This document shows positions 1 to 64,000 of a stretch of DNA of 64,000 nt, piece by piece. A model generated the notes under the pieces. That model was not told the DNA's origin. It searched no databases and saw only the letters and a list, made by a program, of their open reading frames with translations. The stretch lies in the NCBI GenBank assembly GCA_026708265.1, contig JAPOVI010000229.1, positions 6,847 through 70,846 of the forward strand, given 5' to 3'. Source of the stretch: Acidobacteriota bacterium. Its GTDB lineage: Bacteria; Acidobacteriota; Vicinamibacteria; Vicinamibacterales; UBA8438. How positions within the stretch are numbered: the first letter of the stretch is position 1; each line of letters opens with the position of its first letter. The position numbers were made by a program, and so were the translations under genes.

Positions 1-640
1 CGCTCACCTTCTTGCGGTCGCCGAGGATCCCCACCCCGGTTCCGATGGCCGACTGCGTGCGGAACGCGTCGATCGAGTGCACCAGCCTGCCGTCGGAGGC
101 GCTCGCGAAGTGATAGTGGCCGTCGTCGAACGCCGCGCCGTAGGCGAGGACGTACGAGCCGGTCGGGAGGGGGAGCACCATCAGCTCCGGCTGTTGCCCG
201 TCCCCCAGGCGGGCGCCGGTCTGCTGCTCGAGGCGGATGCCCGACTCGGCGGCGGTGATCGCCGGCACCGTGCCGAGAGCGAGATTCTCATGGAGCGTTC
301 CGAACGCCGACACCGTCACGCCGCGCTCGAACTGCCGCGCAACCCCCCCTCCGAGCACCGGCACGCCGCCGACGAGCTGCGTCGCGTACTCGTGTGTGCG
401 GCCGGGCAGCGTCGGGTCGTCACTGCGGGACGCGACGACCAGCTCGCCGGTGCGCAGCATCCCGTCGATCCGCGCGTCCCAGGCCTGCAGCTCGCCGGGT
501 GTCGCCCCGGACCCTACCGCTACCGGCACGGCGGTTGCGGCCCCCCCCGGCGGCACCTGTGCGGCAGCGGGCACGCTCGCCGCCAGGGTCGCAATCGTCA
601 TCAGGCCGATGCGGGCTCTCTGTTGCGTTCGTCTCAGCAT
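1..640 (-). CDS. secreted protein; N-terminal part of a probable M4 (thermolysin-like) metallopeptidase. The 3' end lies outside the window.
   Basis: Absent from the ORF track because it runs off the left edge. Reverse-strand ATG at 640-638 is preceded by AGGAG. My translation is MLRRTQQRARIGLMTIATLAASVPAAAQ (signal peptide) ... DAFRTQSAIGTGVGILGDRKKVS. The GxGxGxLGDxK stretch is the conserved entry into the catalytic domain of thermolysin-family proteases. The catalytic HExxH is not in the window. Confidence 0.5.
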   Translation of the reverse strand, partial: MLRRTQQRARIGLMTIATLAASVPAAAQVPPGGAATAVPVAVGSGATPGELQAWDARIDGMLRTGELVVASRSDDPTLPGRTHEYATQLVGGVPVLGGGVARQFERGVTVSAFGTLHENLALGTVPAITAAESGIRLEQQTGARLGDGQQPELMVLPLPTGSYVLAYGAAFDDGHYHFASASDGRLVHSIDAFRTQSAIGTGVGILGDRKKVS

Positions 641-676
641 CTGTCGTCGCTCCTGCCGTCCGCTCGTCCCGCGGCT

Positions 677-1501
677 TCAGAATCTGAGTCGCAGGCCGCC
701 GCCCACGTGCAGCCCGCCCGCCGGCACGCCCACCGTGCCCCCGCCGCCCGACGCCAGGTCGACCGTCGCCCGGCTGTAGCGCGCGAGCACCCCCACGCCG
801 GCGAGGTCCGAGAAGTAGTACGCGAGGTCGGCGCCCACGTTGAACCCGACGCCCGTACCGGACTGCCCGCCGGCGATCGCCCGGTCGTAGGTAGCGGCCT
901 CGTAGGGATACCGCTGCCGGAACTGCACGTCCGTCACGAGCTCCTGCTGCAGGCTGATGACCGTCGGCCCGCCGAAGAGGGTGACCGTCAGCGAATCGGT
1001 GACGGGTGCGAGGTACTGCGCCTGGAGGTGAACGCCGAGCTCCTGGCGGGTGAGGTCCGCCGCGACGCCGGCGAACTCGCGGTCCCGGCTGTGGAAGAAC
1101 GGGTGCGGCGCCCGCCCCGACACCGTTGCCTCGCCGTTGCCCTGGATGAAGGACACCGCCACCGCCAGCGCGAAGTTGTCGCCGAGGCGATACCCGGCGC
1201 TGGCGTCGAAGGCAGGCGCCGACGCCGGCCGGTGACCTCCCGTGAGGCGGGCCTCCTCCTGCGCCGCCGCCGCGGACAGGAGACCCACCGGCGTCGCCGC
1301 GTAGACGCCGCCGGACTCGCCGAAGACGACGTCGTCGGCGAACTCGGCGGCCAGTGCCTGCAGGCCGCCGTTGATGGTGACGAAACCCCGCCCGTCCCCT
1401 GCCCTCGTCTGGGCCCCGGCGGGCGCGGACATGGCCGCTACGACCGCGGCGGCAAGCAGCCAGGCCACCGCCGGCCGCCGTCCTTCCGTCTGGTTGATCA
1501 T
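677..1501 (-). CDS. outer-membrane beta-barrel protein (OmpA-like/porin-like barrel, 274 aa)
   Basis: This is the C-terminal 274 codons of track ORF 677..3388(-). It starts with MINQTEGRRPAVAWLLAAAVVAAMSAPAGAQ (signal peptide), shows an alternating hydrophobic pattern and ends in ...GGGLRLRF with a terminal Phe, which is typical of OM barrels. The ATG at 1501 was verified in sequence (atgatcaac on the reverse strand). Confidence 0.75.
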   Translation of the reverse strand: MINQTEGRRPAVAWLLAAAVVAAMSAPAGAQTRAGDGRGFVTINGGLQALAAEFADDVVFGESGGVYAATPVGLLSAAAAQEEARLTGGHRPASAPAFDASAGYRLGDNFALAVAVSFIQGNGEATVSGRAPHPFFHSRDREFAGVAADLTRQELGVHLQAQYLAPVTDSLTVTLFGGPTVISLQQELVTDVQFRQRYPYEAATYDRAIAGGQSGTGVGFNVGADLAYYFSDLAGVGVLARYSRATVDLASGGGGTVGVPAGGLHVGGGLRLRF

Positions 1502-1664
1502 CTGTATCGAGCGTGCTCCACGGGCGCACCCCAATCGGGAGAACTCGCGCCCGCTTGGAATCCGTGTGGCCGGACTGGTCCCGCGGCCGATACGGGCGGA
1601 CCGCTGCGCCCGCCCGTGGCGTTCACGACAGTTCACTATACTGGAAAGGCCTGCGCGGCCCGGC

Positions 1665-1752
1665 GGATCGGTCCCGTCTCGCGCTGGGAGTCTGCGCCGC
1701 AGAACAGGCGTTGCGACAGCTCTCGCGCGCGGACTGCAGCCCGCCGTCGGGG
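1665..1752 (-). repeat. dispersed intergenic hairpin element, copy A (core TTCTGCGGCGCAGACTCC on the minus strand = 1687-1704)
   Basis: The reverse complement aligns with copies at 11024-11116 and 23667-23756. It has the same 18-nt core, a left arm GCAGTCCGCGCG and a downstream GACGGGACC. It lies upstream of, and in the same orientation as, the OMP gene. Confidence 0.6.
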
Positions 1753-1858
1753 CGGGCTGAGACCCTGCGGTCGCGACGGGAGTTCGCCCCAGCGGGAGGA
1801 CCTGCGACGGCCCCGATGCGGCGCAGGCTCCCGGCGGGCGCAGTCGGGAGAAGAGGTA

Positions 1859-3234
<1,376 letters not shown>

Positions 3235-3238
<4 letters not shown>

Positions 3239-4950
3239 CGCGGGCAGTCCCGGCCGGAACCGACGCAGCCGCGGGAGCGGCCCGCACGAGTGCGGCCTGC
3301 GTCCTCGTGGCGGCGGTTTCGATCGGCTTCCTCGGCGTCGCCCACGCGTCGACCGCCGCGGGCACGCCATCGGCGGCCACCGGTGCATCGACGGTAGCGG
3401 GCGCGGCGGCCGCCACCGGCACCGCGGTCACCGGCACGGCGACCGCCACCGGCGCGTGGACCGCCGCTCGGGCTCTGCGCGGGCCGAGCGGCGGCGGCCA
3501 GGAAGGCTCGTCGTCCGTTCTCGCGTTGCCCGCCCCCGGATCGCCACTCGTCACCCTGCGCATCGGGTTCCGCACCGGGTCGGTCGACGATCCGGCCGGC
3601 CGCGACGGCCTGAACGCGCTGACGGCGCTCACGATGGGGCGCGGCGGCACGAGCTCGATGACCTTCGAGGCGATCACCGAGGCCCTCTACCCCTGGTCGG
3701 CGTCGATCCGGGCACAATTCGACAAGGAGATGACGGTGCTCGTCGGAGAGGTGCACCGCGACCACCTCGATCCCTTCTTCGCGATCGTGCGCGACCTCGT
3801 CGTCGCCCCGCGCTTCGACCCGGCCGACTTCGCGCGCAACCGCGACTTCCTGACCAACAGCCTCGTCTCGAGCCTCCGGGGCGGCAACGACGAGGAGCTG
3901 GGCAAGGAGACGCTGAACGCGCTGCTCTACGCCGGCCACCCCTACGAGGCGCCGGTGATGGGTACCGAGGACGGGTTGGCGGCCATCGGGCTCGACGACG
4001 TGCGGGCCTTCCATCGGAGCCACTACACGCGGGACCGGGCGCTCGTCGGCATCGCCGGCGGCTACCCGGACGGCTTCGCCGAGCGCGTCGAGCGCGAGCT
4101 GCTCGATCGCCTGCCGGAGGGTGGGGCGGAGCGCACCTCGCTGCCGGCGCCGCGCCCGCTCGACGGCGTCGAGCTGCTGCTGGTCGACAAGGACGCCATC
4201 GCGACCGCCATCTCCATCGGCTTCCCCATCGAGGCGACGCGCAGCGACGACGACTTCTACGCCCTGATGGTCGCCAACTCGTACTTCGGCGAGCACCGCA
4301 CGTTCAACGGGCTGCTGATGAACAAGATGCGCGGCCAGCGGGGGCTCAACTACGGCGACTATTCGTATATCGAGAGCTTCATCCAGGACGGCGGCTCGCG
4401 GCTGCCGGTCCCGAACATCCCGCGCCGGCAGCAGTTCTTCAGCATCTGGATCCGGCCCGTCCCGCACCACAACGCGCACTTCGCGCTGCGCCAGGCGATC
4501 CGCGAGTTGCACGTTCTGGTCGACGACGGAATGACGCCGGAGGCGTTCGAAACGACGCGCGAGTTCCTGCTGAACTACTCGAGGCTCTACGTGCAGACGA
4601 CCAGCCGCCGGCTCGGCTACCACATGGACTCGGCCGTCTACGGGGGCGGCTACTTCATCGACGAGATCCAGCGGCGGCTCGAGGCCCTTACCGTCGAGGA
4701 GGTCAACGCGGCCATCCGGCGGCACCTGCAGTACGACGACCTTGCCGTCGGCATCGTCACCCGCGACGCCGCCGCCTTCCGCGACCGGCTGCTCGCGAAC
4801 GAGCCTTCGCCGCCGACCTACAACACGGAGGTACCCGAGGCGATCCGCGCCGAGGACGCGCTGATCGAGGGATTCGAGCTGGCGATCAACCCGGACCGGG
4901 TGCGTGTCGCGCCGGTCGGGGAGATGTTCCGGGCCGTTTCGGCCGGCTGA
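3235..4950 (+). CDS. M16 family peptidase, non-catalytic partner subunit (no HxxEH)
   Basis: ATG at 3235 overlaps the stop of the upstream M16 gene (ATGA). Signal-like N-terminus. M16 fold signatures (GFRTGSVDDPAGRDGLNALTALTMGRGG, YFGEHRTFNG) are present but the HxxEH site is not. Confidence 0.85.
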
Positions 4951-5013
4951 CGTACGGGAACCCGGGCGGCGGCCGGGCGCGCCGGAGCCGCGAAGAGCCG
5001 AGGAGAAGAGGGG

Positions 5014-5862
5014 ATGCGGGCACATCGACCGATCATGATCGCCGGGTTGGCGGCGGCGCTGTTGCTGGCGGGGGCGGCGGGCGCGCTGGCCCAGGAAGCG
5101 GGTAGCACCGTCGCGGCGGATCCGCGCCTCGAGACACGCACCTATACCTTCGAGGGAACCGGGGCCGAGGTGCCGTACGCGCTGTTCGTACCGTCGAGCT
5201 ACGACCCGTCCCGCGCGTGGCCCGTCATCGTCGGACTGCATGGGTTCGGCCGGCCGTACGACTGGATCATGAGCTACGACGGCTACGTCGACATGGCCGA
5301 GCGCGACGGGTACATCCTGGTCACGCCCAAGGGGTACCACCCGCGCGCGTGGTACGGCAGCCGCGGCCCGGGCATCCCCACGCTGCGCGGCAGCGACGAC
5401 GACCCCGCGACCCTGCCCGCCAACCTCGGCGCGCTCTCCGAGCAGGATGTGATGAACGTGCTGCGCCTGGTGACGGAGGAGTTCAACGTGGACCCCGACC
5501 GGATCTATCTCTGGGGCCACTCGATGGGCGGGGCCGGCACGTACCACCTGGCCGCGAAGTTCCCGCACGTCTGGGCCGCGCTGGCGGTGGCCGCGCCCGC
5601 GCCCGGGGTGAGCCCGGATCAGCTCACCCCCTTCCGCCACATCCCGATCCTCGTGCTGCAGGGCGATCAGGACCAGGCCGTGCCGGTCACGCGCACGCGC
5701 GAGTGGGTCGCTCGGATGCGGGAGCTCGGCATGGAGCACGTGTACATCGAGATCGAAGGCGGCGATCACTCGGCGTTCATCAACGCCGACCGCGGCATGA
5801 TCTCCAAGCTCTACTCGTTCTTCGACATCGTGCGGCGGACCGAGCGGCCCGAGACCGACTGA
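5014..5862 (+). CDS. secreted alpha/beta hydrolase (esterase/PHB-depolymerase-like)
   Basis: Signal peptide MRAHRPIMIAGLAAALLLAGAAGALAQ. Nucleophile elbow GHSMGG. LQGDQD and GGDH supply the acid/His candidates. Shine-Dalgarno AGGAGAAGAGGGG. Confidence 0.8.
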   Translation: MRAHRPIMIAGLAAALLLAGAAGALAQEAGSTVAADPRLETRTYTFEGTGAEVPYALFVPSSYDPSRAWPVIVGLHGFGRPYDWIMSYDGYVDMAERDGYILVTPKGYHPRAWYGSRGPGIPTLRGSDDDPATLPANLGALSEQDVMNVLRLVTEEFNVDPDRIYLWGHSMGGAGTYHLAAKFPHVWAALAVAAPAPGVSPDQLTPFRHIPILVLQGDQDQAVPVTRTREWVARMRELGMEHVYIEIEGGDHSAFINADRGMISKLYSFFDIVRRTERPETD

Positions 5863-6680
5863 CGCGCTTCGGGTGAGGCTAGCTCGTTCAGCGCGCCCCG
5901 GCGATAGCCGTCGGGGTCCACCTCGACCTGCTCGAAGCCGGCGTCCCGAAACCGGGCGGTGACGTCGGCCAGGAGCTCCGCGTCGTCGAAGCGGTGGACC
6001 TCGCCGGGTGCCACCTCGATTCGCGCGAGGCGATCGAAGTAGCGCACGCGGCAGCCGGTGAAGCCCCGCTCGCGCAACACGCGCTCGCAGGCGGCCACGC
6101 GGGTCAGCCGTTCCGGCGTGATGGCGGTGCCGTACGGGAAGCGGCTCGACAGGCAGGCGAGCGCGGGCTTGTCCCAGACCGGAAGCGCGATTCGCCGCGC
6201 CGCCTCGCGGACGTCGGCCTTGGTGAACCCCGCCTCGTCGAGCGGCGAGCGGACGCCGTGCTCCTTCGCCGCCTGCCGTCCCGGGCGCACGTCGGCGCGG
6301 TCGTCGACGTTGAAGCCGTCGATCACGTGGGCGATCCCGAGCCGCCCGGCTTCCCGCACCGCCCGCCCGTACACCTCCGTCTTGCAGAAGTAGCAGCGGT
6401 TGACGGGATTGGCCGCATAGCGCGGGTCGTCGACCTCGGCCGTGTCGACCAGCAGATGATGGGCGCCGAGGCGGGACGCGAGCCGGCGGGCGGCCTCGCC
6501 CTCTTCGGGGGCCAGGCTGGGGGAGACGGCGGTCAGGGCGGCGGCGCGGTCGCCGAGGGCACGGACCGCTTCCGCGAGCAGGTAGCCCGAATCGACGCCG
6601 CCCGAAAAGCAGACCACGACCTCTCCGAGGTCGCTGAGCGTGCGTCGCAGACGAGCGACCTTGTCGTCCAGGGTAGCCAT
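5811..6680 (-). CDS. larE: ATP-dependent sacrificial sulfur transferase LarE (PP-loop ATP pyrophosphatase, TIGR00268 type)
   Basis: PP-loop CFSGGVDSG, NRCYFCK motif and ACLSSRFPYG (the sacrificial Cys context). The 3' end overlaps the convergent hydrolase gene by 52 nt. Confidence 0.8.
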   Translation of the reverse strand: MATLDDKVARLRRTLSDLGEVVVCFSGGVDSGYLLAEAVRALGDRAAALTAVSPSLAPEEGEAARRLASRLGAHHLLVDTAEVDDPRYAANPVNRCYFCKTEVYGRAVREAGRLGIAHVIDGFNVDDRADVRPGRQAAKEHGVRSPLDEAGFTKADVREAARRIALPVWDKPALACLSSRFPYGTAITPERLTRVAACERVLRERGFTGCRVRYFDRLARIEVAPGEVHRFDDAELLADVTARFRDAGFEQVEVDPDGYRRGALNELASPEARQSVSGRSVRRTMSKNE

Positions 6681-6691
6681 CGCGTCATAAT

Positions 6692-6745
6692 GGGACGCCC
6701 GCGCGGGGAAGCTCTCGCACCGTGCGTTCCGCGAGCAGACCCGGT
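6692..6745 (+). repeat. dispersed intergenic element, diverged copy D (core-like TTCCGCGAGCAGACCC 6727-6742)
   Basis: CTCTCGCACCGTGCGTTCCGCGAGCAGACCCGG aligns with copy C CTCTCGCATCGCGGGTTCTGCGGCGCGGACTCCGG. It sits upstream of, and in the same orientation as, the 6839 membrane-protein gene. Confidence 0.4.
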
Positions 6746-6838
6746 TTCCCGTGGCGCAAGGTCACGCTCGTCCGCGCCCGTTCACTGTAGTGTAACGCCA
6801 CACACCCGGTCCCCACGTCGTCGATACGCGCTCCTCCG

Positions 6839-7498
6839 ATGCCCGATCCGCTCCCGACCGCTACTGTTCTGCTCGGCACCACCGCCACGCTGGCCGTCGT
6901 CCACGCGTTGCTCGGCGTCGACCACTCCCTTCCGTTCGTCGCTCTCGGGCGCGCCAGGGGCTGGTCGCTGCGGCGCACGCTGTTCGTGACCGCGGCGTGC
7001 GGCGGCGGGCATGTCCTGTCGTCCGTCCTCATCGGAGCGGTGGGGGTCGGCCTCGGCATCGCCACCGACGCCCTGCTCTGGCTCGAGTCCGCGCGCGGCC
7101 AGTGGGCCGCCGCGCTGCTGATCGGCTTCGGCCTCGCGTACGCGGCGTGGGCCGTCTTCCGGAGGCTGCGCGCGAAGGACCGGGCGACCCCGAGCGCACA
7201 GACCACGGCCGCCGCTCGCGCCACGCCCTGGGCGCTCTTCGTCGTCTTCGCGCTCGGCCCGTGCGAGCCGCTCATCCCGCTGATGGTAGTACCCGGCATG
7301 GCCCGCGACTGGTTGACCCTGGGGGCCGTGATCGCGGTCTTCGGGGCGCTCACGATTGGCGTCATGCTGGCCGCCGTGGCTGCGGGCTACCGCGGCATCG
7401 AGCTGCTGGGAACGAGCCGCATCGGCGGTCACGCCGACCTCGCGGCGGGACTCGTCGTCGCGGCGAGCGGTGCCGCGGTGCTGTTTCTCGGCCTGTAG
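6839..7498 (+). CDS. polytopic membrane protein, possible Ni/Co-type metal transporter (UreH/DsbD_2/NicO-like)
   Basis: About six hydrophobic segments, a His/Asp motif VHALLGVDH in TM1 and GPCEPLIPL in a later TM. The family assignment is by motif resemblance only. Confidence 0.55.
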   Translation: MPDPLPTATVLLGTTATLAVVHALLGVDHSLPFVALGRARGWSLRRTLFVTAACGGGHVLSSVLIGAVGVGLGIATDALLWLESARGQWAAALLIGFGLAYAAWAVFRRLRAKDRATPSAQTTAAARATPWALFVVFALGPCEPLIPLMVVPGMARDWLTLGAVIAVFGALTIGVMLAAVAAGYRGIELLGTSRIGGHADLAAGLVVAASGAAVLFLGL

Positions 7499-7533
7499 CG
7501 CGTCCACACCGACGGTTCCGCCGCAGCTTCGTC

Positions 7534-7559
7534 GTCGGGCGGCTTCGCTAGCGCCCGAC
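7534..7559 (+). terminator. GC-rich hairpin downstream of the membrane-protein gene
   Basis: GTCGGGCG (7534-7541) and CGCCCGAC (7552-7559) form a perfect 8-bp stem with a 10-nt loop. There is no U-tract. Confidence 0.3.
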
Positions 7560-7646
7560 ACGCACCTGACCCCGAGACTCGACCACCGGCAGGCGGGTGC
7601 CTGCGTTCAAGCCGATCCGATCCGATACGATCGGAGACTGCGAACC

Positions 7647-8696
7647 ATGCTGGAACGACTCCACATACGAAAGCTCCGCGGCCTTCGCGATCTGAAGGTC
7701 GAGGGCCTGGGTCCCGTCAACGTCGTTGCAGGCAGGAATAACGCGGGGAAGACGACCTTGCTCGAGGCCATCTTCCTCCTCGGCGGAGCAGGTAATCCGC
7801 GCCACGCCCTCAACAGCCATGTCGTTCGCATGGAGCCGGCTGACGCGACTCCCGCATCAGTCTGGGAGAGCGCTTGGGCGCCGCTCTTCTACGATCTGAA
7901 CGTGGACGAGCCGCTGACGATCTCCGGGCATCATTCTGCGGTTGGCGACATGACCCTGAGCGTTGCGCTCGCCCGGCCGGTCACGACCGAAGTGCCTCGT
8001 GGTGGGAACGATCGACCACTTACGACTGACCGCCCCTTCGAACGTGCGCTCAGGTTCACGTACGTCGATCCTCGAGCCGGACAACTGGAGAACCAAGCCA
8101 GAGAGATGCCCGACAAGGTGGCGTTCGACCAGAACGACACGTACTCTCCATTCAACGGGACAATCCTTCAGCCGAGGAGTAGCAACGTCAATGAGGACGC
8201 AGTCCGCCTGGGACGGCTGAGGAAGCAGAAACGCGGTGATCTGTTGCTGGAGGCGCTTCGCGTCCTGGAGCCCAGGTTGCAGGCCGTCGAGGACAACGCC
8301 TCGAGCGGCGCCCCGATGATCTGGGTCGATGTCGGCCTGAGGGAGCTCGTGCCGTTGCCGACCATGGGAGCCGGGATGACGCACGTCACGCGCCTGGTCC
8401 TGGCTGCCGCGATGGTGCCGGACGGCATCGTACTCGTGGACGAGATCGAGAACGGACTGCACCACTCCGTGCTGCCCGACGTCTGGCACGTCGTGGGCAA
8501 GGCCGCAGAGCAGTTCAACGTCCAGTTCTTCGCGACGACGCACAGCTTCGAGTGCGTGCAGGCCGCGCGAACGGCCCTCGGATCAGACGGTTTTCGGCTG
8601 CACCGACTCGACATCGTCAAGGGCGAGAACCGCTGCGTGACGTACGGCCCGGAGGCGATGGACGCGGCCATCCGCCACAACCTGGAGGTCCGCTGA
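7647..8696 (+). CDS. ABC/SMC-type (AAA_21/AAA_15-like) ATPase, 349 aa
   Basis: ATG at 7647 is in frame in track ORF 7356..8696. Walker A GRNNAGKTTLLEA, signature-like PTMGAGMTHV, Walker B IVLVDEIENGLH, H-loop FFATTHS. Hand-counted lines give about 57-65% G+C, well below flanking genes. Confidence 0.85.
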   Translation: MLERLHIRKLRGLRDLKVEGLGPVNVVAGRNNAGKTTLLEAIFLLGGAGNPRHALNSHVVRMEPADATPASVWESAWAPLFYDLNVDEPLTISGHHSAVGDMTLSVALARPVTTEVPRGGNDRPLTTDRPFERALRFTYVDPRAGQLENQAREMPDKVAFDQNDTYSPFNGTILQPRSSNVNEDAVRLGRLRKQKRGDLLLEALRVLEPRLQAVEDNASSGAPMIWVDVGLRELVPLPTMGAGMTHVTRLVLAAAMVPDGIVLVDEIENGLHHSVLPDVWHVVGKAAEQFNVQFFATTHSFECVQAARTALGSDGFRLHRLDIVKGENRCVTYGPEAMDAAIRHNLEVR

Positions 8697-8698
8697 AC

Positions 8699-9394
8699 AT
8701 GGACCCCGTGGAGATCGAGCGCCCGGTACAACTCCTGGTCGAAGGCAACGACGCGCGCAACTTCTTCGAGGCGCTTGCCCAGCATCTCGGACTCGGGGAC
8801 ATCCAGGTTCAGAACTACGGCGGCGTCAACGATCTGGGCGGATTCGTCAGCGCGTTCGCGGCGGCGCCGGGATTCACGGGCGTGACGAGCCTCGGCGTCG
8901 TGCGAGACGCGGAACGACCGGCCGACGGTGCACCGGGAACTCCGCGAGAGGACGCGCCACCGGCGGCGGCCCGTCGTGGGACGGAGCGCTACGCCGACAG
9001 GGCGTTCCAGAGCGTGTGTACCGCACTGGGCAACGTCGGTTTGCCGGTACCGGCACGTCCCGTCGAGAAGTCGGCATCGAATCCCGCGGTGGGCGTGTTC
9101 ATCCTGCCAGGCGGGGGGGACGACGGGATGCTCGAGACGCTGCTGTGCAGAACGTTCGCCGGGTCGCCCGTCGATGCATGCATCGAGGGTTTCTTCAGGT
9201 GTGTCGCGAGGTCAGAGATTCCGATTCGTCGTCCGGACAAGTCCCGAGCGCGTGCGTTCCTGGCCACGACCCAGGATCCGCAGGTATCCGTCGGCGTGGC
9301 AGCACAGCGCGGCCATTGGGACTTCGATCACGACGCCCTTCGCGGCGTCCGCCGCTTCCTCAGGAGCTTGGTCGGGGACACGCCGCCGGCGTAA
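8699..9394 (+). CDS. small Toprim-like partner protein (DUF3226/DUF4276/RloB-like), 231 aa
   Basis: ATG is 2 nt after the ATPase stop. N-terminal QLLVEGNDARNFF is the VEGxxD Toprim Glu motif seen in OLD-family/DUF4435-type partners. LGVVRDAE sits in the DxD-equivalent position, and later there is ILPGGGDDGMLETLL. A Pro/Ala-rich insert (RPADGAPGTPREDAPPAAARRG) follows the DAE motif. Confidence 0.6.
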   Translation: MDPVEIERPVQLLVEGNDARNFFEALAQHLGLGDIQVQNYGGVNDLGGFVSAFAAAPGFTGVTSLGVVRDAERPADGAPGTPREDAPPAAARRGTERYADRAFQSVCTALGNVGLPVPARPVEKSASNPAVGVFILPGGGDDGMLETLLCRTFAGSPVDACIEGFFRCVARSEIPIRRPDKSRARAFLATTQDPQVSVGVAAQRGHWDFDHDALRGVRRFLRSLVGDTPPA

Positions 9395-9510
9395 GCAGGC
9401 GGTCTCCGGCGAGTCTGGTGGTCACGAATGCAGGTCCCGCCCCTGCACGCGCTTCGGCGCAGCGTGCGACCTGCGCTGTCGACTGGCCTTGAGGCCGGAG
9501 GCGACGCGGC

Positions 9511-10344
9511 GTGCTCGCTCTCCTGAAACGCTTCGCCGGCCGCTTCGCGCTCACGCTGACGCTCGTCGTCCTCGAGGCGGCGGCCTGGACGCTGTTCCCG
9601 CTCGCGCTCGGTCGGGCGATCGACGCCGCCCTCGGCAACACGCGCCGGGGCTTCTACGAGCTCGCCGGACTCGGCATCGCCGCCATGGCCATCGCGATCG
9701 CCCGGCGGGTGGTCGACAGCCGGGCGTACGCGCGGATCTATGCCCGGCTGGGGGAGGACCTCGTGCTCCGCGAATCCGGGGGGAGCACGTCGGCGCTCAC
9801 CGCGCGCCTGGGCATGCTGCGGGAGATCGTCGAGTTCTTCGAGAACTCGCTCCCGAACCTGGTCAACAGCACCGTGGGTCTGGGCGGCACTCTCCTCATC
9901 CTGTCGGCCCTCAACCCGGCGATCGCCCTCGGCTGCCTCGGCGTCGGCACGGTCACCGCGGCGATCTACGCCCTGACGGGGCGGCTGACGACGCGCTACA
10001 ACCGCGGCCTCAACGACGAGCACGAGCGCCAGGTGGACGCGGTGAGCAGCGGCGACCCGCAGCGCGTGGGCAGCCACCTCCGCGAACTGATGCGCTGGAA
10101 CATCCGGCTCTCCGACCTCGAGGCGGCCAACTTCGGGGTGGTCTGGCTGTTCATGGTCGGCCTGCTGGTCTTCTCGGTCAGCGCCGCGGCGGAAGCGACC
10201 ATCGAGTACGGCAGCGTCTTCGCCGTCGTGATGTACGTCTTCCAGTTCGGCGACTCGGTGATCCTGCTCCCGTTCTTCTACCAGCAGTGGCTTCGCCTCC
10301 GAGAGATCTCCGGGCGCATCACCGCGTCCGGCGTCGCCGCCTGA
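9511..10344 (+). CDS. ABC exporter transmembrane domain protein without a nucleotide-binding domain
   Basis: GTG start. About six TM helices with type I ABC exporter TMD spacing (FYELAGLGIAAMAIAIARR..., coupling-helix region RLGMLREIVEFFENSLPNLV). It stops after the TMD with no Walker motifs. Confidence 0.7.
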   Translation: MLALLKRFAGRFALTLTLVVLEAAAWTLFPLALGRAIDAALGNTRRGFYELAGLGIAAMAIAIARRVVDSRAYARIYARLGEDLVLRESGGSTSALTARLGMLREIVEFFENSLPNLVNSTVGLGGTLLILSALNPAIALGCLGVGTVTAAIYALTGRLTTRYNRGLNDEHERQVDAVSSGDPQRVGSHLRELMRWNIRLSDLEAANFGVVWLFMVGLLVFSVSAAAEATIEYGSVFAVVMYVFQFGDSVILLPFFYQQWLRLREISGRITASGVAA

Positions 10345-10360
10345 GGCTCCCTGCGCGGGC

Positions 10361-10366
10361 TATGAT
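10361..10366 (+). promoter_or_regulatory. -10-like box TATGAT, 8 nt upstream of the HAD gene GTG (leaderless-type geometry)
   Basis: An AT-rich hexamer that stands out in about 70% G+C DNA. No Shine-Dalgarno sequence lies between it and the start codon. Confidence 0.35.
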
Positions 10367-10374
10367 CCGGCTTC

Positions 10375-11031
10375 GTGACCGCCGCTCCGCGCTTCGACGT
10401 GTGCCTCTTCGATCTCGACGGCACCCTCATCGACTCCATCGGCCTCATCATGGCGTCGTTCCGCCATACCATGCGCACGCACCTCGGCTCGGTCCCCGAC
10501 GAGAAGCGCTGGCGGGCCGGGTTCGGGACGCCGCTCCGGGGGCAGCTTCGCGCGTTCGCGCGGGACGACGAGGAGGCGGCGCGCATGGTCGACACCTACC
10601 GCGCCTACACGGACGTGCACCACGACCGGCTGCTTGCGCCCTACGCGGGGATAGACCGGGGTCTGGCCGCCCTGCACCGAGCGGGCGCCCGCCTGGCCGT
10701 GGTCACCAGCAAGACCCACGCGCTCGCCCGGCGCGGGCTGGACCGCTGCGGCCTGAACCACTACTTCGACGTCCTCGTGGGCTTCGACGACGTCGCCGAG
10801 CACAAGCCGCACCCGGCGCCCGTGCTCGCGGCCCTCGAGCGCCTCGGGGCCGAGCCGGGGGAGGCGCTCTTCGTCGGCGACTCGCCGCACGACATCCGTG
10901 CCGGACGAGCCGCGGGGGTCCGGACCGCCGCCGTCCTCTGGGGACCGTTCTCCCGGCAGGATCTGGCCCGCGAAGCCCCTCACCACTGGCTGGCGGGACC
11001 CGGGAGCATCGCCGATCTCGCGCGCCCCTGA
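10375..11031 (+). CDS. HAD-IA hydrolase (PpaX/phosphoglycolate phosphatase-like)
   Basis: Motif I DLDGTLIDS, motif II VVTSK, motif III/IV K...GDSPHDIRAGRAAG. Confidence 0.85.
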   Translation: MTAAPRFDVCLFDLDGTLIDSIGLIMASFRHTMRTHLGSVPDEKRWRAGFGTPLRGQLRAFARDDEEAARMVDTYRAYTDVHHDRLLAPYAGIDRGLAALHRAGARLAVVTSKTHALARRGLDRCGLNHYFDVLVGFDDVAEHKPHPAPVLAALERLGAEPGEALFVGDSPHDIRAGRAAGVRTAAVLWGPFSRQDLAREAPHHWLAGPGSIADLARP

Positions 11032-11116
11032 CGGGCGCGTCGGGAGTCTGCGCGGGCACGAGTTCCTCCATGGCACGTTCTGCGGCGCAGACTCCGGGCG
11101 GGGTGACGGACCCGGC
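11024..11116 (+). repeat. dispersed intergenic hairpin element, copy B (core TTCTGCGGCGCAGACTCC 11078-11095)
   Basis: GGAGTCTGCGC (11043-11053) is perfectly complementary to GCGCAGACTCC (11085-11095), giving an 11-bp stem. The first 35 nt or so are nearly identical to copy C. It is directly upstream of the thioesterase gene. Confidence 0.6.
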
Positions 11117-11144
11117 CGCACGCGTTCTTCGTTACCATTTGGCG

Positions 11145-11531
11145 ATGGAGTCAGCCCCGCCCGCGAGCCCGACGCTGCCCCCCGGGTACCGACCCTACGA
11201 CTACGAGGATCCGTTCGAGGATCTCGTGGGCCCGATGGGCTACCGCGTCGATGGCGATTCCATCTCGTTCGCGTTCCGGTCCGACGGGCGGCATGCCAAC
11301 ACCGGGGGCACGCTGCACGGCGGAATGCTGATGACGTTCGCCGATTTCGCGCTCTGCCTGACCGCGGTCTGGGATCAGCCAGGCGAGAAGTGCGTCACCG
11401 TCTCCTGCAACTGCGAGTTCGTGGCGGCCGGGCAGCCCGGCGACGTGATCGAGGCGACGGGCGAGGTGACCCGCCGCACCCGATCGCTGGCCTTCGTCCG
11501 CGGCCAGCTCAGCGCCGGCGGCTGCTGCTGA
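11145..11531 (+). CDS. PaaI/hotdog-fold acyl-CoA thioesterase, apparently truncated by a frameshift near 11515-11528
   Basis: GTLHGGMLMTFADFAL and GEVTRRTRSLAFVRGQL are typical PaaI motifs. The reading frame ends ...SAGGCC*, but the -1 frame continues RLLLTFSAIVKRLPG, which is the expected last beta-strand. Confidence 0.7.
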   Translation: MESAPPASPTLPPGYRPYDYEDPFEDLVGPMGYRVDGDSISFAFRSDGRHANTGGTLHGGMLMTFADFALCLTAVWDQPGEKCVTVSCNCEFVAAGQPGDVIEATGEVTRRTRSLAFVRGQLSAGGCC

Positions 11532-11624
11532 CCTTCAGCGCGATCGTCAAGCGGCTGCCCGGTGCTCGCGCGGGTGTCCCGGCGCTGCCGGCGGCCGGCC
11601 ATGCCATGACGGAGGGATGAAGAG

Positions 11625-13607
11625 ATGCGCCACCAGAAGATGCTCGCCGGCACCCTGATGCTGGCCCTCGCGGTTGCCGCTTCCGGGAGCCCGCCGCCCG
11701 CGTACGCGCAGGAGGGCGCGGCCGGGGGCGAGTGGCGGGCCTACGGCGGGGACAACGGCGCGACCAAGTACTCGCCCCTCGACCAGATCGACGCGACCAA
11801 CGTCGCCGAGCTCCAGGTCGCGTGGTCGCGTCCGACCGTCGATCCGTCGATTCTCGCGGTGGCGCCGGACCTCGCCTTCAGCAATGCCAACCGGGCGACC
11901 CCGCTGATGGTCGACGGCGTGGTCTACGCGCCGAACGCGGTCGGCCTCGTGGAGGCGTGGGACCCGGCCACCGGCGAGACGATCTGGGTGCAGGAGCCGG
12001 TCGGTGACGGCCCCGCCGCCTACCGGGGCGCGGGCCACCGGGGGATTGCCTACTGGACCGACGGGACGGAGCGCCGCATCATCGCCCACCGTGGCGAGTG
12101 GCTCTACGCTCTGGATCCGGCCACCGGCGCGGCGATCGCGAGCTTCGGCGACGGGGGGCGCGTGGACCTCAAGACCGGCCTCGCCGAGGGCGCGCGCTAC
12201 CGCTGGGGCGGGGCGCCGACCGTCGTCCGCGACGTCATCGTCGTCGGCCAGTCGATGGGCGACACGTTCTTCACGAAGGAGGCCATCCGCGGCGACGTCC
12301 GGGCCTTCGACGTCCGGACGGGGGAGCTCCGCTGGGTCTTCCACACCATTCCGCAGGCCGGCGAGCCCGGGACCGAGACCTGGGGCGACGGGTCGTGGGA
12401 GTACTCCGGGCACGCGCCGGTCTGGTCGCTCTTCGCAGCCGACGAGGAGCTCGGCTACGTCTACATGCCGACGTCCTCGGCCACGAACGACATGTACGGC
12501 GGGCACCGGCCGGGCGACAACCTCTACTCGCAGTCGATCGTCTGCGTCGACGCGGAGACCGGCGAGCGCATCTGGCACTACCAGCTCGTCCACCACGGCC
12601 TGTGGGACTACGACATCCCGGCCGCGCCGATCCTGGCCGACATCACCGTCGACGGGCGGGATATCCAGGCGGTCGTGCAGGTCACGAAGCAGGCCTTCGC
12701 GTTCGTCTTCGACCGGGTGACCGGCGAGCCGGTGTGGCCGATCGAGGAGCGGCCCGTCCCGCAGTCCGCGACCCCGGGAGAGGCGACGTCGCCGACGCAG
12801 CCCTTCCCGACGAAGCCGCCCGCCTTCGACCGCCAGGGAGCGACGGTCGAGAACCTGATCGACTTCACGCCGGAGCTCCGCGCCGAGGCGCTCGAGATCG
12901 TCGAGCGCTACACGATCGGCCCCATGTTCACGCCGCCGTCGGTGCGGGGTAACGGGCCGAACGACAACCAGGGGACCATCCAGCTTCCCGGCTCGCAGGG
13001 GGGCGCCGACATCCAGGGCGCGGCGCTCGATCCGGAGACCGGCTATCTCTACATTCCCTCGATCACCTCGCCCTTCGTGGCCGACATCATCGAGGGCAAC
13101 CCGGACCGGACCAACCTCGCCTACATCAAGGGCCGCCGCCAGTGGATCGGCGGGCCGCGCGGCCTGCCGCTCTTCAAGCCGCCCTACGGCCGCATCACCG
13201 CCATCGACCTGAACGCCGGCGAGATCGTGTGGATGGTGCCGAACGGGTGGGGCCCGCACGACCATCCCGCCATCGCCGACCTGAACCTCGGCCGCCTGGG
13301 GACGCCCGGCCGGCCCGGACCGCTCCTGACGAAGACGCTCCTCTTCATCGGCGAGGGCTCGAACGTCGGCATCGAGGCCGGCGGGCGCGTCATGGACGGC
13401 ATGCCCCTCGACATCGTGACCAACTACGGCGAGCCGTGGTTCCGCGCCTACGACAAGCGGACCGGCGACGTCGTCTGGGAGATGGAGCTCGAAGCCGGGA
13501 CCACGGGCGTTCCGATGACCTACCTGCACCAGGGCAAGCAGTACGTCGTCGTGCCGATCGGCGGCCGCGACGTCCCCGGCCAGTGGGTCGCGCTCAGCCT
13601 GCCGTAG
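11625..13607 (+). CDS. periplasmic PQQ-dependent dehydrogenase (quinoprotein, 8-bladed propeller)
   Basis: Signal peptide. N-terminal signature EWRAYGGDNGATKYSPLDQIDATNVAELQVAW. Repeated W-containing propeller motifs. 660 aa. Confidence 0.9.
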   Translation: MRHQKMLAGTLMLALAVAASGSPPPAYAQEGAAGGEWRAYGGDNGATKYSPLDQIDATNVAELQVAWSRPTVDPSILAVAPDLAFSNANRATPLMVDGVVYAPNAVGLVEAWDPATGETIWVQEPVGDGPAAYRGAGHRGIAYWTDGTERRIIAHRGEWLYALDPATGAAIASFGDGGRVDLKTGLAEGARYRWGGAPTVVRDVIVVGQSMGDTFFTKEAIRGDVRAFDVRTGELRWVFHTIPQAGEPGTETWGDGSWEYSGHAPVWSLFAADEELGYVYMPTSSATNDMYGGHRPGDNLYSQSIVCVDAETGERIWHYQLVHHGLWDYDIPAAPILADITVDGRDIQAVVQVTKQAFAFVFDRVTGEPVWPIEERPVPQSATPGEATSPTQPFPTKPPAFDRQGATVENLIDFTPELRAEALEIVERYTIGPMFTPPSVRGNGPNDNQGTIQLPGSQGGADIQGAALDPETGYLYIPSITSPFVADIIEGNPDRTNLAYIKGRRQWIGGPRGLPLFKPPYGRITAIDLNAGEIVWMVPNGWGPHDHPAIADLNLGRLGTPGRPGPLLTKTLLFIGEGSNVGIEAGGRVMDGMPLDIVTNYGEPWFRAYDKRTGDVVWEMELEAGTTGVPMTYLHQGKQYVVVPIGGRDVPGQWVALSLP

Positions 13608-13719
13608 CGGAGAGCGTGAGCGCGCGGGCGTGGCCCCACGGGCGAAGGCCGTAGCCTCCGTGGGCCGGAGACGGACGTCCCCCGTCGCTGCGGGAGGCGT
13701 CCGCCGAGTACGGCAAGCT

Positions 13720-14214
13720 TCAGCGGTGAGCCGCTCGCCGCTCGAGCGCCAGGAGGGACTCCTTGACCGGCAGGCCGCCCCCGTAGCCGATGAGCGTGCC
13801 GTCGGCGCCGATTACGCGGTGGCACGGCACCACGATGGCGATGGGGTTGCGGCCGTTGGCGGCGCCGACGGCGCGCGAGGCGGTCGGCCGGCCGATGCGC
13901 CGCGCGAGCTCGCCGTAGGAGATCGTCTGGCCGTAGGGGATGCGGCGCAGCTCGTCCCACACCCGCCGCTGGAACGGGGTGCCCTCGGCGGACAGCGGGA
14001 GGTCGAAGTCGCGCCGCGTGCCCTCGAAGTACTCCGCGAGCTGCCGCTCCGCTTCCCGTAGCGCCGCCGGCGGCGAGGTCCCGGCCGCCCGCCACGAGCC
14101 GTCGGGCTCGCACGCCGCCGACCGCGGCAGGTCCACGCGCTCGATCCCGCGCGCGCTTCCCACGACGCGCATCGTGCCGATCGGAGTCTCCAGATCAAGG
14201 TAGTTCCTGGGCAT
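13720..14214 (-). CDS. ogt: methylated-DNA--protein-cysteine methyltransferase
   Basis: Active site [10 protein letters not shown] plus the YGELARRIG helix-turn-helix region. ATG at 14214 is preceded by AAGGAAGGA. The longer track ORF extension is Arg-rich. Confidence 0.9.
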
Positions 14215-15457
14215 CGTTCCTTCCTTCGACTTCCGGGTGGCCGCGGATCGGCCCGCTGCCGGTCGCGTCCGCCGCCGCACGCCGCGGGGCGCCGCGGAAC
14301 AGGGACCGGATCTCATCCGCCCGCGCGGCCGCGTCGGTCTCTCCAAGCGCGATGAGCCGCCGCAGGTACTCGGGCTCGAACGTCAGCAGGCTCAGCACGT
14401 CCGGCGACGCGATCTCCCGCGACCCGAGCCCGCGCACGAGGTGCCGGAAGACGCGCGGAAGGTGCGCCTCGTACTCCGCGGCCAGCCGCGACAGGTCGAC
14501 CGACGGGCGGATCACGAGCAGCTCCACCTCGCGCATGCCGCGCCGCTTCTCGGGGGCCACGTCGTGGAGCAGCAGGTTGATCCGCTCCAGTTCCTGCGCA
14601 TCGCGGTCGAGGTCGTCCAGGAAGACGGCGTTCAGCAGTTGGCCGGCGATCTGCATCGGCGGCGGATGGTGGGGAGCGTCGTTGCCGCCGGATGCCTCGG
14701 CCGCGACGTAGCGCGTCGAGATGGCGAGGACCCGGTTGGCCCCGAGGCGCAAGGCCGGGGAGAAGGGGGCGGTAAGTCGTATGCCCCCGTCGCCGTGCCA
14801 GCCGTCCGCCAGCCTCACGGCGGGGAAGAAGAGCGGCAGCGCGGAGGACGCGAGAACGTGGTCGAGCGTCAGGGCGGTGTTGCGGCTGTGCCGGTCGGCG
14901 CGTTCCCATTCGTGCAGGTCCCGGCCCTGCGTCCAGACGACGGAGTGGCCGGTCCCGTAGTGGCTGGTCACTAGGGCGAGAGCCCAGAGCCGCCCCGCCT
15001 CGACGTTGTCGGCAATCCCCGGGATCGCGCCGTCGCCGGGGTCCGCGTCGAAGACGCCGGCCAGCGTGTCGCGCAGCGGGCTCGTGTCGACCAGGCCCCG
15101 CACCGCCGGCGCCAGCCGCGTGCCCCCGGCCAGCAGTCGAACCCCCCAGCGCGCGACGAGACCGGCCAGCGACGGCCCGTCGGTGCGAAAGACCCGGTCG
15201 GCCGTCAGTCGGCTCCACAGATCGCGCAGCCGCTCGGCCGCCTCCGACAACGGACCCGGGTGGGCGGCGAGAAAGGCGGCGTTGATGGCGCCGGCGGACA
15301 CACCGGAGACGATGGGGAAGTGGGCGTTGGGGACATGCCGGGCAACCCACCCGAGGAAGCCTACCTGGTAGGCGGCGCGGGCGCCGCCGCCGGTGAGCAC
15401 GATGGCGAGATCGTCGGCGCCGCGGGGTCGATGGGCGGAGCTCGCTGAAGTGTCCAC
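14195..15457 (-). CDS. patatin-like phospholipase
   Basis: Oxyanion [11 protein letters not shown], nucleophile GVSAGA, catalytic DGG (WHGDGGIR). I propose the GTG at 15457 as the start; the upstream 34 codons are Arg/Pro-rich. The start is uncertain. The 3' end overlaps the ogt start by 20 nt. Confidence 0.8.
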
Positions 15458-15546
15458 CTGAGGTTCGTCACGGGGACGTGGGGAGCCCGGCGTCGCGCGG
15501 CTCCTGCGCCTGGCGGGAGCCCAACGGTATGGACGCCGCCCCCGCG

Positions 15547-15552
15547 TATAGT
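15547..15552 (+). promoter_or_regulatory. -10-like box TATAGT, 11 nt upstream of the Rsm22-like ATG
   Basis: An isolated AT-rich hexamer with no Shine-Dalgarno sequence before the ATG at 15564. Confidence 0.35.
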
Positions 15553-15563
15553 GTCTCACGACG

Positions 15564-16562
15564 ATGCAGGAGACGGACGAGCCGCCGGGCCTGGCCCTCC
15601 GCCACGCGATCGATGGGCTGCTCGAAGGAGCTTCGATGGTGGAGCTCGAGCGCGCGTCGGCACGACTCGGCGCGGCGTATCGCCGGACGGGAGCCGGGGT
15701 GCGGCCAATCGTCTCGCAAGCGGACCGGCTCGCCTACGTCGCGGCACGGCTTCCGTCGACGTTCGAGGCGAGCCGCGCCGTGCTTGCGGAACTCCGGCGC
15801 CGCGCGCCGGCGCTGCGGGTGCAGAGCCTGCTGGAGCTCGGGGCGGGGCCTGCGCCCGGACTGTGGGCGGCTCGGCCGACGTTCCCGGAGCTCACGCGCG
15901 CCACGCACGTCGAGATCGATTCCGGCATGGCCGAGCTCGGGCGCCGGCTGCTCGCTGCCGGTGCGGCGGGAGCGGGCGTCCGCCGGACCTGGCGCGAGCA
16001 CGACGTCGGCCGCGCCCGGGAGGCCGGCTCGCACGACCTGGTGCTGCTGGCGTACGTGCTGGGGGAGATGCCCGCCGCGGCCGGCGACCGGGCGATCGAC
16101 GCCGCGTGGGACGTGACGGCGGGAGCGCTCGTGGTGATCGAGCCGGGTACCCCGGCCGGCGCGGCGCGCGCTCTCCGGGTGCGGGAGCGGCTGATCGGAC
16201 GCGGCGCGCGCGTGGCGGCTCCCTGTCCGCACGGCGGGGCCTGTCCGCTCGCCGCCGACGACTGGTGCCACTTCGGCGTCCGCGTGAGCCGATCGAGACT
16301 TCAGCGGCGCCTCAAGGAGGGACGCCTGGCCTACGAGGACGAGAAGTACGCCTATGTGGCCCTGACCCGCGGGGAGCCGGATCCCTGCACGGGCCGTGTT
16401 CTGCGCCGTCCGTCCGCGGGGCCGCGACGCCGCCGGCTGCGGCTGTGCACCGTCGCCGGCGTGCGCGAGGAACTGGTGACCCGGCGGGAGGGGGCGCGCT
16501 ATCGCGCCGCCCGGAAGGTCCGTTGGGGTGAGGGATGGGCGCCCGCGGCGCCGAAGCGCTGA
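15564..16562 (+). CDS. Rsm22-family SAM-dependent methyltransferase
   Basis: SAM motif LLELGAGPAPG and a C-terminal Cys cluster CPHGGACPL...WCHF, typical of PF09243 proteins. Confidence 0.75.
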   Translation: MQETDEPPGLALRHAIDGLLEGASMVELERASARLGAAYRRTGAGVRPIVSQADRLAYVAARLPSTFEASRAVLAELRRRAPALRVQSLLELGAGPAPGLWAARPTFPELTRATHVEIDSGMAELGRRLLAAGAAGAGVRRTWREHDVGRAREAGSHDLVLLAYVLGEMPAAAGDRAIDAAWDVTAGALVVIEPGTPAGAARALRVRERLIGRGARVAAPCPHGGACPLAADDWCHFGVRVSRSRLQRRLKEGRLAYEDEKYAYVALTRGEPDPCTGRVLRRPSAGPRRRRLRLCTVAGVREELVTRREGARYRAARKVRWGEGWAPAAPKR

Positions 16563-16590
16563 TCGCGGACATGCGGCCTCCACCAGAGAG

Positions 16591-16650
16591 GGCGAAGAAG
16601 GGGACGGCGAAGAAGGGGACGGCGATGAAGATGACGGTGATGAAGATGAC
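16591..16650 (+). repeat. four tandem 15-bp units (GGCGAAGAAGGGGAC x2, GGCGATGAAGATGAC, GGTGATGAAGATGAC)
   Basis: Read directly from the sequence. The array spans the RBS region and the first codons of the DUF2911 gene, and it creates four in-frame ATGs (MKMTVMKMT). Confidence 0.9.
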
Positions 16651-17308
16651 GAGATGCGCGATCCTGATCGGCGGCGTGCTGGCCATCGCGAACGGTGCGA
16701 TGGTCAGTGCCCAGCAACGCGCGCCGAGCCCCGACGGCCTCGCCTCGACCGAGGTCGGGGGCCGCTACGAGGGCGCGCGCACGCCGTACTACGTCGGCGG
16801 CAAGTGGATCGAGGTGAGCTACGGGCGGCCGATCAAGCGCGGTCGGGAGCTCTGGGGCTCGGGCTCGACGTACGGCGTGTGGCTGAACCGCGGCGCGCCG
16901 GTGTGGCGGGCCGGGGCGGACGTGTCGACCTACCTGATGACCCAGGCGACGCTCGTCGTCGGCGGCGTTCGGGTCGCACCGGGCGGCTACTCGATGTTCA
17001 TCGACCTGGCCCCGGACGAGTGGACGCTGATCGTGTCGAACTGGCAGCCGCAACGACGCTTCGATCCGACGAACACGGAGGAGCTCTGGGGCTCCTACGG
17101 CTACACCCCCGACAAGGACGTCGTACGGACGCCGATGGAGCTCACGACGCTGCCGTGGTCGGTCGATCAGCTCACGTGGCTGTTCCTGGACGTGACCGAC
17201 GCGGGGGGGAAGCTGGCCATCCTGTGGGACACCACGATGGCCGCGGTCCCGTTCGCGATCGAGCCGTCCCCCGACGCTCCTTCGTCCGGCCCGGGGCCGG
17301 GCCGTTGA
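16625..17308 (+). CDS. secreted DUF2911 family protein
   Basis: Signal peptide MKMTRCAILIGGVLAIANGAMVSAQQ. Family hallmark PVWRAGADVSTYL...GGYSMFIDLAPDEWTLIVSNW. The start could be 16625, 16631, 16640 or 16646. Confidence 0.75.
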   Translation: MKMTVMKMTRCAILIGGVLAIANGAMVSAQQRAPSPDGLASTEVGGRYEGARTPYYVGGKWIEVSYGRPIKRGRELWGSGSTYGVWLNRGAPVWRAGADVSTYLMTQATLVVGGVRVAPGGYSMFIDLAPDEWTLIVSNWQPQRRFDPTNTEELWGSYGYTPDKDVVRTPMELTTLPWSVDQLTWLFLDVTDAGGKLAILWDTTMAAVPFAIEPSPDAPSSGPGPGR

Positions 17309-17399
17309 GCGGGCCGGGCGCCCTCGGCAACCGACAGGATGCTACGCCCCCGCGCCGGCTCGGGCCGCCGCCGGCCGCCGTCCCGTGCGCCAGCGCGGC

Positions 17400-18962
17400 T
17401 CACCGCAGGACGCGGATGCGGTGCGCCTCGCTGTCGCCGACGTAGAGCGCGCCGGCCTCGTCCACCCAGACGCCGTGCGGGCGGTTCATGCGGCACCGGC
17501 GCGGCTCCGGCTCAGGCCCGTCGCCGCGCTCGCCGGTCCCGAGCGCGGTCGTGATGACGCCGGTCGCGAGGTCGATGCGCCGGATGACGTGATTCTCCGT
17601 GTCGGCGACGTAGAGGGCCCCGCCCGGGGCGTAGGCGAGTCCCTTGGGTCCCGCGAGAGTCGCCGCTCGCGCCGGCCCGCCGTCGCCGGTGTAGCCCTGC
17701 GCGCCCGTGCCGGCGACGTGGTGAATCGTCTCCCGTTCGAGATCGATGCGGTAGATGGCGTTGCCCTCGCGGAGCGCGAGGTAGAGATTCCCCGCCGGAT
17801 CGAGCGCCATGGCGCGCGGCCCGTTGAGCGGCGTGCCCGCAAGCGGTGCGCCGTCCGGGGTCGGGGCCCGCTCGCCCGTGCCGGCGAACGTCTCGATGCG
17901 CCCGGTCGCCAGGTCGACGCGGCGCATCCGATGGTTGCCGATGTCGCAGATCAGCAGCCGGCCCTCCGGATCGAAGACGATGCTGTGGGGCCGGTCGAGC
18001 TGCGCCGCCGCCGCCGGCCCGCCGTCGCCCGAGAATCCCGCGACCCCGGTGCCCGCCACCGTGGTGATGACGCCCGTCTCGGCGTCGACGCGGCGGACGG
18101 CGTGGTTGTCCCGTTCGACGATGTAGAGGTGGCCGGCCGCGTCGAACTGGATCTCGTGCGGCATGTTGAGCGCCGCCTCGGTCGCGGGCCCGCCGTCGCC
18201 CGCGTAGCCGCGGTCGCCGTTGCCGGCCACCGTCGTCGTCTCGCCCGAGGCCAGATCGAGGCGGCGGATGCGCTGGTTGTCGAGATCGCAGAAGTAGAGG
18301 GCGCCATCCGGGCCGATGACCACGCCGTAGGGGTTGTTGACCTCCTCGTTCGACAGGCCCGGCGCTCCGTCGCCGATCACGGTGCGCACGCTGCCGACCG
18401 CGTTGAACGTCTGCTCGAGCGGAAGGGTGATGCCCGCGAATTCGTCCCGGACGTCGGCCCGCACCAGATAGCGTCCGAGCGGATCGTCGGGCCCGACCTC
18501 GATCTCCGCGTAGCCGATCGAAAGGCCCAGGGCCCCGGCCGGCGGGGCGGGCTTGCCACGCCAGAGCTCCAGGCGATCCGCGCGGAAGAGGCGCGTGCCG
18601 TCCGGCTTGATCACCTCCAGATCGAACGACGCGGCGCAGACCCCGGCGGCGCCCTCCCGGCACCCGATGAAGATGATGAAGGGCGCGAGCGGCACGCCGC
18701 GTCGCACCGCACCGGTGGCGCGAATGGAGACACCGGGCGTAGGGCGCGACCAACGGGCCAGGAACTCCTCGGGCTCGTCGGAGAGGACGATCAGGGCGCC
18801 GAATTCGCCCTCCGACTTGCTCCACGGCTGGTCGGGGAGCCGCTGGCCGTCCCGGAACCACTGTCCGCCGACGGACGCCTCCGCGCCCACCGCGGTCGCG
18901 GCACCGAGCAGGAAGCCCGCCAGCGCCAGCTGGGAGGCGTAACAACGGATCGGGACCCTCAT
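17400..18962 (-). CDS. secreted NHL-repeat beta-propeller protein with an N-terminal domain of unknown function
   Basis: ATG at 18962 (MRVPIRCYASQLALAGFLLGAATAVGA). Six repeats of the type G.GxxGxxGDGGPAxxAxLxxPxGxxxDxxGxLYxxDxxNHxIRRxD. Confidence 0.8.
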   Translation of the reverse strand: MRVPIRCYASQLALAGFLLGAATAVGAEASVGGQWFRDGQRLPDQPWSKSEGEFGALIVLSDEPEEFLARWSRPTPGVSIRATGAVRRGVPLAPFIIFIGCREGAAGVCAASFDLEVIKPDGTRLFRADRLELWRGKPAPPAGALGLSIGYAEIEVGPDDPLGRYLVRADVRDEFAGITLPLEQTFNAVGSVRTVIGDGAPGLSNEEVNNPYGVVIGPDGALYFCDLDNQRIRRLDLASGETTTVAGNGDRGYAGDGGPATEAALNMPHEIQFDAAGHLYIVERDNHAVRRVDAETGVITTVAGTGVAGFSGDGGPAAAAQLDRPHSIVFDPEGRLLICDIGNHRMRRVDLATGRIETFAGTGERAPTPDGAPLAGTPLNGPRAMALDPAGNLYLALREGNAIYRIDLERETIHHVAGTGAQGYTGDGGPARAATLAGPKGLAYAPGGALYVADTENHVIRRIDLATGVITTALGTGERGDGPEPEPRRCRMNRPHGVWVDEAGALYVGDSEAHRIRVLR

Positions 18963-18987
18963 CGTACGCTCCGGGCCTTGCACGCGG

Positions 18988-19542
18988 CTACCGTCGCCGA
19001 GCCGACTCGATGACGACCGGCGTGTTGGGGACGGCGTTCGTGACCGGGGTCGCCTCGATCCGATCGACGACGTCGGTACCGTCGATGACGCGCCCGAAGA
19101 CGGCGTAGCCGTAGTCGCGCACCTGGTGGTTCAGGAAGTCGTTGTCGACCGTGTTGATGAAGAACTGGTCGGTGGCGCTGTCGACCTGCGACGTCCGTGC
19201 CATCGCCACGGTGTAGCGGTCGTTGTCCAGACCGTTGGCCGCCTCGTTGCGGATGGGCGCGCGCGTCGGCCGCGGGCTCATCGACGGCGTGAAGCGGCCA
19301 CCCTGCACCATGAAGCCCTGGATGACGCGGTGGAAGATGACGCCGTCGTAGTGCCCCTCGTCGACGTAGGAGAGGAAGTTCGCCACGCTGATCGGCGCCT
19401 CGCTCTCGAAGAGCTCGATGGCGATGGTGCCCAGGCTGGTGTCCATCACGACCACCGGATTGTCCTGTGCCGCCGCCGGAGAGCCGACCAGGACGACGGC
19501 GAGACACGCTGCTGCGACCGCTCGGAAGGTGCGACCTGTCAT
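18988..19542 (-). CDS. ppiA: periplasmic cyclophilin-type peptidyl-prolyl isomerase
   Basis: ATG at 19542 after GAGAGGAG. Signal peptide. Motifs [13 protein letters not shown] and the TVAMART/FFIN region. The remainder of track ORF 18988..19974 is the repeat/tRNA region. Confidence 0.9.
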
Positions 19543-19596
19543 GGAATCAAGGCTCCTCTCTGCGCCCTGCAAGCGCGCAGGGGCTTCACATCCTAG

Positions 19597-19687
19597 CATC
19601 GAGGGCGCGTCCGAAGGGCATCGAGGGAGGCGTCCGAGGGGCATCGAGGGACGCGTCCGAAGGACATCGAGGGACGCGTCCGAAGGA
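19597..19687. repeat. four tandem 22-23-bp units CATCGAGGGACGCGTCCGAAGGA, each centred on the palindrome GGACGCGTCC (or a variant)
   Basis: Units are at 19597-19618, 19619-19641, 19642-19664 and 19665-19687. Units 3 and 4 are identical. The array ends 10 nt from the 3' end of tRNA-Leu and lies upstream of the cyclophilin gene. Confidence 0.9.
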
Positions 19688-19697
19688 CGCGGGCGGA

Positions 19698-19784
19698 TGG
19701 TGCGGAAGGGGGGATTTGAACCCCCACGAGCCGAAGCCCACAAGCTCCTGAGGCTTGCGCGTCTGCCAGTTCCGCCACTTCCGC
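19698..19784 (-). tRNA. tRNA-Leu (anticodon CAG), type II with long variable arm, CCA encoded
   Basis: The reverse complement reads GCGGAAGTGGCGGAACTGGCAGACGCGCAAGCCTCAGGAGCTTGTGGGCTTCGGCTCGTGGGGGTTCAAATCCCCCCTTCCGCACCA. It has a 7-bp acceptor stem, anticodon loop CTCAGGA and T-loop GTTCAAATC. Confidence 0.92.
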
Positions 19785-19808
19785 AACCAGAGATATGGGG
19801 AACAGGGC

Positions 19809-19814
19809 AGTATA
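19809..19814 (-). promoter_or_regulatory. -10 box TATACT (minus strand), 24 nt upstream of the tRNA-Leu 5' end
   Basis: The reverse complement of AGTATA at 19809-19814. It is the only AT-rich hexamer upstream of the tRNA. Confidence 0.4.
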
Positions 19815-19874
19815 GCAGAGGCGCCGCCGGCGCTCCCCGCGCGCCCGCGGCGCGCGGACGGGCGCCGCGGGCCC

Positions 19875-19880
19875 TATACT
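19875..19880 (+). promoter_or_regulatory. -10-like box TATACT upstream of sppA
   Basis: An AT-rich hexamer 73 nt upstream of the GTG at 19953, which has its own AAGGAG Shine-Dalgarno sequence. Confidence 0.3.
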
Positions 19881-19952
19881 CGCGGGTGACGCCGGCGTCG
19901 GGGCGGCGCGCAGCGGAGCTGCCGCCCGTCATCAATTCCAAGGAGATCGAAC

Positions 19953-21683
19953 GTGGCACTGTCCCGCGGCGCACGCCTCATCCTGACGTTCGTCCTCGCG
20001 GCGGCCCTCGTGTCGATGCTCGGCCTGGCGGCGGCGCTCCTCGTCGCCGGGCGCGGCCCGACCGTCGAGCGCGACTCCGTGCTCTGGCTGCGGCTCCCGC
20101 CGGCCCTCGCGGAGCGCTCCCCGGACGACCTCGTCGGTCAGTTCTTCGGCGGCCGGGAGACCGTCGGCTCCATCGTCGCCGCGCTGCGGAAGGCCAAGGC
20201 GGACGAGCGCATCGCCGCGGTCGTGCTGGTGCCGTCGGTCCAGCCGGGCCTGTGGGGCAAGGTGCAGGAAATCCGCGACGCCGTGCTCGATTTCCGCGAG
20301 TCGGACAAGCCCATCGTCGCGTACCTGGAGTTCGGCCAGGGGCAGGCGTACTACCTGGCGACCGCCTGCGACGAGATATTCCTGACACCCTCGAGTCCGC
20401 TCAACCTCGTCGGCGTCGCCTCCTACGAGCTCTTCCTCCGCGGTGCCTTCGACAAGGTCGGCATCGAGGCCGACATGCTGGCGGCCGGGGACTACAAGAC
20501 CGCGTCCAACCTGTATACCGAGACCACGTTCACGCCGGAGCATCGCGAGATGGCGGCGTCCCTGAACCGCGACTTCTACGAGCAGCTCGTGGATGGGATC
20601 GCCGACGGTCGCGAGATGGATCCGGCGGTGGTCCGGGCGGTCATCGACGAGGGTCCGTTCCTGCCGCAGGAAGCGCTGCGCCGGGGGCTGATCGATGCCG
20701 TGGTCTACGAGGATCAACTTCTCGACGGGCTTCCGATCCCGCGCAACGCGGGGGTCGTCGACCTCGCCCGCTACCGCCAGGTCCGCCCGGCCGACGTCGG
20801 GATCGGCGGGGGGCCCTCCGTCGGCGTCGTCTTCACGGAAGGGACGATCAACTTCGGCCCGAGCGGGGCCGCGGTGACCGGCGGCCGAACCGTCGGCTCC
20901 GAAACCTGGGTCCGGGCCCTGCGCGAGGCACGGGACGACCCGGGCATCGCGGCGATCATCCTGCGGATCGACAGTCCCGGCGGCGTGGCCGTCGCCGCCG
21001 ACATCATGTGGCGCGAGGTGGTCCTGGCTCGCGCCCGGAAGCCGGTCATCGCCTCGATGTCGGACCTTGCCGCCTCGGGGGGCTACTACATCGCCGCGCC
21101 CGCGCACGCCATCGTCGCCCAGCCGGGCACGCTGACCGGATCGATCGGCGCCTTCGGGGGCAAGTTCGTGCTCGGCGGGGCGCTCGACCGGTTCGGCGTC
21201 AACGTGGAGGCGGTCAGCGACGGCGCCCAGGCGGATCTCTTCTCACCCGCGACGCCGTTCTCGGATGCCAGCCGACTCGCGCTCCAGCGCCAGCTCGACG
21301 CAACCTACGAGCGCTTTCTGCAGATCGTCGCGGAGGGACGCGGGATGACGCGCGACGAGGTCCACGCCGTGGCACAGGGGCGCGTGTGGACGGGACGGCA
21401 GGCGAAGGCCCGCGGCCTGGTGGACGAGCTGGGCGGCCTGCGGCGAGCGATCGAGCTGGCCAAGGAGCGGGCCGGCATCGATCCCGAACGCGAGGTGACG
21501 CTGGTGCCGTTCCCGCGCCGCCGCTCCGTCTGGGAGCAGTTGCAGCAATCGGTCTCGCTCGCGTCGGCCGCCGTCTGGCTCACGTCTCCCGCCGTGCGGG
21601 GTGCCGCCGCCCTGCTCGGCCCCGCGGAGCTTCTGGCTTCGGGCGCACCTTTGCTGCTGCTGCCCGGCCCCGCGACTCGGTAG
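19953..21683 (+). CDS. sppA: signal peptide peptidase SppA, 67K type (two S49 domains)
   Basis: GTG start after AAGGAG. N-terminal TM. S49 motifs in both halves ([12 protein letters not shown]...; [33 protein letters not shown]). Confidence 0.9.
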
Positions 21684-21715
21684 CGCCGCCGCGCTCCCGG
21701 GCGATTCCGCCGGCA

Positions 21716-23638
21716 TCACGCCGAGAAGGCGCGCTCGAGAGCGGCGAGGTCGATGTCGATCGCGAGGCGTTCCTTGACGCGCGTCATGTAGGCGGTGAAG
21801 AACTGGCCCTGGCGGGTCGCCACGAGCTGGTCCCGCAGCCGGTCCCGCTGCGCTTCGAGATCCTCGGCCGAGGCGTCCTCGCGTTCGACGAGGTGCACGA
21901 CCGCTACGGTGCCCCCGGTCTCGACCGGCTCGCTCACCGCGCCCGGCTCCATCGCGAACGCAACCGCCTCCACGGCGGCGCTGACGCCGACCTCGGGCAG
22001 CGGCGCCCCGCGCCCGACCATGTCGCTCGACCCGACCGCGTACTCGGCCTCCTCGGCGGCCGCCTGGAAATCGTCGGCCTCGCCGAGCGCCCGTGCGGCT
22101 TCCGCCGCCCGCTCCTGCGCCAGCGTCAACGCCTTCTTGCGAATGACGTTCTCGCGCACGTCGTCGCGGACCTCGTCGAGCGGCGGAACGTACGGATCCT
22201 GCGTTGCGACCACGGTCACGAACGCGGGGCCGGACGGGGAGGGGATCGGCCCGGCCACTTCCCCCGGCTCCATCCGGAACGCCCGATCGGAGACCTCGCG
22301 GGCCAGCCCCAGGCCGAGGATCGGCTCGCCCGGCGCGGCGAATCCCGACTCCTGCACCTCGTAGCCGCGGGCTGCGGCCGCGCGGTCGAGGTCGTCCGGC
22401 GTCGACACCTCGGCCGCGATCGCCTGGGCCAGCGCGCGCCCGCGGGACGTCGCCCGCTCCTGCTTGAGGATGTTGGCGATCGACTCGCGCACGTCCTCGA
22501 ACGGCTCCGTGACCTCCTCTTCCGCCTCGGTCACGAGAATGACGTGATAGCCGAAGGCGCTCTGGACAGGGTCCGAGATCTCACCGGGAGCCATCGTGAA
22601 CGCCGCGGCCTCGAACTCGGGCACCATCCGTCCGCGCCCGAAGGTGCCCAGATCGCCGCCGCTCGCGGCCGTCCCCTCGTCCTCGGAGAACTCTCGCGCG
22701 AGCGAAGCGAAGTCCTCGCCGCCGCGCGCGCGGGCGGCGAGGGACGCGGCGCGGGCCGCTACCTCCGCCTCGTTTTTCTCGCCGATGCGGAGCAGGATGT
22801 GGCTCGCCCGCACCTGGCCGGGGGTTCGGTACTGCGACAGATTCGTGTCGTAGTAGGCCCGCAGCTCGTCCTCGCCCGGCGTGATGGCGTCGAAGATGGC
22901 CGCCTCGTCGACGAGCAGGAAGCGCAGCCGCCGCTTCTCCGGCACCTGATAGGCGAGCGAGTCCTCGTCGTAGAGCAGCTCGATGTCGGCGTCGGTGGCC
23001 TCGACCTCGTCGCGGTAGTCCTCCGCGCGGAAGGCGACCACGTCGACGCGCACGCGCTCGGTGCGGCGCCGGTGCTCGTCGACGACCTCGGCCTCCGACA
23101 CCGACACCCACCCGGTCACCGCGGATTGCAGCCGCTCGATCAGGATCGACTTGCGGACGTCCTCCTCGAACTGCGCGATGGAGATGGGCGGGCTCTGCCG
23201 CTGGAGCACCATGCGGTACTGCTGCTCCCCGATGAACCGCCCGTCCACCTGGAACGCGGGCAGCGTCAGGATGCGCTCGCGCACCTCGGCGTCGCTGACG
23301 CGCAGACCGAGGCGATCCGCCTCTGCGAGCGCGGCGTACTCGTCGATCAGCTGCTGCAGGATCTGCCGGTCGACGCCGAGCGAACGAAGCACCTCCTCGC
23401 TGATCTCGCCGCCCGTCTGGAGACGGTAGGCCTGCAGTTGCCGCAGGTACACCTGCCGGAACTGCTGCAGCGTGACCTCGTACGATCCCACCCGGGCGAG
23501 CACGTCCGGGGGCAGGCCGTCGTCCCCCATGGGGCTCATGCCGACGCCGGGCACCAGGGCGACGAAGGCGACCACGACGAGGCCGAGGCTCCACTTGAGC
23601 CAGGCCTTGTGCCGCCGCATCCTATCGAGCATGGTCAT
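21716..23638 (-). CDS. ppiD: periplasmic chaperone PpiD (SurA_N plus parvulin domain)
   Basis: N-terminal anchor MLDRMRRHKAWLKWSLGLVVVAFVAL. Parvulin region RASHILLR...FGYHVILV. 640 aa. Confidence 0.85.
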   Translation of the reverse strand: MTMLDRMRRHKAWLKWSLGLVVVAFVALVPGVGMSPMGDDGLPPDVLARVGSYEVTLQQFRQVYLRQLQAYRLQTGGEISEEVLRSLGVDRQILQQLIDEYAALAEADRLGLRVSDAEVRERILTLPAFQVDGRFIGEQQYRMVLQRQSPPISIAQFEEDVRKSILIERLQSAVTGWVSVSEAEVVDEHRRRTERVRVDVVAFRAEDYRDEVEATDADIELLYDEDSLAYQVPEKRRLRFLLVDEAAIFDAITPGEDELRAYYDTNLSQYRTPGQVRASHILLRIGEKNEAEVAARAASLAARARGGEDFASLAREFSEDEGTAASGGDLGTFGRGRMVPEFEAAAFTMAPGEISDPVQSAFGYHVILVTEAEEEVTEPFEDVRESIANILKQERATSRGRALAQAIAAEVSTPDDLDRAAAARGYEVQESGFAAPGEPILGLGLAREVSDRAFRMEPGEVAGPIPSPSGPAFVTVVATQDPYVPPLDEVRDDVRENVIRKKALTLAQERAAEAARALGEADDFQAAAEEAEYAVGSSDMVGRGAPLPEVGVSAAVEAVAFAMEPGAVSEPVETGGTVAVVHLVEREDASAEDLEAQRDRLRDQLVATRQGQFFTAYMTRVKERLAIDIDLAALERAFSA

Positions 23639-23666
23639 GATGAGCCGGGCCTTTCCCTGCGCGATC

Positions 23667-23756
23667 GCGCCCTCACGGGCGCGTCGGGCGTCTGCGCGCG
23701 CGACACTCTCGCATCGCGGGTTCTGCGGCGCGGACTCCGGGCGCAGTCCGACAGGG
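23667..23756 (+). repeat. dispersed intergenic hairpin element, copy C (core TTCTGCGGCGCGGACTCC 23721-23738)
   Basis: Shares CCCTCACGGGCGCGTCGGGCGTCTGCGCG and the core with copy B. It lies in the 268-nt ppiD/mreB divergent spacer, oriented toward mreB. Confidence 0.6.
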
Positions 23757-23853
23757 AGGGCATTCTACCGAGTGAAGTCCAGCGGTCGCAAGCCTTTGCA
23801 GCGCATCGGGCGCAGCGGCCGGCGGGCCGCTTTCCTCCGCTTGCGCGGATCCC

Positions 23854-23859
23854 TATAAT
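23854..23859 (+). promoter_or_regulatory. consensus -10 box TATAAT upstream of mreB
   Basis: A perfect TATAAT 47 nt upstream of the proposed mreB GTG. The -35 candidate is weak (TTTCCT at 17-nt spacing). Confidence 0.4.
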
Positions 23860-23906
23860 CGACGGGACTGGGCGGCCGGCGCCCGTTGGGGGGAAACTGG
23901 CGAATC

Positions 23907-24932
23907 GTGGGCCTGGGTGCGCTCTTCTCGGCCTTCTCGAGCGATCTCGCGATCGATCTCGGCACCGCGAACACTTGTGTGTACGCGCACGGGAAGGGCA
24001 TCGTCAGCAACGAGCCGTCGATCGTCGCCATGAACAAGGTGACCGGCGGGGTCGAGGCCGTCGGCCGGGAGGCGCGGGAGATGCTCGGTCGGACGCCGGG
24101 CAACATCGTCGCCATCCGGCCCATGCGCGATGGCGTCATCGGCGACTTCGAGGTCGCCGAGAGGATGCTGACCTACTTCATCAAGAAGGCGCACAGCCGC
24201 ACCGTGCTGGTCCGCCCCCGCATCATCATCGGCGTTCCGTCGCAGATCACGCAGGTCGAGAAGCGTGCCGTCAAGGACAGCGCCTACCGCGCGAAGGCGA
24301 GCGAGGTGCACCTGATCGAGGAAGCGATGGCGGCGGCGATCGGTGCCGGCATGTCGATCACGGAGCCGACGGCGAACATGATCGTCGACATCGGAGGCGG
24401 CACCACCGACATCGCCGTCATCTCGCTGGCGGGCATCGTCTACAGCCGCGCGGTGCGGGTGGCCGGCAACGCGATGGACGAGGCGATAAGTCAGTACATC
24501 AAGAAGACGTACAACCTCCTGATCGGAGAGCGGACGGCCGAGCTCATCAAGATGAAGGTCGGGTCCGCCTACGAGCTCGAAGACAAGCTGACCATCGACA
24601 TCAAGGGCCGCCACCTGATCGAGGGAGTGCCCAGGACCATCTCGGTTTCCGACGAGGAGATCCGGGAGGCTCTCAAGGAGACGGTCAACGTGATCGTCGA
24701 TGCCGTGCGCCTCGCCCTCGAGAGCACGCCGCCGGAGCTGTCGGCGGACCTCGTCGATCGGGGCATCGTGCTGACCGGCGGGGGGTCGATGCTGCGCAAT
24801 CTCGACAAGCGGCTGCGGGAAGAGACCGGTCTGCCGCTGGCGATGGCCGAGGAGCCGCTGACGTCGGTCGTCCTCGGCGCCGGGCGCATGCTGGCCGATT
24901 TTCCCTTGCTGCGGAAGATATCCATCGACTGA
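23907..24932 (+). CDS. mreB: rod shape-determining actin homologue MreB
   Basis: FSSDLAIDLGTANTCVY, the MRDGVIGDF region and DIGGGTTDIAV. I prefer the GTG at 23907 (GGGGGGAA about 10 nt upstream; N-terminal length then matches other MreB proteins). The track TTG at 23886 is the alternative. Confidence 0.92.
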   Translation: MGLGALFSAFSSDLAIDLGTANTCVYAHGKGIVSNEPSIVAMNKVTGGVEAVGREAREMLGRTPGNIVAIRPMRDGVIGDFEVAERMLTYFIKKAHSRTVLVRPRIIIGVPSQITQVEKRAVKDSAYRAKASEVHLIEEAMAAAIGAGMSITEPTANMIVDIGGGTTDIAVISLAGIVYSRAVRVAGNAMDEAISQYIKKTYNLLIGERTAELIKMKVGSAYELEDKLTIDIKGRHLIEGVPRTISVSDEEIREALKETVNVIVDAVRLALESTPPELSADLVDRGIVLTGGGSMLRNLDKRLREETGLPLAMAEEPLTSVVLGAGRMLADFPLLRKISID

Positions 24933-24984
24933 CCGCATTGCCAGACGCGGGGTCGGTTCCAGGGACCGGCGGGTTGCGAGAGAC

Positions 24985-25836
24985 GTGAGCCGTCAGCGCA
25001 TGCGTTTCGTCCTCCCGGCCGTCGTGACCGGACACATCCTGCTGATCTCGACGCAGGTCGGCGTACGATCCGATTCGACGCTGTTCGAGTCGGCCGTGTT
25101 CGGCACCCTGGCCAGCCTGCAGAGACTGGTCACCGGCGCCGGAGCCGCCGTTCGGGACACCTGGTCGGTCATCGCCGATCTGCGGGACGCCCAGCGGGAG
25201 AACCTCACCCTGCGTGCGGATCTCGACGCCCTCCGCGTTCGCCTGCTCGAGCAGCGGGCGCTCTCGTACCGCACGACGGAGCTCGAGGAGCTGCTCGAGC
25301 TCCGTCGGTCGCTGCGCTTGCGCACGGTGAGCGCCCGGGTCATCGGCACCGACTCCACCCCGTACTTCCGGACCCTCACCGTCGACCGGGGCGCGAGTGA
25401 CGAGGTGCAGCCGGATCACGCCGTGGTTTCGCCGTCGGGCGTGGTCGGTCGAATCGTGGGGCCGGCGAACCGCACCGCGGCAAGGGTGCAGTTGCTCATC
25501 GACCGCAACGCGGGGGCCGGCGCGTACATCGAGCGCACCGGCGCCGAGGGCATCGTGGCGGGTACCGAGGATTCGTCGGCGCTCCAGATGCGCTACGTGT
25601 CCATCGCGCGGCCGGTCGTGCCCGGCGACGTCGTGCTGACCACCGGCGACGACGGCATCTACCCGCGGGGACTGCTCATCGGGGAGGTGGAGAGAGTCGA
25701 GCCCGCAGTCGGCTTCTCGCAGACGGTTCGCATCGCGCCGGCCGTCGACTATTCGAAACTGCAGCACGTGCTCATAGTGGTCCCGACCCACGGCAGGGAA
25801 GCCGACACGAGCCTCATCTCCGGGGGCAGCCCGTGA
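24985..25836 (+). CDS. mreC: rod shape-determining protein MreC
   Basis: N-terminal TM, coiled-coil LRAENLTLRADLDALR-type segment, beta-barrel region VVSPSGVVGRIV...GDVVLTTG. Synteny after mreB. Confidence 0.88.
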   Translation: MSRQRMRFVLPAVVTGHILLISTQVGVRSDSTLFESAVFGTLASLQRLVTGAGAAVRDTWSVIADLRDAQRENLTLRADLDALRVRLLEQRALSYRTTELEELLELRRSLRLRTVSARVIGTDSTPYFRTLTVDRGASDEVQPDHAVVSPSGVVGRIVGPANRTAARVQLLIDRNAGAGAYIERTGAEGIVAGTEDSSALQMRYVSIARPVVPGDVVLTTGDDGIYPRGLLIGEVERVEPAVGFSQTVRIAPAVDYSKLQHVLIVVPTHGREADTSLISGGSP

Positions 25837-26354
25837 CGACAGCGAGGATCGCGGCCGTCGTCGCCGCGGCCCTGGCGGCCCAGACGACGATGCCGCGATT
25901 CGTGGAAGCGGCGGCGAACGTGGACCTTCCCCTCGTGGCCGTCGTGTTCGCCGGGCTGTCGGGAGGACCGCTCGTGGGGCTGTGGACGGGGACGGTCGGC
26001 GGGCTCGCCCAGGACTTGCTGTCGGGAGGCGTCCTCGGCGTCAACGGGCTCGCCAAGAGCCTCGTGGGAGCATGGGCGGGCTGGATGAGCCTTCAGTTCA
26101 TCACGTTCCAGGCCTGGCGTCGCGCGGTCATCGTCGGGGCCGCGACGCTGGCCAACGCCGCCTGCGTGCTCGGCGTCCATGCGCTCGTCAACCCGCAGGG
26201 TCCGTCGGCGCATCTGCGCAGCGTCGCGGTGCAGGGGGCGGCGAACGCCACGATCGGCCTTGTCGCGACGGCTATCGCCCGGGGGGCGCCGGCGATGCAG
26301 GGCCGGCGGCGGGGAGGCGGTGGAGGCCGCCGCTTCCACCGGCGAGCGCGCTGA
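25833..26354 (+). CDS. mreD: rod shape-determining protein MreD
   Basis: GTGA overlap with the mreC stop. Small polytopic membrane protein in the canonical mreBCD position. Confidence 0.75.
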   Translation: MTTARIAAVVAAALAAQTTMPRFVEAAANVDLPLVAVVFAGLSGGPLVGLWTGTVGGLAQDLLSGGVLGVNGLAKSLVGAWAGWMSLQFITFQAWRRAVIVGAATLANAACVLGVHALVNPQGPSAHLRSVAVQGAANATIGLVATAIARGAPAMQGRRRGGGGGRRFHRRAR

Positions 26355-28285
26355 TGGAGTGGCACCAGGAGGCGGCGGGCAGCGGCGCCATTGGACGGCT
26401 GCTGGTCGTGTTCCGCTGCGTCGTGGCCATCGCGTTCGCCATCCTGGCCGCCGCCTTCTGGCGCCTGCAGGTCGACCTTCACCCGCAGTACCTGGAACGC
26501 GCGGGGAGCAACCACCAGCGCGAGCGGCCCCTCCGGGCGCCGCGCGGGGTGGTCTTCGACCGCGACGGGCGCGTGATGGTGGAGGACCGGGACGCGCTGA
26601 ACCTCTCGCTGGTGCCGGCGAAGGCCCACGACGCGGAGCGGACGCTCGGCCTGCTCGCTCGGGTTACCGGCGTCGATCGGGCGGATCTCCGCGGTGCGCT
26701 CGCGCGGCGGCGGCGGGAGTCGCCGCACCGGCCGATCGTGCTGATCCGCGACGCCTCTCGCGCTCAGGTGGCGGCGGTCGTGGCGAGGCGCGCGGAATTG
26801 CCGGGTGTCGTCGTCGAGTCGACCCCCGTCCGGAGCTATCCGGGCGCGACGCTGGCCGCGCACTGGTTCGGCTACGTGGGCGAGGTCACGGCCGCCCAGC
26901 TCGCCGCAGCCGAGGGTACGGGGTTGCGGCGGGGTCACATCGTCGGTCAGAGCGGCGTGGAGCTGTCGTACAACCGCCTCCTGATGGGGGTCGACGGTAC
27001 GCGTCACGTCGTGGTGGACAGCACTGAGCGTGAGATCGGCACCATCGGCGAAGAGCCGCCGATCGCCGGCCGGCAGCTTCGTCTGACGATCGACTCCGAC
27101 GTACAGAAGGCGACCGAGGAGGCCTTTCACGACGCCGGGTTCGACGGCGCCGCGGTGCTGCTCGACCCGCAGACGGGAGAGGTGCTCGCGCTCGTCAGCC
27201 TGCCGTCCTACGACCCGAACGCGTTCGCGCGCGGCATCGACGGCGAGACGCTCGACGCCCTGAACCGCAACCGGCTGAGCCCGCTCCACAACCGCGCGCT
27301 GCAAGGGCGCTATCCGCCGGGATCGACCTTCAAGATGGCCGTCGCCGTGGCGGCTCTCGAGGAGGACGTGATCGGGCCGGATTTCACGGTGCGGTGCGAC
27401 GGCGGCGGACACCACTACGGGCGCTACTACCAGTGCCATGCCCGGCACGGCGTCGTGGACCTCGAGGCGGCGCTCGAACGGTCCTGCAACACGTACTTCT
27501 ACGAGCTCGGCGCCCGGCTCGATGTCGATCAGATCCACCGCTGGGCGACCGCGCTCGGCCTCGGCGAGCTGAGCGGGATCGACCTGCCTTTCGAGGCGCG
27601 AGGCCTCGTTCCCTCGCGTGCCTGGAAGCGCGAGCACCGCGCGGAGCCCTGGTACTCGGGCGAGACGATCTCCGTGGCCATCGGCCAGGGGCAGGTCGGC
27701 GTCACCCCGATGTCGCTCGCGGTCATGATGTCGACGCTGGTGAACGGCGGCCGGCGCATCACGCCACGGGTCCTCAGGGAGTTCCACGACGGCATCCGCT
27801 GGAGACCTGCGCCGGCGGGTCCCGCGGCGCGTGAGCTGCAGTTGCGGCCCGAGACCCTGTCCGTGGTGAATCGGGGGCTGTGGAGGGTGGTGAACGGCGC
27901 CGGCACCGGACGGCGCGGAAGGATCCCGGGGCGCGACGTCCTCGGCAAGACCGGTACGGCACAGGTCCTCTCGCGCGCCGGCCGCGCAACCGCCCTGGCC
28001 GCGGCCCCCGGGGGCGGGGCGAGCCCGCGCACTCTGCTGGACCACGGCTGGTTCGTCTTCGCGGCTCCCGCCGACGATCCGCAGATTGCCGGTGTGGTGT
28101 TCGCCGAGCACGCGGACCACGGATACCTGGCGGCGCCCATCGCCCGTCACGCGCTCGAGACGTTCTTCGCGAAGCGCGAGGGGCGGCAGCCGCCGCCCCT
28201 GCCGCCCGCCGCGCCTGCGACCCCGCTCCGACCGCAGCCGCGTTCACCGGACGCCGTCGACCCGCTCGTCGTCGGCGGCGACTGA
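26354..28285 (+). CDS. mrdA: penicillin-binding protein 2 (elongasome transpeptidase)
   Basis: The ATG at 26354 overlaps the mreD stop by 1 nt. The N-terminal anchor and PBP dimerisation domain are present. The transpeptidase motif STFK is in PPGSTFKMAV. The SxN and KTG motifs are CNTY... and GKTGTAQ. Confidence 0.92.
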   Translation: MEWHQEAAGSGAIGRLLVVFRCVVAIAFAILAAAFWRLQVDLHPQYLERAGSNHQRERPLRAPRGVVFDRDGRVMVEDRDALNLSLVPAKAHDAERTLGLLARVTGVDRADLRGALARRRRESPHRPIVLIRDASRAQVAAVVARRAELPGVVVESTPVRSYPGATLAAHWFGYVGEVTAAQLAAAEGTGLRRGHIVGQSGVELSYNRLLMGVDGTRHVVVDSTEREIGTIGEEPPIAGRQLRLTIDSDVQKATEEAFHDAGFDGAAVLLDPQTGEVLALVSLPSYDPNAFARGIDGETLDALNRNRLSPLHNRALQGRYPPGSTFKMAVAVAALEEDVIGPDFTVRCDGGGHHYGRYYQCHARHGVVDLEAALERSCNTYFYELGARLDVDQIHRWATALGLGELSGIDLPFEARGLVPSRAWKREHRAEPWYSGETISVAIGQGQVGVTPMSLAVMMSTLVNGGRRITPRVLREFHDGIRWRPAPAGPAARELQLRPETLSVVNRGLWRVVNGAGTGRRGRIPGRDVLGKTGTAQVLSRAGRATALAAAPGGGASPRTLLDHGWFVFAAPADDPQIAGVVFAEHADHGYLAAPIARHALETFFAKREGRQPPPLPPAAPATPLRPQPRSPDAVDPLVVGGD

Positions 28286-28296
28286 GGCGGGCATCC

Positions 28297-29397
28297 ATGC
28301 TGGACCGTCGCCACCTCCACACCGTCGACTGGGGGCTCGTGGCCGCCGTCGCCGTGCTCGCGGGCTTCGGTCTCGCCATGATCTACAGCGCGACCTACGA
28401 TCCGACCTCCGGCCGCGTCGGTTCGGAGTTCGGGCGCCAGGTGGCGGCGCTCGCCATCGGACTCGCGGCGGGCGCCGTCTGCCTCGCGATCGACTACCGG
28501 ACACTCGCCGACCAGTGGCGGTTCGCCCTCGGCGCGCTGAGCGTGCTGCTGGCCTACACGCTGCTGTTCGGCGACGAGGTGGGAGGCGGACGCCGCTGGA
28601 TCGACCTCGGCCCCACCAACGTCCAGCCCTCCGAGTTCGCCCGCCCGGCGGTAGCCCTGGCCCTCGCCGCCCTGTACACGCGGAGCCCCGGGTGGCCGCG
28701 GCCGACGAGCGACTGGTTCCTCGGCGGAGCGCTCGTGGCCGTGCCGTTCCTGCTCATCGCCTGGGAACCGGATCTGGGCACGGCCGTGACGCTCCTGCCG
28801 GTGTACGTGGTCGTCATGGTCTTCGCCGGCCTGCGCCTGCGCACCCTGGCCGCCTGCGCCGTCGTCGGACTGCTGCTCGCGCCGGTGGTCTGGGCGTACG
28901 GGCTCGAGGACTATCAGCGATCGCGGCTCGTCACCTTCCTGGTGCCGGAGAGCGATCCTCTCGAAGCGGGCTACCAGCAGATCCAGGCACGGATCACGGT
29001 CGGGGCGGGAGGGCTGACCGGCCGGGGCTTCCTGCAGGGAACCCAGAATCGGTACGATTTCCTGCCCGCGGCCCACAACGACTTCATCTTCTCGGTGCTG
29101 GCCGAGGAACAGGGCTTCCTGGGCGTCGTGGTCACGCTGGGGCTGTACCTGTTCGTCATCTTCCGATCCCTGCATGCCGCCCGCGTCGCGCGGGATCGGA
29201 CCGGCACCTACCTCGTCGTCGGCATCATGGCGGGGTTCTCGTTCCAGGTGTTCTACAACGTCGCGATGTCGGCCGGCCTGGCCCCCGTCAAGGGGCTGAC
29301 GCTGCCGCTGTTGAGCTACGGCGGTTCGTCGGTCGTCGCGACACTGATGGGATTCGGGCTCGTCCTCAACGTCGGGATGCGCCGATTCACGAACTAG
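28297..29397 (+). CDS. rodA: SEDS glycosyltransferase RodA
   Basis: ATG at 28297. Ten TM segments. Conserved NDFIFSVLAEEQGF and the PLLSYGGSS C-terminal motif. Confidence 0.92.
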   Translation: MLDRRHLHTVDWGLVAAVAVLAGFGLAMIYSATYDPTSGRVGSEFGRQVAALAIGLAAGAVCLAIDYRTLADQWRFALGALSVLLAYTLLFGDEVGGGRRWIDLGPTNVQPSEFARPAVALALAALYTRSPGWPRPTSDWFLGGALVAVPFLLIAWEPDLGTAVTLLPVYVVVMVFAGLRLRTLAACAVVGLLLAPVVWAYGLEDYQRSRLVTFLVPESDPLEAGYQQIQARITVGAGGLTGRGFLQGTQNRYDFLPAAHNDFIFSVLAEEQGFLGVVVTLGLYLFVIFRSLHAARVARDRTGTYLVVGIMAGFSFQVFYNVAMSAGLAPVKGLTLPLLSYGGSSVVATLMGFGLVLNVGMRRFTN

Positions 29398-29422
29398 ATG
29401 GTCCGCAGGCCCTCACGTCGAA

Positions 29423-29439
29423 CCCCGCGCAGCGCGGGG
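29423..29439 (+). terminator. short GC hairpin downstream of rodA
   Basis: CCCCGCG-CAG-CGCGGGG, a 7-bp stem with a 3-nt loop. No U-tract. Confidence 0.25.
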
Positions 29440-29475
29440 CACTCGGGGCCGCCCCGCACCGGGGGCGCCGGTTCC

Positions 29476-29509
29476 GTGCGCCGCGTCGCGGCCGCCGGAC
29501 GCGGCGCAC
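29476..29509 (+). promoter_or_regulatory. strong hairpin in the rng 5' region
   Basis: GTGCGCCGCGTC (29476-29487) and GACGCGGCGCAC (29498-29509) form a perfect 12-bp stem with a 10-nt loop. It is flanked by direct repeats GCACCGGGGGCG. Confidence 0.4.
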
Positions 29510-29548
29510 CGGGGGCGGCGAGCCGGGACCCACGGGAGACAGCGTCGA

Positions 29549-31096
29549 ATGAACAAGGAGATGATCGTCACCTCGAACGGTCACGAGGTCGTGGCTGCGA
29601 TTCTCGAGGACGGGAAGGTGGCGGAGATCTACGTCGAGCGGGAACGGCAGCGCGGCGTCGTCGGCAACATCTACAAGGGGCGGGTCAGCAAGGTCCTGCC
29701 CGGCATGCAGTCGGCCTTCGTGGACATCGGCCTCGAGCGTGACGCCTTCCTCTACGTGTCGGATGTGGTGGATACGCTCGACGAGTTCGACCGGCTCGAG
29801 CAGGCGGACGGCGAGGAGGCCGGCGGGCGGGACAGGCCGCGTGGGGGAGGCGGCCGCGCGAACGGCCGGGATCGGCCCGCTCAGAAGATCGAGGATCTCC
29901 TGACCGCCGGCCAGGAGATCCTCGTCCAGGTCGTCAAGGAACCGCTCGGCACCAAGGGGGCGCGCGTGACGTCCCACGTCAGCGTCCCCGGACGGTTCCT
30001 CGTGTTCATGCCGACCGTCGACCACGTAGGCGTCTCTCGGAAGATCGACGAGCGCGACGAACGCAGCCGGCTCCGCGGCATCGTGCGGCAGTTCCGGGAC
30101 GAGCACGGTTTCACGGGCGGCGTCATCATCCGGACGGCGGCCGCCGGACGCCCCCGCGAAGACATCGACGGAGATCTGGGCTACTTCCACCAGCTCTGGA
30201 ACGACACCCGGTCGCGCGTGGACAGCAGCCGTGCGCCGGCCGTCATTCACCGCGAGGAGAGCCTGGTGGCGAAGCTCCTGCGCGACCTGCTCAGCGACGA
30301 CTTCTCGGCCATCCGGATCGACGAGGCGGAGGAGCACCGCCGGGTCGTGCGACTCGTCGAGCGCATCATGCCGGACATCGTCGGGCGTGTGCAGCACTAC
30401 ACGAAGGCGTTCCCCATCTTCGAGGAGTACGGCGTCCAGACCGAGCTCGACAAGGCGCTCAGGAGCAAGGTGTGGCTGAAGTCGGGCGGCTACATCGTCA
30501 TCAACCACACGGAGGCGCTCGTCGCCATCGACGTCAATACCGGGCGCTACGTGGGGAAGCGGAGCGGGCGGCTGGAGGACACGATCGTCAAGACCAACCT
30601 GGAAGCCGCCCGCGAGATCGTCCGCCAGATCCGGCTCCGCGACCTCGGGGGCATCATCGTGCTCGACTTCATCGACATGGAGGAGCGCAAGAACCGCCAG
30701 AAGGTGTTCCAGGCGTTCGAGCAGGAGTTGCGCCGCGACCGCTCGCCGTCGAAGGCGGTGCAGGTATCCGACTTCGGGCTCATCATCGCGACCCGCAAGC
30801 GCGTCAAGCAGAGCCTGGAGAGGACGCTGACGGATCCGTGTCCGTACTGCTCCGGGAGCGCCGTCATCAAGTCGAGCGCCACGATCTGCTACGACATTCT
30901 GTCGGAGCTTCGCAAGGTGAGCGGCGAGCTCAACGGACAGGCGGTGCTCATCCGTGTCAACCCCGACATCGCGCGCGCACTGGGAGCGGAGGAACGCGGA
31001 GTGCGGCGGGAGATAGAGCGGGTGCTCGGCAGGAGCGTCACCATCAGGCCGGACGTCCAACTGCACCACGAGCAGTTCGACGTGATGGCCTGCTAG
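29549..31096 (+). CDS. rng: ribonuclease G (Rne/Rng family, catalytic domain only)
   Basis: S1 domain GNIYKGRVSKVLPGMQSAFVDIG, DNase I-like and Zn-link region (CPYCSGSAVIKS). At 515 aa it is RNase G-sized and has no RNase E scaffold. Confidence 0.9.
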   Translation: MNKEMIVTSNGHEVVAAILEDGKVAEIYVERERQRGVVGNIYKGRVSKVLPGMQSAFVDIGLERDAFLYVSDVVDTLDEFDRLEQADGEEAGGRDRPRGGGGRANGRDRPAQKIEDLLTAGQEILVQVVKEPLGTKGARVTSHVSVPGRFLVFMPTVDHVGVSRKIDERDERSRLRGIVRQFRDEHGFTGGVIIRTAAAGRPREDIDGDLGYFHQLWNDTRSRVDSSRAPAVIHREESLVAKLLRDLLSDDFSAIRIDEAEEHRRVVRLVERIMPDIVGRVQHYTKAFPIFEEYGVQTELDKALRSKVWLKSGGYIVINHTEALVAIDVNTGRYVGKRSGRLEDTIVKTNLEAAREIVRQIRLRDLGGIIVLDFIDMEERKNRQKVFQAFEQELRRDRSPSKAVQVSDFGLIIATRKRVKQSLERTLTDPCPYCSGSAVIKSSATICYDILSELRKVSGELNGQAVLIRVNPDIARALGAEERGVRREIERVLGRSVTIRPDVQLHHEQFDVMAC

Positions 31097-31105
31097 CGTT
31101 GCCCC

Positions 31106-31609
31106 TCAGCCGCCCGGCGTGCGCTTCCAGACGTCGTCGAGGGCGTCTGCCTTGAGCAGCTTCGTGGCGAAGACGATCTGCCCCGCGTGGGTGGCGAAGT
31201 GCACGAGCTGCATGCCGATCACCTGCAGGAACGTGGACGGCTGCGAGGCGCGGTCGGCCCGCTCGAGCAGGCGCCCGGGGTCGAACGCGGCAAGCACCTC
31301 GTCGGCCTCGTGCACGGCCAGGTCGAGCCGGGCCTGTAGCTCGGCTCGGGCGATCTCGCGCCGCTCCGCGAACTCGCCGTCCCGATCCCGCACGAAATCC
31401 CGCTCGCCGACGATGTGGCCGATGTAGTAGCGGGTCGAGCCGATGCAGTGCAGCACGAGATTCCCGATCGCGTTGGACGACTCGTTGGCGCGCCACCAGA
31501 TCTGCTGATCGTTCAGGGCGTCCAGGCAGGTTCGCACCTGTCCCGGAAGGTGCACGACCAACCGGGAGCGGGCCATCTCGAGAAAGGCGCGTTCGGCGTT
31601 CGGTTCCAT
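31106..31609 (-). CDS. DinB-superfamily protein (DUF1572 type)
   Basis: ATG at 31609 after GAGGGGAA. WWRANESSNAIGNLVLHCIGSTRYYIGH and the C-terminal HAGQIVF His triad context. Confidence 0.75.
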   Translation of the reverse strand: MEPNAERAFLEMARSRLVVHLPGQVRTCLDALNDQQIWWRANESSNAIGNLVLHCIGSTRYYIGHIVGERDFVRDRDGEFAERREIARAELQARLDLAVHEADEVLAAFDPGRLLERADRASQPSTFLQVIGMQLVHFATHAGQIVFATKLLKADALDDVWKRTPGG

Positions 31610-31647
31610 CCGATTCCCCTCGTGCAGCGACGCGCGAGCGGCGCGGC

Positions 31648-32103
31648 TCAGCGCCGCAACAGCGGCAGATAGCATAGTCCCGCGATCACCACATCGTACA
31701 TGGCGCAGGCGGTCGGGTACCAGGGCGAGGCCCCGGGGAGGGGCAACAGCTCCGCCGCGTGGGCCAGGTCGACCGCTCCGTGCGCCCCCCACCCCAGGGC
31801 GAGCCGCACCAGGGCCGCCGCCGGTTCCCACACCGTCGTCGCCAGCCCCGCAACCACGAAGAAGCCGATCGCCAGCGCGATGTCCAGCCCCGCGCCCGGC
31901 GCGGTCGGGTCCGCAACCGCAACGCCGGGATACACGGCCGCCTTGAAGGCCAGCAGAAGCGAGGCCAACTGCACGACGCGCAGCTCGATCACGCGCCGCT
32001 CCGGCGTGCCGGCGTCCGCGCGGGCGCAGAGGATCGCGAGCCACGCCAGGGCGGCGCCGGGCGCCGCGGCGGCCAGGGCGAGGGCCAGATGAGCCGGGGT
32101 CAC
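31648..32103 (-). CDS. hypothetical small membrane protein (151 aa)
   Basis: This is the last 151 codons of track ORF 31648..34746(-). It has three to four hydrophobic segments. The GTG at 32103 forms a GTGA overlap with the stop of the upstream small ORF. No family recognised. Confidence 0.4.
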   Translation of the reverse strand: MTPAHLALALAAAAPGAALAWLAILCARADAGTPERRVIELRVVQLASLLLAFKAAVYPGVAVADPTAPGAGLDIALAIGFFVVAGLATTVWEPAAALVRLALGWGAHGAVDLAHAAELLPLPGASPWYPTACAMYDVVIAGLCYLPLLRR

Positions 32104-32321
32104 GGCCCCTGGCGCCCCCCGGGCTCGCCGCCGGCGGACGGCGAAGGCGGAGCCGGCGCCGCTCCGTAGAAGATGGAATTGAACAACAGCTTGAACGTCC
32201 CCCGGGTCTGCCCGCGATGCTGCACGCGGAACGTGTGCAGGATGATGCGAAGACGAGTTGGGAACACGGTCGGTTCCGGCCCGCCGGACCGGGCGGCACC
32301 CCGGGGCGCGCCGGTCATCAT
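32100..32321 (-). CDS. hypothetical small protein (73 aa), possibly translationally coupled to the 31648-32103 gene
   Basis: Frame analysis of 32101-32200: this frame keeps G/C at 28 of 32 third positions, including through the locally AT-richer stretch (ACG TTC AAG CTG TTG TTC AAT TCC ATC TTC TAC). The overlapping long-ORF frame does not. The stop overlaps the next GTG (GTGA). No homology recognised. Confidence 0.35.
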   Translation of the reverse strand: MMTGAPRGAARSGGPEPTVFPTRLRIILHTFRVQHRGQTRGTFKLLFNSIFYGAAPAPPSPSAGGEPGGRQGP

Positions 32322-32373
32322 ACTCGACGCCGCGCCGCGCGCCGGTGCCCGACGCCCACGGCGGGAGTGGAGT

Positions 32374-33723
32374 ATGCTCCGCCGGAATGCGGGACCACCG
32401 GTGACGGATGCATGGCGCGTGCGCAGCGCGGCCGGCCTCACCGCCCTGGCGTTGGCGGCCGCGGCGTACGCCTTCCGCGAGACGCTGCCGGGCCGCCTGC
32501 GCGCCGCGATGGGGATCGCGGCCTTCCTGCTGGTGGTCGTGGCCTGTTCGTCGAACGTCCGGGCGATACGCTGGCGTACGGTCGCCTGGGGATTCGGCCT
32601 GCAGCTCGCGCTGGCCCTGCTGATCCTGAACGTCTCGTTCGGCGGCGTGCGGCCCGGCTACGAGCTCTTCTCCGCCGTCGCCGCGGTGGCGACGCGCTTC
32701 CTGGACTTCACGAACGCCGGCTCGACGTTCGTCTTCGGCGTGCTCGCGGACCCGGCGGCGATGGGCGAGGTGTTTCCCAACGGACTCGTCCTCGCGTTCT
32801 CGACCCTGCCCGTCATCATCTTCGCCTCCGCCGTCTTCACCGTCCTCTATCACCTGGGCCTGCTGCAGATCGGCGTGCGGCTGATGGCGCGCGTCATGAT
32901 GCCGCTGATGGGCACGAGCGGCGCCGAGACGCTGGCCGCCGCCGCCAACGTGTTCATGGGCCAGACCGAGGCTCCGATCATCGTGCGCCCCTACATCCGG
33001 GCCATGACCCGATCGGAGCTGCTGGCGTTGATGACCGGCGGGCTGGCCACCATCGCGGGCAGCATGTTCGTCGTCTACGTCAACCTCGGCGCCGATCCGG
33101 TGGCGATGCTGACGACGGGGGTGATGGCTGCACCGTGCGGCCTGTACCTCGCCAAGATCCTGCTCCCGGAGACCGAGACGCCGGCCACCGCCGGCGGCGC
33201 CCGGGTGGACGTCGAGCGCTCGCACGTCAACGTGATCGACGCCGCGGCGGGAGGCGCCGCCGACGGCATGCGGCTGGCGATGAACGTCGCGGCGGTGCCC
33301 ATCGCGTTCCTCGCTCTCGTCGCGATGGTCGACCACGGCCTCGGCCTGCTGCGCCCGGGGCTGTCGCTGGCCGGCATCTTCGCCGTCGTGTTCGCCCCCG
33401 TCGCGGCCCTCGTGGGCGTGCCGGCGGCGGACGTCCCGATCGTGGCGGATCTCCTCGGCACGAAGCTGGTCGCCACGGAGTTCGTCGCCTACCTGAAGCT
33501 GACCGGCGAGTACCAGGGGATCGTCAGCGAGCGGGCGCACGTCCTCTCCACCTACGCGCTCACCGGCTTCGCCAATCTCGGATCGATCGGCATCCTGCTG
33601 GGCGGCATCGGAGGCATGGCTCCCGAGCGCCGCGGCGACCTCGCCCGGCTGGGATCGCGCGCCCTGCTCGCGGGATTCGCGGCGACGCTCGTCAACGCGT
33701 CCATCGCCGCACTGCTCATCTGA
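32374..33723 (+). CDS. nupC: concentrative nucleoside transporter (NupC/CNT family)
   Basis: ATG at 32374 after GGGAGTGGAG. CNT motifs GTSGAETLAAAANVFMGQTEAP, LATIAGSM and TEFVAY. Confidence 0.88.
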   Translation: MLRRNAGPPVTDAWRVRSAAGLTALALAAAAYAFRETLPGRLRAAMGIAAFLLVVVACSSNVRAIRWRTVAWGFGLQLALALLILNVSFGGVRPGYELFSAVAAVATRFLDFTNAGSTFVFGVLADPAAMGEVFPNGLVLAFSTLPVIIFASAVFTVLYHLGLLQIGVRLMARVMMPLMGTSGAETLAAAANVFMGQTEAPIIVRPYIRAMTRSELLALMTGGLATIAGSMFVVYVNLGADPVAMLTTGVMAAPCGLYLAKILLPETETPATAGGARVDVERSHVNVIDAAAGGAADGMRLAMNVAAVPIAFLALVAMVDHGLGLLRPGLSLAGIFAVVFAPVAALVGVPAADVPIVADLLGTKLVATEFVAYLKLTGEYQGIVSERAHVLSTYALTGFANLGSIGILLGGIGGMAPERRGDLARLGSRALLAGFAATLVNASIAALLI

Positions 33724-33774
33724 CGCTCGGCGCCTGGGCGTCGCGTCCCGCCGGGGGCGGCGAAGCCCGCCCTG

Positions 33775-33780
33775 TATGAT
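33775..33780 (+). promoter_or_regulatory. -10-like box TATGAT, exactly 6 nt before the mtnA ATG (leaderless geometry)
   Basis: CCTGTATGATTGACCGATG. No Shine-Dalgarno sequence. The predicted transcription start coincides with the A of the ATG. Confidence 0.4.
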
Positions 33781-33786
33781 TGACCG

Positions 33787-34839
33787 ATGCTGCCGACCGT
33801 AGAGTGGCGGGACGATCACGTCGTGATGATCGACCAGCGCAAGCTCCCCGGCCGGGAGGTGTACGTCGAGTGCCGTACCGCCGTCGACGTCGCGCACGCC
33901 ATCGAGCGCATGGTCATCCGGGGCGCCCCCGCCATCGGTGTCGCGGCCGCGATGGGCCTTGCGCTCGGCGTGACGCGGGCCCGCGCCCAGGGCACGAGCA
34001 CGCTGGCCCGCGAGTTCTACCGGCTGTGCGAGCGGCTGGCCGAGACCCGGCCGACCGCCGTGAACCTCTTCTGGGCCATCGATCGCATGAAGCGCGTCTT
34101 CTCGGAAGCGGCGCGGTCCGGGTGGTCGCGGGACGAGATCGGCGAGCGGCTCGTGGCCGAGGCGAAGCGGATCCACGACGAGGACGTGGCGACCTGCCGC
34201 GCGCTCGGCGACCACGGCGCCGCCGTCCTTCCGGAGCAGGGCCGGGTGCTCACGCACTGCAACGCCGGCGCCCTCGCCACCGGCGGCTACGGCACCGCCC
34301 TCGGCGTCGTGCGGGCCGCGGTCGCGCACGGCAAGCGCATCGCGGTCTACGCCGACGAGACACGTCCGTTCCTCCAGGGCGCCCGCCTCACCGCGTGGGA
34401 GCTGCTCAACGACGGCATCGAGACCACCGTCATCGCCGACGGCATGGCCGGCTCCCTGCTGCGGGCCGGCACCGTGGACGTCGTCATCGTGGGCGCGGAC
34501 CGCGTGGCCGCCAACGGCGACGTCGCCAACAAGGTCGGCACCTACCCGGTGGCGGTGCTCGCCGACCGGCACGAGGTTCCCTTCTACGTCGCCGCACCGA
34601 CGTCGACCATCGACCTCGACACGCCGAACGGGGCCGGGATCCCGATCGAGGAGCGGAACGGGCGCGAGGTGACCCACCTGGGCTCGTCGCGCGTCGCGCC
34701 CGCCGGAGCCGGCGTCTGGAACCCCGCCTTCGACGTGACGCCGCACGACCTCGTCACCGGCATCATCACCGAGCGCGGGATCTGTCGTCCGCCGTACGGC
34801 GAGAACCTGCGCGCGATCTGTACAGGGGACGGGCGCTGA
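33787..34839 (+). CDS. mtnA: S-methyl-5-thioribose-1-phosphate isomerase
   Basis: eIF-2B alpha/beta/delta-like family. [20 protein letters not shown], the HCNAGALAT Cys, [18 protein letters not shown]. Confidence 0.9.
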
Positions 34840-35948
34840 TGGCGACGGTGCTGGCCATCGAGACCTCCTGCGACGAGACGGCGGCCGCCGTCGTGTCGGA
34901 GACCGGCGACCGGGAGCGCCCGTGGCGCGTCCGGTCGAACACGGTCGCCTCGCAGGCCGAGATCCACCGCGAATGGGGCGGCGTCGTTCCCGAGCTCGCC
35001 TCCCGCCAGCACATCCGCGACATCTGCGGCGTCGTCGAGCGAGCCCTCGACGACGGCTGCGCCTCGTGGTCCGAGCTCGATGCCGTCGCCGTCACCCAGG
35101 GCCCCGGACTCGTGGGCTCGCTCCTCGTCGGGGTGGCGTTCGCCAAGGGGCTCGCGGCTTCGCTCGACCTGCCCCTGGTGCCGGTGCACCACCTTGCCGG
35201 GCACATCGAGTCCCTGGTCGTCGACAACGGGCGCCTGCCCCTGCCCGCGGTGGTGCTGGTGGTGTCGGGCGGGCACACCAACCTGTACGAGGTGACCGGC
35301 GAGGGGCATCCGCGCCACGACTGCCGGCTGATCGGGCGGACGCGGGACGACGCGGCGGGGGAGGCTTTCGACAAGGTGGCGGCCCTGCTGGGCCTGACCT
35401 ATCCCGGCGGGCCCGTCATCGATCGGGTCGCGCGCGGCGGCGACGACACCGCCGTCGACTTTCCGGTCGCGCGGATGACCCATGCGGACCGGACCGCGGG
35501 CGCGACCGCCGCGCCCGTCGGCATCGCCGCCGAGCGGCGCGCGCGCTGGATGGAGTTCAGCTTCAGCGGGCTGAAGACCGCGGTCAAACGGCACGTGGAG
35601 GCGCGACGGGCGGCGCGGGGAGACGCCGATCTGGCGGACGCCGAGGTGGCGGACATCTGCGCCAGCTTCCAGCGCGCCGTGGTGCGCGCCCTGCTCGACC
35701 GGGTCCTCACGGCGGCCCGCGCCTCGAGCGCGCGCTCCATCGGGATCGCGGGCGGGGTGTCGGCGAACTCGCGCCTCCGGGCGGACGCGACCGCGCAGGC
35801 CGCCGCGGCGGGGTTGCCGCTGGCGCTGCCGACCCTGGCCCTGGCGACCGACAACGCGGCGATGATCGGCGCCGCGGGTCTGCGGCTGCTGCGGGCCGGC
35901 GTCAGGGCGCCGCTCGACCTGAACGCGCGCGCGTCCCTGGAGTTCTGA
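34839..35948 (+). CDS. tsaD: tRNA N6-adenosine threonylcarbamoyltransferase
   Basis: The ATG overlaps the mtnA stop (TGATG). LAIETSCDETAAAV, HHLAGHI metal site, VSGGHT, GGVSANSRLR. Confidence 0.92.
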   Translation: MATVLAIETSCDETAAAVVSETGDRERPWRVRSNTVASQAEIHREWGGVVPELASRQHIRDICGVVERALDDGCASWSELDAVAVTQGPGLVGSLLVGVAFAKGLAASLDLPLVPVHHLAGHIESLVVDNGRLPLPAVVLVVSGGHTNLYEVTGEGHPRHDCRLIGRTRDDAAGEAFDKVAALLGLTYPGGPVIDRVARGGDDTAVDFPVARMTHADRTAGATAAPVGIAAERRARWMEFSFSGLKTAVKRHVEARRAARGDADLADAEVADICASFQRAVVRALLDRVLTAARASSARSIGIAGGVSANSRLRADATAQAAAAGLPLALPTLALATDNAAMIGAAGLRLLRAGVRAPLDLNARASLEF

Positions 35949-35960
35949 CGGAGTCTCGAC

Positions 35961-37307
35961 ATGACGGATCCGGCCCCGGCGCCCTGGTACGGGCGGACGC
36001 ACTGGCGAATCCTGGCCGCCCTCGTGGTCGGCCTGGTCTACGGGGTGGTGGCCGCGCTCGCCGGCTGGTCGGAATTCACGGCCGACTGGATCACGCCCTG
36101 GGGCACGATATTCCTGCGCCTGCTGCTGCTCATCGCGGTGCCGCTGGTGCTCGGGTCGCTGATCACGGGAGTCGCATCGCTCGCGGATCTCCGCCGCCTC
36201 TCGCGCATCGGCAGCCGGACCATCGCCATCTACCTCGCCACGACGTTCGTGGCGCTCGTCATCGGGCTCGCGCTCGTCAACTCGATTCAGCCGGGCGCCT
36301 CGATTCCGGAGGACGTGCGGACCCGCTTGCAGGAGCAGTACGAGAGCGACGTGGAGGACCGGCAGGCGACGGCGGCCGAGGTGGCGGAGCGGAGCCCGCT
36401 CCAGCCTCTCGTCGACATGGTGCCCGACAACGCCCTCTTCGCGGCGACGCGCAACCGCGAGATGCTGAGCGTCGTCTTCCTGGCCTTCCTGCTCGGGGTC
36501 GCCCTGCTGCGCCTGCCGCGCGCACAGGCCCAACCCCTTCTCGATCTGTTCTCCAGCCTCAACGCCAGCATCATCAAGATCGTCGAGATGATCCTCGTCG
36601 TCGCCCCGGTCGGCGTCTTCGCTCTCATCGCCGGCACGATCACGACCGTGTCCGGCGACGATCCCGCCAACGTCGCGCAGATCATCGGCGCCCTCGGCCT
36701 GTACAGCCTCACCGTGCTTGCCGGCCTGCTGCTCCACGCGGGGGTCACCTACCCGACCCTGCTCGCGCTCTTCACCCGGATCGGGCCGGTGACGTTCTTC
36801 CGGGGCATCTCCCAGGCGCAGCTCGTCGCGTTCTCGACGTCGTCGAGCGCGGCCACGCTCCCGGTGACGATGCGGGCCGCCGAGCGGAACCTCGGCGTGT
36901 CGGAGGAGGTGGCCTCCTTCGTCCTCCCGCTGGGGGCGACCATCAACATGGACGGGACGGCCGTCTACATGGCCGTGGCCGCGGTCTTCATCGCCCAGAC
37001 GCTCGGCATCCCCCTCGATTTCGCCGCCCAGGCCACCATCGTCTTCACGGCGCTGCTGGCGTCCATCGGGACGGCCGCCGTGCCGAGCGCGGGACTCGTG
37101 ATGCTGATCATCGTGCTCGAGGCGATCGGGGTGCCGAGCGAGGGCCTGGCCCTCATCCTCGGTGTCGATCGGCTGCTCGACATGTGCCGTACCGCCACGA
37201 ACGTCACGGGCGACGCCGCGGTCGCGGCGGCGATCACGGCGGGGGAGCGCTCCGCCCCGCCGGGCGGGCCAGCCGGGGCGGCCGGCGGCGCGGGGGGAGG
37301 CGCATGA
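35961..37307 (+). CDS. dicarboxylate/amino acid:cation symporter (DAACS family)
   Basis: FSTSSSAATLPVTM and GATINMDGTAVY hairpin motifs, eight TM plus two re-entrant loops. The C-terminus is Gly/Ala-rich. Confidence 0.88.
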   Translation: MTDPAPAPWYGRTHWRILAALVVGLVYGVVAALAGWSEFTADWITPWGTIFLRLLLLIAVPLVLGSLITGVASLADLRRLSRIGSRTIAIYLATTFVALVIGLALVNSIQPGASIPEDVRTRLQEQYESDVEDRQATAAEVAERSPLQPLVDMVPDNALFAATRNREMLSVVFLAFLLGVALLRLPRAQAQPLLDLFSSLNASIIKIVEMILVVAPVGVFALIAGTITTVSGDDPANVAQIIGALGLYSLTVLAGLLLHAGVTYPTLLALFTRIGPVTFFRGISQAQLVAFSTSSSAATLPVTMRAAERNLGVSEEVASFVLPLGATINMDGTAVYMAVAAVFIAQTLGIPLDFAAQATIVFTALLASIGTAAVPSAGLVMLIIVLEAIGVPSEGLALILGVDRLLDMCRTATNVTGDAAVAAAITAGERSAPPGGPAGAAGGAGGGA

Positions 37308-37869
37308 CGCCGGACCGGGCGGACGCCTGGGCGCTGCTGACGGAATACACGAAGGGCGAGAGCCTCCTGAAGCACGCGCTGGCCGTCGAGGCGGCCGTGC
37401 GCGGATACGCGGAGACGTTCGGCGAGGATGTCGAAGGCTGGGGCATCGTGGGGTTGCTCCACGACTTCGACTACGAGCGGTGGCCCGACGCGGCCGACCA
37501 CCCGTTCCGCGGCGGCGAGATCCTCGCGGCGCGCGGCTATCCCGAATACATGCGGCGCGCCATCCTGTCGCATGCGGACTACAGCGGCGTCCCGCGGGAG
37601 TCGCGGCTCGAGCACACGCTGTTCGCCTGCGACGAGCTGGCCGGGTTCATCACCGCGGCGTCGCTGATCCGGCCGACGCGCAGCGTCCTCGATCTCGAGG
37701 TCCGGTCCGTCCGGAAGCGGATGAAGGACAAGGCCTTCGCGCGCGCCGTCAGCCGCGAGGACCTGCGCCGCGGAGCGGAGGAGCTCGGCCTGCCCCTCGA
37801 CGATCACATCGCGAACGTGATTCGCTTCCTGCGGGGCAGCGCGGAGGAGCTCGGGCTCCGGGGAAGCCT

Positions 37870-37873
<4 letters not shown>
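37304..37873 (+). CDS. HD-domain metal-dependent phosphohydrolase
   Basis: ATGA overlap with the DAACS stop. H...HD motif (LKHALAVE..., GLLHDFDYE). Confidence 0.8.
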
Positions 37874-38820
<947 letters not shown>

Positions 38821-38874
38821 CATCGGACGCGCGACGGAGCGCCCGGCGACCCCCGGTCGGCTGACCCCGCCACC

Positions 38875-39714
38875 ATGGGGATCCACGACCAGAGCTACCG
38901 CCGCTACGCGGGACCGCGCACCGAGCCCGGCGCGGCGTGGGGCGTGATCGCCTGGAGCGGCATTCGGGCACTGCTGGCGAGGCGCCTCTTTCTCGTCGTG
39001 CTGCTGTTCGCCTGGTCGCAGTTCGTCGTCCGGGCGGTGGTGTTCTACCTGTCGGCGAACTTCCCGTCGATGGAGCTGATCGCTCCCTCCGCGCAGACGT
39101 TCCGCGATTTCTTCGACCAGCAGGACTTCTTCGTCTTCGTCGTCACCGTCTACGCGGGAGCAGGACTCATCGCCAACGACCGCCGGGCCAACGCGCTGCA
39201 GATCTACCTGGCGAAGCCGTTGACGCGGGCCGAGTACGTCGCCGGCAAGGCGGGCGTGCTCGTGGTCTTCCTGCTGCTCGTGACCTGGACGCCCGCGATG
39301 CTGCTGCTGGTCCTCCAGACGATGTTCGCCGGCAGCCTCGCGTTCGTGCGCGAGAACGTCTTCCTCGTCCCGGCGATGACGGTCTTTGCTTTGCTGGAGG
39401 TGCTGGCGGCGACCTTCGCGATGCTCGCCCTGTCGTCGCTGTCGACGAGTGCACGCTTCGCCGGCATGCTCTACGCGGGCGCGATTCTGTTCACGACGGC
39501 GATCTTCCAGACCGTGCGCGGCGTCACCGGTTCGAGCGCCGCGTCCTGGATCTCGTTCAGCGCCAACCTGGCCCAGGTGGGCGACGTCATCTTCGGCGTC
39601 GCTCCGCGGCATGACACCCCGTGGGGCGTTTCGCTGCTGATCGTCGTGGGTCTCATCGGCGTCTCGCTCGCGGTGTTGCGCTGGAGGGTCCGCGGCGTGG
39701 AGGTGGTGACGTGA
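38875..39714 (+). CDS. ABC-2 type permease
   Basis: Six hydrophobic segments and the conserved ANDRRANALQIYLAKPLTRAEY motif of ABC-2 exporter permeases. Confidence 0.75.
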   Translation: MGIHDQSYRRYAGPRTEPGAAWGVIAWSGIRALLARRLFLVVLLFAWSQFVVRAVVFYLSANFPSMELIAPSAQTFRDFFDQQDFFVFVVTVYAGAGLIANDRRANALQIYLAKPLTRAEYVAGKAGVLVVFLLLVTWTPAMLLLVLQTMFAGSLAFVRENVFLVPAMTVFALLEVLAATFAMLALSSLSTSARFAGMLYAGAILFTTAIFQTVRGVTGSSAASWISFSANLAQVGDVIFGVAPRHDTPWGVSLLIVVGLIGVSLAVLRWRVRGVEVVT

Positions 39715-40634
39715 CCGACCCGGTGGTCGCCGTCGAGGGGCTGTCGAAGTGGTACGGGCAGGTGATAGGCCTCAACGACGTCACCGCTTCCATACCGCCC
39801 GGGATCACGGGCCTCCTGGGACCGAACGGGGCCGGCAAGTCGACCCTCATGAAGGTCGTGACCGGCCAGTTGCAGCCCAGCCAAGGGCGCGTCACGGTGC
39901 TGGGGGCGCCCATCTGGGGCAACCCGTCCGCCTACGCGGCCATCGGCTACTGCCCGGACCAGGATTCCTTCTACGAGCGGATGACGGGGTTGGAATGGGT
40001 CTCCGCGCTCACGCGCCTGCACGGCTTCGACGACGACGCGGCCGCCGCGGCGGCCCGGACGGCCCTCGAGACCGTCGACCTCGCCGAAGCCGCCGACAAG
40101 AAGATCGGCGCCTACAGCAAGGGCATGCGCCAGCGCGTGAAGCTGGCCCAGGCGATCGCCCACGATCCGCGCCTGCTCGTCCTCGACGAGCCGCTCGCCG
40201 GCCTCGATCCGCTCGGCCGGCGACGGACCATCAACCTCATCAAGGCGTGGGCGCGCGCCGGCAAGAGCATCATCGTGTCCAGCCACATCCTGCACGAGAT
40301 CGAGGTGATGACCCGGAGCATCCTGCTGATCGACCACGGGCGCATTCTGGCCGAGGGCAACGTCCACCAGATTCGCGACCTGATCGACGAGCACCCGCAC
40401 AAGGTGCGGATCAGGACCCCCGTCCCCCGCGTGCTCGCCCGCCGTCTCCTGGACCTGCCCGACGTGATCGGACTGAGCTTCGAGGAGGATCGCATCGTGG
40501 TCGACACCGGCCGGCCCGACGAGTTCTACTCCGCGCTGACGGCGCTCGCGGCCGAGGGCGAGATCGCGGTCGACGAGGTGACGTCGCCGGACGACAGCAT
40601 CCAGGCCGTCTTCTCCTACCTGGTGAAGTCTTGA
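39711..40634 (+). CDS. ABC transporter ATP-binding protein (second copy)
   Basis: GTGA overlap with the upstream permease. Walker A GPNGAGKST, signature YSKGMRQR, Walker B LLVLDEP, H-loop SSHIL. Confidence 0.9.
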   Translation: MTDPVVAVEGLSKWYGQVIGLNDVTASIPPGITGLLGPNGAGKSTLMKVVTGQLQPSQGRVTVLGAPIWGNPSAYAAIGYCPDQDSFYERMTGLEWVSALTRLHGFDDDAAAAAARTALETVDLAEAADKKIGAYSKGMRQRVKLAQAIAHDPRLLVLDEPLAGLDPLGRRRTINLIKAWARAGKSIIVSSHILHEIEVMTRSILLIDHGRILAEGNVHQIRDLIDEHPHKVRIRTPVPRVLARRLLDLPDVIGLSFEEDRIVVDTGRPDEFYSALTALAAEGEIAVDEVTSPDDSIQAVFSYLVKS

Positions 40635-41488
40635 CCGCCCCATCGCCGGCCGCGCTCTCCTTCCGCCACGCGGCGGTCCGCGTCTTCGACCTGAGCCTCG
40701 GCGAGATGCTCTGGTCCCGACGGACGGTGTTCATGGCCGTGGTCGCCGGCGGCCCGATGGTCATCGCCGTGGCGCTGCGGCTCGCCGCGACCTCCGCCGC
40801 GGGGCGCCTCACCGGCAGCCCCGGGCCGTCCTTCGCGCTGGGCGGGCCGGACATCTTCGGCCTCATGATCTGGGCCTTCTACCTGCGCTTCACGGTGCCG
40901 GTGCTCGGCGTGTTCTACGGCACGTCGCTCATCGCCGACGAGGTCGAGGACCGGACGCTCACGTACCTGTTCACCCGGCCCATCCCGCGCGGGGCGGTTC
41001 TCGTCGGCAAGTACCTGGCGTACCTGGTCTGCACGTCGGTCGTCGTCCTGCCGTCGGTGGTGGTTGTCTACTTCTCTGTGGTGCCGCTGTTCGGCGGCAG
41101 CATCGGGGCGGGCTTCCCGTCCCTCGTCGTCGACCTCGGGTTGATCGGCGTGGGCCTCGCCGTCTACGGCGCCGCCTTCGCCTTCGTGGGAGCGCGCCTC
41201 GAGCGGCCGCTCCTGAGCGGGCTGCTCTTCATCTTCGGTTGGGAACCGGTGGTGGTCCTCGTGCCCGGGTACATGAAGAACCTGAGCATCGCCTACTACC
41301 TGCAGGGGCTCGTACCCCACGCGGCGCCGCAGGACGAGCCGATGACCCTGTTGCGGTCCGCCCTTCAGACCTTCGACCCGGCACCCGCGGCGTGGGTCTG
41401 CCTGCTGGCCCTGGCGGTCATCTGGGCCGTGGCCCTGGGCGCGGCGGTCCGGACGGTGGAGCGGCGCGAGTACGTGCTGGAGCGTTGA
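40631..41488 (+). CDS. ABC-2 type permease (second copy)
   Basis: A TTG start in a TTGA overlap with the ATPase stop (uncertain; the next Met is MLWSRR). ADEVEDRTLTYLFTRPIPRGAV motif. Six TM. Confidence 0.7.
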   Translation: MTAPSPAALSFRHAAVRVFDLSLGEMLWSRRTVFMAVVAGGPMVIAVALRLAATSAAGRLTGSPGPSFALGGPDIFGLMIWAFYLRFTVPVLGVFYGTSLIADEVEDRTLTYLFTRPIPRGAVLVGKYLAYLVCTSVVVLPSVVVVYFSVVPLFGGSIGAGFPSLVVDLGLIGVGLAVYGAAFAFVGARLERPLLSGLLFIFGWEPVVVLVPGYMKNLSIAYYLQGLVPHAAPQDEPMTLLRSALQTFDPAPAAWVCLLALAVIWAVALGAAVRTVERREYVLER

Positions 41489-41537
41489 CCGACGCGGGGC
41501 TCCTCGCGGTGCCGGAACCGGCGGGTGGGACCGGACG

Positions 41538-41543
41538 TATACT
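41538..41543 (+). promoter_or_regulatory. -10-like box TATACT upstream of the 41563 gene
   Basis: CGTATACTGTGG followed by GGGAGGAAGG and ATG. Possible internal promoter. Confidence 0.3.
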
Positions 41544-41562
41544 GTGGCGTGGGAGGAAGGTG

Positions 41563-42621
41563 ATGACCACACGGACGTGCTGCGTGTGCCTGGGCGCGGG
41601 CGGCATCCTGGCCGCCGGGCTCGCTGGCGGTCTGGCCGCCTATCTGCAGGGCGGGCTCCCCGCCGCGGCGGCGGAGCGTCGGCCGGACCACTTCCGCTAC
41701 ATCCCCACGGACGCGCAGTTCATCGCCTTTGCCGACGTGCGGGCCGTGATGACTTCGGACCTGAGCTCGCGGATGCGGGATCGCCTGCCCGCAGACAACG
41801 AGCCGGACTTCGAGTCGCGCACCGGAATCCGGGTCGCTGCGGACATCGACGAGGTGGTGGCGGGCCTGGTTCCCGGCGCCTCCGACGGAGCGAACCTGCT
41901 GCTCATGTTGAGCGGGCGCTTCGATCGGGAGCGCATCGAGTCGCTGGCCATCGAGCACGGGGGAACGGTTTCCGAGTACCGCGGTCATGGGCTCATCGTC
42001 ACGACGGTGGGCGCGAGCCGACTGGCGCTGGCCTTCGTGGAGCCGGACGTGCTCGCCGTCGGGTCCGAGGCGCTCGTGGTCGACGCGCTCGATCTCGTCG
42101 ACGGGGGGGAGGACGTCACCGCGAACGCGCGCCTGATGACGCTGCTCGCGAGAGTCGATCCGGGCAGCGACGCGTGGGCGATCGGCGCTCTCGACGGCCC
42201 CGGCGCCGCGGCCTGGATGCCCCAGGGCCTGGACCCCCGGGCGCTGCGCGTGAGCGCGTTCTCGGTCGCCGGCACGGTGAACGGCGGAATCCGGCTGGCC
42301 CTGCAGGCGGAGACGCCGGACGAAGCGGCCAGTCAGAACCTGCGCGACATCCTGCAGGGTTTCATCGCCCTGGCCCGCATGCAGGCCGCCGAGCAGCCGG
42401 AGGTTGCCGGGATCCTCGATTCCATGCAGTTGCGCGCCACGCCCGGCGAGCAGATCGTCCATCTCTCGATGACGCTGCCCTCCGCCACGCTGGAGTGGCT
42501 GTGGGATCGCGCCCTCGAGGGTGCGGGCGCCGCCGGCTCGGTCAACCCGGAGCTCCCTTCGCCTCCCAGGGGCCCGGCGGCAGGCGACCCCGACGGCAGC
42601 GGCCCGTCGCCTCCCCGCTAG
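41563..42621 (+). CDS. hypothetical membrane-anchored/secreted protein (352 aa)
   Basis: ATG after GGGAGGAAGG. N-terminal hydrophobic anchor CCVCLGAGGILAAGLAGGLAAYL. High third-position G+C. No family recognised. Pro-rich tail. Confidence 0.6.
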   Translation: MTTRTCCVCLGAGGILAAGLAGGLAAYLQGGLPAAAAERRPDHFRYIPTDAQFIAFADVRAVMTSDLSSRMRDRLPADNEPDFESRTGIRVAADIDEVVAGLVPGASDGANLLLMLSGRFDRERIESLAIEHGGTVSEYRGHGLIVTTVGASRLALAFVEPDVLAVGSEALVVDALDLVDGGEDVTANARLMTLLARVDPGSDAWAIGALDGPGAAAWMPQGLDPRALRVSAFSVAGTVNGGIRLALQAETPDEAASQNLRDILQGFIALARMQAAEQPEVAGILDSMQLRATPGEQIVHLSMTLPSATLEWLWDRALEGAGAAGSVNPELPSPPRGPAAGDPDGSGPSPPR

Positions 42622-42665
42622 GAGTCCAGGTCGGGCGCCGTCGCCCCCACGGCGCGCAACTTCCC

Positions 42666-43082
42666 TTGGATCCGCGTCACATCTTCTTCTACGGCACGCT
42701 GATGCAGGGCTTCGCCCTGCGGGAGCGGGCGGGCATCGAGTCCTGGATCCGATTCGCCGGCCGCGGGGCGGTCCGCGGCGCGCTGTTCGACCTCGGCCCG
42801 TATCCGGCCCTGGTCGCCGGACCGGGAACGGTGCGCGGCGAGGTCTACCTCTGCGTCGACCCGGAGCGCCTCCTCCCTCGCGCCGACGCGCTCGAGCGCT
42901 TCGACCCGAGCCGGCCGCGGGCGGGCGAGTACCGGCGCGAGTCGATGACGGCGCGGCTCGACGACGGCCGCACGCTGCCGGTGTGGGCGTACGTCTACAA
43001 TCGCCCGCTCGGCACCGCGGCTCCCGTGCCGGCAGGAGACTACCGGCGGCGCACCGCGACCTGCGCGGGTCGCGCCGGATGA
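42666..43082 (+). CDS. gamma-glutamylcyclotransferase-like (AIG2/GGACT family) protein
   Basis: FFYGTLMQG N-terminal motif, and GEVY with a catalytic Glu candidate. The only in-frame start close to the motif is the TTG at 42666. Confidence 0.65.
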   Translation: MDPRHIFFYGTLMQGFALRERAGIESWIRFAGRGAVRGALFDLGPYPALVAGPGTVRGEVYLCVDPERLLPRADALERFDPSRPRAGEYRRESMTARLDDGRTLPVWAYVYNRPLGTAAPVPAGDYRRRTATCAGRAG

Positions 43083-43088
43083 CTTTGC

Positions 43089-43094
43089 TATGAT
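43089..43094 (+). promoter_or_regulatory. -10-like box TATGAT upstream of hbd
   Basis: An AT-rich hexamer 32 nt before the ATG at 43127. Confidence 0.3.
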
Positions 43095-43126
43095 CGATTG
43101 TTCGGCCGGGATGCGGGTGCGTCGCC

Positions 43127-43987
43127 ATGGAAGAAGACGACAGATTCGGGACCGTGGGCGTCGTCGGCTGCGGGCTGATGGGATCGGGCATCGCGCAGGT
43201 GTGCGCCCGCGCCGGGTTCCCGACGCGGGTGCGTGAGGTCGACGAGGCGCTCCTCGCACGGGGCCTCGAGCGGATCGACGATTTCCTCGCGGCAGGCGTC
43301 GAGCGCGGCCGGACGAGCCCGGAAGACGCCGCCCGCGTGAAGGCCAACCTCTCCGGCACGACGCGCCTCGAGGAGCTCGCCGCATGCGATCTCGTCATCG
43401 AGGCCATCGTCGAGCGTGCGGAGGCCAAGCGGGAGACCTTCGCCGCTCTTGAGGCCATCGTCGGCCCCGAGACCGTCTTCGCGTCGAACACCTCGTCGCT
43501 GTGCATCACCGAGTTGGCGACGGCGACCGAACGGCCCGACCGATTCGTCGGCCTGCACTTCTTCAGCCCCGTGCCCGTCATGAAGCTGGTGGAGGTCATC
43601 CGCGGCCTCGCGACCAGCGACTCGACCTTCGAACGGGCGCTCGCGTTCGGCCGGGCCCTGGGGAAGGAGCCGGTGACGGCACCGGACCGGCCGGGGTTCA
43701 TCGCCAACCGCCTCCTGATTCCCTATCTCCTCGATGCGGTGCGAGCCCACGAGTCGGGCGCGGGCACGATCGAGGACATAGACAAGACGATGACTCTCGG
43801 GTGCGGCTACCCGATGGGCCCGTTCACGCTCCTGGACTTCGTGGGGCTCGACACGGCGTACTCCATCGCGAACATCATGTACGACGAGTTCCGGGACCCG
43901 AAGTACGCTCCTCCGCCGCTGCTCAAGCGCATGGTGCTGGCGGGCCGGCTGGGCCGCAAGAGCGGGCGGGGCTTCTACGCGTACTGA
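43127..43987 (+). CDS. hbd: 3-hydroxybutyryl-CoA (3-hydroxyacyl-CoA) dehydrogenase
   Basis: Rossmann [45 protein letters not shown]. Confidence 0.9.
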
Positions 43988-44628
43988 TGCCCGACACGAC
44001 AGGCGACGCGCGCATCCGCGGGGCAGTGGAGGTCCTGTTGTCGGAGGTGGGCGAGGATCCGACCCGCGAGGGTCTGCTCCGGACCCCCGAGCGCGTCGCC
44101 CGCTCGCTGCGCTTCCTGACGAGCGGGTACGACCGCGACATCGACGACGTCCTGAACGACGCCCGCTTCTCGGTGGCTTGCGACGAGATGGTCCTCGTGC
44201 GCAACATCGATTTCTACAGCCTCTGCGAGCATCACCTGCTGCCGTTCTTCGGCAGGTGCCACGTCGCCTACGTCCCGCGCGACAAGGTGGTGGGGCTCAG
44301 CAAGATCCCGCGCATCGTGGACGTCTTCAGCCGCCGACTGCAGGTGCAGGAGCGGCTCACGAACCAGATCGCCGAGGTCATCCACGAAAAGCTGGATCCG
44401 CTGGGCGTCGGCGTCGTGCTCGAGGCGACCCACCTGTGCATGGTCATGCGCGGGGTCGAGAAGCAGAACTCGTTCGCGATGACGAGCGCCATGCTCGGCT
44501 CGTTCCGGGAGGACGGCCGCACGCGCATGGAATTCCTCAACCTGCTGAACCGCCGAGGCGAGCGGGCGGTCGTGACGGAACCGCTCGACGCGGCCGTGGG
44601 GGGCTGCCCGACCGCGGCCGGAGATTGA
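43987..44628 (+). CDS. folE: GTP cyclohydrolase I
   Basis: The ATG overlaps the hbd stop (TGATG). [27 protein letters not shown], and the HLCMVMRG Zn/active-site motifs. Confidence 0.92.
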
Positions 44629-44630
44629 CG

Positions 44631-45236
44631 ATGCGCGCTGCGCTCCCTATCGCGGCGGCGCTGACGGCGCTGCTGTCGACCGCGGCCCAGAGCCGGGCGC
44701 AGGACTCCCGCGTCGAGGCGGCGGAAGTCCGCTGCCCGGCGGTGCTCGGCGTCGGTGTCGCCACCGAGGTCGTCTTCTGCGACGTACGGATCCAGAACGA
44801 GGCCGGGCGGGGCATCCTGGTCGTCGTTCCGCGGCGCCGCGGTGAAGCGACCGTGTCGTTCACCCTGCACAACCGCCATACCTATTCGGAGAGCGAGACG
44901 CGGGCAGGCCGCGCATACACGGAGTACACGGCGGAGATCGCCGTGGCGGCGCTCGACGGGCGCGTGCTCGGGCGGCGCTACATCCTCAGCGAGTTCCGGT
45001 CGGCCGGCGACCTGATCGACCGCGTGACGGGCGGAGCCGGCCCGGAGGGCGTCAAGGCCGTCGCTCCGACCGGCCGGGAGCGCGTCTTCGTGAGCGTGCC
45101 CGAGGATGTGGACACCATCTCCATCGTCGGGCAGAGCCTCGACGTGGTCCGCCTCGACGGCCGGGAGACCTTCCGGACGCCTGGCCGGCCGGTCGCGGTC
45201 ATCAGCGACGTCGAGGTCGAGTACCAGGCTCCTTGA
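44631..45236 (+). CDS. hypothetical secreted protein (201 aa)
   Basis: ATG is 2 nt after the folE stop. Signal peptide MRAALPIAAALTALLSTAAQSRAQ. No family recognised. Confidence 0.6.
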   Translation: MRAALPIAAALTALLSTAAQSRAQDSRVEAAEVRCPAVLGVGVATEVVFCDVRIQNEAGRGILVVVPRRRGEATVSFTLHNRHTYSESETRAGRAYTEYTAEIAVAALDGRVLGRRYILSEFRSAGDLIDRVTGGAGPEGVKAVAPTGRERVFVSVPEDVDTISIVGQSLDVVRLDGRETFRTPGRPVAVISDVEVEYQAP

Positions 45237-45260
45237 ACGCAGACGACAGGAAGACTGAGC

Positions 45261-46259
45261 GTGCATGATCTCGTCATCGTCGGGGCCGGCCCGGCCGGAC
45301 TCGCCACCGCAATCGCCGCCCGGCGGGCGGGACTCGACTTTCGCATCTTCGAGAAGGGAGTTCTCGTCAACGCGCTGTTCCATTTTCCGAGCCAGATGGT
45401 CTTCTTCACGACGCCCGACCTGCTGGAGATCGGGGGGCTGCCATTCGTGACGCCGCACGGCAAGCCGACGCGCGACGAGACCCTGCGCTACTACCGCCGG
45501 GTGGTGGACACCTTCGGGCTCGACGTCGCGTTCGGCTGCCGCGTGACCGCCGTGACGCCGGACGGAGCCGGAGGCGAGTTCACGGTCCGCACGACGGATG
45601 CCGCCAGCGGAGAGCGAACGTGGCGGGCGCGCACCGTGGTCGTCGCCAACGGCTGCTACGACCATCCCAACCGGCTCGGAGTACCCGGAGAGGACCTGCC
45701 GCACGTGTCGCACTACTACACGGAGCCGCACGAGTTCTACCGGCGCCGCGTCGTGGTCGTCGGCGGCAAGAACTCCGCTGCCGAGGCGGCCCTCGACCTG
45801 TATCGAAGCGGAGCGCAGGTCACCCTCGTCCACCGGAGGGCCGAGCTCGGCTCGTCCATCAAGTATTGGGTGCGGCCGGACATCGAGAATCGGATCCGGG
45901 AGGGCTCGGTCGCGGCGCGGTTCGAGACGCGCGTCGTCGAGATCCGGCCGCGGGAAGTGGTGGTGGAGCGCGACGGCGTCCGCGATACGTTGCCCGCCGA
46001 GGGCGTCTTCCTGCTGACCGGCTACCTCGCAGACCTCGACTTCCTGCGCGGCGCCGGCATCGCGGTGGCCTCGAACAACGTTCCGTGCCACGACCCGGAG
46101 TCGTTCGAGACGAACGTCCCCGGGCTGTATCTGGCCGGCGCGGTCGTCGCCGGCGCCAACCGGGGCGAGGTGTTCATCGAGAACGGACGCTTCCACGGGC
46201 AGGCCGTCGTCGACCACATCGCCCGCCGCTTGGACCGTGGTGCCCAGCCGACCGCTTGA
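45261..46259 (+). CDS. ypdA: YpdA-family FAD/NAD(P)-dependent oxidoreductase (putative low-molecular-weight thiol disulfide reductase)
   Basis: VIVGAGPAGLATA, FFTTPDLLEIGGLPF, KPTRDETLRYYRRV, GGKNSAAEAALDL, IKYWVRPDIENRI and FIENGRFHG all match the YpdA (TIGR04018-type) pattern. The last 9 codons lie in the first 27-bp repeat unit. Confidence 0.85.
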   Translation: MHDLVIVGAGPAGLATAIAARRAGLDFRIFEKGVLVNALFHFPSQMVFFTTPDLLEIGGLPFVTPHGKPTRDETLRYYRRVVDTFGLDVAFGCRVTAVTPDGAGGEFTVRTTDAASGERTWRARTVVVANGCYDHPNRLGVPGEDLPHVSHYYTEPHEFYRRRVVVVGGKNSAAEAALDLYRSGAQVTLVHRRAELGSSIKYWVRPDIENRIREGSVAARFETRVVEIRPREVVVERDGVRDTLPAEGVFLLTGYLADLDFLRGAGIAVASNNVPCHDPESFETNVPGLYLAGAVVAGANRGEVFIENGRFHGQAVVDHIARRLDRGAQPTA

Positions 46260-46368
46260 GGCCGTGGTGCCCAGGCGACCGGCTGAGGCCGTGGTGCCCA
46301 GCCGACCGCTTGAGGCCGTGGTGCCCAGCCGACCGGCTGAGGCCGTGGTGCCCAGCCGACCGCCTGAG
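46234..46368. repeat. five tandem 27-bp units (G/A)CCGTGGTGCCCAGCCGACCG(C/G)(T/C)TGAG
   Basis: Units are at 46234-46260, 46261-46287, 46288-46314, 46315-46341 and 46342-46368. Unit 1 contains the ypdA stop codon. Because the period is 27 nt, every unit carries TGA in the ypdA frame. Confidence 0.92.
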
Positions 46369-46407
46369 GCCGCGCCCGGGCGCCGCGCGCCGGGCCCCTG
46401 AGCGCCG

Positions 46408-47049
46408 TCACTGAACGCGCGGTCGCGGGTGCGGGTTGCCGGCGGCCGCGCGCCGCATCTCCAGCAGTCCGATCAGCGACTCGCAACGCGCGGCGACGCC
46501 GTCGCGCTCGAGCAGCAGTTGCTTCTCGACGGGCTCGAATTCGAGGTACTGCGCGAGCGCGTTGACCAGGTGCTCGTCGGACATCTCGCGCGGCACGCCG
46601 GACTCCGAGCCGACTTCGCGCAACCGCCGATCCAGCAACGCCTCCATCCGCCGCCGGCCGGAGCGGAGGCGCGTCCGCTCGTCGGGGTCCGTCCGCTCCG
46701 GCAGGGCGTCGACGGAGGCCAGACGGTAGGAGTTGCGCGGCACCTCCGCGCACACGCGGAACTTCTCGATGCCCCGCAACACGATGTTGTAGCGACCGTC
46801 CGGCAGGCGCGCGGCGTGGGTGATGGCCCCGGCGCAGCCGATCGGGTACACCGGTGGAGTCGTCTCGTTCGACCGGCCTTCGCGGAGCAGCACGATGCCG
46901 ATGATGCGATCCCCCGCAAGTGCGTCGCGCACCATGTTGCGATAGCGCGGCTCGAAGATGTGCAGCGGCAGGAAGACGTCGGGGAAGAGGACGACGTTCG
47001 GGAGCGGGAAGATCGGGATGTCCCGCGGAAGCGTGGCGGTGGCCGGCAC
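46408..47049 (-). CDS. LON N-terminal (substrate-binding, PUA-like) domain protein
   Basis: IPIFPLPNVVLFPDVFLPLHIFEPRYRNMV is the hallmark of PF02190. It is standalone, with no AAA or protease domain. The start lies 1 nt after the VWA gene stop. Confidence 0.85.
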   Translation of the reverse strand: MPATATLPRDIPIFPLPNVVLFPDVFLPLHIFEPRYRNMVRDALAGDRIIGIVLLREGRSNETTPPVYPIGCAGAITHAARLPDGRYNIVLRGIEKFRVCAEVPRNSYRLASVDALPERTDPDERTRLRSGRRRMEALLDRRLREVGSESGVPREMSDEHLVNALAQYLEFEPVEKQLLLERDGVAARCESLIGLLEMRRAAAGNPHPRPRVQ

Positions 47050-47050
47050 G

Positions 47051-48316
47051 TCAGTGGACCGTCTTCGTCTTCTTGTCCATGTAGTCCAACAGGACGTAGC
47101 GGCCGAGCGTATAGGGTGTGGTGAAGTAGGCCTTGCCGCGGCAGATGGCGGCGACGCGGCGCACGAACGCCACCAGGTCGTAGCTGCGGGCGAGCATGAA
47201 GGTGTTGATCATGATGCCGGCCTTGCGGCACTGGGCGACCTCCGCGAACGTCTCGGCGATGATCATCGGGTCGAGCCCGAACGCGTTGCGGTAGATGCGC
47301 CCGTCCGGCTGCGTCAGCGCCGAAGGCTTGCCGTCGGTGATCATGATGATCTGGCGCATGTCCTTGCGCTGGCGCTCCAGGACGCGCCGGGCCAGGCGCA
47401 GGCCGGCCCGGGTGTTCGTGTAGTAGGGGCCGACGCGCACGCGGGCGAGCTGCTTGAGCGGGATCTCCTCGGCCGAATCGTGAAAGAGGACGACGCTCAG
47501 CGCGTCGCCGGGAAACTGGCGCCGGATCAGGGTCGCCAGGGCCAGCGCCACCTGCTTGGCCGGGGTGAAGCGATCCTCGCCGTAGAGAATCATGCTGTGG
47601 CTGCAGTCGAGCATGAGCACGGTGGCACAAGAGCTCTGGTACTCCCCCTGCGCCACCATCAGGTCCTCGTAGCGCACGTCGATGCCGGGTGCGTCGGACG
47701 GGGAGCCGGCGCGACGGACCGCGTTCAGTATGGTTGCGCTCGTGTCGAGATTGATCGTGTCGCCGAACTCGTACGGCTTCGAGGCGCCGCCGGCCTCGAC
47801 GCCCGTCGCCTGCTCCCGGGTGTCATGACGCCCGACGCTGCTGCGGCCCGTCGATCCCAGCAGGTCGCGAAGCGCCCGGTAGCCGAGGAAGTCGAGACTC
47901 TTGTCGGTGACGGAGAACTGCGCAGGCGGGGTGTCGGGCCCCGTGCCCGGCCCCGGGCCGGCACCCGGCTCGCCCTCGCGCAGCGTGACGTAGCCCTCCT
48001 GGACGAGCCGCTCGATGATCTGCCGGACCAGCTCCTCGAGCTCGGACGGGCCTTCGCCGTAGTCGGCGTCGGCGGGATCTCCGAGCAGGGCTTCTGCCGC
48101 GTCCGGAGGCAGCACGCCCCCGTTCAGCAACGCGTCGAGGATGGCATCGTGGAGCGCCTGCAGGGGCTGGTCGCCATCACCGCCCTCTTGTCCTTGCTGG
48201 CCGCGGGGCGAGCCGAAGCCGCTCGCGAGCAGCAGCGTCGACAGCTTCGATACCAGCTCCTCCAGGTCGATCCCGGCTGCCAACCCGCCGGTGTAGCGTG
48301 TGTAGCGGTAGCGCAT
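47051..48316 (-). CDS. von Willebrand factor A domain protein (CoxE-like VWA)
   Basis: ATG at 48316 ([11 protein letters not shown]). MIDAS motif LMLDCSHSM, later ITDGKPS. The upstream part of track ORF 47051..48595 is Arg/Ala noise. Confidence 0.85.
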
Positions 48317-48368
48317 CTGGGTCCGCGGACCGGCGGTCCGGCCCGCGCCGGCCGGGCCTTCCGTCCGT

Positions 48369-49883
48369 TCAGTTGTACTGCTTCTTCCCGCCGCGGCCGC
48401 GGCCGCGGCCCGGCATCTGCAGCTCCGGATCGACGTACGGGGGGCCGGGACGCGCGCGTGCGCGCGGCTCCTCCGTGGCCTGGTAGCTCCAGTCCTCGGA
48501 GCGGCTGATCTTCCGCTGCGCGCAGAGACCCTCGAGCACGAAGTCGACGGCGGCGGCGACGAGCGGCCGCTCCGCGTTCGCCTCGGCGCCGGCATGCGCG
48601 GCCAGCTCCCGTAGACCCTGGATCTCGGCCACCGCAGCGAGGAGCGTGTCCGAGGAGGCGGTGTCGCTTGCCTGCAGCGTGCCGCCGAGGTCGAACCACT
48701 CGACGACGGTGCGGGTGTCGACCCCCTCGAACCAGCCGCCGAACACGTTGGCCACGGCCGCGCCGATCAGGGAGTGCGCGACCGTATCCGCGCCCCGCAG
48801 CTCGCCCTCGTACTCGAGCTCGAACTTGCCGGTGATGGCCGGCAGGGCGGCGTAGACGTCGGTGACGCGGGCGACGGGCGTGTCCCCGGCGGCGAGCGCC
48901 CGCCGCTCGGCGTTGGAGACGACGTTCTCGAGACACGTGATCGGAAGCCGCTGGCTGACCCCCGAGCGCGGGTCGATCTTCTTGTCGGCACGTGCCTGAA
49001 AGGCGACCTCCTCGACCACCTCCCGCACGTAGCCCGGAATCTCGACCCGACCGGCGCCGTCGACCGTTCGTTCCAGCCACGCCTCCTGTGCGGTGATGGC
49101 GATGGCGTCGCGCCGGGTGCGCGGATAGTGCGTCCGGATCTCCGATCCGATGCGGTCCTTGAGGGGCGTGATGATCTTGCCCCGGGCGGTGTAGTCCTCC
49201 GGGTTGGCCGTGAACGCCAGCAGGACGTCGAGGGGCAGCCGAACGGGGAAGCCCTTAATCTGGATGTCGCCTTCCTGCAGGATGTTGAAGAGTCCGACCT
49301 GGATCTTGCCGGCCAGGTCGGGGAGCTCGTTGACGGCGAAGATGCACCGGTTCGCCCGCGGCAGGAGGCCGTAGTGGATGGCGCGCTCGTCGGTGAGGTG
49401 GAGCCCGCCCCGGGCCGCCCGTATCGGATCGATGTCGCCGATGACGTCGGCGATCGTCACGTCCGGGGTCGCGAGCTTCTCGACGTAGCGCGCGGAGCGC
49501 GGCAGCCAGGCGACCGGCAGGGCGTCCCCCTCGTCCCGCACGCGCACCCGGCAGGCAGCGCACAGCGGCGCCAGCGGGTCGTCGTTGATCTCGCACCCGT
49601 CGACGACCGGCAGGGCCTCGTCGAGCAGGTCCGTCAGCCCGCGGAGAAGCCGGGTCTTCGCCTGGCCGCGCAGTCCCAGAATGATGAAGCTGTGCCGCGA
49701 GAGGATGGCGTTGACGATCTGGGGCATGACCGAGTCGTCGTAGCCGACGACGCCCGGAAACAGGGCCGTTCCCTCCCGCAGCCGGTCCATCAGGTTGTCG
49801 CGCAGCTCGTCCCGGACGCCGCGACGTCGTACCTCGCCGGCGTCCACGGCGCGACGGAGATCTCCCAGGGAGGTGGGGCGCAT
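48369..49883 (-). CDS. AAA+ ATPase of the Mg-chelatase subunit I (ChlI/BchI-like) type
   Basis: ATG at 49883 (MRPTSLGDL). Walker A-like GLRGQAKTRLLR, Walker B FAVNELPDL, sensor/arginine finger region. Basic RGRGRGGKK tail. Confidence 0.8.
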   Translation of the reverse strand: MRPTSLGDLRRAVDAGEVRRRGVRDELRDNLMDRLREGTALFPGVVGYDDSVMPQIVNAILSRHSFIILGLRGQAKTRLLRGLTDLLDEALPVVDGCEINDDPLAPLCAACRVRVRDEGDALPVAWLPRSARYVEKLATPDVTIADVIGDIDPIRAARGGLHLTDERAIHYGLLPRANRCIFAVNELPDLAGKIQVGLFNILQEGDIQIKGFPVRLPLDVLLAFTANPEDYTARGKIITPLKDRIGSEIRTHYPRTRRDAIAITAQEAWLERTVDGAGRVEIPGYVREVVEEVAFQARADKKIDPRSGVSQRLPITCLENVVSNAERRALAAGDTPVARVTDVYAALPAITGKFELEYEGELRGADTVAHSLIGAAVANVFGGWFEGVDTRTVVEWFDLGGTLQASDTASSDTLLAAVAEIQGLRELAAHAGAEANAERPLVAAAVDFVLEGLCAQRKISRSEDWSYQATEEPRARARPGPPYVDPELQMPGRGRGRGGKKQYN

Positions 49884-49929
49884 GGGCCGGATCTTACCCG
49901 AATCCCACCCGCCGCCCGGGCGCCGGGCG

Positions 49930-49958
49930 TTGCCCAACCGCCCCGCCCTCGCTACAAT
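49930..49958 (+). promoter_or_regulatory. sigma70-type promoter candidate for the PFOR gene (-35 TTGCCC, 17-nt spacer, -10 TACAAT)
   Basis: TTGCCC at 49930-49935 and TACAAT at 49953-49958. It lies in the divergent spacer, about 110 nt upstream of the ATG at 50068, which has a GGAG Shine-Dalgarno sequence. Confidence 0.45.
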
Positions 49959-50067
49959 GCGAGACTGAGTCGGGGCCGGTGCGCCCGCCCGCGCTCGCCC
50001 TCTCGACCGGCCGATTGGCGTCCGTGGCGGCCGGAGGATCCCGAAGACAACTGCTGGAGAAGACGGC

Positions 50068-54774
<4,707 letters not shown>

Positions 54775-54864
54775 AAGTCTGCTCCGTAGAACGGCTCGGA
54801 CGCCTGGAAGCCTGGTTGGGCACCGGGCGGAGCCGTCAGGCGACGAGGGGAAGCCTGTACGGAC

Positions 54865-54883
54865 GCGAGCCGGCGGGGCTCGC
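54865..54883. terminator. hairpin between the convergent PFOR and M49-like genes
   Basis: GCGAGCC-GGCGG-GGCTCGC, a 7-bp stem with a 5-nt loop. No U-tract. Confidence 0.3.
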
Positions 54884-54888
54884 GGGGA

Positions 54889-56592
54889 TCAGCGCTCCGC
54901 GGCGAGGGCTTCCGCGGTGACGTAGCGCGGGCGGATGTCGACGGGCACGTCGCCCAGCCGGTCGAGCACCCGCTGAACCTCCGGGCGCACCACGCCGAGC
55001 GTTTCCAGCACCTCGACCGCCGCGTCGTAGTCGCCGTGCGCCTGGATGGTCATCAGGCGGCGGGTCAGCCCCTCGACCGCGTCGCGGATGCGGGCGTGGT
55101 CGACCGCGAAGCGTCCCTCCGCGTCGACCGTCACGGCCCCGGCATCGAGGAACGTGTTGAGCTGGATGGCCACGCCGCGACCGTGCGCCGCATTGATGCC
55201 GAAGCGGATCGAGCGGAAGGTAGAGGCGAGGAACGTCGTGTAGATGGAGCGCTCCAGGGAGCGGTCGATGACGCCCCGGTCGATCAGGCGGTGCAGGGCC
55301 CACAGGCCCGAGATGTCGGCCTTCGCCTCCTCGATGACGCTCGACGCCTCCCGCAGCGCCTGGCGCACCGTCGTGGCGCGGCCGTCCACCGTCACCTCCT
55401 GCGGGCCCAGGCCGTGCATGAGCTCGTGCATCAGGATGTGGGTGAAGAAGGCCTGGAAGGACACGTCGGTCCGCGCCGCTGCCGGCAGGGCGACCGCGGC
55501 GATCGGCGCAAGCACGTGGCGGAACTTCGCTTCCTGGACGTTCCTGAGCATCACCCGCTTGGAGCCGTGGTCGCGGATGACCCGCTCATCGTTCGGCAGA
55601 TTGAACGCGGCGGTCTGGACCCCGCTGTTGGCGTCGCCCGCGGTGAAGACCACGTTGACGACCCGGATCGGCGCGAGCGCCCCGAGCTGCGGGTCGCGGT
55701 AGGCCGGGTCTATCGGAAGCGCGTCCTCCAGCCCCTGGAGCTCCGCGCCGAAGCGCGCGAGCTGCGCCGTCTCCTCGTCGTCGCGGATCGTGACGAAGGC
55801 CTCGAATGCGGCCTTGTAGTTGAACCAGCCGTCCTCGTAGACCTCGTAGGGCCCGATCGTCGGCTCGATCGCCGAGTCGAGCTGCATCCAGGCGACGTCG
55901 CTGTCGTAGTAGTCGTTCGACGCGAACGCCGCCGCCCGCGACCGCAGGTAGCGGGCCAGCGACGGTTCCGCGGTCAGGTCGGCCGCCGCGCGCAGGTGGC
56001 CCGCCGCCACCGCGAGCGCTCCCTGGTACTCCACGCTGTAGGGAACCGCACGCAAGTCGCCGCCCGGGCCGCGTCGAATGGTCGTGAAGAAACCGGTGGC
56101 GGCTTGGCTCTCGTCGCCCGTGAGGCCGTCGAACCACGCCGCGACCTCGTCGCGACCGGCGTCCGGCGGGTAGTAGCCGGCGCCGGCGGGCTTGGCAGGC
56201 ACGCCCGGCAGGAACGGCCGGTCGCCCTCCAGGCGCGACCAAGGTCCCTTGTTGACGAGGAAGTAGTCGAGGCGGGCGCGGCCGGCAGGGCTGCGATCAC
56301 CCTCGAGCGCCATCAGGACGGTCGGGTTTCCGGGCCACACCTGCTCGAGGAACAGGGCATCCATCACCCGCGCCGCATCGACGATGCGAGCGAGAGCGGC
56401 GCGCTCGGTGGCCGGGAGGGCCGCGACGTCGGCCCCGATCTCCACCGGTGCGTACAGTCGGTCCATGGTCGCTCCCACCGGCTCCTGCCCGGCCGGCGCC
56501 GCCGGCGCGGCGACGAGAGCGCTGGCCGCGAGCAGCAGCGGCGCCGCGCCGCCGGGCCTGCAGGAACAGGAAAGGGTGCGGATACGAGCCAT
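54889..56592 (-). CDS. secreted M49-like (dipeptidyl-peptidase III family) zinc metallopeptidase
   Basis: Signal/lipoprotein-like N-terminus. Zinc motifs HELMHGLGP and EEAKADISG correspond to the DPP III HExxxH / EExxxx pair. Confidence 0.7.
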   Translation of the reverse strand: MARIRTLSCSCRPGGAAPLLLAASALVAAPAAPAGQEPVGATMDRLYAPVEIGADVAALPATERAALARIVDAARVMDALFLEQVWPGNPTVLMALEGDRSPAGRARLDYFLVNKGPWSRLEGDRPFLPGVPAKPAGAGYYPPDAGRDEVAAWFDGLTGDESQAATGFFTTIRRGPGGDLRAVPYSVEYQGALAVAAGHLRAAADLTAEPSLARYLRSRAAAFASNDYYDSDVAWMQLDSAIEPTIGPYEVYEDGWFNYKAAFEAFVTIRDDEETAQLARFGAELQGLEDALPIDPAYRDPQLGALAPIRVVNVVFTAGDANSGVQTAAFNLPNDERVIRDHGSKRVMLRNVQEAKFRHVLAPIAAVALPAAARTDVSFQAFFTHILMHELMHGLGPQEVTVDGRATTVRQALREASSVIEEAKADISGLWALHRLIDRGVIDRSLERSIYTTFLASTFRSIRFGINAAHGRGVAIQLNTFLDAGAVTVDAEGRFAVDHARIRDAVEGLTRRLMTIQAHGDYDAAVEVLETLGVVRPEVQRVLDRLGDVPVDIRPRYVTAEALAAER

Positions 56593-56846
56593 GACGACCG
56601 ATCCTCCCCCGCCGCGGCGCCCGATCGACGCCGATGAGTCGTTCCCCCCGCGGGCCCGCGTCCCGTCGCGGGGGCTGCCGGTCGGGCGGCGGCCTGTCGC
56701 GATCGGCGCCCCTATAGTACCGTAGGCAGCTCGGCACCCCGCCGCCGGGTCCGGCGCGGATCCCCAGGCGCCTGGGGTGTCCGGGGCCGGCGGAGCGCGG
56801 GACGGCCAGCGCGTTCAAGGCTCGGGACGACGGAGACCATAGCGAC

Positions 56847-58286
56847 GTGGCGCAGACGACGGAAACGACGGACCTCGTGGTGGTGGGCGCCGGGCCGGGC
56901 GGCTATGCCGCCGCCTTCGATGCGGCCGACCGCGGCCTCTCCGTAACGCTGGTCGACGAGTCGGCGCAGCCCGGCGGCGTCTGCCTGCACCGCGGGTGCA
57001 TCCCGTCCAAGGCCCTGCTGCACGCGGCCAAGGTGCTGACCGACGCCCGGGACGCCAGCCGCTGGGGCATCGGCTTCGGGCCGCCCTCCATCGACCTGGC
57101 CGCGATGCGGGACTGGAAGACGAAGATCGTCGAGCGGCTGACCGGCGGCCTGGGCCGCCTGGCCGCGCAGCGGTCGGTGCGCTACGTGCAGGGACGCGCC
57201 GCTTTCGCCGGGTCGCGCGAGCTGGCGGTGACGCCAATCGAGTCCGGAACCGAGGCCCCGTCGCGGATCGCCTTCGAGCATGCGATTCTGGCCACCGGAT
57301 CGCGTCCCGCTCGCCCCGGCCCGCTCGCCCTTGACGACGCCCGCGTGCTCGACTCCACGGCCGCGCTCTCGCTCGAGCGGGTGCCGCCGAAGCTGCTGGT
57401 GGTCGGCGGAGGCTACATCGGCCTCGAGCTGGGAACCGTCTACGGCGCGCTCGGATCGGCGGTCACCGTGGTCGAAGCGACGTCGCGCCTGCTTCCCGGC
57501 GCCGATCCGGACCTCGCGCGCGTCATCGCCCGGCGCTTCGGCCACCTGGCGGCGGCGGTGCATCTCGACACCACGGTGACGCAGCTTGCCGCCGGCCCCG
57601 CGGGGATCGACGTGACGCTCGCCGGCCCTGCCGGTGCCCCGGAGGCGGCGCGCTTCGACGCCGTGCTCGTCGCGGTAGGGCGTGTCCCCAACTCGGACGC
57701 GAGCGGGCTGGAGGGCACGCGGGTCGAGCTCGACCCGCAGGGGTTCGTGCGCGTCGACGCGGGGCAGCGGACGGCCGAACCCTCCGTCCTGGCCGTGGGC
57801 GACGTGACCGGCGAGCCGCTCCTCGCGCACAAGGCATTCCACGAGGCGCGCGTCGCCGTGGATACCATCATGGGTCGCGCGGCCCCTTCACCGCCGCGCG
57901 CGATTCCCGCCGTGGTCTTCACCGACCCCGAGGTCGCCTGGTGCGGCCTGACGGAGGCCGACGCCCTCGCAGCCGGCCGCCCCATCGCCACCGCCACCTT
58001 CCCGTGGGGCGCGTCCGGCCGCGCGCTGACCCTCGATCGACCCGAGGGGGTCACCAAGCTGGTGATCGACCCGGCGACGGAGCGGATTCTCGGCGTCGGC
58101 ATCGCAGGGGTCGGAGCGGGGGAGCTGATCGCCGAGGGGGTGCTCGCGGTCGAGCAGCAGGCGACGGCGTCCGACCTGGCGAGCGCGATCCACCCACACC
58201 CCACGCTGTCGGAGACGCTCACGGAAGCGGCCGACGCGTTCTTCGGGCGCAGCGTCCATCTTCCCCGCCCGCGGCGTCCCGCCTGA
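56847..58286 (+). CDS. lpdA: dihydrolipoyl dehydrogenase
   Basis: GTG start. VVVGAGPGGY, redox-active disulfide GGVCLHRGCIPSK, second Rossmann VVGGGYIGLELG, C-terminal HPHPTLSE. Confidence 0.92.
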   Translation: MAQTTETTDLVVVGAGPGGYAAAFDAADRGLSVTLVDESAQPGGVCLHRGCIPSKALLHAAKVLTDARDASRWGIGFGPPSIDLAAMRDWKTKIVERLTGGLGRLAAQRSVRYVQGRAAFAGSRELAVTPIESGTEAPSRIAFEHAILATGSRPARPGPLALDDARVLDSTAALSLERVPPKLLVVGGGYIGLELGTVYGALGSAVTVVEATSRLLPGADPDLARVIARRFGHLAAAVHLDTTVTQLAAGPAGIDVTLAGPAGAPEAARFDAVLVAVGRVPNSDASGLEGTRVELDPQGFVRVDAGQRTAEPSVLAVGDVTGEPLLAHKAFHEARVAVDTIMGRAAPSPPRAIPAVVFTDPEVAWCGLTEADALAAGRPIATATFPWGASGRALTLDRPEGVTKLVIDPATERILGVGIAGVGAGELIAEGVLAVEQQATASDLASAIHPHPTLSETLTEAADAFFGRSVHLPRPRRPA

Positions 58287-58326
58287 ACCCCGCGTCCGGG
58301 GTGGATGCGGGCGTGCGCCGCCAATG

Positions 58327-59259
58327 CTAGGCCGGGCCGGCCCCGGCGCAGGCGTCGGCCTGCTCGCGGGCGTGGTAGGAGCTGCGAACGAGCGGGCCCG
58401 ACTCCACGTGGCGGAAGCCGAGCGTCAGAGCGTGCGTGCGGAGCTCCGCGAACTCGTCCGGGTGGTAGTAGCGCTCCACCGGCAGGTGCGCCGCGGACGG
58501 GCGCAGGTACTGGCCGATCGTCAGGATGTCGCAGCCGACTCCCCGCAGATCGGCCAGCGTGGCCCGCAACTCGGCCGGCGTCTCTCCGAGGCCGACCATG
58601 ACGCCGGACTTCGTCGGCGTCGCCGGCCGGTGGCGGCGCGCCCGCGCCAGCAGGTCGAGCGCCCGGCGGTAGCGGCCGCCGGGGCGGGCGGCGCGGTACA
58701 GGCGCTCGACCGTCTCGATGTTGTGGTTGAGCACGTCGGGGCCTGCGTCGAGCACGCGCTCGAGGGCGGCGGCCCGACCGGCGAAGTCGGGGACCAGCAG
58801 CTCCACGCGGCAGTCCGGAGCGCACCGTCGAATCTCGCGGACCACCGCGGCGAAGACGGATGCGCCGCCGTCCGGCAGGTCGTCGCGGTCGACGGACGTC
58901 ACGACGACGTACGCCAGGCCGAGGGCCCCGACGGCGTCGGCGACCCGCTGCGGCTCGTCGCGATCCACCGCCCGGGGAGTGCCGTGGACGACGTTGCAGT
59001 AGCCGCACGACCGGGTGCAGACGTCGCCCAGAATCATGAAGGTCGCCGTGCCGCGGTGCCAGCACTCCCCGATGTTGGGGCAGCCGGCCTCCTCGCAGAC
59101 GGTGTTGAGGTCGAGACCGCGCAGGATGCGCTTCACCCGCAGGTAGCCGCTGCTGCCGGGGGCGCGGACGCGCAGCCAGCGCGGCTTCGGCTGTCGGGGC
59201 GCGGCGGCCCCACGGGCCACGCGGCCCCGAATCAGGGGGATGGTCACCGGCCTCGTCAT
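58327..59259 (-). CDS. lipA: lipoyl synthase
   Basis: ATG at 59259. Auxiliary cluster CEEAGCPNIGEC, radical-SAM CTRSCGYC, and the C-terminal RSSY motif. Confidence 0.92.
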   Translation of the reverse strand: MTRPVTIPLIRGRVARGAAAPRQPKPRWLRVRAPGSSGYLRVKRILRGLDLNTVCEEAGCPNIGECWHRGTATFMILGDVCTRSCGYCNVVHGTPRAVDRDEPQRVADAVGALGLAYVVVTSVDRDDLPDGGASVFAAVVREIRRCAPDCRVELLVPDFAGRAAALERVLDAGPDVLNHNIETVERLYRAARPGGRYRRALDLLARARRHRPATPTKSGVMVGLGETPAELRATLADLRGVGCDILTIGQYLRPSAAHLPVERYYHPDEFAELRTHALTLGFRHVESGPLVRSSYHAREQADACAGAGPA

Positions 59260-59374
59260 CGGCCTCGATCGTACCGCCAGCGTCGGCGCGGCGTCCATCG
59301 CGCCGGGCCCGCGCCCAGCGGCGGTGCGCGCCGGGCGCCGGCCCGGCCTCCGAGCGTGCGTGACCGGTGCGCCG

Positions 59375-59380
59375 TATACT
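59375..59380 (+). promoter_or_regulatory. -10-like box TATACT, 6 nt before the ATG at 59387 (leaderless geometry)
   Basis: GCCGTATACTTGGGCGATG. Same spacing as at mtnA. No Shine-Dalgarno sequence. Confidence 0.4.
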
Positions 59381-59386
59381 TGGGCG

Positions 59387-59740
59387 ATGTCGACGCGCCC
59401 GCCCGCGAGCCGCAGGTTCACGCTGAAGGACGCGCAGCTCCTGCTGCCCGCGGTGCGCGCCCGCACGACCGACGCGGTCGCGCAGGCGCGGGCCGTGGCG
59501 GAGCGGCTCGACCGCCTGCCCAACGGGCACCCGGATCGGGAGCGCCTGCTCCTGGCCCTCGACCGGGTGATCGGAGACTGGACCAGCGCCATCCAGGCGC
59601 TCGGCGCCGAGGTGAAGGGTCTCTGGCTCGTCGACTTCGACACCGGCGAGGGGTACTACTGCTGGCGCTACCCGGAGGCGGCGGTGCAGCACTACCACGG
59701 GTACGAGGAGGGGTTCGCCGGCCGCATGAAGATCGTCTGA
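59387..59740 (+). CDS. small conserved protein, DUF2203-like
   Basis: 117 aa. C-terminal GEGYYCWRYPEAAVQHYHGYEEGFAGRMKI resembles the DUF2203 signature. Assignment is from memory of the family pattern. Confidence 0.5.
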   Translation: MSTRPPASRRFTLKDAQLLLPAVRARTTDAVAQARAVAERLDRLPNGHPDRERLLLALDRVIGDWTSAIQALGAEVKGLWLVDFDTGEGYYCWRYPEAAVQHYHGYEEGFAGRMKIV

Positions 59741-59895
59741 GCGCCCGGCGCCCGAGGGCCGGCCGGCGGCGGGAAGACGCCGTCCACGGCTCCGGAAGGC
59801 CGCGTCGGCCACTCCGGATGCCGGCCGTCGCCTTGATCCGCGCCCCGGCCGGCATGTATTCTTGGTGCGGTTCGGTGGCGGAGTCGGAGGAGTGA

Positions 59896-60159
59896 ATGGC
59901 CTATTCGATCTGTGAGCCGTGTGTGGGCACGAAGGACACCGCATGCGTGGACGTCTGCCCGGTGGACTGCATCCATCCCCGCAAGGACGAGGACGACTTC
60001 GAAGCGGAGACGATGCTCTACATCCACCCCGAGGAGTGCATCGACTGCGGCGCGTGCGTTCCCGCGTGCCCGGTGGAGGCGATCTTCGCCAACGATGAGG
60101 TGCCCGATCAGTGGCAGAGCTTCATCGACACGAACGCGCAGTGGTACGAGGGGAAGTAG
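59896..60159 (+). CDS. fdxA: 7Fe-type ferredoxin ([3Fe-4S][4Fe-4S], FdxA-like)
   Basis: Shine-Dalgarno GGAGGAG. CEPCVGTKDTACVDVCPVDC plus CIDCGACVPACP cysteine patterns. 87 aa. Confidence 0.88.
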   Translation: MAYSICEPCVGTKDTACVDVCPVDCIHPRKDEDDFEAETMLYIHPEECIDCGACVPACPVEAIFANDEVPDQWQSFIDTNAQWYEGK

Positions 60160-60210
60160 GCGCGATTCCGTGAGCGCGGCGCCGCCTGCGGGCGCCGGGA
60201 CGACAGCCAC

Positions 60211-60747
60211 ATGGGCCTCATCGAGCATCGCTTCGAAGACAACTTCATAACGACCAACGTCGATCGGGTGCTGAACTGGGCTCGCCAGTCCTCGCTCTGG
60301 CCGATGGGCTTCGGGCTCGCCTGCTGCGCGATCGAGATGATCGCCACCTCGACTTCCCGGTACGACATCGCCCGCTTCGGGGCCGAGGTGTTCCGCGCCT
60401 CCCCGCGCCAGTCCGATCTGATGATCGTCGCGGGGACGGTCACCAAGAAGATGGCCCCGGTGCTGCGCCGCCTCTACGACCAGATGCCCGAACCGAAGTG
60501 GGTCATGTCGATGGGGAGCTGCTCGAACGCGGGCGGTCCGTTCCCGACCTACAGCGTGTTGCAGGGCGTCGACAAGATCGTGCCGGTGGACGTTTACGTA
60601 TCGGGCTGTCCGCCGCGTCCGGAAGCCCTCCTCTACGGGTTGATGCGCCTGCAGGACAAGATTCGCAAGGAGAACACGATCCTGCGCAAGGAGCGCGTCA
60701 TCATGGCCGGCCAGAGCGAGCCGATCGTCGTCGATGGCCGGGCCTAG
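60211..60747 (+). CDS. nuoB: NADH-quinone oxidoreductase subunit B (N2 cluster subunit)
   Basis: [32 protein letters not shown] and GCPPRPEAL. All four N2 ligands are present. Confidence 0.92.
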
Positions 60748-60756
60748 GATCGAACC

Positions 60757-61227
60757 GTGCTGTTCCTGCAGAAGTTCTTTCGGACCGTCTTCCTCGTAGA
60801 CCTGGTCAAGGGCCTGCTGGTCACGCTCAAGTACACGCCGCAGCCCGCCTTCACGTTCCAGTATCCGCAGGAGCGCCGCCCGGTGGCTCCTCGTTTCCGG
60901 GGCGTGCTGCGGTTGCAGGTCGAGCCGGAAACGGGGGCGCAGACCTGCATCGTGTGCGACCAGTGCGCCAAGGCATGCCCCGACGAGTTGATCAACCTGG
61001 GGGGGCATCGGGAGCCCGGCCACAAGATCAAGGTGCTCGACTACTTCGACTTCAACCTGTCGCGGTGCAGCTTCTGCGGGCTCTGCGCCGAGGTGTGCCC
61101 CACGAAGCCGGTGAAGGCGCTCATCATGAGCGAGGATTACGAGCTGGGGACCTACAGCCGGAGCGCGCAGATCCTGCGCGTCGACGACATGTACGACGGT
61201 GTCCCCATTCAGCAGTACACCCGGTGA
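60757..61227 (+). CDS. nuoI: NADH-quinone oxidoreductase subunit I (2x[4Fe-4S])
   Basis: GTG start. TFQYPQERRPVAPRFRG, CIVCDQCAKACP, CSFCGLCAEVCP. Confidence 0.9.
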   Translation: MLFLQKFFRTVFLVDLVKGLLVTLKYTPQPAFTFQYPQERRPVAPRFRGVLRLQVEPETGAQTCIVCDQCAKACPDELINLGGHREPGHKIKVLDYFDFNLSRCSFCGLCAEVCPTKPVKALIMSEDYELGTYSRSAQILRVDDMYDGVPIQQYTR

Positions 61228-61309
61228 ACCGGCCCGTGGCGGGCCGCGCGCCCTCACCGGCGCAGCCCGGGGCTCGGCCTGAGGGGACAACCCGACCCGG
61301 GAGGCTTCC

Positions 61310-62824
61310 ATGCGCGTTGGTCTTCGCGGCGTGGTGATAGCGCTCGCCGTCGCCGCGGCAGCGCCCATCGTAATCGACGCCAACTCCACCCCCGCTTCCG
61401 CACGTAGCGAGATCCGCCTGGAGCTGGGCGACCTCCTCTTCGGGGACGAGCGTTACTGGGAGGCCATCGTCGCCTTCGAGCGCGCCAAGGAAGGAGCCCG
61501 TTCGGATCAACTGGCCCGAGCGTCGCGCGGGTTGCTCCGGTCGCTGCTTCAGGTGGCGGAGTTCGCCCGCGCCCGCCAGGAGGCGGAGGTATTGGCGGAG
61601 GTCGCCGATCCGGCGGACGCCCCGTCACGCACCCTGTACGCCGACGCCCTGTGGGCTTCGGGCCTGTTCGCGGAGGCCGAGGCCGCCTACCGTGACGTAC
61701 TGGCGATCGATCCCGAGGCCGGCGGGGCCCGTCACGGACTTGCGCGCGGGCTCGCTGCCCGGGGCCGGCTCGAGGAGGGCCTTACCGAGGCCCAGGCGGC
61801 CATCGCCGCGTCCGACGCCCCGGAGGCGCACCACACGCTGAGCACGATCTATCGCCGGCTGCGGCGCTATCCGGAGGCCGCCGAGGCCCTGACCGCCTAC
61901 GTAGACCGGCTGCCCGCCACCCGGCGCACGGAGAAAGCGCAGTGGGCCCGCTCCGAGGTCCGGTTCCTCCGCTCGTTCGGTGACCGGCCGGCTCTCGACA
62001 TCCCGCCGGAGCAGGCCGCACGGCTGCACACGATTCCTTTCCGCCTGGAGCGGGACAAGGTGGTCGTCCGCGGCCGCATCAACGGCGGCGCGGAGATGGA
62101 CCTCGTCATCGACACCGGCGCCGAGCAGATGGTGCTGTCGAAGCCGACCGCGGAGCGGCACCGCATCCGGCCGATCGTCAATACGCTGAGCGCCGGGGTG
62201 GGCGACATCGGACTGCGCGGCCTGGAGATGGGGCGCGCCGACTCCCTGGAGATCGGGACGCTCACCATCCGCAACGTCCCGGCGATCATCAAGAATCCGC
62301 CCCTGTCCGGGCTCCCCGACACGCGGGTGGAGAACAGCATCTCTCCGCTCGCCTTCGGCATGTCGGCCATCATCGACTACGAGCGGCAGCAGATGCTGGT
62401 CGGCCGGGAGATCCCGGAGGAGCCCGCCGACGTCGTGCTGCCACTGCGATTCAATCGGCTGGCGATGGTGCGCGGCGTCGTCAACCAGGACCACCCGAAG
62501 AGCTTCATCGTCGACACCGGCGGCGAGGTGATCTCGATCAGCCTCGCCACCGCGAACACGCTCGGCATGGTCCCGGTGCGGCACATTCCGTTGCAGGTGT
62601 TCGGGACCTCGGGCTGGGACATGGACGCGTTCCTGCTGCCGGGCGTGCATCTGGCCTTCGATCGCATCCAGTACGAGAACTTCTCGGTCGTCGTGCTCAA
62701 CCTGCACCGCCCGAGCGCCTTGCTGGGCTTCCACATCGGAGGCATCGTCGGCCACCGCTTCCTGAGCAACTACCGCGTCACCCTCGACCTCCAGCGCTCC
62801 ACGCTGCGCCTCACCAGCATCTGA
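61310..62824 (+). CDS. secreted TPR-repeat protein with two retropepsin-like aspartic protease domains
   Basis: Signal-like N-terminus. TPR-like Ala-rich helices (residues about 30-200). Two D-T-G motifs (DLVIDTGAEQMVL and SFIVDTGGEVISI), each followed by a GIVG/ILG-type motif (GGIVGHRFL). Confidence 0.75.
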   Translation: MRVGLRGVVIALAVAAAAPIVIDANSTPASARSEIRLELGDLLFGDERYWEAIVAFERAKEGARSDQLARASRGLLRSLLQVAEFARARQEAEVLAEVADPADAPSRTLYADALWASGLFAEAEAAYRDVLAIDPEAGGARHGLARGLAARGRLEEGLTEAQAAIAASDAPEAHHTLSTIYRRLRRYPEAAEALTAYVDRLPATRRTEKAQWARSEVRFLRSFGDRPALDIPPEQAARLHTIPFRLERDKVVVRGRINGGAEMDLVIDTGAEQMVLSKPTAERHRIRPIVNTLSAGVGDIGLRGLEMGRADSLEIGTLTIRNVPAIIKNPPLSGLPDTRVENSISPLAFGMSAIIDYERQQMLVGREIPEEPADVVLPLRFNRLAMVRGVVNQDHPKSFIVDTGGEVISISLATANTLGMVPVRHIPLQVFGTSGWDMDAFLLPGVHLAFDRIQYENFSVVVLNLHRPSALLGFHIGGIVGHRFLSNYRVTLDLQRSTLRLTSI

Positions 62825-62883
62825 CGGCTAGTCGGAGCACCCCGCGGGGCGGCGCGAGGACGGGTGCGCGGCGGCGGGGTCCT

Positions 62884-64000
<1,117 letters not shown>

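Follow-up and report, generated by a model that had tools for sequence, protein, structure and literature searches.

PARIS, the best-understood precedent for immune systems that combine an ABC ATPase with a Toprim nuclease, encodes an ATPase of the AAA_15/21 class beside a separate nuclease: AriB stays sequestered by the AriA hexamer until a trigger frees it, after which it cleaves tRNA-Lys. The two behave as a type II toxin-antitoxin (TA) pair. [quoted passage not shown] In the OLD family (class 1, Ts OLD and P2 Old; class 2, Bp and Xcc OLD) and in the Gabija protein GajA, the ATPase and Toprim regions are fused in one polypeptide, and the active-site residues of Bp OLD are E400, E404, D455, D457, E508, and K562 (PMC6755086). 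Among the other split ABC ATPase-plus-Toprim pairs are MADS3-4 and HEC-01, the latter a candidate that conferred no defence in the assays of Payne et al. (bioRxiv 10.1101/2024.01.29.577857). PDC-M38, a candidate listed in PADLOC-DB v2, was defined from cassettes lying inside BREX, DISARM, or type I restriction-modification (RM) loci (Payne et al., bioRxiv 10.1101/2024.01.29.577857).

Here, we describe a pair of this architecture in a 64,000-nucleotide stretch of contig JAPOVI010000229.1 from an Acidobacteriota bacterium (order Vicinamibacterales), referred to below as the window. We assign a probability of about 0.68 to the reading that it forms a self-contained conflict module of the OLD-like kind, with two translationally linked genes for a minimal AbiLi-like ATPase and a separate DUF3226 nuclease.

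An AAA_21 ATPase linked to a DUF3226 protein

A first-pass annotation, prepared from the sequence alone, opened the cassette at position 7560; the two-gene position is right, but the ATG of gene 1 lies 87 nt downstream, and 7560 falls inside the leader (Table 1). Homologs of gene 1 are all ~349 aa long and share its MLERL-like N terminus. The ABC ATPase motif set attributed to gene 1 is complete, with all four motifs located; K35, D265, and H299 do not vary across 64 homologs, and E266 almost never does. The protein belongs to the AAA_15/AAA_21 class (Pfam AAA_21, 3e-19); among PADLOC models, AbiLi PDLC02336 covers it from end to end (2.6e-45, residues 1-349 on profile positions 1-340 of 340), and PDC-M38A scores almost as well (6.5e-45). 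Pfam and the AlphaFold2 (AF2) model (pLDDT of 86.5) agree with the annotation that the ATPase carries no fused nuclease, helicase, or transmembrane domain, and the model places a predicted beta-rich insert, at approximately aa 90 to 175, where a coiled coil would otherwise be. The structures closest to this model in Foldseek are Ts OLD, PtuA, Rad50, SMC, and GajA (E of ~1e-11), and a sequence search of the PDB returned nothing beyond matches to the N-terminal P-loop.

Table 1. Features of the cassette and its boundaries (window coordinates; amino acid positions refer to the gene named)
Feature	Position	Strand	Remarks
219-aa membrane protein (left hotspot boundary, outside the module)	6839..7498	+	No Pfam match
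Leader and left edge of variable block	7499..7646	+	Upstream of gene 1
GC hairpin GCAGGC-GGGT-GCCTGC	7589-7604	+	In the leader
Palindrome TCCGAT-ACG-ATCGGA	7621-7635	+	Overlaps ribosome-binding site GGAG 7633-7636
Gene 1, ABC-type ATPase	7647-8696	+	349 aa; ATG start; GGAG at 7633-7636
Walker A GRNNAGKTT	aa 29-37 / 7731-7757	+	Gene 1; Lys is K35
Signature-like MGAGMTH	aa 240-246 / 8364-8384	+	Gene 1
Walker B and D-loop IVLVDEIE	aa 261-268 / 8427-8450	+	Gene 1; D265, E266
H-loop ATTHS	aa 296-300 / 8532-8546	+	Gene 1; H299
Gene 2, DUF3226 protein	8699-9394	+	231 aa; predicted OLD-like Toprim nuclease plus helical domain
Pro/Ala-rich disordered insert	aa 73-102 / 8915-9004	+	Gene 2; directly after D-x-[DE] motif
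Cys pair C161 and C168	9179-9202	+	Gene 2; conserved, near invariant
Downstream spacer and right edge of variable block	9395..9510	.	Between gene 2 and the ABC_membrane_3 gene
277-aa ABC_membrane_3 protein (right hotspot boundary, outside the module)	9511..10344	+	PF13748, 2.4e-40

Gene 2 is as tightly linked to gene 1 as had been described, starting 2 nt past its TGA, and a GGAGG (8684-8688) lies within the gene 1 coding sequence. Its product matches Pfam DUF3226 (PF11536) at 4e-20, with 72.9 bits against a gathering threshold of 27 and with residues 11-225 aligned to profile positions 3-207 of 208; the match to PADLOC PDC-M38B is weak (3.5e-6), as for a divergent member, and neither PHROGs nor BFVD yielded a match. 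The annotation had likened this protein to Toprim/OLD enzymes, and the structural comparison is in keeping with that: for the AF2 model (pLDDT of 89.8), the closest fold is the Toprim-plus-helical nuclease region of OLD, the nearest PDB entries being the class 2 OLD C-terminal regions 6njv and 6nk8, which are modest matches (E of 8.5e-4 to 2e-3, TM of 0.39 to 0.47), with Ts OLD and the retron Eco2 Toprim ranking next. A PDB sequence search gave no significant match.

The three motifs that had been read in the partner are located at aa 12-23 (LLVEGNDARNFF), 67-72 (VVRDAE), and 138-149 (GGGDDGMLETLL). Six residues, E15, D18, D70, E72, E146, and K181, putatively make up its metal and catalytic site, and they follow the same order along the fold as the Bp OLD set, in a mapping drawn from motif order; five of them (E15, D18, D70, E146, and K181) are invariant in 80 homologs of 27-50% identity, and the position of E72 holds D or E in 74 of the 80. 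The Pro/Ala-rich insert noted after the DAE motif is indeed present and modeled with low confidence (mean pLDDT of 51-68 per 10-residue block over aa 71-100, and values below 50 in segments 78-83 and 89-93). Its length varies, being long in the closest relatives only and short or absent in most homologs, and the region shows the lowest identity (0.32) to the alleles of relatives L167 and L168; by comparison of sequences, the insert is lineage specific.

Composition, flanks, and allele history of the cassette

Gene 1 and gene 2 have G+C contents of 64.2% and 67.8%, respectively, against 70-74% in six neighboring genes, such that the cassette does have the reported deficit, although the 70-80% quoted for its neighbors was too high. 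The third codon position provides the clearer composition signal, GC3 being 80% and 78% in the two genes and 90-96% in the neighbors, and every cassette allele in relatives has the same GC3 deficit. The leader is kept in the cassette carriers (the window, L003, L167, L008, and L085) and could conceivably have a regulatory role, but it is not essential, because it is missing in L168; a promoter scan of the locus found no sigma-70-like site. The cassette in the window sits among housekeeping or ordinary metabolic genes, outside any defence system.

What this intergenic site contains differs among Vicinamibacterales relatives: the cassette, nothing, a decayed remnant, or a different insert. The site is empty in L005 and L006, whose similarity to the window stops right past the stop codon of the upstream membrane protein gene and resumes at the start codon at 9511; L008 retains a decayed, internally deleted remnant of the cassette, and L007 has an unrelated 1.4-kb insert, suspected to be a transposase, a reading rejected as its open reading frame (ORF) belongs to no Pfam family. 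The 219-aa membrane protein is 83-94% identical across all syntenic relatives, cassette present or not, and the ABC_membrane_3 gene adjoins occupied as well as empty sites. We considered the latter as a third gene of the module and rejected it, since 76 of 80 genome loci have this gene but not the pair.

The divergence of the cassette departs from that of its flanks in both directions. Between the window and L001, dS is 0.03 in the cassette and 0.20-0.25 in the flanks; between the window and L168, it is 0.81-1.09 and 0.17-0.29, respectively. Both cassette genes are under purifying selection (dN/dS of 0.07-0.39). The description of the pair as an accessory module is thus upheld by the empty, decayed, and replaced sites in relatives and by synonymous divergence that is far below or far above that of the flanks: the pair is accessory and exchangeable, and its history is decoupled from theirs. 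It is also syntenic in several relatives and is therefore a long-term resident of the locus, not a fresh insertion. Across Acidobacteria from soil and sponges, the pair has the behavior of an "immune" cassette that can be swapped. The locus offers a clear illustration of how a presumed defence hotspot changes within an uncultured lineage of Acidobacteria.

These patterns bear on whether the pair might serve housekeeping nucleic-acid processing or repair, with a RecF/Rad50-like ATPase working beside an RNase M5-like or DnaG-like Toprim enzyme. Such a role would suit the resemblance of the ATPase fold to Rad50 and SMC heads, the weak N-terminal matches of the ATPase to RecF, Rad50, and RecN models, and the likeness of the OLD active site to those of RNase M5 and DnaG (PMC6755086). 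However, the NCBIfam scores fall far below their cut-offs (the best, to RecF, is 40.3 bits versus 172 and covers the N-terminal 60 residues only), and a pair that is missing from close relatives whose flanks are 91-95% identical, diverges independently of those flanks, has a GC3 atypical for the genome, and lacks a conserved neighborhood across taxa is very improbable as a housekeeping unit.

We regard it as improbable, if less so, that the cassette is carried by a mobile element as cargo or helps to maintain it, acting in anti-plasmid exclusion or competition between elements and not in anti-phage immunity. Family members do occur on small plasmids, the L007 insert occupies the same hotspot, and relatives have a second hotspot, 4 kb away between PQQ and MGMT genes, with an ATPase and a 177-aa partner. 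(This second module, 4 kb downstream, was assessed as a paralog and rejected: hhalign gives the partners a probability of 0.2%, and the ATPases share the P-loop region only.) Yet signs of site-specific insertion are lacking around the cassette, with no integrase, transposase, tRNA gene, or terminal or flanking direct repeats; the only tRNA gene found (Leu) is 10 kb away, and direct and inverted repeats are at chance level. The L007 insert, with its ORF outside Pfam families, does not favor a mobile element either, and such a role would in any case overlap the conflict-module reading, defence against mobile DNA being the same kind of function.

Family spread and proposed mode of action

Of 80 metagenomic loci with a DUF3226 gene, 75 have an ATPase homolog as the next gene upstream, on the same strand; four of the remaining five have no upstream room, and one has a partial match only. 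At a cut-off of 50% identity, the DUF3226 family falls into about 4,900 clusters from many phyla; it occurs in bacteria and probably in archaea too, and its best 150 representatives are nearly all stand-alone proteins, mostly of ~200-250 aa. The pair has no conserved neighborhood across taxa. Most neighborhoods consist of ordinary metabolic genes and not of defence islands; some homologs (L086, L094, L141, L154, and L163) adjoin restriction-modification or DISARM-like gene sets or lie within them. Searches of phage genomes and viral contigs (IMG/VR and a phage collection) recovered no member of the family. A search of the literature found DUF3226, PF11536, and PDC-M38 in no paper text and no published experiment on a DUF3226 pair.

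The same gene order recurs on small plasmids of Klebsiella and Salmonella; one Klebsiella copy of the pair, that of p48896_6, occupies 437-2184 of NZ_CP024435.1. In PLSDB, the pair is essentially the sole cargo of ColE1-type plasmids of 3.8-4.2 kb (128 records, mostly Klebsiella), and Klebsiella pneumoniae accounts for more than 100 records of a small ColE1-type plasmid with the pair. The plasmid search returned no match with the window partner as the query and 128 plasmids with a low-GC family member, and the first result therefore reflects a limit of sensitivity.

The pair might instead be a selfish addiction module, the nuclease acting as toxin and the ATPase as antidote, such that cells losing the pair are killed, small plasmids or genomic regions could thereby be stabilized, and phage defence is not the primary function. 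The near absence of other cargo on these plasmids, the TA behavior of PARIS, the tight coupling of the two genes, and the housekeeping surroundings in the window are all compatible with this reading. We nevertheless hold it to be unlikely, although the strongest of the three competing functions considered here, since loss is evidently tolerated in close relatives with clean empty sites or an internally deleted remnant and since restriction-modification or DISARM-like loci contain some of the homologs; moreover, TA behavior and defence are not mutually exclusive.

The pair is most likely an abortive-infection module resembling OLD, AbiL, and PARIS, with the ATPase as its sensor and the nuclease as its effector; we infer this defence role, the split between sensor and effector, and the substrate from the systems that it resembles. 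In favor of the reading are the families and folds of both proteins, the conserved residues of catalytic type, the gene linkage, the purifying selection, the exchangeable status of the pair, the restriction-modification or DISARM-like context of some homologs, and the precedents of PARIS and AbiL. Weighing against it are the modest Foldseek match of the partner, the mostly metabolic neighborhoods, that of the window included, the negative searches of phage genomes and viral contigs, the long residence of the pair at its locus, and the negative assays of HEC-01. By analogy with PARIS, OLD, and Gabija, the ATPase would oligomerize through its ABC heads and would hold or control the nuclease. Its beta-rich insert may sense a cue of infection or of foreign DNA, upon which ATP binding or hydrolysis would release or activate the nuclease. 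Two-metal cleavage of nucleic acid would follow and would result in growth arrest or abortive infection; the potential target is either tRNA, which AriB cuts, or DNA, the substrate of OLD and GajA. That DUF3226 pairs constitute a large, entirely uncharacterized immune family working unlike PARIS, OLD, and Gabija is doubtful, though we give it somewhat more weight than the addiction scenario. On that reading, a minimal, coiled-coil-less ATPase with a beta-rich sensor insert might be coupled to a nuclease gated by Cys161 and Cys168, as a redox or metal switch, and balancing selection, with recombination via the conserved flanks, might maintain divergent alleles at set hotspots of the chromosome.

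Comparison with described systems

The proposed architecture, an ABC ATPase with a small Toprim/OLD-like partner, is corroborated by Pfam (AAA_21 and DUF3226), PADLOC (AbiLi and PDC-M38), and Foldseek (OLD). The best structural matches of both proteins are to the OLD family and GajA, and the full set of OLD two-metal and lysine catalytic positions appears, from sequence, to have conserved counterparts in the window partner. In contrast to the fused OLD and GajA polypeptides, the window has two ORFs split by a stop codon; no GajB UvrD-like helicase gene lies beside the pair, its neighbors encoding the membrane protein and ABC_membrane_3.

PARIS shares with the window the arrangement of an ABC ATPase beside a separate Toprim nuclease. 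AriA, however, is a protein of ~55 kDa with helical inserts, whereas the window ATPase has 349 aa and, in place of a coiled coil, a beta-rich insert. Of the AriA models, the generic, AAA_21-like PDLC02980 matches the ATPase over the length of the model and the AriA-specific PDLC02979 over residues 1-44 only; neither DUF4435 (PF14491) nor the AriB models match the partner at E<=1, and no PARIS structure is among the best 50 Foldseek matches listed for either model. We therefore rejected PARIS in the strict sense, the partner having no DUF4435 and the ATPase lacking AriA-specific features. AbiL in the strict sense was likewise rejected: the ATPase is of the AbiLi type, with the AbiLi model spanning it, and AbiLii, like the window partner, superimposes best on OLD structure 6NJV, but the partner comes from a different family than AbiLii, and neither the AbiLii models of PADLOC nor RloB (PF13707) of Pfam match it at E<=1. 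HEC-01 and MADS3-4 share the general architecture. The window ATPase matches HEC-01A and mad3 weakly, with scores far below those to AbiLi and PDC-M38A, and the HEC-01B and mad4 models do not match the partner; one distant DUF3226 homolog has a weak mad4 match.

The suggestion that the pair fits no named family and may be undescribed does not survive these comparisons, as DUF3226 is matched above threshold and the pair corresponds to PDC-M38 of PADLOC-DB, sharing both families and their order and, in the window, having its genes 2 nt apart on the same strand. All 10 of 10 distant DUF3226 homologs match PDC-M38B over its full length, as does the Klebsiella plasmid homolog, which offers a tractable enterobacterial handle on PDC-M38. 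The contexts of L094 and L141 are exactly the kind of embedding that defines the candidate, from which the window differs in that its partner is divergent, with a Pro/Ala-rich insert of ~30 aa, and its pair lies outside any defence system. The architecture, the fold, and the specific pairing are thus already present in Pfam and PADLOC, which limits the surprise, and if the predicted defence function is true, the pairs would add one more, large branch to the ABC-ATPase-plus-Toprim immune systems. Judged by its protein families and gene order, the window pair is best placed within PDC-M38, a catalogued phage-defence candidate, and is not a new kind of system.

Composition and products of the cassette

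The two genes described by the first-pass annotation are confirmed by open reading frames, motifs, and composition: both appear in the ORF list and upon direct translation with a 2-nt spacer, and every motif that it quoted was found in the translations, but its left coordinate, 7560, lies inside the 148-nt leader upstream of gene 1. A Shine-Dalgarno-like GGAG(G) precedes both start codons by ~10 nt. The cassette genes are indeed lower in G+C (64.2% and 67.8%, versus 70-74% in six neighbors) and in GC3 (80% and 78%, versus 90-96%), and the GC3 deficit is common to all cassette alleles in related genomes. In the conserved leader, a GC hairpin is followed by a palindrome, perfect in its 6+3+6 pattern, that overlaps the ribosome-binding site of gene 1. 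The element could control translation or serve as an operator, and it is missing from the L168 allele, in a related genome.

Gene 1 encodes an ABC ATPase, matching Pfam AAA_21 (3e-19) and AAA_15 (3.5e-13), with AbiLi (PDLC02336; 2.6e-45, end to end) and PDC-M38A (6.5e-45), the ATPase of a PADLOC-DB defense candidate, as its top PADLOC models. Matches to NCBIfam RecF, Rad50, and RecN are confined to the P-loop region, with scores far under the cutoffs. Its AlphaFold model (64 homologs; pLDDT of 86.5) consists of an ABC head with a beta-rich insert at approximately residues 90-175 and no coiled coil, and Foldseek aligns it with Thermus OLD, PtuA, Rad50, SMC heads, and GajA (each E of ~1e-11). 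K35, D265, and H299 are invariant among the 64 homologs, and E266 is nearly so.

The gene 2 product clears the Pfam DUF3226 threshold over its full length (4e-20) and matches PADLOC PDC-M38B weakly (3.5e-6), with no Pfam or PADLOC match to DUF4435 (AriB), RloB/AbiLii, HEC-01B, or mad4. No sequence-similar solved structure was found. The first-pass annotation had called this partner Toprim/OLD-like, which its AlphaFold model (72 homologs; pLDDT of 89.8) bears out through a moderate rather than strong Foldseek match, best to the Toprim-plus-helical C-terminal regions of class 2 OLD proteins (6njv and 6nk8; E of 8.5e-4 to 2e-3, probability of ~1, TM of 0.39-0.47), followed by Thermus OLD and then the retron Eco2 Toprim. 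Catalysis in Burkholderia OLD involves the Toprim Glu E400, E404, the DxD pair D455/D457, E508 where the helical domain begins, and K562 (PMC6755086). Partner residues E15, D18, D70, E72, E146, and K181 follow one another in that order in the predicted secondary structure and, judged by motif order and fold similarity, are their putative counterparts. In an alignment of 80 sequences, including metagenomic homologs at only 27-50% identity, E15, G16, D18, D70, P137, G143, E146, K181, and G199 are invariant, position 72 is D or E in 74, and two cysteines are kept (C161 in 79, C168 in 78).

Coordinates of the cassette, related pairs, and neighboring features
Sequence	Feature	Coordinates	Strand	Remarks
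Window	Variable block	~7499-9510		Entire intergenic stretch
Window	Leader GC hairpin	7589-7604		
Window	Leader palindrome	7621-7636		TCCGATACGATCGGA
Window	Gene 1, ATPase	7647-8696	+	349 aa
Window	Gene 2, DUF3226 partner	8699-9394	+	231 aa
Window	ABC_membrane_3 gene	9511-10344		Right flank
Window	Second hotspot	13608-13723		
Window	Second-hotspot relic	13670-13723		18 aa of partner C terminus
L001	Second-hotspot pair	16032-17674		
L167	Second-hotspot pair	13082-14724		
L168	Second-hotspot pair	12959-14598		
L007	Other insert at site	8570-9950	-	~1.4 kb, unrelated to pair
L008	Decayed module	9428-9864		
L008	Decayed module	14239-14554		
L165	Pair at different chromosomal site	3985-4634		51-56% identical
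L169	Plasmid pair	437-2184		NZ_CP024435.1
L170	Plasmid pair	535-2289		NZ_AP026957.1

Exchange at a chromosomal hotspot

Scanning genomes with the ABC_membrane_3 protein encoded downstream places the host lineage in the Vicinamibacterales (Acidobacteriota). Across related loci, the intergenic site between a 219-aa membrane protein and ABC_membrane_3 is occupied by the pair (L001 to L004, L167, and L168), empty (L005 and L006, with 182-bp and 73-bp spacers and flank proteins 91-95% identical to those of the window), filled by another insert whose long ORF has no Pfam family (L007), or left with a remnant in which ~84 N-terminal ATPase residues are fused to ~65 C-terminal partner residues (L008). 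Both ATPase-partner modules of L008 decayed alike, each by an internal deletion that fuses the N terminus of its ATPase to the C terminus of its partner. The pair is thus not conserved throughout the relatives in synteny and composition, in keeping with the accessory status originally proposed.

Divergence of the cassette is decoupled from that of its flanks. Relative to L001, dS is 0.03 in the cassette and 0.20-0.25 in the flanks (protein identity: ATPase, 99%; partner, 100%; flanks, 90-95%); relative to L168, 0.81-1.09 and 0.17-0.29 (69%, 60%, and 91-96%); and relative to L167, 0.34-0.54 and 0.27-0.58 (87%, 66%, and 85-95%, with a mosaic cassette). Cassette dN/dS is 0.07-0.39 in all comparisons, and the genes are therefore under purifying selection. 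Given the varied site states and the decoupled divergence, the pair is a long-term yet dispensable and exchangeable resident of the hotspot. Neither repeats nor a tRNA gene or an integrase flank the variable block, which suggests that cassettes are exchanged through homologous recombination in the conserved flanks and not by site-specific insertion.

Downstream by 4 kb, a second hotspot between PQQ dehydrogenase and MGMT genes holds an AAA_21 ATPase (370 aa) and a 177-aa partner in L001, L167, and L168, with relics in the window, L006, and L008. This partner begins VVLLCEDAQTE, contains VVIDAD, and looks Toprim-like; it has no Pfam or PADLOC match and no detectable relationship to DUF3226 (hhalign probability of 0.2%). 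In another Vicinamibacterales genome (L165), the genes around a DUF3226 pair include a MazE/PIN toxin-antitoxin pair and one for an ankyrin-repeat protein. ABC_membrane_3 itself has homologs of 61-75% identity in MAGs (L009 to L084), many of them sponge-associated bins, from Gemmatimonadota (Longimicrobiales, Palauibacter), Alpha- and Gammaproteobacteria, Acidimicrobiia, and Binatia; none of these loci shares the surrounding synteny, and the overall pattern suggests transfer of the gene across phyla.

Distribution of the family

A degenerate-pattern scan of JGI metagenomes yielded 80 DUF3226 loci, 75 with an ATPase homolog directly upstream on the same strand, 4 without room upstream, and 1 with a partial ATPase match; the two genes are one unit. 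The DUF3226 family is large, with 4,921 clusters at E<=1e-3 and 1,088 at E<=1e-30 among 1.84 billion representative proteins, and nearly all of the best 150 representatives are stand-alone, mostly of ~200-250 aa. The top match in the representative library, P0241 (443 aa), has two DUF3226 stretches, apparently the result of the partner having been duplicated in tandem or fused.

No conserved partner gene surrounds the distant homologs in the neighborhoods compared. Methanogen-type genes in one neighborhood suggest an archaeal host, and several other homologs adjoin or sit within restriction-type gene sets: type I HsdR (L086 and L141), DUF499 plus DUF1156 plus SNF2/PLD (L094), SNF2 plus a type III Res-like gene (L154), and SNF2-NOV_C (L163). 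Viral contigs, phage genomes, PHROGs, and BFVD contained no member of the family. A PLSDB search with a low-GC member returned 128 plasmid records, 122 of them from Klebsiella and most being 3.8- to 4.2-kb ColE1-type plasmids of Klebsiella pneumoniae, whose cargo, apart from Rop, HTH, or MobA genes, is essentially just an "ATP-binding protein" and a "DUF3226 domain-containing protein." Both are true homologs of the window genes (hhalign probabilities: partner, 98.6%; ATPase, 99.8%) and match the same PADLOC models. The main rival to a defense role is that the pair acts as a plasmid-style addiction module; we favor the predicted defense function and mechanism, at a probability of roughly two in three.

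Comparison with known systems

An ABC ATPase (AAA_15/21) combined with a Toprim domain is the plan of OLD, Gabija, PARIS, AbiL, MADS3-4, HEC-01, and HEC-04 (PMC11464382, PMC13064643, bioRxiv 10.1101/2024.01.29.577857). The PADLOC PDC set comprises 145 untested candidates that come from genes lying within BREX, DISARM, or type I RM systems, with PDC-M38 appearing in the supplement (bioRxiv 10.1101/2024.01.29.577857); we found no mention of DUF3226, PF11536, or PDC-M38 in the literature text searched. All 10 of 10 distant DUF3226 homologs match the PDC-M38B model along its full length, and PDC-M38 is therefore the DUF3226 pair. The initial reading of an accessory, exchangeable ATPase plus Toprim-like conflict module largely stands, but "undescribed variant" was overstated: the module belongs, as a divergent member, to a family that is catalogued yet uncharacterized. 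Its value lies in the population genetics of the hotspot and in a tractable Klebsiella plasmid homolog. The pair shares its ATPase-plus-Toprim architecture with both AbiL and PARIS, although its partner belongs to the partner family of neither, and by analogy of architecture it may work like one of them.
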